Origin: Saccostrea cucullata | Lineage: Eukaryota | Assembly: GCF_032062105.1 (NCBI RefSeq) | Contig: NW_026920298.1 | Coordinates: 62,001-126,000 of the forward strand | DNA: 64,000 nucleotides | Reading direction: 5' to 3' | Part shown: positions 1 to 64,000 of the stretch, in pieces | How the letters are laid out: each line of letters begins with the position of its first letter | Position numbering within the stretch: the first letter of the stretch is position 1 | The notes under the pieces: model-generated | Told to the model about the DNA's origin: nothing | Databases searched by the model: none | What the model saw: only the letters and a program-made list of their open reading frames with translations | Position numbers and translations under genes: made by a program

Positions 1-184
1 AAAAATTATAGTGTATTTAGAAAGATTTTGTCACAGGTAATATACATGTTTAATATGAAAGCCCCGTTTCTTAATTTTCATTCAAAAGATATGACCAATG
101 TTAACGTTTTTGTGACGGACGGACAAACTGACAGACAATTGAGATTTAATGTCCCATCTCTTTCGCAAAAGCGGGGGACAAAAG
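1..184 (-). mobile_element. End of a Helentron-type non-autonomous element (HINE/pearl-like)
   Basis: GACG/GACA microsatellite followed by the terminal inverted motif TGTCCC...CGCAAAAGCGGGGGACA and an A-run; runs off the window edge. Confidence 0.6.
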
Positions 185-1781
185 ATGTGTAAAATTTCAA
201 AAACTATTAAATTACATTTAATTTTCAGAGAATAAGCTCCCTGGAGTCGCAAAGAAAGGATTCTTTTGCTTCGGATGGGACCATATATGTAAATAAACCG
301 AGCAGGTCCCAATATCTCAGTCTAGGTCCTGGCACGAACAAGATCTTCCTGATCAGCTGTCATATATAAGTCTAAGTACAGGTCTAAAGAATGAAGGTGA
401 GAATGAAAAATTGAAAATTTCATAAAACTTTTATTTACTAAACCTCAATCAATTTGACGTTCGTCTTAAAATTCATTCAGATCGACTACTCTTTAAAATA
501 TGATGCACCCGTATACGGTGACATCTTATGGCGAACAGCCGAGGTCAAACTCAAATGTTAAATGTTAACAAATCAAAACTGTTAGTATTGTCAAACGGAC
601 TTGTACAATATGAAAGCCTTAGTACTAACGGATATAGTAGTAACGAATCTTTGATAACGCACAGATAAAATTTTAAAATTAATACAAGTTTGGATCTCAT
701 CTATTGTCGTACGTCAAGATCGAATTTGCGACGTAATGAATAAGTTCTTTTCGGCACTCATTTTGAATTTGATGAAACAATTAATGGAGACGCATCCCAT
801 ATAATATATAGGATTAAAAATGCAACACAATTTAACGGTGTTCTCACCCATGCATGTTTCACTTCCGCATCGTAATAACGGTGTGGACGTCTTTAGAGGA
901 ACTACTATTTTTTGTATATAGGATTTTTAAAATCCGTGTGTGTGATACACGTTTCTCAACCTATGTATCACAGTTCGTGAAAATTTTATTATTCAAGCAG
1001 ATGTAATTTTGTAACAAACTACTTTTAACATATAATTATGCATTGCATTTTCAACAAAACCTAAAAACTAACAAAGTGATGTGCTTTACTTTTATGTAAA
1101 AATGCTGTTCAAAGTGAAGTGGTTTACCTCCATAAGAATGCCGTCCCATTATTCAATAGGAGATTTGTTCATTAACTTTTAATTAATCAATATTTCTGTC
1201 AGGTTCACCTTTCCCTGCTGTCACACTGTCAATACGGTTCCTGAATGAGGACTGATAATCAGCCTCTAATTATTATTATTCCAACGTCCACGGATAGATT
1301 ATTCGTAATTAATGTCCTAAAGTTATAAATAATCTTTGGATATGACCACCATGTGGCAAAAAAATCATAAAAATATGCTGTTTGTCGCATGCAAGGCCAT
1401 TTAGGCCTCTTTATGGACATGTGCAACGTACCTTACCGACTGGTAATATTTCAAGATATTCTTAGATTAAGATTTTAATGTCATCAGATGTTCATTGAAA
1501 AAAAAAATCAGCATATGCATTACCAAGGGTTTCAAAGAAAAATATATATAAATTACTAAACATATACTCTACACGTTTCTTTTACCAAAATTGTTCAAGA
1601 AGAAGTGTTCAACACCATAAATATATAGACATTAGAATATAGCACACAATACCTTAAAGAATAAAATTGGAACTCTTCAACTCGATGGAATTAGATAAAC
1701 AAGTTCAAACTGCGAATGTCCTTAATGGTTAAGTGAGATCAATGGAATTTTTCAATGAATGAGTTTTGGGTTATAGATGAA

Positions 1782-2082
1782 AGATCGATTGTATATTGTT
1801 TAACGTCCCTCTCGAGAATTTTTCACTCATATGGAGACTCCACCACTTGCCGGTGGAGAGCTGCAAATTTTGTCCTATATTCGGCACTCAGGGCCATTGA
1901 GCAGGATTGGGGGATCATTTTCGTGCCAGCATACTGCGACACGGGACCTCGGTTTAGACGGTCTCATCCGTAGGACCGGTCTCCACGTCCCACAGTGGGA
2001 TTCGAATCCGCGATGTAAGAATCAACTCCTTACTTGGCGACTCTAGAGCAGACACTCTAACAACTGCGCCACGTGGGCGACT
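1782..2082 (-). mobile_element. tRNA-derived SINE
   Basis: Minus-strand head has A-box TGGCGCAGTTG and B-box GGATTCGAATCC. The body is shared with copies at about 27560, 28190 and 52850. Confidence 0.75.
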
Positions 2083-3046
2083 TTAGTAGAAAGATTCATG
2101 TACACTGTATATATTTTTTTACAAGGTTGTGTTTGTCAGTTCACACTTGAAATCACGTCTGTCCTATTTAAAAAGTCACTATCCAGTTAAAAAAAATTAC
2201 CCTGTTCTTTGAATTCGGCCCGTTTTAAATTCGGCCGACTAAAAGTTGGACAAAAAGGATGAAATAAAACGGGGTATAGATATTTTCCTGTAGAAAGTAA
2301 TACTGGAAGGTATTACATTTTTCAATCTGCTAGACAGATAGAAAAATACCACATAAAATATAATTTGATTTTCAATGTATCCATTATTGAAAGAATAATT
2401 TTAGAGTAACTTTTCAAATACATATATATCGAACAAATTAAGTCAGATCTAGGAACGTCGATTAATAACTAGCTTCATAATTTTAATACCAGTGTTTTAA
2501 TGGTTATAATTTATACCTCTAATTCCAGCTCTTTTTTTAAGGAGGGGGGGTGCGGAGGATGTCTTCCATTGAAATCGGGCTTTAAGGTTAGGTTTGCGAC
2601 TCCCTCCAGGGCCATACATGTATGTATTTATAATTTTTCTTGTAAACGAATAAATGTTCATTAATTATTTTCTTATGTTTAACGCATATAAATAAAAACT
2701 ATGTCATTGTCAAAATACAATGTTCTAGTTGTAAATTCCTTTGAAATTTGTGGAAGAAATAATTATTGTTTTGTCTTTTTTTCCCTGTAACATATGCCCC
2801 CGGCCCCACACTCACCCGACGCAGCTCAAAAAAAAAACGTTGACATGAATTTGTGAAATAACAGTTCATATAATTACCTTTAACAGAGATTTTAATACTT
2901 CACGGAGAGAGAGGGTGGAGGAAGATGTTTTAAAAATATTTTCCGTTTTCATTTGATTTCTGTAGTGAAAAACATTCAAGTTTAGTTATCTCTCTTTGTT
3001 TTCCCAAATAAATAATGTTTTGTGAAAAATCATATACAAGTAATTA

Positions 3047-3620
3047 TCTTAATGGTAATATAACAACCAAGTTTTACAATAAACGTGATTACTTTAACTT
3101 TTCAATTGTCAATTTCCCTTACTTAGGCAGCAATATACCTTTGTCATCTGCATACGGAGTTTATATCTCTCATTTGATTCGATACGCAAGATGCTCTACG
3201 TGATCTATAATTTCTAAAACGAAGTAAATTATTGACTAACAAGTTGATGAAACAAGAATATCAACAGCCTCGTTTAAAGTCATCATTTTGCAAGTTCTAA
3301 CGTCGATAACAAGACCTTGTTAGCAAATATAATTTATCATTTATTCAGAATCAAATGCTGACTGACGTTTTTCATTCTAATTGTTAGACCATTCGTATTT
3401 ACACACTAAAATGCCGACGGATATTCCTGTTATATTTCCTGATCTGGACAAGGAACACACGGCGGGTGTGACCGTCAGCTGGGGATGCTCACTCCTCCAT
3501 GGCACCTGATCCCACCTCCGATGTTTTGGAGATCCGAGTTTGCTCTGCTCTTGATGTGTATTGCTTAATGGACTTTAAATTTGAACTTGAATACTGTTTG
3601 TCATCTCCATATATTTCACT
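3047..3620 (+). mobile_element. Penelope-like retroelement (Naiad-like), 5'-truncated: RT thumb + 3' UTR
   Basis: NGNITTKFYNKRDYFNFSIVNFPYLGSNIPLSSAYGVYISHLIRYAR, then a decayed ORF end and the conserved 3' motif GGCGGGTGTGACC...CTCCTCCATGGCACCTGATCCC. Confidence 0.8.
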
Positions 3621-3884
3621 TTATAAATGTATATGAAAAAAATTGACTTGGAGTTAGGCAAGAGAAAAATACTATCGTTCGCAGTTTTTTGCTTCATTGA
3701 TGAAGGAAGATCGTTAAAAATTGTTTTATTTAGAATCGTGTCATTAATATGTTTTCTTGATACTTGAAATAAAAGGGAGTATAAAGTTTTTAGAACTTTA
3801 TCCGATCCAATTTGTAAAATTCAAAGACAAAAAAAAAAGGTTTAAACTCCCATGCTCCAGTAAGTTATGATTTTTAACATAGAT

Positions 3885-3890
3885 TTTATT
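3885..3890 (-). terminator. Candidate polyadenylation signal (AATAAA) of the mGluR
   Basis: First canonical AATAAA I found on the minus strand after the stop at 5209. A U-rich tract follows about 50 nt downstream (plus-strand A-run near 3829-3838). Confidence 0.4.
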
Positions 3891-4312
3891 TGACAATGTA
3901 CAAATGCTACTCACATATATTATATGAAGCATGTAATACACACATGCAGGTTTAACATCATATATGGATACATGTATTTTAACAACACGAATTTCAGGTG
4001 ATTTGAACTGGATTCAATCTCATCATGTCGATTGTATAACAATGATCAAGAGTATGAAAAGCGGCAACTCGTCTGCAAATTTGCTTGAAAGTACATATTG
4101 AGGGTTTTTTCGCAGATATGCACCGTGTTTTGATGAAAGTAGTCCAAGAATTTTCCCATTTCTCATATCGGAAAACTTTGGACTGAATGTTACTAAAAAC
4201 AAAGTGTCTTTAGTTCATAACTGCAAGCGAAAAATCACAATTCACGATATGGAGTTCAGGCTCGACAGAATAAGAAGTATAGGCATGAATTTAGTAGTGT
4301 ATTCTTACATGT

Positions 4313-4436
4313 ACTCCTCCATAGCACCTGATCCCAATTCTGATGTGTTTTGAGGTCCGTGTCTCCTCAGCTCACGATTTGCATTGCTTGAATGGACGTT
4401 GAGCTTAAATACTGTTCGTTATCTCCATGTTTCATT
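4313..4436 (+). mobile_element. Penelope-like element 3' end fragment
   Basis: ACTCCTCCATAGCACCTGATCCC...TTATCTCCATGTTTCAT matches the family terminus. Confidence 0.7.
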
Positions 4437-4473
4437 GTTCAATATGGACAACAAACAGTATTTTACTGCTTAA

Positions 4474-5027
4474 GGACAGATGGTACAAACAATTTTTTTT
4501 TGGAGGAGACTCATGTCATAAGTTTAGAAAAGTGGCTTATTCTTAAAATTTTTTCTCCTAAGAACTGGAAAATGAAATAGACATGGAAAATATTAGTAAT
4601 GTTTGAATAAAAAAACAAATATGGACAAATCACACTCAGTAAAGGTTTACAGATGAAAACAAATTTCAGAATATGTTGCCTTGGTGCTAAAAGTGTAATA
4701 TAAACTTTTATAAAATATACCAAGCCGGGTGAAATTTATGAGGAAAAACTAAATTGCAAACAATCAGCAATATCACGTAGGCTGATTTTTACCATTTTGC
4801 TTTTCCTCATACAATACACCTGGCTTGGTATATTTTTCTAAAGTTTATATTACACGCTTATAGCACCAAGTAATTTCTTTGAAATTCTAGTATTACTAAT
4901 ATTTTCCAAGTCTATTTCGTTTTCAAGTTCTTAGGAGAAAAAATTCTAAGAATTATCCACTTTTCGAAACCTGTGACATGATAAAAATCTCCTCCAAAGA
5001 AACAAAAAATGTTTGTATCATCTGCCC
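4474..5027. mobile_element. Fold-back MITE with TTAA target duplication (Kolobok-like 5'-RR termini)
   Basis: TTAA|GGACAGATG ... CATCTGCCC|TTAA. The arms are inverted copies over about 240 bp with the centre near 4770-4781. A second copy lies at 40949-41503. Confidence 0.85.
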
Positions 5028-5208
5028 TTAATTAACACCAGTGTCCATGCATGGATATCAATATTTAGCGTTCAAAATTAAAGCAATGAATTTGAAAATG
5101 ATAATGGATAACTTAGGTAAACACGTACATCATCTAATAATGCAATTTAAGGTGAATACGCGAACAAGATGAAATAACTCATAGGAATATACAGTAAAGG
5201 TAACGATG

Positions 5209-5330
5209 TTAGAGGGAATGTAAACTGTCCTGGTCCCCATTTGTGTCCGAAACCGGAACCGGAACTGTCCGAACGCCATGTTTCTCGTCATAGTTCACAT
5301 TCAACTTGATCCTTTCATTTGTGTAACTAT
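5209..5330 (-). CDS. GRM3: mGluR predicted terminal coding exon 4 (distal C-tail, ends ...DTNGDQDSLHSL*)
   Basis: Acceptor TCTTTGACTTTTGCAG|AT at 5331/5330. Phase-1 join gives D-SYTNERIKLNVNYDEKHGVRTVPVPVSDTNGDQDSLHSL-TAA (5211-5209). Locally GC-enriched. Total CDS is 2721 nt = 906 aa, a normal mGluR length. Confidence 0.8.
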
Positions 5331-6002
5331 CTGCAAAAGTCAAAGACACAAAACCATTAAATTCTTAAAGTTTAAATGATGCGCTGCTTTCATGAAATCA
5401 TACTTAATCGTTGAAAACCGCTAATTCCTAAGTTTCTGATTATATAAGATCAACATCCAATTTTGTTAATCATACTAAGTTAAATATACCTGATCGAGAC
5501 CTTCAAGGTGAAGATATATTTTTGGACCAGACATAAAAAGCTTCCAATGACACAACTAGGAAATATTAAAAATCATGTTCACCTGGACCTGACCTTTCAG
5601 GTAAATCAAACATTTAATATTTTCTACATCGGACCAAAATTAGATAAAGAAATCGCAAATTAATAGAACTGGTTATGAGCATTATTACTGATATTTTTTT
5701 CGGAAATATTTCTATAGACATACCTATAAGATCTATTTCGTTTGTTACTCATTTGTCTGACTTTGAAGAAAACGCAGATTTGAAATCTTAGAATAAATAT
5801 TTATCCTGCTTAAGCGAGTGATGCATTCCTGTATGAACTATTTAAAAACAGTCTTATCTTAAACTTTGAGATTGTTTTTTACTTCATGCCACTAGGATAT
5901 TTTAAGAGCACACGTAATTGTTTCAAATCCAGTTTGCTTTTCTAAGGATGAAAAAGTTTTCTTCTTAGATCAATTCTTATGTATTTTTTTTTTGTGGGAA
6001 AT

Positions 6003-6254
6003 AGTCAACTGCATAAAAGTAAACAGTTGAAAGCCATACTATTTACAAAAAAAAAATGATTTATTTCTTTACTTTGGGATACCCATTTCTTATACCACTG
6101 AAGGAAATTAAATGAAACTTTAACAGAAAGTCAACTGCATAAAAGTAAACAGTTGAAAGCCATACTATTTACAAAAAAAAAAAGATTTATTTCTTTACTT
6201 TGGGATACCCATTTCTTATACCACTGAAGGAAATTAAATGAAACTTTAACAGAA
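6003..6254. repeat. Near-perfect tandem duplication, 126-bp unit x2
   Basis: AGTCAACTGCATAAAAG...AACTTTAACAGAA begins at both 6003 and 6129. Confidence 0.9.
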
Positions 6255-9204
6255 AGTGACCTCCTGTTTGACTTTTTGATTGGAGACGTATTTCGGGTTT
6301 CACATTGCAGAACACGGGCACAGCCAATCTTTATATACCCAACTCCTCTTATACAACTGGAATGGTAAGTTAAATGATACTTTCACATGTCTTCATTACA
6401 TAAAGTCATATAGTGCACCTCCTATTTTACTTTTTAATCCGACAATTTTTGGGGTTTCCTACATGTATACCAAACATGGACTTTTCCATATGCATGGGAT
6501 GCGGGTATCATTTGATGAGTCCAGTGCTCACAACACCTCTAGTTTAAACAATTATATAATCTGACACTTATTAAGAGTCAAAATCAGCAAGCATCGAGCA
6601 TTTAGTTAAAAAATGTGGAAAGTGGCATAGAAACAGATTTGGTTGAAACTCATATATAAATTTTCAGAACAAAAGGTATAATAGAAAAAAGCAAGCCAAA
6701 AATAATTTTTCGCATTGTTGCTATGGAAACCACGCGCCTTTCAAATAGCATGTTTTGTACTTTATCATGACACTTGAATTTATGGTTAAACAAATATTTT
6801 TTATTACTAGTCATTAATAAAAGCTTTTTAAATTATTATTCTATTTATCTAAAAATACTCTATTTTAACAACTGTTGATTATTGAAATTCTCTTCACCTT
6901 TTGATAAATAAAACTAGTTTTTGGAGGTTTATTTTGATTTAAAAAACAGCAAATTTGCAGTAATCTATAAGAAATCTACAACCACATTAAAGCTTATCAA
7001 CATAAAATATATATTAAACAGTATTTGTCCTAGAAGAATCAAGAAAAAAATCTGCAGGCAACTAAAGCATTTATATATGATAACTGATTTAAATCCATAA
7101 TTATCTGTCTTTTTTGCTTCAAATTACCTCCCTTTGGTATAGCTCTCTAACATAGGAGGAATAAACGGTAGTTTGCTTACATTGTTTTCAATAACAGTGT
7201 ACAGAAGACTAGAAGAAAATTACAAACTTGGAGCAGTCTGAGCCTCAGTTTTGGCGTTTTCATGAGTCTTGATTACGGTTAGTGACTGAATTTTTTACAA
7301 TTTACCATTACAACAGTTTCTGAAAAATGTATAACAAAAATTAACCATGCAGGAAAATATGTAACACTTGGCAAGTGTTTTTTTGCACATTTCAATTTAA
7401 TTCTGATTGATTATATATGTTAGCATTACTTTAGTATTTTATAGTATTTTATAACTAAAAAGAAAAGATTATGCATGGCCTGAGGAACCAAGAGGAGGGG
7501 GTATGCCCCTCCCCCTCCCCGATAATATTGCCGATATTAAACTAGAATATGATAAAATGAAATTAAATTCCCCAACTTAGATTGTTTCTGCGGGCCGAAC
7601 GTGAAAAAGTTGGTCATGATCAGTTTCATAACTGTATCCCAAATTATAAAGTTTAATTTGAATTTAGTTTAATTTTGATTTGTTGTATTCACAGCATGTG
7701 TGTAACCAAGTCACTCACCAGCTATAATGATTATAACTTGAGTGATGGTCGGGTAAAAAAAAATTCTGTATATAGTAATAGATATCTTTATTTACCATTT
7801 AAGATAATACCTGCTTTTTACATTAAAAGTTATGAATTTATGAAAATCAACACTATTATGAAATATTTGTAAAATGGAATGACTTTTGTTATGACGTCGT
7901 AAAAAAAGAAAAAGGGGCAGGGGGTTAACTCTGTACTTATTATATTTTAGTTTAGGAAAGGGGATTACCTTGGAAGTATTGTGATACAGACAAGTATATA
8001 ATGTAGTGGACTAGTTGTAACTGAATTGTATATATACCACAGTAAAATAATAAATTAAAAAAAAGGTTTTTGCTGATGTCATCCAGTGTTTACTTATGAA
8101 AGAAAATTCATATTCAGCTAACATTTTCACCGGTACCACTGAACTAATTTAAGTCAACTAGGTTCAAATAATAAGCATCATTAGAATTACAGCACATAAA
8201 TTTTTGAAAAGAATTTCTATACTATTTTTTCTTGGAGGGGGGGGGGGTTATTGGAAAGAAATGAAAACCACAATTTAGAGTTTTTACAAAACCTAGAACC
8301 AATTGACCTTTTTATTACAATTTTATAAATTTAAAGAATATTTAAATCAATACCGTCTCAACTTTGTATTGTATACTTCTGTTTTTAGAATGAAATTCGC
8401 CACTTTGAAGCCAGACTCGGAAAGAAGCAGAAACAGAATTGGATGAGCTGATATAGAATTAGACAGGAAAAACGTGTAAATAATACTTTTAGTAAAAACG
8501 TTAACTTTTTAAAATACAATGATAAAGTAAACCATTGAGATCTCTTGGAATTTAATTGATTCCAATAAACATGCTTTGCATTCATCATCATTGCTCAAGC
8601 TCAACTAGAAATGGTTCTTAGTAAGTATCTGAATACAAAGCTGTATAATATTATTACATTTTAATTTTATCACTTTTTCAGATTATCATTATGAGAATAC
8701 TTCATTACAGTACAGACCATTGATGCTGGAAGTGAGTGGATAGTGTTACCGGAGACTCAGGAATCCAGAAAATAGATCCATAAATTGTACAGTGTATTCA
8801 TGAAAGTGGATCAAATAAAAATGTTCAATCCAAAAGTAACATTCTTTGTTTGTCTGTTAGCATTTTTTTATTGATGTAAATCTAACAAGCTAATTCAGAG
8901 AATTTGTGTACCCCGCTTAGGGAAAAAGTAAACCATGCGCAATTCGGGGCGGGGTGGGGGTGGGGGGGGGGGGGGGGTCGGATCCCCCTAATTGAATTTG
9001 TAGAATTTTTAAATGTATACATGTATGCTGAAACAAATAAAATATGTCAATATTGATATAATGTTTTGATCATGTGTATAGAAGATTCTTTTTATGTGGA
9101 TTATTTATCATGAGTTTGTACAAGCTAGACCTCATAATTTTTTTCATTTCACATGCTGAATACTATCATTTAGTAAAAAAAAAGAATTTCGGAAAAGAAA
9201 AAAA

Positions 9205-9274
9205 TGATCGTCCGAGAATCGAGCCCGTGACCTCTCGCATGTGAAGCGGGAGACATACCACTGCGCCACGGAAC
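9205..9274 (-). pseudogene. tRNA-Val(CAC)-derived sequence followed by a T7 run
   Basis: Minus strand GTTCCGTGGCGCAGTGGTATGTCTCCCGCTTCACATGCGAGAGGTCACGGGCTCGATTCTCGG resembles tRNA-Val. A-box intact, anticodon CAC at 9243-9241, B-box variant GGCTCGA, acceptor stem broken. Confidence 0.6.
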
Positions 9275-9504
9275 TGCTTTACAATTTCGACAATTATATG
9301 CAAATATGAAGTCACATACATGGATATATTCACTTTTGATATCGTCAAAAATTTACACAAAACATGGTGTCTAATTCAACCTTTATTAAACAGTTCTGGT
9401 AGATGTGATAGGAATATAAATTCTGAGGAGAACCTGTTTTATACGCAATAACTCCTCATGCCCCTGTGCTAAAAATAGCGACATGTAATACTATAAATAC
9501 TAAT

Positions 9505-9985
9505 AAAACAAACGGGGCGGGACACTTTGAGAGAGGTCCTAGGGAATTTTGGTATAAAATACATTGCATAAGCTCAAAATCTTCTTGAAATATCGCCCGG
9601 AAATGATAGTGTTACACACAGAGAGAATGTATAAATTTACGACCTTTAACTTTGACCTTTTGACGTCAAAATCAATAGGGGTCTTCATAAGGCCACGGGG
9701 AGTTGTTATGTAAAATTTCATTGCAATAGCTCAAATGGTTCTAGAGATACTGTGTGGAAAGGAAAGTGTTATAACAGACAGAATTTGTTTATTTATGACC
9801 TTGACCTTTGACTTTTTGACCACAAAATCAATAGAGTTCTTCTTTAGTCCATAGGGAGTAACTGTTGCTATGCTTAATTTCATTGCAAAAGCTAAGAGGG
9901 TTCTCGAGATATCTTGTGGAAACGAAAGCGTTCAAGACAGACAGAAAGACGGACGGACGGAAGGACAAACGGACAAACTCGGGAG
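9505..9985. mobile_element. Helentron-type non-autonomous element remnant nested in the TIR element
   Basis: Repeated GACCTTGACCTTTGAC units and an ACAG/ACGG microsatellite. A similar remnant lies at about 10390-10770. Confidence 0.55.
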
Positions 9986-11770
9986 GGGTGTGTGGTTAAA
10001 CATTAGGGTACGTTGAGAAAAAAGTTGGGTGGGGGATGTCATCCCCCCTACCCAACCCAAACCTGATGCTACATGCCTGATTGACATGGTTTTACTTTAT
10101 AATTATGTGAGCTGTCATAGTGACTCTCTTTCATAAACAAGAATTATTGTGAGCAAGCTAATAAAATGATACCAACCCTCCTGCTATTGCATTAAATGTT
10201 TTTTTATTACAAAAAAGTCTAAATACTAATTTGAAACCTTTTAAAATTTTGCTAGTGCAGATATACCAAAAATGTCTATGACAAATACTCAAGTCATAGG
10301 TAGTAAAACCGTTGTGTTGAGCACAAACTTCCAATTTCCCTTCATTCGAAGTTAAATATGTAAATATGCCAAACTCATATAGTACACTTTTACTGCAGTG
10401 ACCTTGAAAAAGCTATGTCCTTGAGTCAAGGGCAAACATGTTCAAATGAATTTTGGTCAAGGTCATGACAAACCTACAGCTTAAAAATAATTCCCAAGAT
10501 GAAACCAAGTCTTTTCATTAGAATGTTACAGAAAGGGCAAAGGTTGCACTTTTCTTCTACCAATGACCTTGAACTTGTTCAAATGACCTTTAGTCAAGTT
10601 TTTGACACATCTCTCGATTGCAAGCAATCTTAATATCAAGTATGAACTTTCAGTGGCACTTCATTGAAATGTTATGGACAAGTCAAAATTTTACATACAT
10701 ATGGATCAGTGAACAAGGTGATTCCTACCCCCCCCCCCCTTTTCCAAGTTTCGTTTGTGAGGAATATAAAATTCCTTTTGAAATTGAATGTGCATTTATT
10801 TATTAACAATGGTAAAGTTATGAGTATGCTTTGATCAGAACCAATATGGCCAATATAATGGACACTGAACATGTATTTAAATTACCCCCACCCCTTCAAA
10901 AAAGCTTATAAATGCCAGATTTTCACACATTTTAACCATTTGTAACTTTTTTCTATTAAAGTTGCCTGCAAATTTTATTGTATAAATATGACATATAGAT
11001 AACCCCTAACAAGATCATACCATTCATTTTTCCAGCAGTGGTTGTAGATTTTGTGAATATAGTGATAAACATATGTAACTTTTTTCAAAATTAATAAGCA
11101 TTGACGCCATGTTCTTTTCCCGTTGTCATGGCAACAATATCACTACAGAAATTTTGTTTTTCCTATTTTTGGAGAATAAAGTAATTCCATCTTTTAACAA
11201 ATAAAGTAACCAAAATACCTTATCTTATCACGTTCAGAAAAAATATTCGTAGAAAAATGTCTAAAAATCATTGATTTTCATAAGGATTTATGAACCCGTT
11301 GCTAAGGAAATGAATTTCCGTGGATACCTTCGAAAAAAATTTTAATTGTGTTTTAGCATTAGGTAAGACAAAATCTTTCATATACCAAAAGCTTTTGAAA
11401 AAATAAAATTTTGACTTTCCATTCAATGCTCGATGCTTGCTGATTTTGACTCTTAAGTATTTTGGGTCTCTTATAGCAAAACAAGGACTTTGCCATTATA
11501 ATCATACGGGAGGCAAGGGTACTGATACTTTCTCGGGTTCTTTATTACATAAATTCATATTGTGAAGCTCCTATTTTACTCGTAGTCCGGTGCCCAAAGT
11601 ACATTTAGGCAAAACAATTATTACTAATATTTTTTCAGGCATATTTCTATAGACATAGATTTTCAATCTATTTCCTTTATCACTCATTTGCCTGAATTTT
11701 AAGAAAACGCAGATTTGAAATCTCAGAATAAATATTTATCCTGCTTAAGAAAGTGATGCATTGCTGCATG

Positions 11771-12101
11771 TACCTGCGCAAGCGCAAAGCGTAAAATGAA
11801 CAATGTATTTGAAAAACGGTAATATTGTTATTTTTCTGACTTTTTATTGATTCTTGGAATATAAAGATATGTTAATGGTTTAGACAACATGCCATGATCA
11901 CCTTGCATGTGCATTCACGTGCGTTTGCGTGCAATGCGTTAAATGACTAAAAATTGATATCATTGTAAATTTTAAAATTCTTTCATGAAATCCTGTGATA
12001 CTGGGCATATTAAAATTTTTTTTAAAGGAAATTGGCACAAAAAGGGAGTTGGGGAGCGTTTGGGGAACATCTGTAACGGTCCCCGTTACAATTAGAACTA
12101 G
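11771..12101 (+). mobile_element. Helitron/Helentron-like non-autonomous element
   Basis: 3' hairpin TGTAACGG-TCC-CCGTTACA followed by ...CTAG|T, and an internal GCGT-type microsatellite. Its 5' end interrupts the duplicated block 11617-11770. Confidence 0.55.
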
Positions 12102-13739
12102 TCCTTGAATATATTTATGTCGGAAACAGTTAACTTAATACATGTATGAGTTAAAGCTATACCAGCCAACCAGGTTTTAAGCTTGCACTTTTTGTAAAAG
12201 AAGCATGCACGTAGAAGTATATTAATTTTTAAATTTTGTTTGAATGAGATGTACGTAGTGTATGATATTTTTCTTTTTTTAAACACAGAAAATGGTTGCT
12301 TTATTTATCTATTTTATTTCATTTATTTATTTAAGTTCACAAAGTATTTTGACTAAATTTGCCGGTAAAGTGTAACTTAAACAGAGTCTATTAAAAACTT
12401 TAATTTTCATAATTGATCAACCGCTTAAGCGGGGGCGTTCTTAATGTGAATAAATGAAAATAAAACCTTCTAGTCATTCACTTGCATTATGTAATGATTT
12501 TACCATAAGGGGAAACTCTTCATTACAAAAACAAATGCCGCGAGTGTTCATTAATAATTGAATTTTTGCAATATGGCGCAATAGCTACATGTTTATAGTA
12601 GGTATCAAAGAAAATGTACGAAGGGAGAGGGCTAAATAAGGCTTTGCCTGCTACCAAATCCCATTCACTTATCTGGGAATAAAATTTTGTATAAAGAAAA
12701 AAAAAGTGTACGAAAAAATCTCCTCAATGTTTTTCTTTGCAATAAAAATAATTCTGTTTGCTTTTACAGTGCAATAGATTTATATTTTATTGCTCTCTGC
12801 AAACTTCAAGTATCTCCATATACTTCAGAATATATTAAATTATATATGTATAGTAAAGAAGCAATATTTGGAAAAAATGACGCCATAAATGACACATTAA
12901 ACTAAGCTGTGGTCATGCTTGCCTTTGCTTGCATGATAAGAAGATAGTACAGTATACATTACCAAAACAGCTTGATTCTACGAGAAAAGAAAAATTAACT
13001 TACTGAATAAACTTATGATCGAGTAATCGCATAAGTGATCAGATATTATTACTGATATCTTTATCATTATATTGATGATATTTACAATAAATATTAGCCA
13101 TAGAAGATATCAACATCGTAAGGAAGAATAAATACCTCTATATTATACGAATTACATCTACCCTTGACTGATATTTTTTTGTTAACATACTGTTGGTGTT
13201 TAAGTAATAGCATTATATGTTGTAGGCGTCGGAACCAAATTGAAAGTGTAGTACGGTGGCTATTTGAAGGGGGGGGGCTAAACAAAAAGGTAAGCCCAAA
13301 TTTTTTATGCCTATATTATGTCTAATTGTCTATCTTTGCCAGAAACAGGGGGAGGGCTAAGCCCCCTTCCCCACCCACCTTAACGCTAACTCATGTCTTT
13401 GTTGCCTGGCATTCCCAACAAACTATACGGTGATTCCTCTTATTAACATTTATAGAAGTTATAGAATTGTAAGAAAGAATCGGCCACTGACGGCACACAC
13501 AAAGTCAGCCACACGAAATTGACATGTATAATACATATCCACTGGGCTGTCTTTACACTTGACGAAATTTACATTCAGGTGCAATTGTCAAGAAAATCAA
13601 CCCATCTAGCTTCCAAAGAGGTAATTCGGAGAAAACAACTAGAAATAATATAAGTATGTTCCCAAATACCAACTTGACATGAAAAAAATGTTTTCTTACC
13701 CTTTGATGGTTAGCAATTAATTTGTAAATAAGTAATTAC

Positions 13740-13929
13740 CGTGGTTATTGGCGGCTAATACTGAGGATGAATTAGTGGCGGGCTTTTTGTAGCTGGCGGA
13801 ACTCATCGTTAATCGTCTAACATTTTTCTCAGGCTGGAAGACTATGATGTACATTTTAGGCGTGAAGAGACACACAAGGGCTACGGTCGCACTGAGACTA
13901 ATGGAAATACACAATGTTGTGATCTGTAC
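13740..13929 (-). CDS. GRM3: mGluR coding exon 3 (TM7 + proximal C-terminal tail)
   Basis: Acceptor TCTCTTCCATTGTAG|GTA at 13930/13929. Reads VQITTLCISISLSATVALVCLFTPKMYIIVFQPEKNVRRL..., the mGluR TM7 signature. Donor CAC G|GTAATT at 13740/13739 (phase 1). Confidence 0.92.
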
Positions 13930-14159
13930 CTACAATGGAAGAGAGAAAAATGTTTTTAGAAAGTAAGCACACATGAAAGTTATTGCATTTGTAAGCTCAT
14001 CGTAGTAATTAATGACCTTAGAGTACTTATGTATAACAAAGGATTTCAATGTCTGTTATTTCGAAATTGGCATGTTTCACTAAGATAAGCAAATTGCAAA
14101 AATTCATTTGTACTTGTATCAAGTAATTCAAATATAAACGTTAAACGATTTCCCTAGAT

Positions 14160-15810
14160 ACACTGATATGGATGAGAATCAAGAATGCAATGAAGAGAGG
14201 CACATCATTTATATGAAAACATTCTTAAAATCTTTATACGACCGTTCCACACGATAAATTAAAGTAGAGACATTTTAAATCATCGACAGCTGATTTTTAA
14301 GTAAAAATTGAATTGGGTAATCTGCTTATCTTGTCATTGGTCATTTGCATAAGACTTTGTTAAAAATACAACATTCTGATTTACATTCAAGTACGATGAA
14401 GTTGATATTAAATATGTCTGAATTCATTATTGTAAATATATTTGTGGTTTTTGAAGACCAGGTCTTCTAATCTGTTGGAATTCCGACAGTTACTAGTTAC
14501 CCCCGTTATCAGCAGACATACTACTATTTACATGAAGCAGAATGTATTCAAAATCTTATACATGAGAAAAAGAAAACACTTCCTGGGGCCTTGAACTCGA
14601 CAATTAGATATATCGACGACGTATTATCAGTTCAAAAATATTATTACTTATTTCTATTTGTCTGTAAACACAATACATCTCAATGAATTTGAAATTAAAG
14701 ATACCACAGAGTGAGCCACATGTTATTCATAATTTGATATTTTACTAGAAAAAAAGACGAAGATGATAACGAACAAAGCTTAATGATAAATGTGATGACT
14801 TTAATTTTCAATCGTTGACTTCCCTAACTTATGCAGTGATCATTTCATGGTTCATGTTTTAAAGTCGATACATAAATCTTGCCAACAAATATAATATATC
14901 ATTAAGTCAAATGCTGGCTGACTTCTTTCATACTAATTATTAGGCTTTTATTTACAAACTATATTGTCAAAGGATTCTCCTTTTATCTCCAGATCATGAC
15001 AAGGAACATTCGGCAGGTGTGACCGGTCGTCTGGTGAAGCTCACTCCTCCATGGCACCTGATCCAACCCTTGATGTTTTTGAGGTCCGTGTTTGCTCTGC
15101 TCCTGATTTGTATCTTAATGGACTTTTATGCTTGAATAATGTTCATTATCTCCATGATACCACATAGTCTGACACATCTGTTTCATACTTGAATGTTTAC
15201 TTGAAAAAGACGTTAATGGTAATCTAACAACCAAGCTATGTGATAAACGTGATGACTTTAACTTTTCTATCGTCAATTCCCTTATTTATGCAGCAATATA
15301 CAATCATCACCTGCATATGGAGTATATATATCTCAGTTGATTCGATACGTAAGAGCATCCTCTACCTAATATGAACAATTTCTAAAACGAGGTAAATTGA
15401 CAAGCAAGTTGATGAAACAAGAATATCAGCAGTCTCGTTTAAAGTCATCATTTCGTAAGTTCTGTGGTCGATACAATGACCCTGTCAGCAAATACAATTT
15501 ATCATTGAGTCAAATGCTGACTGACGTTTTACATACTAATTGTTAGTTCATTATTTATACACTGAATTGACGACGGATTTTTCCGTTATTTTCCGATCAT
15601 GACAAGGAGCACACGGCGGGTGTGACCGGTCAGCAGGGATGCTCACTCCTCCATGGCACCTGATCCTACCTCCGATGTTTAGGAGATCCGTGTTTGCTCT
15701 GCTCCTAATTTGTATTGTTTTATGGACTTTGAGATTGAATACTGTTCGTTATCTCCATATCCTTCTCCATGCATTGAATGCTGTTCATTATCTTCATATA
15801 TTTCATTCAT
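14160..15810 (+). mobile_element. Penelope-like element, two copies in tandem plus a short terminal duplication
   Basis: Decayed RT motifs LYTTVPHDKLK, VFEDQVF..VGIP and YIDDVLS. The first 3' end is near 15160. The second copy ends ...DVLHTNC* (TAG 15544-15546) followed by the 3' UTR to about 15770. Confidence 0.8.
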
Positions 15811-17424
15811 TAGATAACGAATAAAAAATTAGTTAAAGTATTATTGATGGTTAGCTTATCAAAAATTACATGTAGTAAAATGTTGCCAATATCTTGCACT
15901 TTTTTGTTAGGTGTATGTATTGTAAGGGTGCAATGATCTTCTGTAAAGGGGGAAAATCTCACCATATAACTTGTAAAAATTGCCTTGTGAAAGGTTTGTT
16001 AAAATTGAATGCGCCTTCTTATTATATTAGAAATCGTATTGAGAATCAGAGACGTTATAACAAAATTGTATATGAGTTAACAGAAAGTCGGCGAGCAGAT
16101 ATTTGTTATTCCAAATTTTAACGGCCTTAACTAAATATATATGAAGAACACCAGGGTGCATCTTTGAAGTTGTCCGATGTAATGGTGTTTAAAGAAAATT
16201 GGTTCGTCTTATGTGTTGCAAATAAATTCTACATTCACTTGTAGAAGATTCGTGTACATTCTATCTAAATCCCACACGCAATACTACTTGGAGGAACATA
16301 GGACCTTGAATCTTGTCTTCCCTGATTTAATTAAAAGATACGTGTAATCAATTTTCAGACCTCCCAACCAATACTAATTCATGAAAAAGGTCAGCTAGAG
16401 AAGATCAACCATAATTGTGAATGTTAAAATCCTTTCCCCTCTTTTATGAACGCAATCATGCAATATTTAGTCCAGTATGTCTAAAATGTTACATCATTAC
16501 GAGAAAAATCACTCTATTTTTTAACGATAAAACTCGCATTTAAAATAACATCAGTTCCAAAAAGGAAATTATATTAATAAACAAGATGCCTTTTCCAACA
16601 TTCCGTCAAATTTTATTTGAAAATGGTGCACAGCAAATGAATTGGGAATGTTTTTATTTTACATGTAGTATCAAACTCTAAATCGATAACAAAACATCGT
16701 GAATATAAGAATTAAGGTTTTATTTAACAAGAAACAACGCGGTAACAATCAATGACACGCGATTTCCATTTCCCAGCTTCTGACTTAAAACAGGAAGTGA
16801 TTCCGCGCCGTAAAAAACATTACGCTGTACTAAGTGCTGCGGATGGTTGAAGTTAATTCTATTTACAAGGGAAAAGACGATCTAGAGATCCCCTGTCATT
16901 TTGAGACCACTCTGGAATTCTCGATGTTCGAAAAGCATTGATGTTATACTCAACAAGTATTGAAGGTGCTATATTTGCGCAATGCCCTTAAATGTTCGTA
17001 CAAAAATACATTCCAGACAATGTCAAGGTTTTGTGATATTGCTCCTTTTCAGGAACAATATCATGAAACCTTGAGTATATGAATATGTGATATTTCTGAC
17101 TATACAATTTTTTGAAATGATATGCAAGATTGTGTAATGCAAAAAATGTCTAGTTCGAACACCACTCGTTCCATGAAAGATGGCAGGGTTACGTCATTAA
17201 TTCAAACGAAAGGGAATTAACAAAAGGGACTTAAAAGTAACACAGTAATAGGCAAGATTTTGGCAAGAATAAAGAACATCCTAATAAAACAAGTTTCATT
17301 GTTTACACGAAAACAACACATATCAAAGAATGCAAATCTTGTCAAACAAGTTCATTTTTATTAATAATAAAATGGCAATTTACACTGACTTGGCATCAAA
17401 ACTATGGTCTAAATTTGATAATGT

Positions 17425-17426
<2 letters not shown>

Positions 17427-17471
<45 letters not shown>
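17427..17471. repeat. (CT)n microsatellite
   Basis: About 22 CT units. A shorter (GA)n lies at about 18262-18281. Confidence 0.95.
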
Positions 17472-17475
<4 letters not shown>

Positions 17476-18455
17476 CAGAACTGGATTATATAGTCACAAA
17501 ACAAAATACGAATTTAGGTTTACTATGTACAGTATATATTAATTCAGATGAACAAAGATTTGATCAGTTCTATTCGCTGAAAACCAGATCACATGTTTTA
17601 TTTTGACTTAAAAAAAACATTTTAATGAGATTAATTATACTTACGGGACATTAAAAGTGAATTTTTTAAATTGTTTGTTTTGATGTTGTTCGCTGATGAA
17701 AAAATGGTAGATTAAAAATATGGAAAAGAATATTTTTAAAAAAATCCCTAAATACTATAGTTACGATTATCATAAAAAAAAAAATGAAAAGTTTATAGTC
17801 TACGTTGATTAACATCGATTTCGGTCATCAATCATTTTTCTGTTACTTTGTTTTTATATAAATATAAAACTAAAATTTTACAAGAGCTTAAAAGTATATA
17901 CCCTATTTTATCTAACGTTTTCTAACATTTTCAAAAATTTATTTTACATTATTTTTCCTGATTTTGTCGTTTTTGAATCAGATTTAATGGGAAAAAAGTG
18001 TTTGAGGTTAACACATCCACTTGTGAATAAAAAAATCTTGTTGATTAAGTAGTTTTTACCCCAAAATTTCACAAGAAAAGCATTTATGAAAGATTTTATG
18101 TGATGTTAAAAATGAATGAAGCTACTAATGCACAATGTTTGTTTTTATTCATGAGGACAGATATATTGCGTGATGTTTAATCTGGATTTTTTTTTTATTG
18201 ATCTTATAGCCAAATCAATGACAAAGAAATCAAATTTAGTTTAGCATAAGAAAAATTGTTTGAGAGAGAGAGAGAGAGAGAGTTATCTTTGCCATTTTTC
18301 ATTATTAAAATTGACTTGAAAAATATTTCTTTGAAGATATATAGATAATAGTTTGAATTAAAATGAAGTTGTTTTGAAATAGACTCTAAGTTTAACAGTG
18401 CTTTGTATACCTTTAAAGGAAAGAGACAGAAATGTCATCAAAAATGCAACTACAA

Positions 18456-18770
18456 TGAAATATATAGAGATAACAAACAGTATTCCAGATGAAAAGTCCA
18501 TAAAACTATCCAAAAATAGGAGCAGACCTCCAAAACATCAGAGGTGGGATCAGGTGCCATGGAGGACTTATCATCCCCTGCCGACCGGTCACACCCGCCG
18601 TGTGCTCCTTGTCATGATCGGGTAATAACGGAAAAATCCGCCGTCAAATCAGTGTATAAATAATGGACTAACAATTGATATGAAAAGTGTCAGTCAGCAT
18701 TTGACTCAATGGTAAATTGTATTTGCTGAAAAGGTCATTGTATCGACCATAGAAATTACGAAATGATGAA
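18456..18770 (-). mobile_element. Penelope-like element 3' fragment
   Basis: Reverse complement of the conserved 3' UTR and ORF end. Confidence 0.8.
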
Positions 18771-20621
18771 AATGTAAGAGATAAACTGGCGATTTTACAA
18801 ATAATAGTTAACAGATTCTATCCGTAAATCAGTTATGCAAAAATAAAGACATAACGTCACACAAAACAGTGAAATCAAACTCGTAATATTCCATTATCAA
18901 AAGGAAATGTTAATGGCGAAATATTATTGTTGTAATGGCACTACAAGTGCAAATTTGAGATGACAGAAGGGTAATAAAATTCACAAATCTGTCATAATGA
19001 CACACAATTATTAGGAAAGAGGAAAAACAAAATTACGAAAACCTCAATAACAGAACACCGTCGCTGGCACTGCTATTAGTTTTTTTAGCAGATATATTCG
19101 GATTGGGTGAGTTGAATTTCGCGTATATATCAATAAAAGGAAGGAGTTTTATTGATATCAATAAGTAATAAAGTTATACAAGAAACATATTTGGAGCTTT
19201 TTTGTAATCCTTCGATAGCATTATTATACAGATACATATAAATGAGTGAACAAAACTATTATCTCCTTCACAAATGCTTTAAATATCAGTTACAAGAACT
19301 GGAGGACTCAAATCTTCATGAAAATAAGAGAAGTTGCAGAGGAGCATTAACAATTTCACACTGAAAAGTTTCGAATTTAAGAACACGCGATGCCAATGGA
19401 ATCAGCTATTTCCATGGACATCGCTTGTTATTAAATTCAAAACTTTTTTAGCTTGATATATTTTATGCTTCTCTATGATATCTTTTCTTTTCATGAATTG
19501 GCCAATCTATCAATTTTCTATCACCCACAAAATGACAATTTAGTAACCAGAAATTATATTTGGGTAAACCTTGCGTCATTTTTGTTAAAAAAAAAACAGA
19601 CAAAAAGAAAAGAATATGCCATATGTATTATAAATATAATAGTCATATAACATTTACTATCTGATTAAGGCTTCTACAAACATGTGACATGTACATGTTT
19701 TGCAAATATTTTGTAGATGACAATGGATTAAAAGAGCAATGCATTTAGATGAGAGTAAGAGGAAATAAGATTATCGTAAGAATATTGGGTTTTAAAATGT
19801 CACGCCACCGCGGTACATGATAGAAAGCAGAAAATTGGAGCACTGTGAAATCTTGACGCTGAAAAAGAAGATTTAATGAAAAATTGATCATCATTAAGTA
19901 ATCAGAGAGAAGGATTAGCTTTCTACAATTTGACACCTCCCCTAATCTTAAGGACGCTTCACTCCAGGCAATGCGGAAAATCAATGAAGACAATCGCCGA
20001 AGGGGAAAAGTGAGTGCATTGAAGAACACGGAGCATTTTCAAATTTACAACGAAAACACAGATTTCATGATCAATTCCTTTATATCAAACACTGTAAAAG
20101 GACTTAAGTGATAATAAGCAACCCAGGGACATGAGTACAAGTTATAAAGTACACGTTTCTTCATGAAACTTCTAGATATATTGCACAACTATAAAACGCT
20201 ATCCAGTGGTTTTTCTAAAAATTGTAAATTTATTGTAAAGAGGATTTTATTTTGCAAGATTTTTGAAGAAACGTCCTTTTAATTTTCCACTGGTGAAATT
20301 CTAAACCTTATTTATAAATAAATTTACTAGATAATCCCATTCCAAGACTCTAATATATGTACACCACTGCGAAACATGTAAGAGGAGTTAGGTACATGTA
20401 AAAGGTTTCTGTGGAACAAATTATCTTTTACGATCCTCCATCACCCCCTGAATGAAGACCGAAATTAATCATCCCTTTTGCACATCTGCATGTACAAGAC
20501 ACCACTAATCATATTCTAAAGGATGGTGTGGTTTTAACAACTCTCTGAACTCCTCTTACATTTTCATAGAAGCTTATTCATTTGTAATATGATTGGAAGT
20601 GTCCTGCACATAGATAAGCAA

Positions 20622-21575
20622 TGAAATATATGGAGATAAGGAACAGTATTCAGGCTCAAAAGTCCATAAAACAATACAAAATAGGAGCAGAGCAAACACG
20701 GAACTCCAAAACATCAGAGGTGGGATCAGGTGCCATGGAGGAGTGAGCAACTCCTCCCGACCGGTCACACCCGCCGTGTGCTCCTTGTCATAATCGGGAA
20801 ATAGCGGAAAATCCGTCGACAATTCAGTCTTTAAACAATGAACAAACGATTGGTATAAAAAAGTCAGTCAGCATTTGACTATATGATAAAGTGTACATCT
20901 ATTTGCTGACAAAGTCATTGTATAAAAAAAACCATAGAACTTACGAATGATGACTTTGAACGAGACTGCTGATATTCTTGTTTCATCAAATTGTTTGTGA
21001 ATAATTTACCTCGTTTTAGAAATTGTACATACGTATAGTAAGCATTTGCGTACCTGCAGATGAAGACCTATATTGCTGCATAAGTAAGGGAAGTTGACGA
21101 TAAAAATGTTTAAGTCATCACGTTTATCATTGAGCCTGGTTGTTAGATTGCCATTAACATCTTTTTTCAAAGTAAGATGTGTCAGATAAAAGTATCTTAT
21201 ATCTCAAGCTCACCGGTATATATCGTATCGTCATAAGAATGGAAATAGGACATGGACAATACGTCGTCGATATATCTAAATGTCGAGTTGAAGGCCACAG
21301 CAAGTGTTTTCTTCTTTTTACATATAAGATTTTGGACAAATTCTGTGTCATATAAATAAAAAAAAATTGGTCTGCTAATAACAGGGCGCTATTGGTACCC
21401 ATAGGTATTTAAATAACTTGTTGGAAAACCTGGTCTCCAAAAACCACATAGATAATGTCAATCAGAAACTGAAGCATCTTTTTGATGCCAACTTCAGAGT
21501 AGTTGTGTGAACAATCAGAATGTTCTTTCACAAAATAATTTTTTCAAATGGACAACTGACAAAGTAAGTAAATTT
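20622..21575 (-). mobile_element. Penelope-like element, 5'-truncated, with RT motifs B and C
   Basis: IPMGTNSALL and frameshifted RYIDDVLS on the minus strand, plus the full 3' UTR. Confidence 0.82.
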
Positions 21576-24221
21576 TCAAATTCGGAATTTCGATTTTCAA
21601 CATGGTTACAAAGTTGGTCAAAAACGAGGCTTTTCTAGGGACGATTTCGAGTTGAAGTTTTTCAAAATTTCGCACATTTGTATTCAACTTCGCTAATCAA
21701 ATGTTTCTGATCCGCTATACTCCTTTCAAACCCTTGGGCTATCGTATTCTTTTAAGGATAAATAACTTAAACTTTTTTTTTAGAAATCAGCAATATTTCT
21801 AATAGATTTACATTAAAATTGGTAACCTGAATAATGTTTACTAAGTATAGTGGGAGAATTTTATCAGATTTTATCATAAGGTTAAAATATTGTGCAAAAT
21901 TTTGTATGGAATTATATAGAAAGCAAAACAAAGTCTCATATCTAAGCACTCAGGAAAACCTACGATTTTTGATATTTCAGTGATTTATTATTTATGTCAT
22001 TTCAAATCAAAATTATTCAAAAAATGTATATCAATCCATGCATTAATTTTTTGTTTGTGTTAAGTACCCTACACTCGGAACATTGTTAATTACGTTATGT
22101 GATCTTAATTTTTTTCCTCATGCATACAGCTTGCGCAAGTGTTTGTAGAATAAGTAAAGGTTTTTCTGTGAATTGTATTTGATGTTTAAATCACAAGTTT
22201 CTTCCCAATATGCATATTTTAATTTTAACACACATTTAAAAAACAATCAACAAAGCTGTTGTAATCATTCTGAAATATGCTGATATATATATAGGTTTTA
22301 CAGGATTTATCAAACAAAGGCAGTTGATGTCCGACAAAAGTTGATGGATTTATATCTTATTTCATATGCACTCAATAGTATTCCGTTTAATCAAAATGGA
22401 AATAAATGTACATAAATCAGTGTATCTAGCTGATTGATTCTTCTTAGTTTTGTGGGCCCTTTATACAGAATGGCATACATTGAGTAATAGATCTGCGTAG
22501 TTCTAAAACAGTTATCAGAACCCAAACCTTAGATAGCAAGATATCCTAACTTTCTTTAGAAAAGATAAACATGAAAAAGAATGGTTGGTGACCAAAGTTA
22601 CTATGAAACTAAACATTCTAGAGTGAAATTTGGAGATAGAATAAAACATTATTGCTGCATCCACCTCCTTAATCTCTTCAATGATACAGTACACTAAAGC
22701 ATAAAAAAGAAAAGTTGTTGTTTTTTTTTTTAAACTAGCTGTGCCACAATGACGATATTTTTGAAATGAAATAAAATTATCTCAAATCATACGAAAATAG
22801 AAATAGAAATAATGCAGTTTTGCAAAGTGAGAAATACTCTTTTGTATATTCTCCCAGACTGATAGGTCTCATTAACAAGGAGGTGTGAAAAAAATATTTA
22901 AAAGGATACGTAAATAAACACTGTTTGCTATTGTATAGAAAAACGCTGAGTACACACAGAGCTGGGATGAGCATATGCATCCTCTAATACAGATACCAAG
23001 TTATTGCAATAATTGTCAACATCCTTAATCACCTTTAAATTTAATGCAGGTCTTTGTGCTCAGTACAAAAGATTATTCTTTCAATAATTTAGCTTACAGT
23101 ACGACAATAAGTCGTCATTACGTCATTTCATGTTCGTTATCTACTACTGGATGTCTATCTCCTGTGAAACATTTGAGGTACATGCAATTCTTATGTCGAG
23201 CATTGATAGAAAGATATGAAGACTTTCTTTTTTTCAATCTAAGGCCATGGTGCCTTTTGTGTAAACTACATAATTTGATATATCAGCAATATATTTACCA
23301 TAATATGTACATAATGTACCAGTATGTGCGAGTTTAATCAATCTTATCAAATCCAAAATTTTATGAAATTAATTACAAAAAATTCGGGATATTTCAATTA
23401 ATAATGAAAATGTTTTTTTTACTTTAAATCAGAGAACTGTGAATCAGGCCCTTCCGAACTAGTTTCAAGTGTGGGGCTCAGGAACAACCCAATATTGTCA
23501 ATTAAAGTGTATTAAAGCATTACAACACCCAAGCAAATTAAATATAATTCATTAACAACCTATAAAGGAAGGGGAAAGGGATCATACCTATAATAGAAGA
23601 GGTACATCCATTAAATAGCTTTCTTAGTAGAGTATGTATCGGCAAAGTATCAACTTCTCCCTAGTGTCCCTGGTTTTTATGTACATATTGATATTTGCAA
23701 CATCAAAAACATCAAACTTGCTTAAAAAATAAATATGTGCTTACATTTATTTATCCTTAACAAATGATCACAGACACACATCTGCTCTTTTCTTAGTGTT
23801 AGTTGACTTAGATTAAAATTAACAGAGTAAAAGATGCAAATTATACTTCCTCGGATTTTAGATATGCATTATGGTTTTGGCAAATTCCATTTAAAAGATT
23901 CATTTTAAATGGTTATATCACACAGATTGTGGTTTTCCCGTTATGCTTATGATACCCAAACGACAATCATTATCATTTTTATGCATTAATTTTGAACGTT
24001 AAAGAGAAACTATTTCAAAATGTAAAAGAAAAAATCTGAAAAATATGCTAAAACACCTCAATTTATTTTGATCTTAATTCTAAAGCTAAAAATCTTTTTC
24101 AGCCAAATCTTGTACATATCATTTACGGTGGTGCCAATAGGTTGTAAGACATTTGTAGTTCGGTCAATCATTGTATGAAAAATTGCGATAAGGAACAGTG
24201 ATTAGGCTTAGAACTCTATTG

Positions 24222-24570
24222 AATGAAATATATGGAAATACATGAAGAACAGTATTCAAGCTCAAAAGCCATAAAACAATTACATATCAAGAGCAGAGCA
24301 AATACGGGCCTCTAAAACATTAGAAGTTGGATAAGGTGCCAAGGAGAACTGAGCATCCCCTGTCGACCGGTCACATTGCTGTGTGATCCTAATCATGATT
24401 GGGAAATAACGGAAAAATCCGTCGATATTTCGGTGTGTAAATAATTGCCTGACGATTAATATGGAAAAAGTCGCTCGGCGTTTTACTTAATGATAGATTG
24501 TATTTCCTGAGAAGATCATTGTATCGACCATAGACATACACAATGATAATGTTAAACGAGACTGTTGAAA
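24222..24570 (-). mobile_element. Penelope-like element 3' fragment
   Basis: YGRYNDLLRKYNLSLS followed by the 3' UTR motif. Confidence 0.75.
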
Positions 24571-25984
24571 CAATGCAGTTTGGGAAGAGAGTGAGCACAG
24601 AATCTGAAACATGTCGAGTAAACGTAGAGAAGTGGCACTTATAGAGAAATTCAGTTTCATTTTGTTAATTAGTATATTTCGTTTTTCTCTTTTTTTCTTT
24701 GTTTTATGTCAATGTTATCATTGTTTCATGGCGTTTGTATTTTGTTGTTGGGTGTTTTCTATATGGTGGCATTAACAAGTAAATAGAAAAGAATTTTGTC
24801 AATTTTTTAAATTTAAGTGGGTCTGAAGACAGCTACTTTAAAAGCCTTACATGCTTATTTACAGAAAAAATCGCTTTGGTAAATGTGTCGTTCAGTATAA
24901 AATTTAACAATAAAAGTAACTTAGAATTAGTTTACTGTCCAATATCATTCCTCTACATGGTATACATGTATGTTCTACTCTAATTTTTGTAACTCTACCA
25001 TTTGCTACAATGTTTTAATAATATTCTATTGAAGATTTAAAGATTGCAAACTGAAATTGAAAAACGCTTATTTTAATAGAATGAAAAATTACTGTATTAG
25101 TTCGCGTTGAAGCACAGTCATAATGATAGAACTGGAGAAAACGGAAATAGCAGTAAACATCCGAACTAATGAGCGCCTTTTTTAATCATAGGTCAAAAAA
25201 ACAATTTGACATGCGCACAAAAAGCTATTTTTGAAGAAGGAACTTCACTCGTAAACTAAAAGACGTAAAGTTCAACTCATAATAAACTTTAAGCCGAATT
25301 ACAGAGAAAGAGAGATGAAACAGATAGTGTTTGAGATTCTCATTACGAATTAAGTATCTCATAAAATAAAGATAAACATCGAGGCGGAATCATAACCGTT
25401 GCATGTTATTACAGGATTTTATAGAGAAGACTCCATTAGATACATTATATCACGGATCAAATGAGACTGCTTCGTCATGTGTAAATCAATTACATGAAAA
25501 TTTACGAGGGCTATACCCTTAAATTACAAAGTCTAAAGAAGCAAAAAAGCGAGGTTTTATGTATATCGAAAAGAATTGTTCTTACTTATAGCTCGTTTTC
25601 TAAGAAACTTAATGAGACAGAAGCATTATGATTAGATTGTTTAACAAGGATATATGTTCGTCAAATTTATGCATAATTTCTTGCTTCACACGCCATGGAA
25701 TTTTTGCATGGGAATCAGTTGAATAACAAACACAAAATACATATATGAATATGCTATTGAAAAAATATATTTATTTTCAGCAACACTTGGTGAAGTATCC
25801 CCGCAAGTAAAATTTGGGTGTCAAGAATAAGAACTTTTTCCAAAATCTCAAAAACATTTTCAAAAAAAAATCTTTCCTGGTTTTAGTATAAATAGGGTAA
25901 GAGAAAACAATGATATGTATCTTATACCTATCCACAAGAAAACAATAGACTTGATATAATGCTACACCTATAGATATCAATAGT

Positions 25985-38389: not shown

Positions 38390-40460
38390 TCTTAATGGAT
38401 TCTAAAACGTTTAAAGTTGTAAAGCAATTAAAACACCAAAAGCGTCAAAACATATTACTTTTCTACAAATTATATAACCCTTCTAAAGAGCTTTTTGTCT
38501 TTTTGGGCAACTGCCTCCTAAATGAAATTTGCATAACTCATCATTTACAAAATTATTTTTTTCTGAAAGAAAATCATTCTGATTTTACATACAAGTTCTA
38601 TGATATTAAAAAGATTCCAGAGTTTCTCATTGACGATATAATTTCTGTAATCTTTGAAGACCAGGTCTTACAACATACTGTAGATAGAATTTCGATGGAC
38701 ACTCAGTTTATTGCTTTTGTTTTGCCATCCTGTTTTATATTCCTACATATGTATGAAGTACAATTTGTTTAAAAACTTCTACATGAAAAGACAAAAACGT
38801 TCCCCTCGACATTTAAATACATTTATTTCATTCAGATGTTGTAGTGACGTATCCGAATGAACTCGACATTATTCTAAAAAGTCTGTCACGTCTTTGTCAA
38901 ATTTTGAGGTTTTAGTGACTACAGAAGAAAATGACCAAATAATAAGTAAACTATATGGCAAATGATGGATTTCAGCTTTTCAATCGTCAACATCCCTTAC
39001 TAATATAGCAATATTTTAACATCATCTTCATATGCGTTTATGTCTGTACCCTTACTGTTACGTTTGCTACAGATAGGCAGCAAGTCTGCTGCAAGTTTGC
39101 AGCAAACAAAATTGTTCGCAGGAATAAAATTTTCTTGTTTGCTGATGGCTGCCGCTAGCTGTTGGGGCAAACAATGCAGCAATTGTTGCAAGCTTGCAGA
39201 ATATTTGTAGGTACTCAATATGTTTACAGGAACATTGCAAAAAACTGTTGTTTGTCGCGAGTTTACAGGGAACATTTAACAAAATGGATGTTGGAAACTC
39301 ACAAGAATAGTTAAGAAATCGAATAAGCCAAAGCAATCTGTCTTGAGGTCAACGCAGATTTCGCCATTTGAAAATGTGTGAAATGAAGTCATAGATGATT
39401 AATTATTTTACTAGGAATGTACCCAATTTTGAAGGATTAACAAAGCCTTAATTCGGAAGTAGGTGAAATTTGGAATGCACCATCTGATTGGTAAGATCTA
39501 ATCTTATTCTGAAACAATTATCTCTTTAAATCATGTTTGAGTATCTAATGTAGGTCAATTTTACTTATGAATTTCAGTATTTATGCTAGTTTCACATTTG
39601 TATGTTTCATTATTGTATTAAAGGTTTCATATCAATTATAATTAAAATAAATGTTTTCCAAATGAAAAGAAAAGTGTTCTGTTTTATATTTCATTATAAA
39701 ATCATGTGCAGAGGCTCTTTAATTTTCTGTATATGTCAGAAATAAACATTTTATATGACATTTTAATAATGAAGAGAATGGGAACATTGTCTAGGAACAT
39801 AAAGAACTTTGCATCATTTCAAATACATTAATAATTATTTTCGTAAGGACAAAATTAATGTTTGTTTGTTTGTTTTTTGTTTTTGTTTTTTTTGCAAACG
39901 TGCTTCTTATATACAGGAGTGTTGGAAAAATAATAACACCTGTCTGCAGTACTTTTACAGCAATGTTTATCGCAAAATTGCAGCAATGTGTACAGCAAGT
40001 GTGCAGCAATGTTTACCGCAAGTGTGCAGAAATGTGTACCACAAATATGCAGCATTGTTTACTGAAAGATGGCAGTATGATTTCCATATTTGGAATACAG
40101 TTTGCTGCAGACTTGAAGCAAACCTTATTTGCATGATAAAATATTTTTTAAAGCTTTCTGTATACACGCCGCAAACTTGCTGCAAACACAAAGGGTTAGA
40201 AAGGGCAGTTATGGCTTCTTTAATTCACTACAGAAAGCTTTCAGCTATCTCTGCAGCAACTTTGAAGTATTGTCTGGTGCAGACTTGCATTAAATATTTG
40301 CAGGGGCAATGTTTTTGGTAATAGCAACTAATTTGATACTACATGAAAGCAAAACAAATACACATGCAAGGGAAAGTTTTTGATCTTGATTTCAAAACTC
40401 AGCTTTAATAATTATGACTTTACAATATTTATGGTGTTTCATTTGATGTTCGCGCTAAAT
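38390..40460 (+). mobile_element. Old decayed Penelope-like RT, split by a DNA-element insertion
   Basis: EFLIDDIISVIFEDQVLQHTV (motif B region). The thumb motif breaks at about 39046 and resumes at about 40325. Confidence 0.65.
39049..40324. mobile_element. Non-autonomous DNA element with subterminal TGCAGCAA/TTGCTGCA repeats (CMC/EnSpm-like, tentative)
   Basis: Starts CCCTTAC and ends ...TTTGGTAATAG. Dense short inverted motifs at both ends with an AT-rich middle. Inserted into the Penelope-like remnant. Confidence 0.6.
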
Positions 40461-40948
40461 CTAATGTTCGTATTGTGTAATTTATGTAGCAAATTCAAAA
40501 GTTTATTACCTTTTATTTTGTTTTACTAATATTCCTTAATAGGCCTTTGCATGTAATATTTTTTTTATCACAGATATAACTTTCACATGGCGCAACAGCA
40601 TTCGTCATCACAGGAAAACTTCGGGAAAAAATTTCTAGCAAAATATTCTATTTTTTTCTCTGCAAAATATATTTTATGAATATTAAGGCTTGAATTTAAG
40701 ATATTGAAGTGGTATATTAGAAATCTTAGACCACAATATATGGAAGCAAAACGATTATATATTCCTTGTTAGATTTTATAGATTAACCTTATATCAACTT
40801 GAAAGCTTATTATTTCAGTTTGAGCCCCGACTTCTAAGATTCAGCCAACTTCAAAAAATGTTTGTTAGCCCTTTTCCAAATAAGGATAAATAAATTTGAA
40901 TCTGTTATAACAAAAAAAGCTAGGGTGAAATATTTTCTAGTTTTTTCA

Positions 40949-41503
40949 GGACAGATGATACAAACAAATTTGTTTCTTTGGAAGAGACTTAATATCATGT
41001 CACAAATTTAGAAAAGTGGATAATTCTTAGAATTTTTTCTCCTAAGAAGTGAAAAATGAAATAGACTCGGAAAATGTGTATAATATTTCAATAGAAAAGC
41101 AAACATAGAGAAATCACACTCAGTAAAGGTTTACAGGTTAAAACAAATTTCAGAATATGCTATTTTGGTGCTAAATGTGTAATATAAACTTCAGAAAAAT
41201 ATACCAAGCCAGCAAAATGACAAGAAATTAGCAATATCATATAGGCTGATTTTTACCATTTCGCTTTTTCTGATAAAATTCACCTGGCTTGGTATACTTT
41301 TCTTAAGTTTATATTACACTTTTAGCACCGATGTAACATTTTCTAAAATTCGTTTTCATCTGTAAGAAAATTTGTAATTTTATTGAAATATTTATGTTTT
41401 CCACTTTTCATTTTCCAAATTTGAGAAAACATGAGAATTATCCACTCTTGTGACATGATATTAAGTCTCTTCCAAAGAAAAACATTGTTTGCATCATCTC
41501 TCC
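40949..41503. mobile_element. Fold-back MITE, second copy of the 4474-5027 family
   Basis: GGACAGATGATACAAAC ... GTTTGCATCATCTCTCC|TTAA, with long inverted arms and the same central loop. Confidence 0.85.
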
Positions 41504-42690
41504 TTAATAAAATGTAGCAATAAATTCCAAAAAAAAAAGTTTTGATGAGGAATAGCCCAAAAATTACTGAAAAAAATAATCGGCTCCTGAAGGTTTAAAA
41601 AATTACTAGTATGCCTTTATTAGTCAGCCGGTCCGGAGATGATAATTTTATTAATTTTATTTTCAAGATGAAATTTTATTTTCAAGATTTCAAAATGGAA
41701 AATTTTAAAATTTCAATGTCTCTCTAGGATAAACAGATAAGGCCTTTTCTACTTTGCAAAACGCTATCATAAATTCGATGTTTGTTGATTCACAATTTCC
41801 TCCAACTAGATATAATCGAATTTTCCGTTAAAGATCACATGGGAATTTATATCCTGAAAATTCAATCCACAAAACTATTACCCAATGCTAATAATCAGGA
41901 CGATGTTTTTAATTGTTACGTAATGGTTGAATAATTCATTGCAGTTACCTCTGATACTAATTTCTTGATATATAATGATTTTTCATTCGTTTCAAAAGTC
42001 ATAAAATGTTAAAATATAGTTGGATATTAAATTCTAATTCATGGGACATCATAACTTTTAATGAATAAATGATGGGAAAATATTCATAGTCCGAATAAGG
42101 CAGGCCAGTAATAATTTAACAAATAGACTTGTGCATGCTCTGACGTGACAGATAAGCCATAAGAGAAACATTGTAATGGAAAAACAATTTCTAATCTCCC
42201 ACCTAGCCCGAAGGAAATATTAAATGAAAAGTTGTGTCGAACGAAAAGAAATTCTGAATTTTTTCTTCCCCTCTTTCATTTTTTTTTTTTTTTTGCTTCG
42301 AGCATCAAAACTATATAAGAAAAAAAATCGCGCATCCAACTCTTTGACAGGAAATTTCATTATCATCAAATCGGCAGTACAGAAAACTCATTCTCTTCTA
42401 AGTCAATAGAAAGCCATTTTAGAAATTAACAGATTTTCTATCATTCTGTGAAGCCGAGCGCACTACTCTGATTTTGTAGATTATAACACTATTGGATCTC
42501 GATGGAGAAATAATATTTTATCTTTCAGAGATGCATGCTTCAGATGGCATTCAGGGCTAGCAGCAAAGTTCAGATGAAGTCTGTCGTGAGGTCGCATTAG
42601 CGTGACAATGAACTTCCGCATCGTAATAAACTGAATTATGGAAAAATAAAGCTTATCTTAACGTATTCTACTGCCACTTATATTACTCAC

Positions 42691-44035
42691 CGTCAAAAGT
42701 CGTATTTAGAATATAATCTCTCAAAATTTTTCCATTAATTTGACGCATTTCATCACATAAATCTTCTGTTTTGCAGGTTGCGTTCAACATTGCGTCAATT
42801 GCTCTAGCAATAGCATGTACCGCGTCATGAATAAACTGCACTTTCGTTTCTTGTTTAAATGTTGCAGATGACAGTCTTTCGCTACCATTACATTTTGGTT
42901 TATCAATCTGGTCTTGATATTTGTCTGAAAGAGAACAATTGTGTACATTTTCCCAGAATTCTGGAAACCAGGGATTTCTTTTGTTGTTAGATGGGGTCAG
43001 TGACATAAAATATCTATCAAAAGAAGGAATTAATGTAGATTGCAACTCAATCGTCAATGCCCCTTCAGCAACATCTGCATTTTGCTGGACAGGTTTTTCC
43101 TGCGTCCCCCATGCGTCACTAGCTATCCAAATAAATCTTGAGGCCACACCTTTTCGTGTCGCTGCATTTAGCAAGTTCGTTGCGTCCTCAATACGCAAAA
43201 AAAGCACCACAATTCTAGCGTTTTCTTTAGCTTTTAATTTAATAATGGCATCATCAAACGTTGATGGATTTGAATTGGACAATATTTTTATAGACTCTGC
43301 TATGCAAACATTTCGTGCCTTTGCCTTTTCTTTGAATTCGTCAATGCCCGACTGGCCGTAGTCTCCTTCTGACGCTACTGTGGACACGTATGTCCAGTTG
43401 AAATATTCCACAATATCCACAATAGCTTTAGCCTGAAAATTGTCCGGTGGAACTGTTCGGGAAAAATAATCATACCTAGCCTTATCACTCAAATCGGCGC
43501 TTGTTGAGGCATAGCTTATTTGCGGTAGCTTAAAGAGTCTCAGAAGATTTGCTACTTGAATCGAAACACTACTATACGATCCTCCTATGACTCCAGCCAC
43601 ATTTTCATACGTCACATTTGCCCTCGCTTTAGAACCATCATCACATGAGAAGTCGGACGAATCTATGGATGTAAATGATCCACGAATAAATTCTAAAGAT
43701 CGTTCTAGTGCAAACGTTCCCCGAGCGCAAGTATCGTATATTTTAGCGCCTAATTTGATCTTTGGGAGTATTTCAGGATTTTTGTTAATATTATCTATTG
43801 TGTGTAACATGGCCTCTGCTCTCTGAACTCCTCGGTCTAGATTGATTTCACCACATGCTCGGCGATCCCCGGAACTTTTCTGGTGAATAGGGAACAGTCC
43901 ACCAATAATTATGTCCCCTGGAATATAAGCCGATAATGCTTGATTCTCTGCACAAACACGCAATAAATGCACACAAAATATCACAAATATCTTTTCAACC
44001 ATAAATGTCCACAAAGGGAAATTCATCCCCATCAT
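42691..44035 (-). CDS. GRM3: Metabotropic glutamate receptor, group II-like (GRM2/3-like): coding exon 1 (signal peptide + Venus flytrap ligand-binding domain)
   Basis: ORF 42683..44035 carries class C GPCR motifs GDIIIGGLFPIH, RGVQRAEAM, GGSYSSVSIQVANLLRLFKLPQISYASTSA, RYDYFSRTVPPD, SEGDYG, ASDAWG, RNPWFPEFWE, QETKVQF and the intersubunit Cys in FSCDDGS. Glutamate-contacting R/S/T/Y/D/K residues are retained. Donor GAC G|GTGAGT at 42691/42690 (phase 1). Symbol denotes GRM2/3-like, not strict 1:1 orthology. Confidence 0.95.
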
Positions 44036-44245
44036 TTTTCAATAGTTGATTCTACCTCACTATCCATTTTTTCTCGGGTAGGTAAAGATATTACTTATAT
44101 CACTCATTCCCGCCATCTCCCAGGACTGTTGGCGAGCAAGTAAATCAATTCCTGCAGTAGTGCAGCTTTTCTCTATTGGTAATCCTTTTACTCATTAGCC
44201 GAGGCTGCTTCGGGTTATTGTGGCCCGCTCCATAATGTAGAGGAC
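44036..44245 (-). other. Predicted 5' UTR part of the first coding exon of the mGluR, containing uORFs
   Basis: Pyrimidine tract and acceptor CTTCTTTTTTAATTTATAG|G at 44246/44245. Five upstream ATGs forming four uORFs lie between it and the main ATG. Confidence 0.6.
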
Positions 44246-46689
44246 CTATAAATTAAAAAAGAAGCCGACGTATATATAAGAAGCCCTGAAAGATAGGAAA
44301 AGCTCTCCTAATACGAAGGAAGAAAACGTATATAATTCCACTAATTACGATGGAGTCTCAACAAAAATTCCGGAGACTTGCCTAGCGAATCGTTCTGTGA
44401 AAGTTTATGTGACTGAATTATATAGGCTGTGCTGAAAGTATCATTGACAACGAGCAGTTAATATTATCTTCCAATCGCTTCGATTTGCTTAATAAATGTC
44501 ATAATATGCTACCTATTTGTTTAACCTACCCACACGCACATATTTGTAATACACTACTTATTTCGAATTAGGAGAGCAAATATATATTTTTTTATCGGAC
44601 GTTGATAAAAAGAGTAAAATTATATACTTTTTTTAAAACAAAGTAATTCTCCAGTGCATATCAATACCCTATAGGCTATATTTTATGGCCATGACTTCGA
44701 TCATTCTATAAAAATCTACGGTACCCTAATTTTTCTACTGAAACATGGACAGCTACAGATTCAATATACTGTGGCTTTGTCCTCATTCACTGAAAACAAT
44801 ATAGACATTTAAACTATTTAGAAAACGAAATGGAATAAATTGATGATATCAAGTACAAAATTCTTCCTCCCAAAGATAAACATAAAACGTCAGCTGCTAG
44901 AACGGTTAGGGATAATTGATATTGTATATGCTTGTCCTGCATTTAATACATCTCAAATGATATCAACAGCCGTCATAATCAATTATAAAACGAACTGGGA
45001 AGGGGAAGTTGTTGTAACAAGAATAAAGGTAACAATCTACATAAAGACGAAAAATAATTATGTTTATTTAGTATAAATTCATTGTAATCGTTATATTATT
45101 TCATATTGAGAATTATTTTCACACAGCCTTAATGTAATGCATTTATTATTTGAAAAAAAAATATATTACCAGGTATCAATAACATAAAGCTATTCAGACA
45201 ATTTGATATATAACCTCTGTGCAAATAATGAATTCATTGTATCAGACATGGGCGAATCCAGAACTTTTTTTCCTAAAATGGGGTGGGGTCCATACCGATT
45301 TTTTTACAGTTATCTTTTCAATTAGTTGGGAGGATAGAACAAGTTGTTTTTTTCTTAGCATATACTAGTAATAATGATTCTCTTTATCATTAACCAGGGA
45401 TCCTTTTTTTCTTTGAGTGACCTGTGTTTTCTCATGGGAACCCAAAATTGTATTATTGGAGCTATATAGGTGAATATTTCTATTGAAATATAGACGGCTT
45501 GTTATTATTCTTCCTCTACAACAAACTTCTCAAAAGAGAATATTTAGCTGATATACCTAATCTGAGTTGTTGATTTTTCATCGGAAAAGAAACTAGTGGA
45601 TTGCAGTATTACGCAAAGCGATGGTCCCAACTATGAAAAAACTTTTAACTTTGTTAGAATGGTATTACATGGACATGTGGAACATGTTAAGTTCAATATT
45701 TACGATAACTATGCACTATGCAGTTTCATGATCAGCTGACAAAAAAGTAACATTTTCTTTTAAAGGCTCATTATTTCATTGTGTTTTAGAGGAACTGTTT
45801 TTAAGACTGCTTATACACAAAGCCCCTTTTATAACGAGGGCGTTGTTCGGTTTTATATATTTTAAAATATTTCAAAAAGCAAAATGATTTTGAATTCCTT
45901 AAAAATATTCATAGCTGGTACAAGTAAATGTTCTTAAATCCTCTTTCAGACTTTACTACTCAATTAAATACTAACAGCATCGAAAGAGAAACTTAAGTGG
46001 CAATGTGCAGCAATATATTTGATACATAGGGTAAATGAAATGTGGGTACATAAATAAAACCTGATCAGCACTTTATGAAATTAAAGATGACAATTTTTTA
46101 TAATGTTCAGTATTATCAAAACATACGATTCAACACTTTACAGTATATAACTTTAAGCCCAACGAAAAAGGATTTTCGACATGATAGACAGTGGCCTTTT
46201 CAATATATTTGAAATTCAATAAATTTACTTTCCCTGTTATAGGTCATTTGCAAAATTATTTTGTTAAAACTTTCTGATTGTGACAACACGTACAATGTAC
46301 TCTGAAACTGGTATAAAAACAAGCCCGATTTTATGATTGACATTATCTAAGAAGTTTTTGGCTATCGGGTATTCCAACAAACTGTCGGAATACCAATGAC
46401 ACACTGTCATAAGTAGACCTACTTTTGTATTTACATGAAGCAGAAACCTATGCATAAGAAGGAGAAAATGTTCGCTTCAGCTCGACATGCATTTAGATAT
46501 TTCGGCAACGAATTATAAATTGACAAAAGTTACCTCCATTCGTAATAATACTACTGGACCTGAAACAAATGATACATGTACCACAGATGAAACATACATA
46601 TGTTTCATATTTGAATATTTTACAAGAATAAGACGCTTATGGCAATATATCATCAACATTTCATAAAAACTTGATGATTTCATTTTTTC

Positions 46690-47070
46690 TATCGTCAACT
46701 CACTTGTTTAGTAATATACCCTTATCTCCTGATGTTAATATCTCATAGTTGATTTGATACACAACAACATGCTCTGAGTATAAACAATTTTAAAAACAAG
46801 TCAAGATTTTATATAATAAACAAGTTGATAGAACAATGAAATCAAGAGTCTTGTTTAAAGCGATTGATATAATGTCTAATGTTGACAGGCGAATTGATCT
46901 TTAAGTTGTGGGTTCGAATCCTTTGGATGAAACATACATCTAAAGCCTATTGTCGCAGTAGGTGCTGTCAGCCTAAAACATCCTGAAATACGCAGTATCC
47001 TTAAGTGTTATAAATAGTATGAATTTATATACAATCTTTCAATGGCAATTAAACGAAAAAGCACACAATA
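46690..47070 (+). mobile_element. Decayed Penelope-like thumb fragment (46690-46865) followed by a decayed SINE
   Basis: TTTTCTATCGTCAACT...AGTTGATTTGATAC, then a B-box GGGTTCGAATCC at about 46911. Confidence 0.5.
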
Positions 47071-49939
47071 TATCAACAAATCATATTTCAATGTTGCATG
47101 AGCTAAATAAGTAAAAGATTTCCTTTATACTAGATCTTTGAATAATCATCATAATTTATAATTGATCCATTTTTCAAATTCAATTAACATATGTTCATGT
47201 ACCTTCCAAAATATCAAAAAAATTTCTCCCTATAACATATTTAAAAGATAAGACATTGAAAGCATTTGCTAGATTACGACTTTTTAAATGTAAATTGACA
47301 AATCAATTTGATCCATTGACAAATTACATTGGTATCATAAAAAACTTTATATTCTTAATGTAGCTTAATTTTTGATAATTTTTCATTCAAAAAAGCAAGA
47401 TGAGGTGGTTTAGAATTTAATTACATGGGCCTTAATGCATATGTTATATTAAAAGTCTCTTTTATACTTTTTAAAGATACTCTTATAGGGAGACAAAAAG
47501 CTGTCTTGATAATGTTTAAACTTTTTGTGAATGATATAGCTGTTTATGAGTAAGAGAAGAACACTTAGCTCTTAGTATGAAATTTTACAAACAGTAACAT
47601 TTTTAAAATCTATGAATGACCGTCTTAACTTAAGAGTCAAGGCGGAAGAACTTATTTTTGTTGAAGGTCATGTTTTTTGGACCATCTCCAGCAAAAATCT
47701 GTTGCAGGAAAACTAAGAATAAAATTGGATGTGACATATCAATATAAAAATATGTGTTTTAGTTATGAAAAGTATGTCAAAAGACCGTGCGTAATTTATT
47801 AATGAAAGAGTAAAAAAAAATTGTCAGGTTTTGAAAAATTGTGAAAAAGTAGTGTACAATCATGAGTAAATTCATGATTCAGATTTAAAATCACGAAAGC
47901 TAGAAACTAATGATTGAGATTTAAATAGTCTGCTGTTTTTAAGCTTATGACAAAACAGTTTTAAAGAAACCACTTTCCCAAAACAACAATAAAAAGAAAA
48001 GAAAAATAAACACTTACATGAATGCATTACATGAACTTGCTGAAAATTCTGTATAATATTTTCGTGTGGTTAAAGTTTTGTTGATCAAATATTTGTCAGT
48101 TAAAAAGTTTCGTGGGTTAAAATTTCGTTGTTTTGCAAATAACCCTATTCAATATTAAGTCATAGAAAATTTCTTATTGGATCAATTTTCGTTAATAATT
48201 GATATACAGCAAAATAAACGAAATATAATCTCTATCAAATATTTCTGCTATAACAGTATTCACTTCTTTAAAAACACATATGTCGAACAAATTAATATAT
48301 GTAAAATAATAATAATTTTTATTTTAAATTCTTTAAGGAAAAAATGAGGGGAAAAATCTGAACATAGCAAAAGGATCATAGTATCTACTTACAATTATAT
48401 AGAATTTAATTATCAGATTCTCACACACGGTCGGCGTATTTTACACATTCTGTTTAATAATCTTCCTCGAATAATAGAAGCGTCCTCTCCGATACACGCA
48501 TTTGTGCAACTGAGGCGAGTAGATTAGCAGGTTTTCTTTTCACAAGGCGACTAACAACAGCTAATTATTATTGATGTGCGAGATTTCATTGAAATGTACG
48601 TCTCAATGAGGGAATGATTTGTAAATATACGAGGTTGGCCTGTTATAGAACAATAGTGCTCTGTTGATAATGTATATTATATTATTTATAAGTAGGAAGG
48701 TGTTTCTGTTAGAGTTAATTTGGGATTGTGTTTTTGTAAATATGTTTTTATAAAATTGTGTGAATGTGCGTGAAATTTGTCATATATACAGTCATGTAAT
48801 TCTGTGCAAAGGTGAATGCATGAACCGGTAGACAAAAACATTCATCATTTTTTCGTTAATAATTTTGAGCAAAGCGATAATTTAACGATAGCCGACTGTT
48901 GTGATTTATAAAATCCTAATATTGATTGTGAAGATTTACACGGTAAAATTTCCATAGATCCTTCTGATTGGGGACGATATTGAATTAGAATGATCACAAT
49001 CCTTCATCTGTCGATATGTCAAACATCTGCTATAACACACACTGGTCTGCAATAATTCTTACTTTCATTGAAGATGAATTTATACACTTACTCTCTGTTA
49101 ATAATTTTAACACACCTTGAACTGCCATATAGGTGCCCGCTACACTGATAACTTTTTGATTGATTTTTCTAAGATTTTTTTTTTTTTTTTTTGCCCAATC
49201 TGCCAGGAAAATTCAAAGAATGAGGTTCGATATCGTTGCGTTGAAAGCATTCGTGAAGTATGTGAGCATTTGGAGAGTTTCAAGTAGGTTCATTGCACAG
49301 ATCTTTCCAGAAGACACGGTGAAGACAACATGCCCTAAACATGCACATAATCTCCAAAACGTTTACACAGTTTCGCGAAGATCTTTCAAAGGAAAATGTT
49401 CGGTGTAAACATTTTGAAATCTAGCTAAATGATGTGCAAATGCTAATGGCATGTTTTTTTTTAAACAGAGCACAGTAACTAAATTGTTGCTTTTGTGGGA
49501 AAAAATTCACTAATTTATGTTATTTTACATATGTTTTATTCAAATTATAACAGAAAGTACAGGTGCATACTTGTAATGTAAGAAAAAATGAAAATTCAGA
49601 TTAATTACAAGTATAATAATAAGATTATAACACTAAAAATAAATGCAAGGCATGGAGATGCATGCATGGTAAACGATTTTATTTTAATTATTAATCCCAG
49701 GGAATTCAAACTAAGAAAACTATATAACTTTCAAAAAGGTAAAAAAAAAGCATAATCGTTAGTGAAAAAAATATGACTTAAGATATAGACCAATTACACC
49801 TTCATTGAACAAACGAATACTTTAGAGATCTATTGCAAAACTATAAGACATGAATTAACGCAAGAAAACATCCCCGAGATAAAAGAAACAAGATACGAAG
49901 AACTGAAATAAACTAATGGATACTGCTTTCTTCCTCATC

Positions 49940-50884
49940 CACTTTTATGTCAATTGTGACACTGAGTGACAGTGGACAATCTATCTATCTATTTTCCTCT
50001 GACGGTTACTTAGTGCATCGTGTTTGGTGTATTTTGTGCTGTACGTTACATTTTAACTTTTTGAGACTGCTGAACAAATTTCAAGAAATTTTGGGATGTA
50101 TCACATTTTGGTAAAGGGAGAAAAGTGATTCTTGCTCTTAAGGGACGTCTTAAGGACTACAATTAAATAAAAACATACTCCTGTATATAAAGCAGTCAAA
50201 CATGCATGATTTTAAAAAAGGAAGAAGAGTGCCTCTCTCAAATAGTGCAATTTCTTGGCCCAGGGTCAATGTTTCTGCTGTGAGGGCAAGGTTCTATTGA
50301 TTTCATTGTGAAAATTAATTAATAAATTCTTTAAAAACCTTATCTGTTTAAGATTTTGGTGAGCTTGAAATAAAACGACTCATTTGTTTCATATCGGATA
50401 TTTTACTAGAAATTAAATGTTAATGAAAACCTAACGATAAAATTTTCTATATCCAGACAAGCTATTTACAAACAAGTTGATGAAATATGAATATCAACAA
50501 TCTCGTTAAAAGTATTCATTTCACAAGTCCTATGGTCAGTTCAATGTCCTTGCCGTTGCAAATATATCCTAATTAAATCGAATTCTGACTGACGTTTCTC
50601 ATACTTGTTGCTGCTTTATTATTTGCACCCTGAATTATCTACGGATGTTTTTCTTTTTCCCGATCATGACACAGGGGCAAACGACAGGTGTGAGCAGCCG
50701 ACGAAGGATACTTACTCCTGCAATTCAGACACCTGGTCCCAACTCAGGTGTATTGAGAAGTTTGTGTCTGCTCTGCTCACCTGATTTGTATTTTTCTAGT
50801 GAATTTTTTTAGCATGATTGCTGTTTGTTATTTTCATATTTCAATTGATTCAGGTGTTCATTAAAGCCCTTGGACCTCTTGTTT
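49940..50884 (+). mobile_element. Decayed HINE with a nested Penelope-like fragment (about 50360-50845)
   Basis: HINE-like body and 3' end TCAGGTG...GCCCTTGGACCTCTTGTTT flank a diverged copy of the Penelope-like ORF end and 3' UTR. Confidence 0.55.
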
Positions 50885-52849
50885 AAAAATTAACACACCT
50901 AAAATCGTTATTAGAGAAATAAAGCTTTTAAAAGTTTAAACAGTATTGAATTACAAGTAACAACTAAATTATTTGCGAAAACAAACATAGATGTACGAAC
51001 TTTAACATATAACAAGAGAATTTTACAACCTTGCTCGATTTTTCTTTAGATCATGAATTATAAAATCAATCTGAAGTCAAAATCAGATTTAAAATGAGAA
51101 GAACTTTATTATTACTTTCTAAAAAAAAAAAAAAAAAAGAGGAAAAATTTGATTGTCTTAAAATATTTGTCAAATAAAAATCAAAATTACAAACAAAAAC
51201 CTTCAAATTGACTTTGGTTTGTTCTCATTTATGGTTTTAGTACAGATTCTTCCTCTTTTTTTCTTTCTGAAAACTTAATTTTCCTATTCATAATGAAGAA
51301 TTAATTAATAATAAGTATGGAGTGTTCGTCATATTTGCTGTTTTGACCTCCCATCTGTTTGTAAGTATTCGCCGAAATAGTGTGATATCATTCCTCAATC
51401 TGTCGAGAATAACAACACGAACACCAGCTGTTCTCACTGCAGGAACGGTATGGACAATGCTTGTTCACGTCTCACTGAAAACTAGATTACAGAAATAATC
51501 ACGTCTTTATGCAGTTCAAGAGGTGAAATATAAATATCAGAATCAGTTTGATTTGTTCTCCTTATAAATCCAGTAATGGTACTTTGTAATATATTGCAAG
51601 TTTTATTCAGTCATATCTTGTGTATTAATCATGTTAATATTATGTAATTTTGGAACTGATTCAAAAGTTGTATTTAACATGTCATGTGATTAATCATTTT
51701 TTACATATTATTTCATACACTACATGACAATAACTATACTAACTTCACATATTGCAAAAATGCTACATAATGTTTTTTTTTTTTTAGCCATGCCCTGATT
51801 CTATGAGTTTTTTTTAAAAAACATGTTTCATGACATTAAAAGCAGTGATAATCATTTTTATGCCAAAATAAAAAAAAATGTAATTACATGTAATTGAAAG
51901 CAATAAAATTCCAGCCATATATTAAAATGAAGCATCGTTCTCAAGAGCATATCCTAGAAAATTGCTTGAATAATAATAATTTCATGCAAGTGCAATATTT
52001 GGCTTGTTTATACAATGTTTATTCTCTAGGTTCCAATTTGCCAAACTTTCTTTTTTCAATAAAATAATTCAATAAAGTGGCTACTAAAGTCAATTGAATA
52101 CTGCACGTGTTACTTTTTGCCTTTAAATATTGATTGATGACAAATTGAAAATAAACGTTCAGGTTGGCTTCGTTGAAAGAAACTTCTCCAGCGCTTTGAT
52201 CATTCAGTTTTCTTGGGTGGTTTTGAGGAAAGGTTATTATCACAATAAATAGCAATTATCGTATACCAAAAAAAACCCCTTACTTTTATACTTTTTTTTA
52301 TTAGGGTTGCAGAGTGGGGAGTCATCTTCCGGTATGTGAAGGATAATTTTAAGTAAAATTGATTTTACTCTCTTTAACTTTTTGCAGGTTGAGAGGAAAC
52401 ATCAATTTCGTTATAATAGTGATATATCACTATTATAGTGATATACAATACTAGTAATAGTGGGTATAAAATTGGGCATTTGGCACCCTTCCAGTTTACA
52501 TTTATGAATTTTAATTAGATTTTCTGCCGATGCGTCTAAAATTGCGAACATACTTTTTAAGGGATGTTGTATTTTCAACATTGCAACCAGTGATTGTGGT
52601 AGTATTCAAGAAAGACTGAATCTCGATTTCTAATAAAATAATGTTTGTAATAACTTTCAGTCCGCATTGAAATATGTTTTTTGAATTAACAGAAGAGAGT
52701 CAAGGATGATTTTTGTCTGCACGGTTACGGGCATCCACACCCGTCGTGGCAAATGGAAAAAAAATCATAACGTGTAAATTATTCTTACGGAACCGATTTG
52801 TAATGCAATGGATCATATACAATATATTAAGTTTTTCTTCTACAAACTA

Positions 52850-53150
52850 ATTGTTGTTTAACGTCCCATTCGAGAAAAATTGCGATCATATAGAGACTTC
52901 ACCATAAATCGGTGAATGACTTCAGATTTTGACCTTCACTCTACACTTACCACCATTGAGCAGTGAGAGATCTTTATCATGTCAACGTCTACCGTGACAC
53001 CGGGAGCCTCGGTTTCAAAGGTCTCATCCAAAGGACCCGCAACTTTCACTTCAAGGTGCCGAGCGCATGTCGTAGAAACAGTTGCTACCCATTTTGTATC
53101 GAATAAGGTGAGTCGCGACCGAGATTCGAATTCACGACCTTCCAAACAGG
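52850..53150 (-). mobile_element. tRNA-derived SINE (related subfamily)
   Basis: TTGTTTAACGTCCC..CTCGGTTTCAAAGGTCTCATCC..GAGATTCGAATTC. Confidence 0.7.
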
Positions 53151-53256
53151 GATACAGATAAGTATCACTTTTTTTCTTGACGATAAACCCGCAAGTTCGA
53201 ATGATTATTCTAATTTAAAAAAACACATTTTTTTCTTACATGGAATGACCTGTGAA

Positions 53257-54445
53257 ATGAAATATATGGAGATAACGAACAGTTTATCAAGATCAAAAGT
53301 CCATAAAACAGAGAAACCACAAATCGGGATTTAACGGGAAAATCCGTCGTCAATTCATTTTATAGATGATGGACTAACAATTAGTATGAAAAACGTCAGT
53401 CAGCATTTAACTCTATGATAAATTGTATTTGCTGACAAGGTCATTATATCGACCGTAGAACTTATGAAATGATTAATTTAAACGAGACTGTTGTTTCATA
53501 AATTTGTTTGTCAATAATTTACTTCGTTATAGAACTTGTTAATACGTAGAGCATGCTCTTGCGTATCGAATTAACTGAGATATATAAACTCCGTAAGCAG
53601 GTGAAGAAGGTATATTGTTGCATAAATAAGGGATGTTGATTCTAGAAAAGTTAAAGTCATCACGTTTATCATAGAGTTTGGTTGTTAGATTACCATTATT
53701 GTCTTTTTCAAGCCAGTTATCCAAATATGAAAATGATGTGTCATATTCTGTGGTATCTTTTATCTCAATCTCACCAGGATATATCGTATCGACATAAGAA
53801 TGGAAATTACCATTGTTTGTCAATATATCTAAATGTCGAGTTAAAGGCCACACCAAGTGTTTACTTCTTTTCACGCATAAAATTTTGCACAAATTCTGCT
53901 TCATATGAATACAAAAATAGGTCTGCTAATAACGGCATGTAGATGATACGCATTATAATTCCAATAGATTGTTGGAAGCCCGGTCTCCAAAAACAACAAA
54001 GATATTGTCAATAAGAAACTCAAGCATATTTGTTATGTAACTTCAGAGTACTTGTGTTTACAATCAGATTTTTAACAAAACAATCTGCAATTGACCAATG
54101 ACAAGGTAAGGTATTTTACGAGTTCACTTTAATTGAAAAAGCAGCTGTCAATGATATCAAAAAGCCTTGACTTTAATTTGTCGTGGGGAATGGTTGTGTA
54201 TAAAGTTGAAAAGTCATAAGTTTTTAAGCTCTTGATTTTGGTTAAATCTTGTGATTTCAAATTGTTCATACGTTCCTTAGAATTTTTAAGTATCCACATC
54301 TGATTTTCACAACTTCTTGAATATATTGTTGCACAGTATTCTTAAAGTTTCTCCTTTACTACTGTTAATATCGTAGTGAGGAGTAAAGAAAAAGGCTTGG
54401 TTGAACATTTACTGTGGCCCACTTTGTATCTATGTTTGTAAGGAT
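53257..54445 (-). mobile_element. Longest Penelope-like (Naiad-like) RT fragment
   Basis: Minus strand reads KCSTKPFSLLLT..QMWILKNSKE..KTYDFSTLYTTIPHDKLKSRL (motif A) ..LYDKRDDFNF..NIPSSPAYGVYISQLIRYARACS. The ORF ends right after the thumb with no C-terminal GIY-YIG. The 3' structured core is deleted in this copy. Confidence 0.85.
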
Positions 54446-54639
54446 GTAAAAGTGACATCTTTCATGCATACATTTTGCACGATTTATCAATCTTAAAAAC
54501 TGCATGAAACTATATTTTACAACATTTTGTACTGAAAAAGGCCATGTAATCTTATTTAAAACTCTACCAGAATTAATTTATTTCTTTAATTATAAATGAA
54601 ATAAACAAAGAAACAGCTCTGGCTAGAAAGGGCTGTTGA

Positions 54640-55052
54640 CTTCAAACGAGATTGTAGACATACGTATAATTCATCAACTAGGTTGTCAGAAGCCTGCTTT
54701 GTTTTTTTAAAAAATGCTCGTATGAAGAGCAAGCTCTTGCATACTGAATCAACTGTGAGACATTAGCCCCTATGCGGGTAAAAATGAGAATTTCCTCCAA
54801 AAATAAAGAGAAGTTGTCGATAGAAAAAGTTGATGTCCTCAGGTTTATTATCAAGTTTAGTTTAGTCGTTGGTTTGCCATTGATCTTTTTCTCCAATATA
54901 AATATCAAATATGTGACTGGCCGGCAGGGGATGCTCACTTCTCCATGGCACCTGATCCCACCTCTAAGTTTCGTGTTTGCTCTGCTCCTATTTTGTATTG
55001 TTTTATGGATTTTTTTATCTTGAATATTGTTCGTTATCAGCATATGTTTCAT
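54640..55052. mobile_element. Penelope-like inverted junction: thumb fragment (minus, about 54640-54910) fused to 3' UTR fragment (plus, about 54912-55052)
   Basis: SQLIQYARACSSYEHFLKK on the minus strand abuts TGTGACTGGCCGGCAGGGGATGCTCAC on the plus strand. Confidence 0.7.
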
Positions 55053-56040
55053 GAAGTAGTTGTTTCATACTCCGTGGTGGTTATTAATTCTGGAAAATGT
55101 TGCTTTACATGTTTTTCTTGTAATTTTTTGTTGAATCAAAACTTAAATGAATCATAAATCATATTCATTAAGGAAGTTCCATATTAATTTTTTCTATCTT
55201 GCCCCGCCTCAACGGCCGAAACGTACAGTATTTAAGGTATGTCTTATTCTTAAGATTTTTAAAATATTTTGAACTGAGTGAGATAAAATGGAGAACGGGA
55301 GAAAGTTGCAGACAGAAAAGCAATCTCTTTACAAATAGTCAACCAAGGACAAATTTTAGTCTGAAAAGCAAACCATAGTATTGCTTCGTTTTGATGAGGA
55401 AAATGTTTAAAGTCATCTGGCGATAACTACACTGATGGCCTGTCGTTTCTTTCACCCTTCTTGTCAGTTTGATGCTCATTAGAGCTTGCGCTGCTTTGTC
55501 ATTGAAACAACGTATACAAAATCTAGATGTTCATGCACATGTAGATGCCACACAATATTTGAACACATCTTTACTGAAGAAAGCAATCCTGTAATTAAAT
55601 AATCACACCTCTTTCAATACCCATCAAAATATTGACAGCAGTGAAGATGAAACTTCAGAAGTATATTACAACAACAAACTCGAGAAGCTGAATTGCGTTA
55701 ATAACATTAATTACTCAACCATTTCAAAAACCTTAATAATTACAAATTTGAATTACAGAATTTTAAAAATCAATAAACATACGATTTTCGAGGCTTTATA
55801 CATGCATTCCTCAGATTTAATTAAAGAACTAAAGTTATGCATATCGACATCATAGACAACCACTTTTTCAATAATAATGGAACTTTTAAATGTTCATACC
55901 TTTGAAAAATCACTTTTTGTATATTTAGATTACAATACCATACCAATCTGCAACATCGTCAGCAAACGGAAATTACTAGTATCACAAAGAACAATTTTGA
56001 AACTATTATGATAGGAAGATGTACTTTCAAAATTATTATT

Positions 56041-56278
56041 ATGAAGGATATGGAGATAATAAACAGTATTCAAGCTCAAAAGTCCGTTCGAATAATACAA
56101 AATCGTGAGCAGAGCAAACACGGACCTCTAAAACATCAGAGGTGGGATCAGGTGCCATGGAGGAGTGAGCATCCCCTGCTGACCGGTCACACCTGCCGTG
56201 TGCTCCTTGTCATGATCGGGAAATAACGGAAAAATCCCTCGTCAATTCAGTGTATAAATAATGGACTAACAATTAGCA
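56041..56278 (-). mobile_element. Penelope-like 3' fragment (well preserved)
   Basis: Full 3' UTR up to the ORF stop. Confidence 0.82.
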
Positions 56279-58909
56279 TTAGTATTTTATTTCATTTTTC
56301 TCCATTTAATGGTTGTTTTTCCTGTTACGCTGAGCATCCAAACAATGACTACTCAAGTATTATTCTGTAAATTCAGTTAATTGACCGTCATGAACTCAGG
56401 TTACCTTCTGAAACATAAATGAATAATATACATGTTTACACAAATCTACTAAAAATCAACTCTTTGAATCCTACACAGATTACATATCAAAAAGGAGTCA
56501 TCTCTGTAGCGATCTAGGATATTGGATCAAAGAAAACCACAGTAATTAGAGTTTGGATGCTCTAACCAACAAAGTTACCCACTTTGTTTAATTTCCAATA
56601 GAATATCTTATGGTCAATCTGTCGAGCGATATACGATAGAAAACCCTTGTTTTATTGAGAAAACAATGGCATGTGGTTCTTTCTTTGACTTATTCCAAGA
56701 ACTCAATAGTGTATGGAAAAGTGCATTTCTAGCATCACAATTTTTTCTCAATAACTTTGTCCCTACATGAACTCTTTGACGGGTAAGAAAAAAAAACATT
56801 TTTTAACAGCTGTTCAATATATTTTTTTTTTTGAGTTATGAGTGTTTGAAGAAAAACATCTCTAACTTTTCCTTCAGACATTCCGTGTATGTCGACAACA
56901 TTTTCAAGAAGACTTTTAATGCTTGTAACATTAAAAAGATCTGATTTTGTTATGATTAGTTGGAAAGTTTATCATGGTGCACACTCTTTTTATTTCAATA
57001 GCTGATTGAGTTTTAGGACCTGGGTTTTAAGTGCAAAAACCAAATACACAAAAACAACTGAAAATCTAAACAAAGCAAACAGGTGTATAGCTTTCTTAGA
57101 CATGGAGTTTTTTTTTTTGATAGATTCATTTGTTTTATGTACTGGTATACAATTTGCAAATAGGAAAAATACTTTTTTGTTCCGTATAACATTTTAATCT
57201 TTCTTTGTGCGCTTTAACTTATCTTATGTCTCTCTTTTTATATCTCCCGAAATTAAAATAATACAAATCTGAGCTAAAAATAAAAATACGAGATTAAGTG
57301 AAGATTAAGATGATAATTGCTATCTCTGTTCAAATCAAAATTTCACCGATTTTGAACTTTAACATCCGCACGTTTCTATAGTTAAATTGACTTTAAACTG
57401 TGTCTGATATTTAAATACCGAGTCGGAAATAAATCGGTTATTATTTTAAATCTTAGATATCTATGAAACCGATTGATTTCAATTGTGTATGTAATTTACA
57501 GGAAAGCCCTATCTTTAAGTAACAAAACTAATAGAAAGACCTTTTTAATTTTAATTGGTCAGAACTTAACAAAAATACGCCATATATGACTATAATACTA
57601 TGTATTTACATATGACAAAAATATGTTATATTTCTGTTCCTGATTTGTATTGATTGGTATTTTGCTTACTCTGACTTTTGTTATCAATGGTAGATGATCA
57701 GGTTTTAACCTTTGATGATATTATTATTATATATTTAGAGATGACCAATGCAGTATCTTAATGTTTCCTGACTGTTTCTGATTTGTAGTTCATGTCAATT
57801 ATTTTCATCTATAATTTGTTTGGTGAACAATTTGTTTTGTAAAAAGGCTTGAAATATATTCTGCCTCTTTAATTTCTTTTGTGTATCGCCATAATGGAAT
57901 TATCACCAATCTAAAATTTCACTTATGAATACAGGTTTTAACATTGTAAGTAATTAAGATATTATTATTATATATTATATGTTATTTGTATCTTCTCACT
58001 AGACCAATGCAGTATCTTATATTCAAAATAACTATATACATATTTTCCTATAAATCTTTCTTTAAAATAATTGAATATAAAGTACACTGTAATTTATTTC
58101 AGTGAATGCCAAAAAGTAGGATATGTTTTTTCTGTTTGTTTGTGTTTGGATGGTTGGTTTTCTTGGTATGTTGTTATAGTGGTAATTTTTGCTAGCAGAA
58201 ATTGAATCCATGTGGTGAATGGTATAGTTATTAACATAATCTGACACTGCATGTGCTGTACAAATGCCGTGGTCACTTGTGCAATAGTTATAATACATAT
58301 ATACTTTGCTTTGGCATGCTTGACTATGATGTAATGTGATGGAATCATAGGATTATATAAACGATCTGTCTGCTATTGTATGAAATGTTCGTGCAATAGC
58401 AAAGAATGGGATATAAAAGTTGGACACGTTTAAATTAACAACACAAATACTGGAAGCGAGATAGATATGCATGTTATATGACTATGTCAGTATAGTCAAT
58501 GTCATAATAGAAAAAAATAATTATATTACAACACATCCACATACATAATCGTACGAAGAATATTCATTTAGCAAGCTAATTATGACCCAGACAATATCAA
58601 ATTGTTAGCCGTCTGATAACGTATAAGCCTTAATTGGGGGTAAACATTAGTGTCCTCCATTCGATTAAGGTCATTACAGCATAACTCGTGCCCTGTATTT
58701 GTTCATCAGGTCATTTGTAAATACTATTGGTTCATTTTCAGGGAATCAATGCAAGTAATTTACCGATTATGTTTATCTCTCTGACTGACCATTCATATCG
58801 CTGTCCACAATCAGGTTAACTAGGAAGTTCTGTATCTTGTCGTATACTTTCCTTCGTATGAGTACCCCAATTACCTCTCTCTTCAATAACTTTTATGTCA
58901 TTTTGCACC

Positions 58910-59125
58910 CTAATCAGAAGGTCTTGGGTTCGAATCTCGACCGAGACTGACTTAAGGGCACAAAAATAGCAAATGTCGCAATTTGAACAACTGTTCCTTA
59001 AAACGGAGGCCATGTAGTAGCTTAGCAATTTGAAGTGAAAGTCAGGAATATTTTGAGCTTTCTATTTGAATGAAAAATTCTCAAATGGGCAGTTAAAATT
59101 ATATAAAGAATGATTCAATCAAACT
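58910..59125 (+). mobile_element. Decayed tRNA-derived SINE
   Basis: B-box GGGTTCGAATCTC and the family 3' end ATGAAAAATTCTC..GGG..GTTAAA..TCAATCAA. Confidence 0.5.
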
Positions 59126-60237
59126 TTTGTCATATTTGTTCCTGCTTTTTGGATACACATGCAGTCATTTATGTCGTAATGTTTGTTTATATACAGAGAG
59201 TTATCACTCTGATAACGGCAAATAAAACCTGAACACGATAGTTTAGATATGTATGGTGATTTTCCCCATAAAAACTACGTTCAGTCCATCTAAAATATGA
59301 AATCTTTACGACTTCTGGACAAATTGTCAGAGAATGATCCAGACGCAATTTGTCAAAGCCAATAAATATTAGGATCCCGCAGCAGTAATTTTATTATTCC
59401 TTCTGCTGGAAATGTACGACACTATGTTACCCAATAAACTGATGAAATACGATACAGGGAACAACTCTAAACCACACTTATGTTCAAGACAATTTGTGTT
59501 ATTTGTCAATTGATTCGTGTAACATTTCCTTCATCATATACATCTAGAACAAGTAGAATGCCAAGTGAAATACCGCAAAAGATTTTTTTTTTCAATTTCA
59601 AAGCATAATTATTTTGAATATTTTCTTGCTTACTGGGAACTTATCAATTTTACATTATGTACTTTGTTTAATTGAAAATAGAAAAGAAGGAAAAATATTC
59701 TTCAGAACTTCCTCAGTTCCATTTTCATTTTATTTAAATATTTTTCTTTTAACGATGCTACACTGCAGGATTTATATGTTACAGATTAAATTGACAATTT
59801 TCTTTTAACGATGCTTTGATTCATGAATGACAAAAAAAACATGCACCAAAACAATGCTTCACTTTTTTTTATAGAGACAACATTGCATTTGTAGCCGCTT
59901 GATTTTCTTTTTCATAATAAAGATTTGCTTTACCGTAGGAACTTCATTTCAATTTTAAATATTCAATACCACAAACCCTCTTAACTACCATTATTAGATT
60001 CATTCATCGGTAACATTTCTTCCTAATTTAGAATATTTGTGTAATATTTTTTTTTATTGTAAAAAATTAAAATCACTATGTACAAGCATTCGAAAAATTA
60101 AATTATGATGTGTTTAACCCCTTGCGATTTTAGTCTCATAATAAAGTTAACGTCTCTCTAAATAGAATAATTTCAAAGAATGTAATATTCTTCCAAGTTT
60201 TATAGCATTTTCCGCCAACAACTTCTGCCTTAATATA

Positions 60238-60432
60238 ATCTGTGAAAATAACGAACACTATTCAAGCTCAAGAGTCCATTAAACACTACAAAATAGGAGC
60301 AGAGCAAACCTTGACCTCCAAAACTTCAGAGGTAGGATCAGGGGCCATGGAGGAGTGAGCATCCCCTGCCGACTGGTCACACCCACAGAGTGCTCCTTGT
60401 CATGATCGGCAAATTAAGGAAAAATCCGTCGA
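60238..60432 (-). mobile_element. Penelope-like 3' fragment
   Basis: Reverse complement of the conserved 3' UTR. Confidence 0.78.
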
Positions 60433-61419
60433 TGTAGCTTATTTCAACTGACTGAAAATATCTTTAAGTCAGAATGCATAAAAATCTGTACTTTGTATTT
60501 ATTTTAAATAGAATTTAACTTCAACTTTCCTTTTGGTATTTTTTCAGAATATATCATTAAGAACATCTAGAACACGCATTCGAATCAATAAAAAATACTC
60601 GTATTTCATGTTTCTGCTTTAAACAAATCATCGCACCATAAATAATGAAAACGATATAAAAACACATATCAATACACGCTATAAATCAGTGAACCAAAAT
60701 AGTGTCCACTTTTTATACGACATAAACAACACAAAATTGCAATTAGTGTATGTGCATATGAATATAGATTGGGATTTTCACATTATATTTCAAAAGATGA
60801 AGACATTTAAAGTTAATCTTATACGAATTTCGAAATGATACTTAATTTATTCACTATAGACAGATCATTAAACGTATGATAAACGCGACAATTGTTTTAT
60901 ATAGATACAGAACTACAATTCGTAATTATTGTAATGTCAAAAATCTGTATTTCCACAAGCGATCATAAAAGCATATTGACGACCCGATCAACAGTATACC
61001 ATCAGTTAATTTTTCCTAAAGCGGGCGACCAGTTGTTTGTTTGGTCCCAATCCTAGGCCATGGTCAGGTTTACGATAATTTACTAATGGATTTGCCGTAT
61101 TTGCAAGTGGAAACATTTAGCTTAGAGAATACAAGAGAATAGATAACGAGAAAGAACCATCGCAGGAAGAATGAAATACTGCGATGGAATTTTTCGGCTT
61201 TGGTATTGTTGTACCCTTAAAATGTTTCCATGCCTTTATGTATATTCCAAAGATGAGTGATATACGAATATATACCAATATCCACGAAAATAAATTTATA
61301 TTAAAGAAAGAATTCTAAATGTGTCATGATACAGCTATCTATGTCTTCTGACGTTGATATGACAGTTAATAAACGTGGGTTAATGATATCTTAGAAGCAA
61401 AATATTTTCTTTGTATAGG

Positions 61420-62080
61420 TTACATCATAGAAGCCGAGTAGTATTAATTATATCGTTTTCATGGGGCGTGGAAATCGAGGGCGCGGTTTTATTAAGATTT
61501 CCACGCCCCATGAAAACGATATAACCAATAGTACGAGGCATCTATGATGTAAGCAACTTGTCGCATGTCTGATGACGTAAATTTCATTGAGAGTGTCAAA
61601 ATTCAATAATTAAAAAAAGATTCATTTCAAGCTAGCTCTCCAACATGCCGGACGTTCTTAGTGAATTTGACTTTGAGTTTTTAACTGAGTTTGAAGATTT
61701 TGACAATTTATTTTTGAGCCAGGCACTCGACATATATGAAATCACAGAAACAAATAGCAAGGAGTTTAACGATAAAAAGTTTGGAGATTTTCCCGTAACT
61801 TTCAAATTTTCAAAATGGATTAATCTTTTGAACGACTGGGAACTTTCAACCGAGTTAAATACATGTATTTTAATTTAGTTAAAGGCTAAGAAATAGCTAT
61901 ACATGTTCATTTTTCTGTGGTTATGAACTTGTGAAATAAAATAAGTTTTTTTCTCATGACCTGATTTATGCCTTCTGCAGTGATATATGAAGGGGCGTGG
62001 AAAGTATTATCGCATATGTGATATGGGATATATCACTACAGAAAGATCAAAGAAAATCACCGCAGATATGCGACAATTAT
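61420..62080 (+). mobile_element. Hairpin-ended element with a truncated acidic ORF start (Crypton-like, tentative)
   Basis: About 55-bp-arm hairpin at 61420-61552. Arm motif GGGGCGTGGAAA is repeated at about 61992. ORF 61645-61878 reads MPDVLSEFDFEFLTEFEDFDNLFLSQALD... Confidence 0.55.
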
Positions 62081-62679
62081 TAATTCCTTCTTGAAAAATA
62101 TCATTTCCCAAACATACATGCAGTCATATATTTTCAACACTTAACATATTCTAAAAAAAATCACGCGTAAAAAAAATTGTAATAATAATTACTTTCTCGA
62201 TAGGTAAATGAATATCATCTTCCATCTTCTAAAGTAATTGATTTTTGAAATGTGGTTCATTTTAAAAGTACTTTTGTTCCCAAATCGTCATCAAATATCA
62301 ATAGATATGCACGTCATTAAAACAACTTTTGCAATGGCATTATTGTAGGACGACTGATATGTATATTTTATTATAAATCAAGTCTTAATTCGAAACAATT
62401 ATATACAATTCAAAAGAAGTAAGGGATACTGTAGTTTGTGATTAAAACGTTCACATAAACAAAGGGTTGTTCAGTTCCTTAACGAGGAAGCATTCCAAAG
62501 AATTTCATCACCCAAAAACATCTACCACACTCTCACGATCTGCACTGGGTGCTACTGATGATCAAGGGTGTTCTGTCGCAACATTGCATGCCTCTGATTT
62601 GGAAGGTTAAAGCCACTCTGAAGAAAGATTCTGAAGAGAAAGCATCAGATAATCAGTTGTTGAAGTTGATGATTAGGCC

Positions 62680-63226
62680 ATGCGCCGTCTAACACGGAAT
62701 ACGAAGTTACGTGCCCTTGGCATGGTACAGCTTGGCATAAGTCAGGTAGCTGTGTCAAGGGTAATGAATGTTTTCCAGTCGGTTACCAGTTAGATTATGG
62801 TCCAGATATCGTTCTACAGGATCTGATCAGGCTCAGGACAGATTTATCCACACCATTGCCTTGAGATATCGCCTGGTTACAGCAAATAAGGTAAGGTCTA
62901 AACTTCAAAGGGATACTGGCTTGGTAGTGAGTGGCAAAAAGATCAGGAGTCGACTGCACAGATTTAAGTTTCAAGTCCGACGTCCTCATGGCATTCCCTA
63001 GTTGAGGGATCGTCACTTTAGGGCCCGACTCTAATGGTGTCGTCACCATCAACGCTGGGATAATCGCCGATGGAATCATATGATGTTCTCATATGAGTCA
63101 AGGTTCACTGTGGAATTCCTGGACAGACGCTGGAGGGTTTGGCGCCGACTTAACGGACGTTTCCATGACGTTAAGTCATTTGACATGATCGGTATGGGGG
63201 TGGATCTGTAATGGTTTAGGGAGGCA
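62680..63226 (+). pseudogene. Tc1/mariner-family transposase remnant (element may start near 62404)
   Basis: Across frameshifts: MRRLTRNTKLRALGMVQLGISQVAVSRVMNV (HTH), QDRFI..VSGKKIRSRLH..RRP, RL*WCRHHQRW..WNHMMFSYESRF (degenerate FSDESRF), and YGGGSVMV*GG. Truncated before the rest of the DDE domain. Confidence 0.85.
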
Positions 63227-64000
63227 GCACTGTTTTTGGTGTTGCTGCTGGACATGTCACAGGGCAGTGCTACCGTTCCCCAAAATGACATGGGGAGTCT
63301 CTTAATGAGAATGCCATGCCGAATCCGAGTTTGTTTGGCCAGTTGAGGTTTACCCGCTACTGACTCTGTTTCATAATTGTGGTAAATTTGCTGTTTGACC
63401 TTGTACTGCTGTTGACCCTTATTCTGGATTTTTTTTTCTTTTCAGGATTTTGACAGATGTTCCTAAATGTAGTGATGTCATTTGTTTTCTCCTGACCTCA
63501 TGATCTGCATTTCATTGTTCTTGTCAATCCAATATCTTCTACTTTTTTATTAATTGCATATATTTTTCTCGTTCAAAGAAAGATAACTTGAAAATACTAT
63601 CTTTTTTTAAGTTAGGCACTGGAATAAAAATGTTACCAGATAATCATGCTAAACTATACTTCATGTAAAACAAAATTTATCTGCATCTGTTTCATTCTTT
63701 ACTTTTAAAAATGCTTCTAAAATCTTGATATCCTTGATATCCTTGAGAAGTGCCCTAAATAGCTTCACAATATCTTTTCCATTATTTCTATTAAAAATAG
63801 GGAATGCATATAAACAGATAACTACTGTTGTTTGAATTCGTATAATACACTGTATGTGAACAAAAATAGTATTCTGAATGATGCCTTGTATTTCATAATA
63901 AGTTCTAAGTAATAGCACAAGTTGCTGAACACTATGTTATTATTTTGTTATAATTCTGCTACATGTAAATAAACAAACAGGAAATGAGAAGGTAGATCAC

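Follow-up and report, generated by a model that had tools for sequence, protein, structure and literature searches.

Within the window, that is the whole 64-kb stretch of DNA analysed here, copies of a Penelope-like element of the Naiad type, belonging to the published family Naiad_Sglo, carry a compact RNA motif in their 3’ untranslated regions (3’ UTRs). The original prediction had placed the core of a structured RNA at 15596-15706 and counted more than 12 copies of it; the position was confirmed in the sequence, and BLAST and a covariance model (E ≤ 1) each returned 14 matches. In all copies the orientation of the motif agrees with that of the adjoining reverse transcriptase (RT) fragments. 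The relevant features of the window are as follows:

3460..3514, plus strand: motif copy, palindrome 1 with a deletion (covariance model)
4312..4330, plus strand: motif fragment, 3’ part only (BLAST, covariance model)
14232..15155, plus strand: older Naiad copy directly 5’ of the focal copy, 75-78% identical to an intact element, with a decayed motif at 15011-15065 (model match)
15156..15766, plus strand: 5’-truncated Naiad copy hosting the focal motif, with the RT C-terminus, stop codon (15544-15546) and 3’ UTR; 92% identity to 2699-3315 of the intact element L054, and translation
18545..18600, minus strand: motif copy, sense in the mGluR intron, GCUYAC broken
20721..20776, minus strand: motif copy, sense in the mGluR intron, CAG altered and one pseudoknot pair broken
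24327..24375, minus strand: motif copy, sense in the mGluR intron, P2 broken
29921..29976, minus strand: motif copy, sense in the mGluR intron, palindromes broken
34107..34162, minus strand: motif copy, sense in the mGluR intron, palindrome 1 broken and a double change in P2
34928..34983, minus strand: motif copy, sense in the mGluR intron, several lesions
50682..50741, plus strand: old copy, strongly diverged and lacking close relatives
53322..54445, minus strand: Naiad copy, motif deleted
54912..54960, plus strand: motif copy truncated within P2
56143..56198, minus strand: top-scoring motif copy of the window, 59.1 bits (covariance model)
60333..60388, minus strand: decayed motif copy

As had been noted, six copies (18.5, 20.7, 24.3, 29.9, 34.1 and 34.9 kb) lie in the sense orientation in an mGluR intron, flanked by exons at approximately 36.0 kb and 13.9 kb, whereas the focal copy has the antisense orientation. 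The intronic copies had been cited as an argument against strong constitutive cleavage. Since all six carry lesions, and since a ribozyme that needs a dimer would not act from a single copy, that argument is weakened. The lack of a core in the 53.3-kb copy, also recorded at the outset, is due to deletion.

All 13 window copies that were checked depart from the full fixed pattern, and the focal copy is itself decayed, with a pseudoknot loop short by one base and two mismatches in the 3’ hairpin. The differences among the window copies are mostly decay. The core had been described as the best-preserved part of the element, which holds to a slight degree only: identity to the intact element is 0.87 over the core, 0.85 over the end of the ORF and 0.81-0.83 over the other UTR. 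When single copies were folded and compared with shuffled sequences the z-scores ranged from -1.0 to +1.0 in six of seven copies, and reached -3.3 in the copy at 50.7 kb; since single copies mostly fold no better than shuffles, the window alone cannot establish a structure. The perfect CAGGUGU/ACACCUG helix reported for the 50.7-kb copy does exist, and is weak evidence: its palindromes are broken, and none of the 39 further matches that were scored is a relative above 76% identity. It does not represent a subfamily.

A search with the RT end revealed intact elements with frames of 1,017-1,027 codons in the same genome. In the 1,027-amino acid frame of one of them (L053) Pfam places a GIY-YIG domain at residues 159-247, above the cut-off, and RVT_1, as a weak match (E 0.0026), at residues 732-878. 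The GIY-YIG endonuclease is thus N-terminal to the RT in one ORF, as in other Naiads, and the translations have DKA in place of DKG (PADKAGNN) and a CxC motif (CSCSS), both of which are given as Naiad features in the passages of PMC8557442 covered here. The motif in the 3’ UTR of elements L055 and L056 equals the Naiad_Sglo consensus letter for letter, and Naiad_Sglo shares with the host its N-terminal GIY-YIG domain, DKA, C-terminal RT, 1,027-codon frame and partial tandems. What is new is the RNA fold, the host element having been described before.

The elements have the organization of a pLTR, with an upstream partial copy at 26 of 30 full-length starts. The head-tail junction is nearly identical in all 28 junctions compared, and on one contig three element starts are spaced 3,313 nt apart. 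The templates extend beyond this junction and have no common upstream boundary. The focal motif begins 64 nt downstream of the stop codon. At least 7,500 copies of the Naiad_Sglo motif are present in the genome (7,526 by four anchored patterns).

Read from its 5’ end, the motif consists of P1, CGGGUG, a 10-nt palindrome, (R)NCAG, five pseudoknot bases, GCUYAC, a short spacer, a palindrome of 6-8 nt, CACCYG, five further pseudoknot bases, a hairpin and the closing strand of P1. In the focal copy its parts are:

15611..15616, plus strand: P1 5’ strand, pairs with 15688-15693; family-specific sequence
15617..15622, plus strand: P2 5’ strand CGGGUG, pairs with 15657-15662; near-invariant and fixed in the search pattern, with one G.U/G-C pair and no two-sided change
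15623..15632, plus strand: palindrome 1, 10 nt, predicted intermolecular duplex
15633..15636, plus strand: GCAG, the conserved CAG leading into the pseudoknot loop; in all 12 published consensus sequences compared
15637..15640, plus strand: 5’ strand of the pseudoknot; the family has 5 nt, of which this copy has lost one
15641..15646, plus strand: conserved run GCUYAC; its Y/A step (15644/15645) is the first candidate cleavage site, from a by-hand likeness to the twister-sister loop in the covered part of PMC11620745
15651..15656, plus strand: palindrome 2, likewise predicted to form an intermolecular duplex; 6 nt in this copy, 6-8 nt among families
15657..15662, plus strand: P2 3’ strand CACCYG
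15663..15667, plus strand: pseudoknot 3’ strand
15668..15687, plus strand: P4 hairpin, variable in length and sequence, two mismatches here
15688..15693, plus strand: P1 3’ strand

The helices ACACGG/CCGUGU and CGGGUG/CACCUG and the 3’ hairpin are present as predicted, and covariation across families backs the outer three-helix arrangement. The AGCA/UGCU stem that had been drawn with them amounts to at most 3 bp across families and exhibits no two-sided change. The two palindromes had been overlooked; they are the most informative feature of the motif, and imply a dimer.

String searches revealed the same layout in at least 12 of the 54 Naiad consensus sequences of Craig et al. (PMC8557442). 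These comprise five bivalve sequences, two hydrozoan, four in the hemichordate section and one fish, several of the names (hemichordate section, and fish by table order) resting on the order of the supplement file. One arthropod Naiad entry of that source contains a more diverged version. The motif is conserved from hydrozoans to fish, and its flanks are unalignable.

Metagenome contigs were scanned with a pattern that fixed the conserved runs only and left the palindromes and the pseudoknot free. At least 122 loci were found, and together with one locus from the oyster's own genome the 123 matches listed fell into 53 flank-based clusters: 15 with a Naiad RT match no more than 600 nt upstream, 22 of low GC without an RT match, and 16 of high GC without an RT match. 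In the 15 RT-linked clusters palindrome 1, represented by 13 distinct sequences, forms 75/75 pairs, and its central bases are Watson-Crick complementary (AU, UA, CG or GC) in every cluster. The 5-bp pseudoknot, which had been proposed from the window, forms 72/75 pairs despite changing letters, and palindrome 2 measures at least 6 nt in 15/15. The corresponding values for the 16 high-GC clusters, which serve as chance matches, are 42/80 pairs and 6/16 centres for palindrome 1, 28/80 pairs for the pseudoknot and 5/16 for palindrome 2. The 22 low-GC clusters were kept apart; their pairing is lower (palindrome 1, 96/110; pseudoknot, 90/110; palindrome 2, 11/22) because many are single decayed copies. 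The observed totals were reached in none of 20,000 permutations, a figure that overstates independence since the clusters are kin by descent; counted over distinct sequences, the centre of palindrome 1 is complementary in 13/13 against a permutation mean of 4.2.

When 24 sequences were aligned, all five pairs of palindrome 1 and all five of the pseudoknot were found to change on both sides. The covariation score of this alignment is 0.626, compared with 0.166 after shuffling and 0.08-0.12 after sliding, even though it retains L180, which is misaligned by one column, and the focal copy with its deletion, both of which lower the counts. The G.U pairs fix the sense strand; on the minus strand they become mismatches. 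Covariation across families strongly supports an RNA fold.

In prokaryote genomes and the viral collection the pattern mostly matched by chance. Prokaryote genomes contained 52 matches (110/260 and 106/260 pairs), of which 51 were chance-like; the one full match in this set, on a 407-nt contig, has a core identical to that of a bivalve Naiad consensus. The single match in the viral collection was non-palindromic and was taken as chance. A pattern search of the own genome for other families gave 396 matches, and the 100 listed were all Naiad_Sglo, although diverged families may be missed by this approach.

The remaining helices are less informative. P2 has no two-sided change in the 24-sequence alignment, where an alternative GGUG/YACY pairing fits equally well, and the search pattern itself accounts in part for the invariance of CAG, GCUYAC and P2. 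A twister-sister-type register is 90% paired in the 24 sequences, with covariation not above that of shuffles. P1 and the hairpin have wholly different sequences between families; a clean fold was obtained in 12 of 25 representatives, since the P1 finder went astray, or settled on a weak partner, in roughly half of the set, and these 12 cases were the ones counted. P1 was scored in 14/15 RT-linked and 6/16 high-GC clusters, a comparison with a high chance rate. Within the genome, a change that breaks one P2 pair occurs in 745 copies against 6,438 unchanged, and there were 59 double changes where approximately 33 would be expected by independence (from 745, 284 and 6,438). This excess was not accepted as evidence because old copies gather both changes. 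The three variants of a hairpin position to which the original prediction drew attention are present in the sequence; within-window changes of this kind are not evidence of pairing, as the one pair tested genome-wide illustrates. A P1 double-change pattern was found in 11 genomic copies, a count of double changes alone.

The central bases of palindrome 1 bear on whether one strand or two are involved. Neighbouring bases cannot pair in the hairpin of one strand; since those at the centre are complementary nonetheless, a second strand is implied. In 25 representatives the palindromes have folding energies of about 0 to -2.6 kcal/mol as hairpins, and -3.7 to -21.4 kcal/mol as self-duplexes. The free change of sequence together with the tolerance of G.U pairs argues against a DNA-binding site and for a sense RNA. 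We consider it very probable, from these sequence comparisons, that the RNA dimerises through its palindromes, and the placement of two of them on either side of a conserved middle suggests a symmetric dimer which shares or swaps the middle segment. Cofolding of the whole motif gave no clear advantage of the dimer over shuffles, using an algorithm that swaps long helices and ignores pseudoknots. Natural RNA oligomers are, to our knowledge, rare.

What might such a dimer do? By analogy with other Penelope-like elements the motif may be a dimer-gated self-cleaving RNA standing in for the hammerhead, a proposal that we favour and to which we give an even chance. In the read-through transcript of a head-to-tail tandem, motif copies one unit apart would pair via both palindromes, and would exchange or share the CAG/pseudoknot strand/GCUYAC segment so as to complete the active site. 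If both copies were cut, a single unit would be set free and might circularise; the RT, starting near the 3’ end of the element, would copy beyond the head-tail junction and so generate partial and full tandems. A lone motif copy in a host intron would remain uncut. In its fullest form, advanced tentatively and with some doubt, the proposal is of a new ribozyme class: an obligate symmetric domain-swapped dimer built on two palindromic struts, cutting only in tandem transcripts and releasing unit-length circles, with thousands of copies per genome in cnidarians, molluscs, hemichordates and fish, and perhaps also in eukaryotes other than animals. The known classes of natural self-cleaving RNA number only about ten.

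The analogy derives from the Penelope hammerheads, which, in the covered parts of PMC4209133 and PMC6765202, reside in the same terminal repeats and form palindrome-mediated dimers of tandem copies; circular templates have been proposed there, and cleavage with circularisation has been put forward to explain head-to-tail insertions. On Naiads, the passages of Craig et al. 2021 (PMC8557442) covered here report that canonical hammerheads are absent, that some ‘HHR core’ strings occur and that four families have SECIS elements; our string search of the consensus sequences covered in that source located CUGANGA...GAAA near the 3’ end of two other published Naiads. The anatomy of the motif, with fixed junction bases amid freely covarying helices, resembles that of a ribozyme core. 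Tandems are explained equally well by read-through transcripts, and templates that cross the junction fit either circles or long read-through RNAs.

The genome and the transcript data were searched for traces of cleavage. The 5’ truncation points comprise 143 distinct positions, none used more than twice, so that the genome preserves no trace of a cut end. Poly(A) reads from three runs cover the motif to a depth of hundreds with no pile-up of ends; the libraries had been fragmented and seem to be unstranded. When reads were matched at 96% identity, a small pile-up of ends (6 molecules, one run) appeared near the edge of the stretch and was absent at the second copy. As the depth at the 5’ end of the element is about 2, the RNA reads derive mostly from short passive copies. 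A proven Penelope hammerhead likewise has no RNA-seq ends at its cut, and its cleavage is dispensable for insertion in vitro, according to the part of PMC11167929 covered. Lastly, the surroundings of 12 loci, 10 of which lack an RT match, showed no retrozyme-like tandem arrays, on contigs that are short.

This lack of a footprint in truncation points and RNA reads also fits a non-catalytic role, in which the palindromes would join two element RNAs or tandem units, and the surface formed by P2 and CAG/GCUYAC would be bound by the Naiad RT-endonuclease, the RT then starting near the 3’ end and being able to switch templates. The covariation evidence for a dimer serves this explanation just as well, and a helix of fixed sequence suits recognition by protein. 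Among non-tandem young copies 32 of 34 3’ ends fall within -2 to +7 nt of the junction, the motif ending about 76 nt upstream of the element 3’ end, and the Penelope protein has been modelled as a dimer with an internal start on its RNA (PMC11167929, in part). That distance is no ruler, however, being about 75 nt in oysters and at least approximately 190 nt in two hydrozoan consensus sequences. Moreover a second conserved hairpin, at the 5’ end of the element and hence at the RT start site in tandem RNA, is a better match to the AC-rich start stem-loop of Poseidon, as described in the covered part of PMC11167929, and the tails of other Naiads contain hammerhead-like cores. We regard this explanation as the main rival, though rather unlikely.

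Considerably less probable is a monomeric regulatory fold acting in translation, RNA stability or 3’ processing, or as an internal promoter at the DNA level, with the palindromes as tiny hairpins or protein sites. The whole motif is included in the upstream partial copy at 20 of 30 full-length starts, and so precedes the start of the next unit, where the Penelope promoter is situated (PMC8557442, passages covered); the outer pairs of each palindrome could also close 3-bp hairpins with 4-nt loops. Yet the complementary centre, found in all 15 RT-linked clusters, would be useless in a hairpin loop, the energies of such hairpins are near zero, and letters that vary freely and tolerate G.U speak against a DNA-binding site. 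That the motif has no function, being a GC-rich patch with chance helices in which decay passes for variation, is scarcely credible: six of seven single window copies fold no better than shuffles and double changes within the genome are near the expectation of independence, but across families each of the 10 pairs in palindrome 1 and the pseudoknot has changed on both sides, the motif persists between unalignable flanks in animals as distant as hydrozoans and fish, and the controls are flat. The cluster counts and the covariation already refute this reading in substance.

The motif combines a ribozyme-like anatomy with a built-in dimerisation signature and matches no known class. It bears on how Naiads, which are dominant in bivalve genomes, form head-to-tail tandems without a hammerhead.

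Scans against Rfam of 6.9 kb of the window (E ≤ 5) and of 20 loci (E ≤ 2) gave no match that covers the core. HDV-like ribozymes have a nested double pseudoknot, a P1.1 helix and a catalytic C between P4 and P2; in 12 of the 25 representatives, those with a clean fold, the hairpin runs directly into the closing stem with no joining strand, and this class was rejected. Pistol ribozymes possess a hairpin-loop pseudoknot, a GCG joiner and a GU cleavage site between P3 and P2. Their topology is similar, but both junctions here have no unpaired bases, and the loose string occurred in 3/15 RT-linked representatives. The hairpin ribozyme was rejected by hand mapping. A SECIS was dismissed on the grounds that the reading frame is open, with no in-frame UGA; a loose string for the AUGA-AA-GA stem-loop of the 3’ UTR was present in 1/15. 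CUGANGA followed by GAAA was found in none of the 15 RT-linked representatives (about 300 nt around the motif) and CUGANGA alone in one; the CUGA of the oyster is not conserved, its last base covarying in the pseudoknot. The original view of a Naiad-type element lacking a hammerhead core, SECIS or HDV signature is upheld by element features, string searches and folds. The hatchet ribozyme, with its P1-P4 stems, two internal loops, cleavage 5’ of P1 and no pseudoknot in the secondary model (PMC6561176, in part), differs in architecture. Neither HDV-like, pistol nor hatchet families were matched in Rfam.

Twister, as described in the covered part of PMC6154101, is also a compact pseudoknotted fold; its helix order partly matches and the palindromes occupy the places of the optional P3 and P5. 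Twister ribozymes have a double pseudoknot joining loop L4 to L1 and L2, and an N/A cleavage site in the loop between P1 and P2. The Naiad motif has one covarying pseudoknot and not the second, and there is no P1-P2 cleavage-site loop, which was missing from all four mappings made by hand (one of them to the minus strand); the twister loop strings were absent from 15/15 RT-linked representatives, and Rfam gave no twister match. The closest local likeness among known RNAs is the catalytic loop of the twister-sister and TS-like (LINE-1, OR4K15) ribozymes (PMC11620745, in part), an internal loop GCUC/A facing GCNAG and closed by two stems. The Naiad motif has a conserved GCUYA run facing a conserved (G)CAG run, with a variable base before the A, from which we infer a first-guess cut site at Y/A. 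Its facing strand lacks one base by comparison, the G of that strand is present in 19 of 24 sequences and absent in five, and what lies between the two runs is one strand of the pseudoknot, in place of two stems. The C that follows the A in GCUYAC corresponds to a variant which, according to the same source, leaves the LINE-1 ribozyme almost inactive. With no second stem and no Rfam match, membership of the twister-sister or TS-like class was rejected.

The fold appears to be undescribed, as originally supposed: the titles, abstracts and passages covered on Naiad and Penelope RNAs, a body of literature with most subscription journals outside it, do not describe it, nor do the covered passages of PMC8557442 mention it, though at least 12 of the 54 Naiad consensus sequences of that paper carry it. 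As judged from the sources covered, the motif resembles the Penelope hammerheads in its terminal-repeat position, in a palindrome joining tandem copies and in many families with covarying stems. It differs in the lack of CUGANGA/GAAA, in palindromes of 10 and 6-8 nt where the hammerheads have one short palindrome, and in its 5-bp pseudoknot and fixed-sequence helix. The minimal hammerhead of Penelope-like elements relies on a palindrome for dimers between tandem copies, so that the strategy is shared and the core is not.

Even without cleavage the motif would retain interest as a signal for dimerisation or RT loading, of a type unreported for the retroelements closest to telomerase. Retroviral dimer initiation sites are self-complementary stretches that pair the two genome RNAs of a reverse-transcribing element, and the Naiad palindromes would likewise pair two element RNAs by self-complementary stretches. 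In the Naiads, however, two palindromes flank a pseudoknot, at the 3’ end of an element of non-LTR type which has no capsid.

The extreme 5' end of Naiads carries a second conserved hairpin, separate from the pseudoknotted motif of the 3' UTR, and two examples of it were located:

L054:3600-3677, minus strand, outside the window: 5'-end hairpin of an intact S. cucullata Naiad
L149, about 470-560, minus strand, outside the window: 5'-end hairpin at a second locus

The internal strands of this hairpin, CUGCUGGUG and CCCGAG, are fixed, and the pairing of the outer stem is kept while its sequence varies from family to family. Since its position in tandem RNA, the transcript through head-to-tail units, coincides with the place where the 3' ends of copies map, the hairpin may mark the start site of the reverse transcriptase (RT).

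A full-length head-to-tail array is found elsewhere in the genome (G000:C22741:105777-112584), with three element starts spaced 3,313 nt. In the window, a younger copy (15156-15766; 92% identity to the intact element) abuts the exact 3' end of an older one (14232-15155; 75-78%), and this arrangement indicates that the tandem at 14232-15766 arose by two separate insertions.

Eight motif copies of the window lie inside a single intron, of about 22 kb, of a metabotropic glutamate receptor gene, between the second and third of these exons:

42683-44038, minus strand: receptor exon
36035-37171, minus strand: receptor exon
about 13720-13935, minus strand: receptor exon

The window also holds other repeats, the first of which, with its long inverted termini, is MITE-like:

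4470-5035 and 40945-41511: element of approximately 570 bp, present in two copies
31115-31657: short tandem array, period about 166 bp
9542-9946: short tandem array, period about 156 bp
6003-6257: short tandem array, period about 126 bp

At another locus (L058:3040-7894), long open frames adjoining a Naiad copy look like an LTR retrotransposon.

Near-complete motifs with no Naiad RT match nearby were seen at L066, L073, L090, L101, L125, L129, L141, L152, L162 and L180, among which L090 resembles L129 and L101 resembles L162. The L073 motif is surrounded by GIY-YIG and RT-like frames on the opposite strand. They could represent copies that are short or non-autonomous, and non-animal eukaryotes are perhaps the source of some. 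The motif core in a 407-nt contig of a bacterial assembly (L280) is identical to a bivalve Naiad consensus and probably represents contamination. The sole viral match (L212, about 1470-1610) belongs to a long GC-rich hairpin on a contig of phage size; after it comes a stretch that, judged by eye, has a twister-like appearance. An Rfam search gave no match.

Three unrelated sequences, L066, L141 and the hydrozoan Naiad-1_Chem consensus, have A.A as the pseudoknot pair adjoining P2, and this may be a non-canonical pair that is tolerated. In the PMC8557442 supplement, which supplied that consensus, the two hydrozoan sequences Naiad-1_Chem and Naiad-2_Chem have in common a GC-rich stretch of about 45 nt upstream of the motif that could itself fold.
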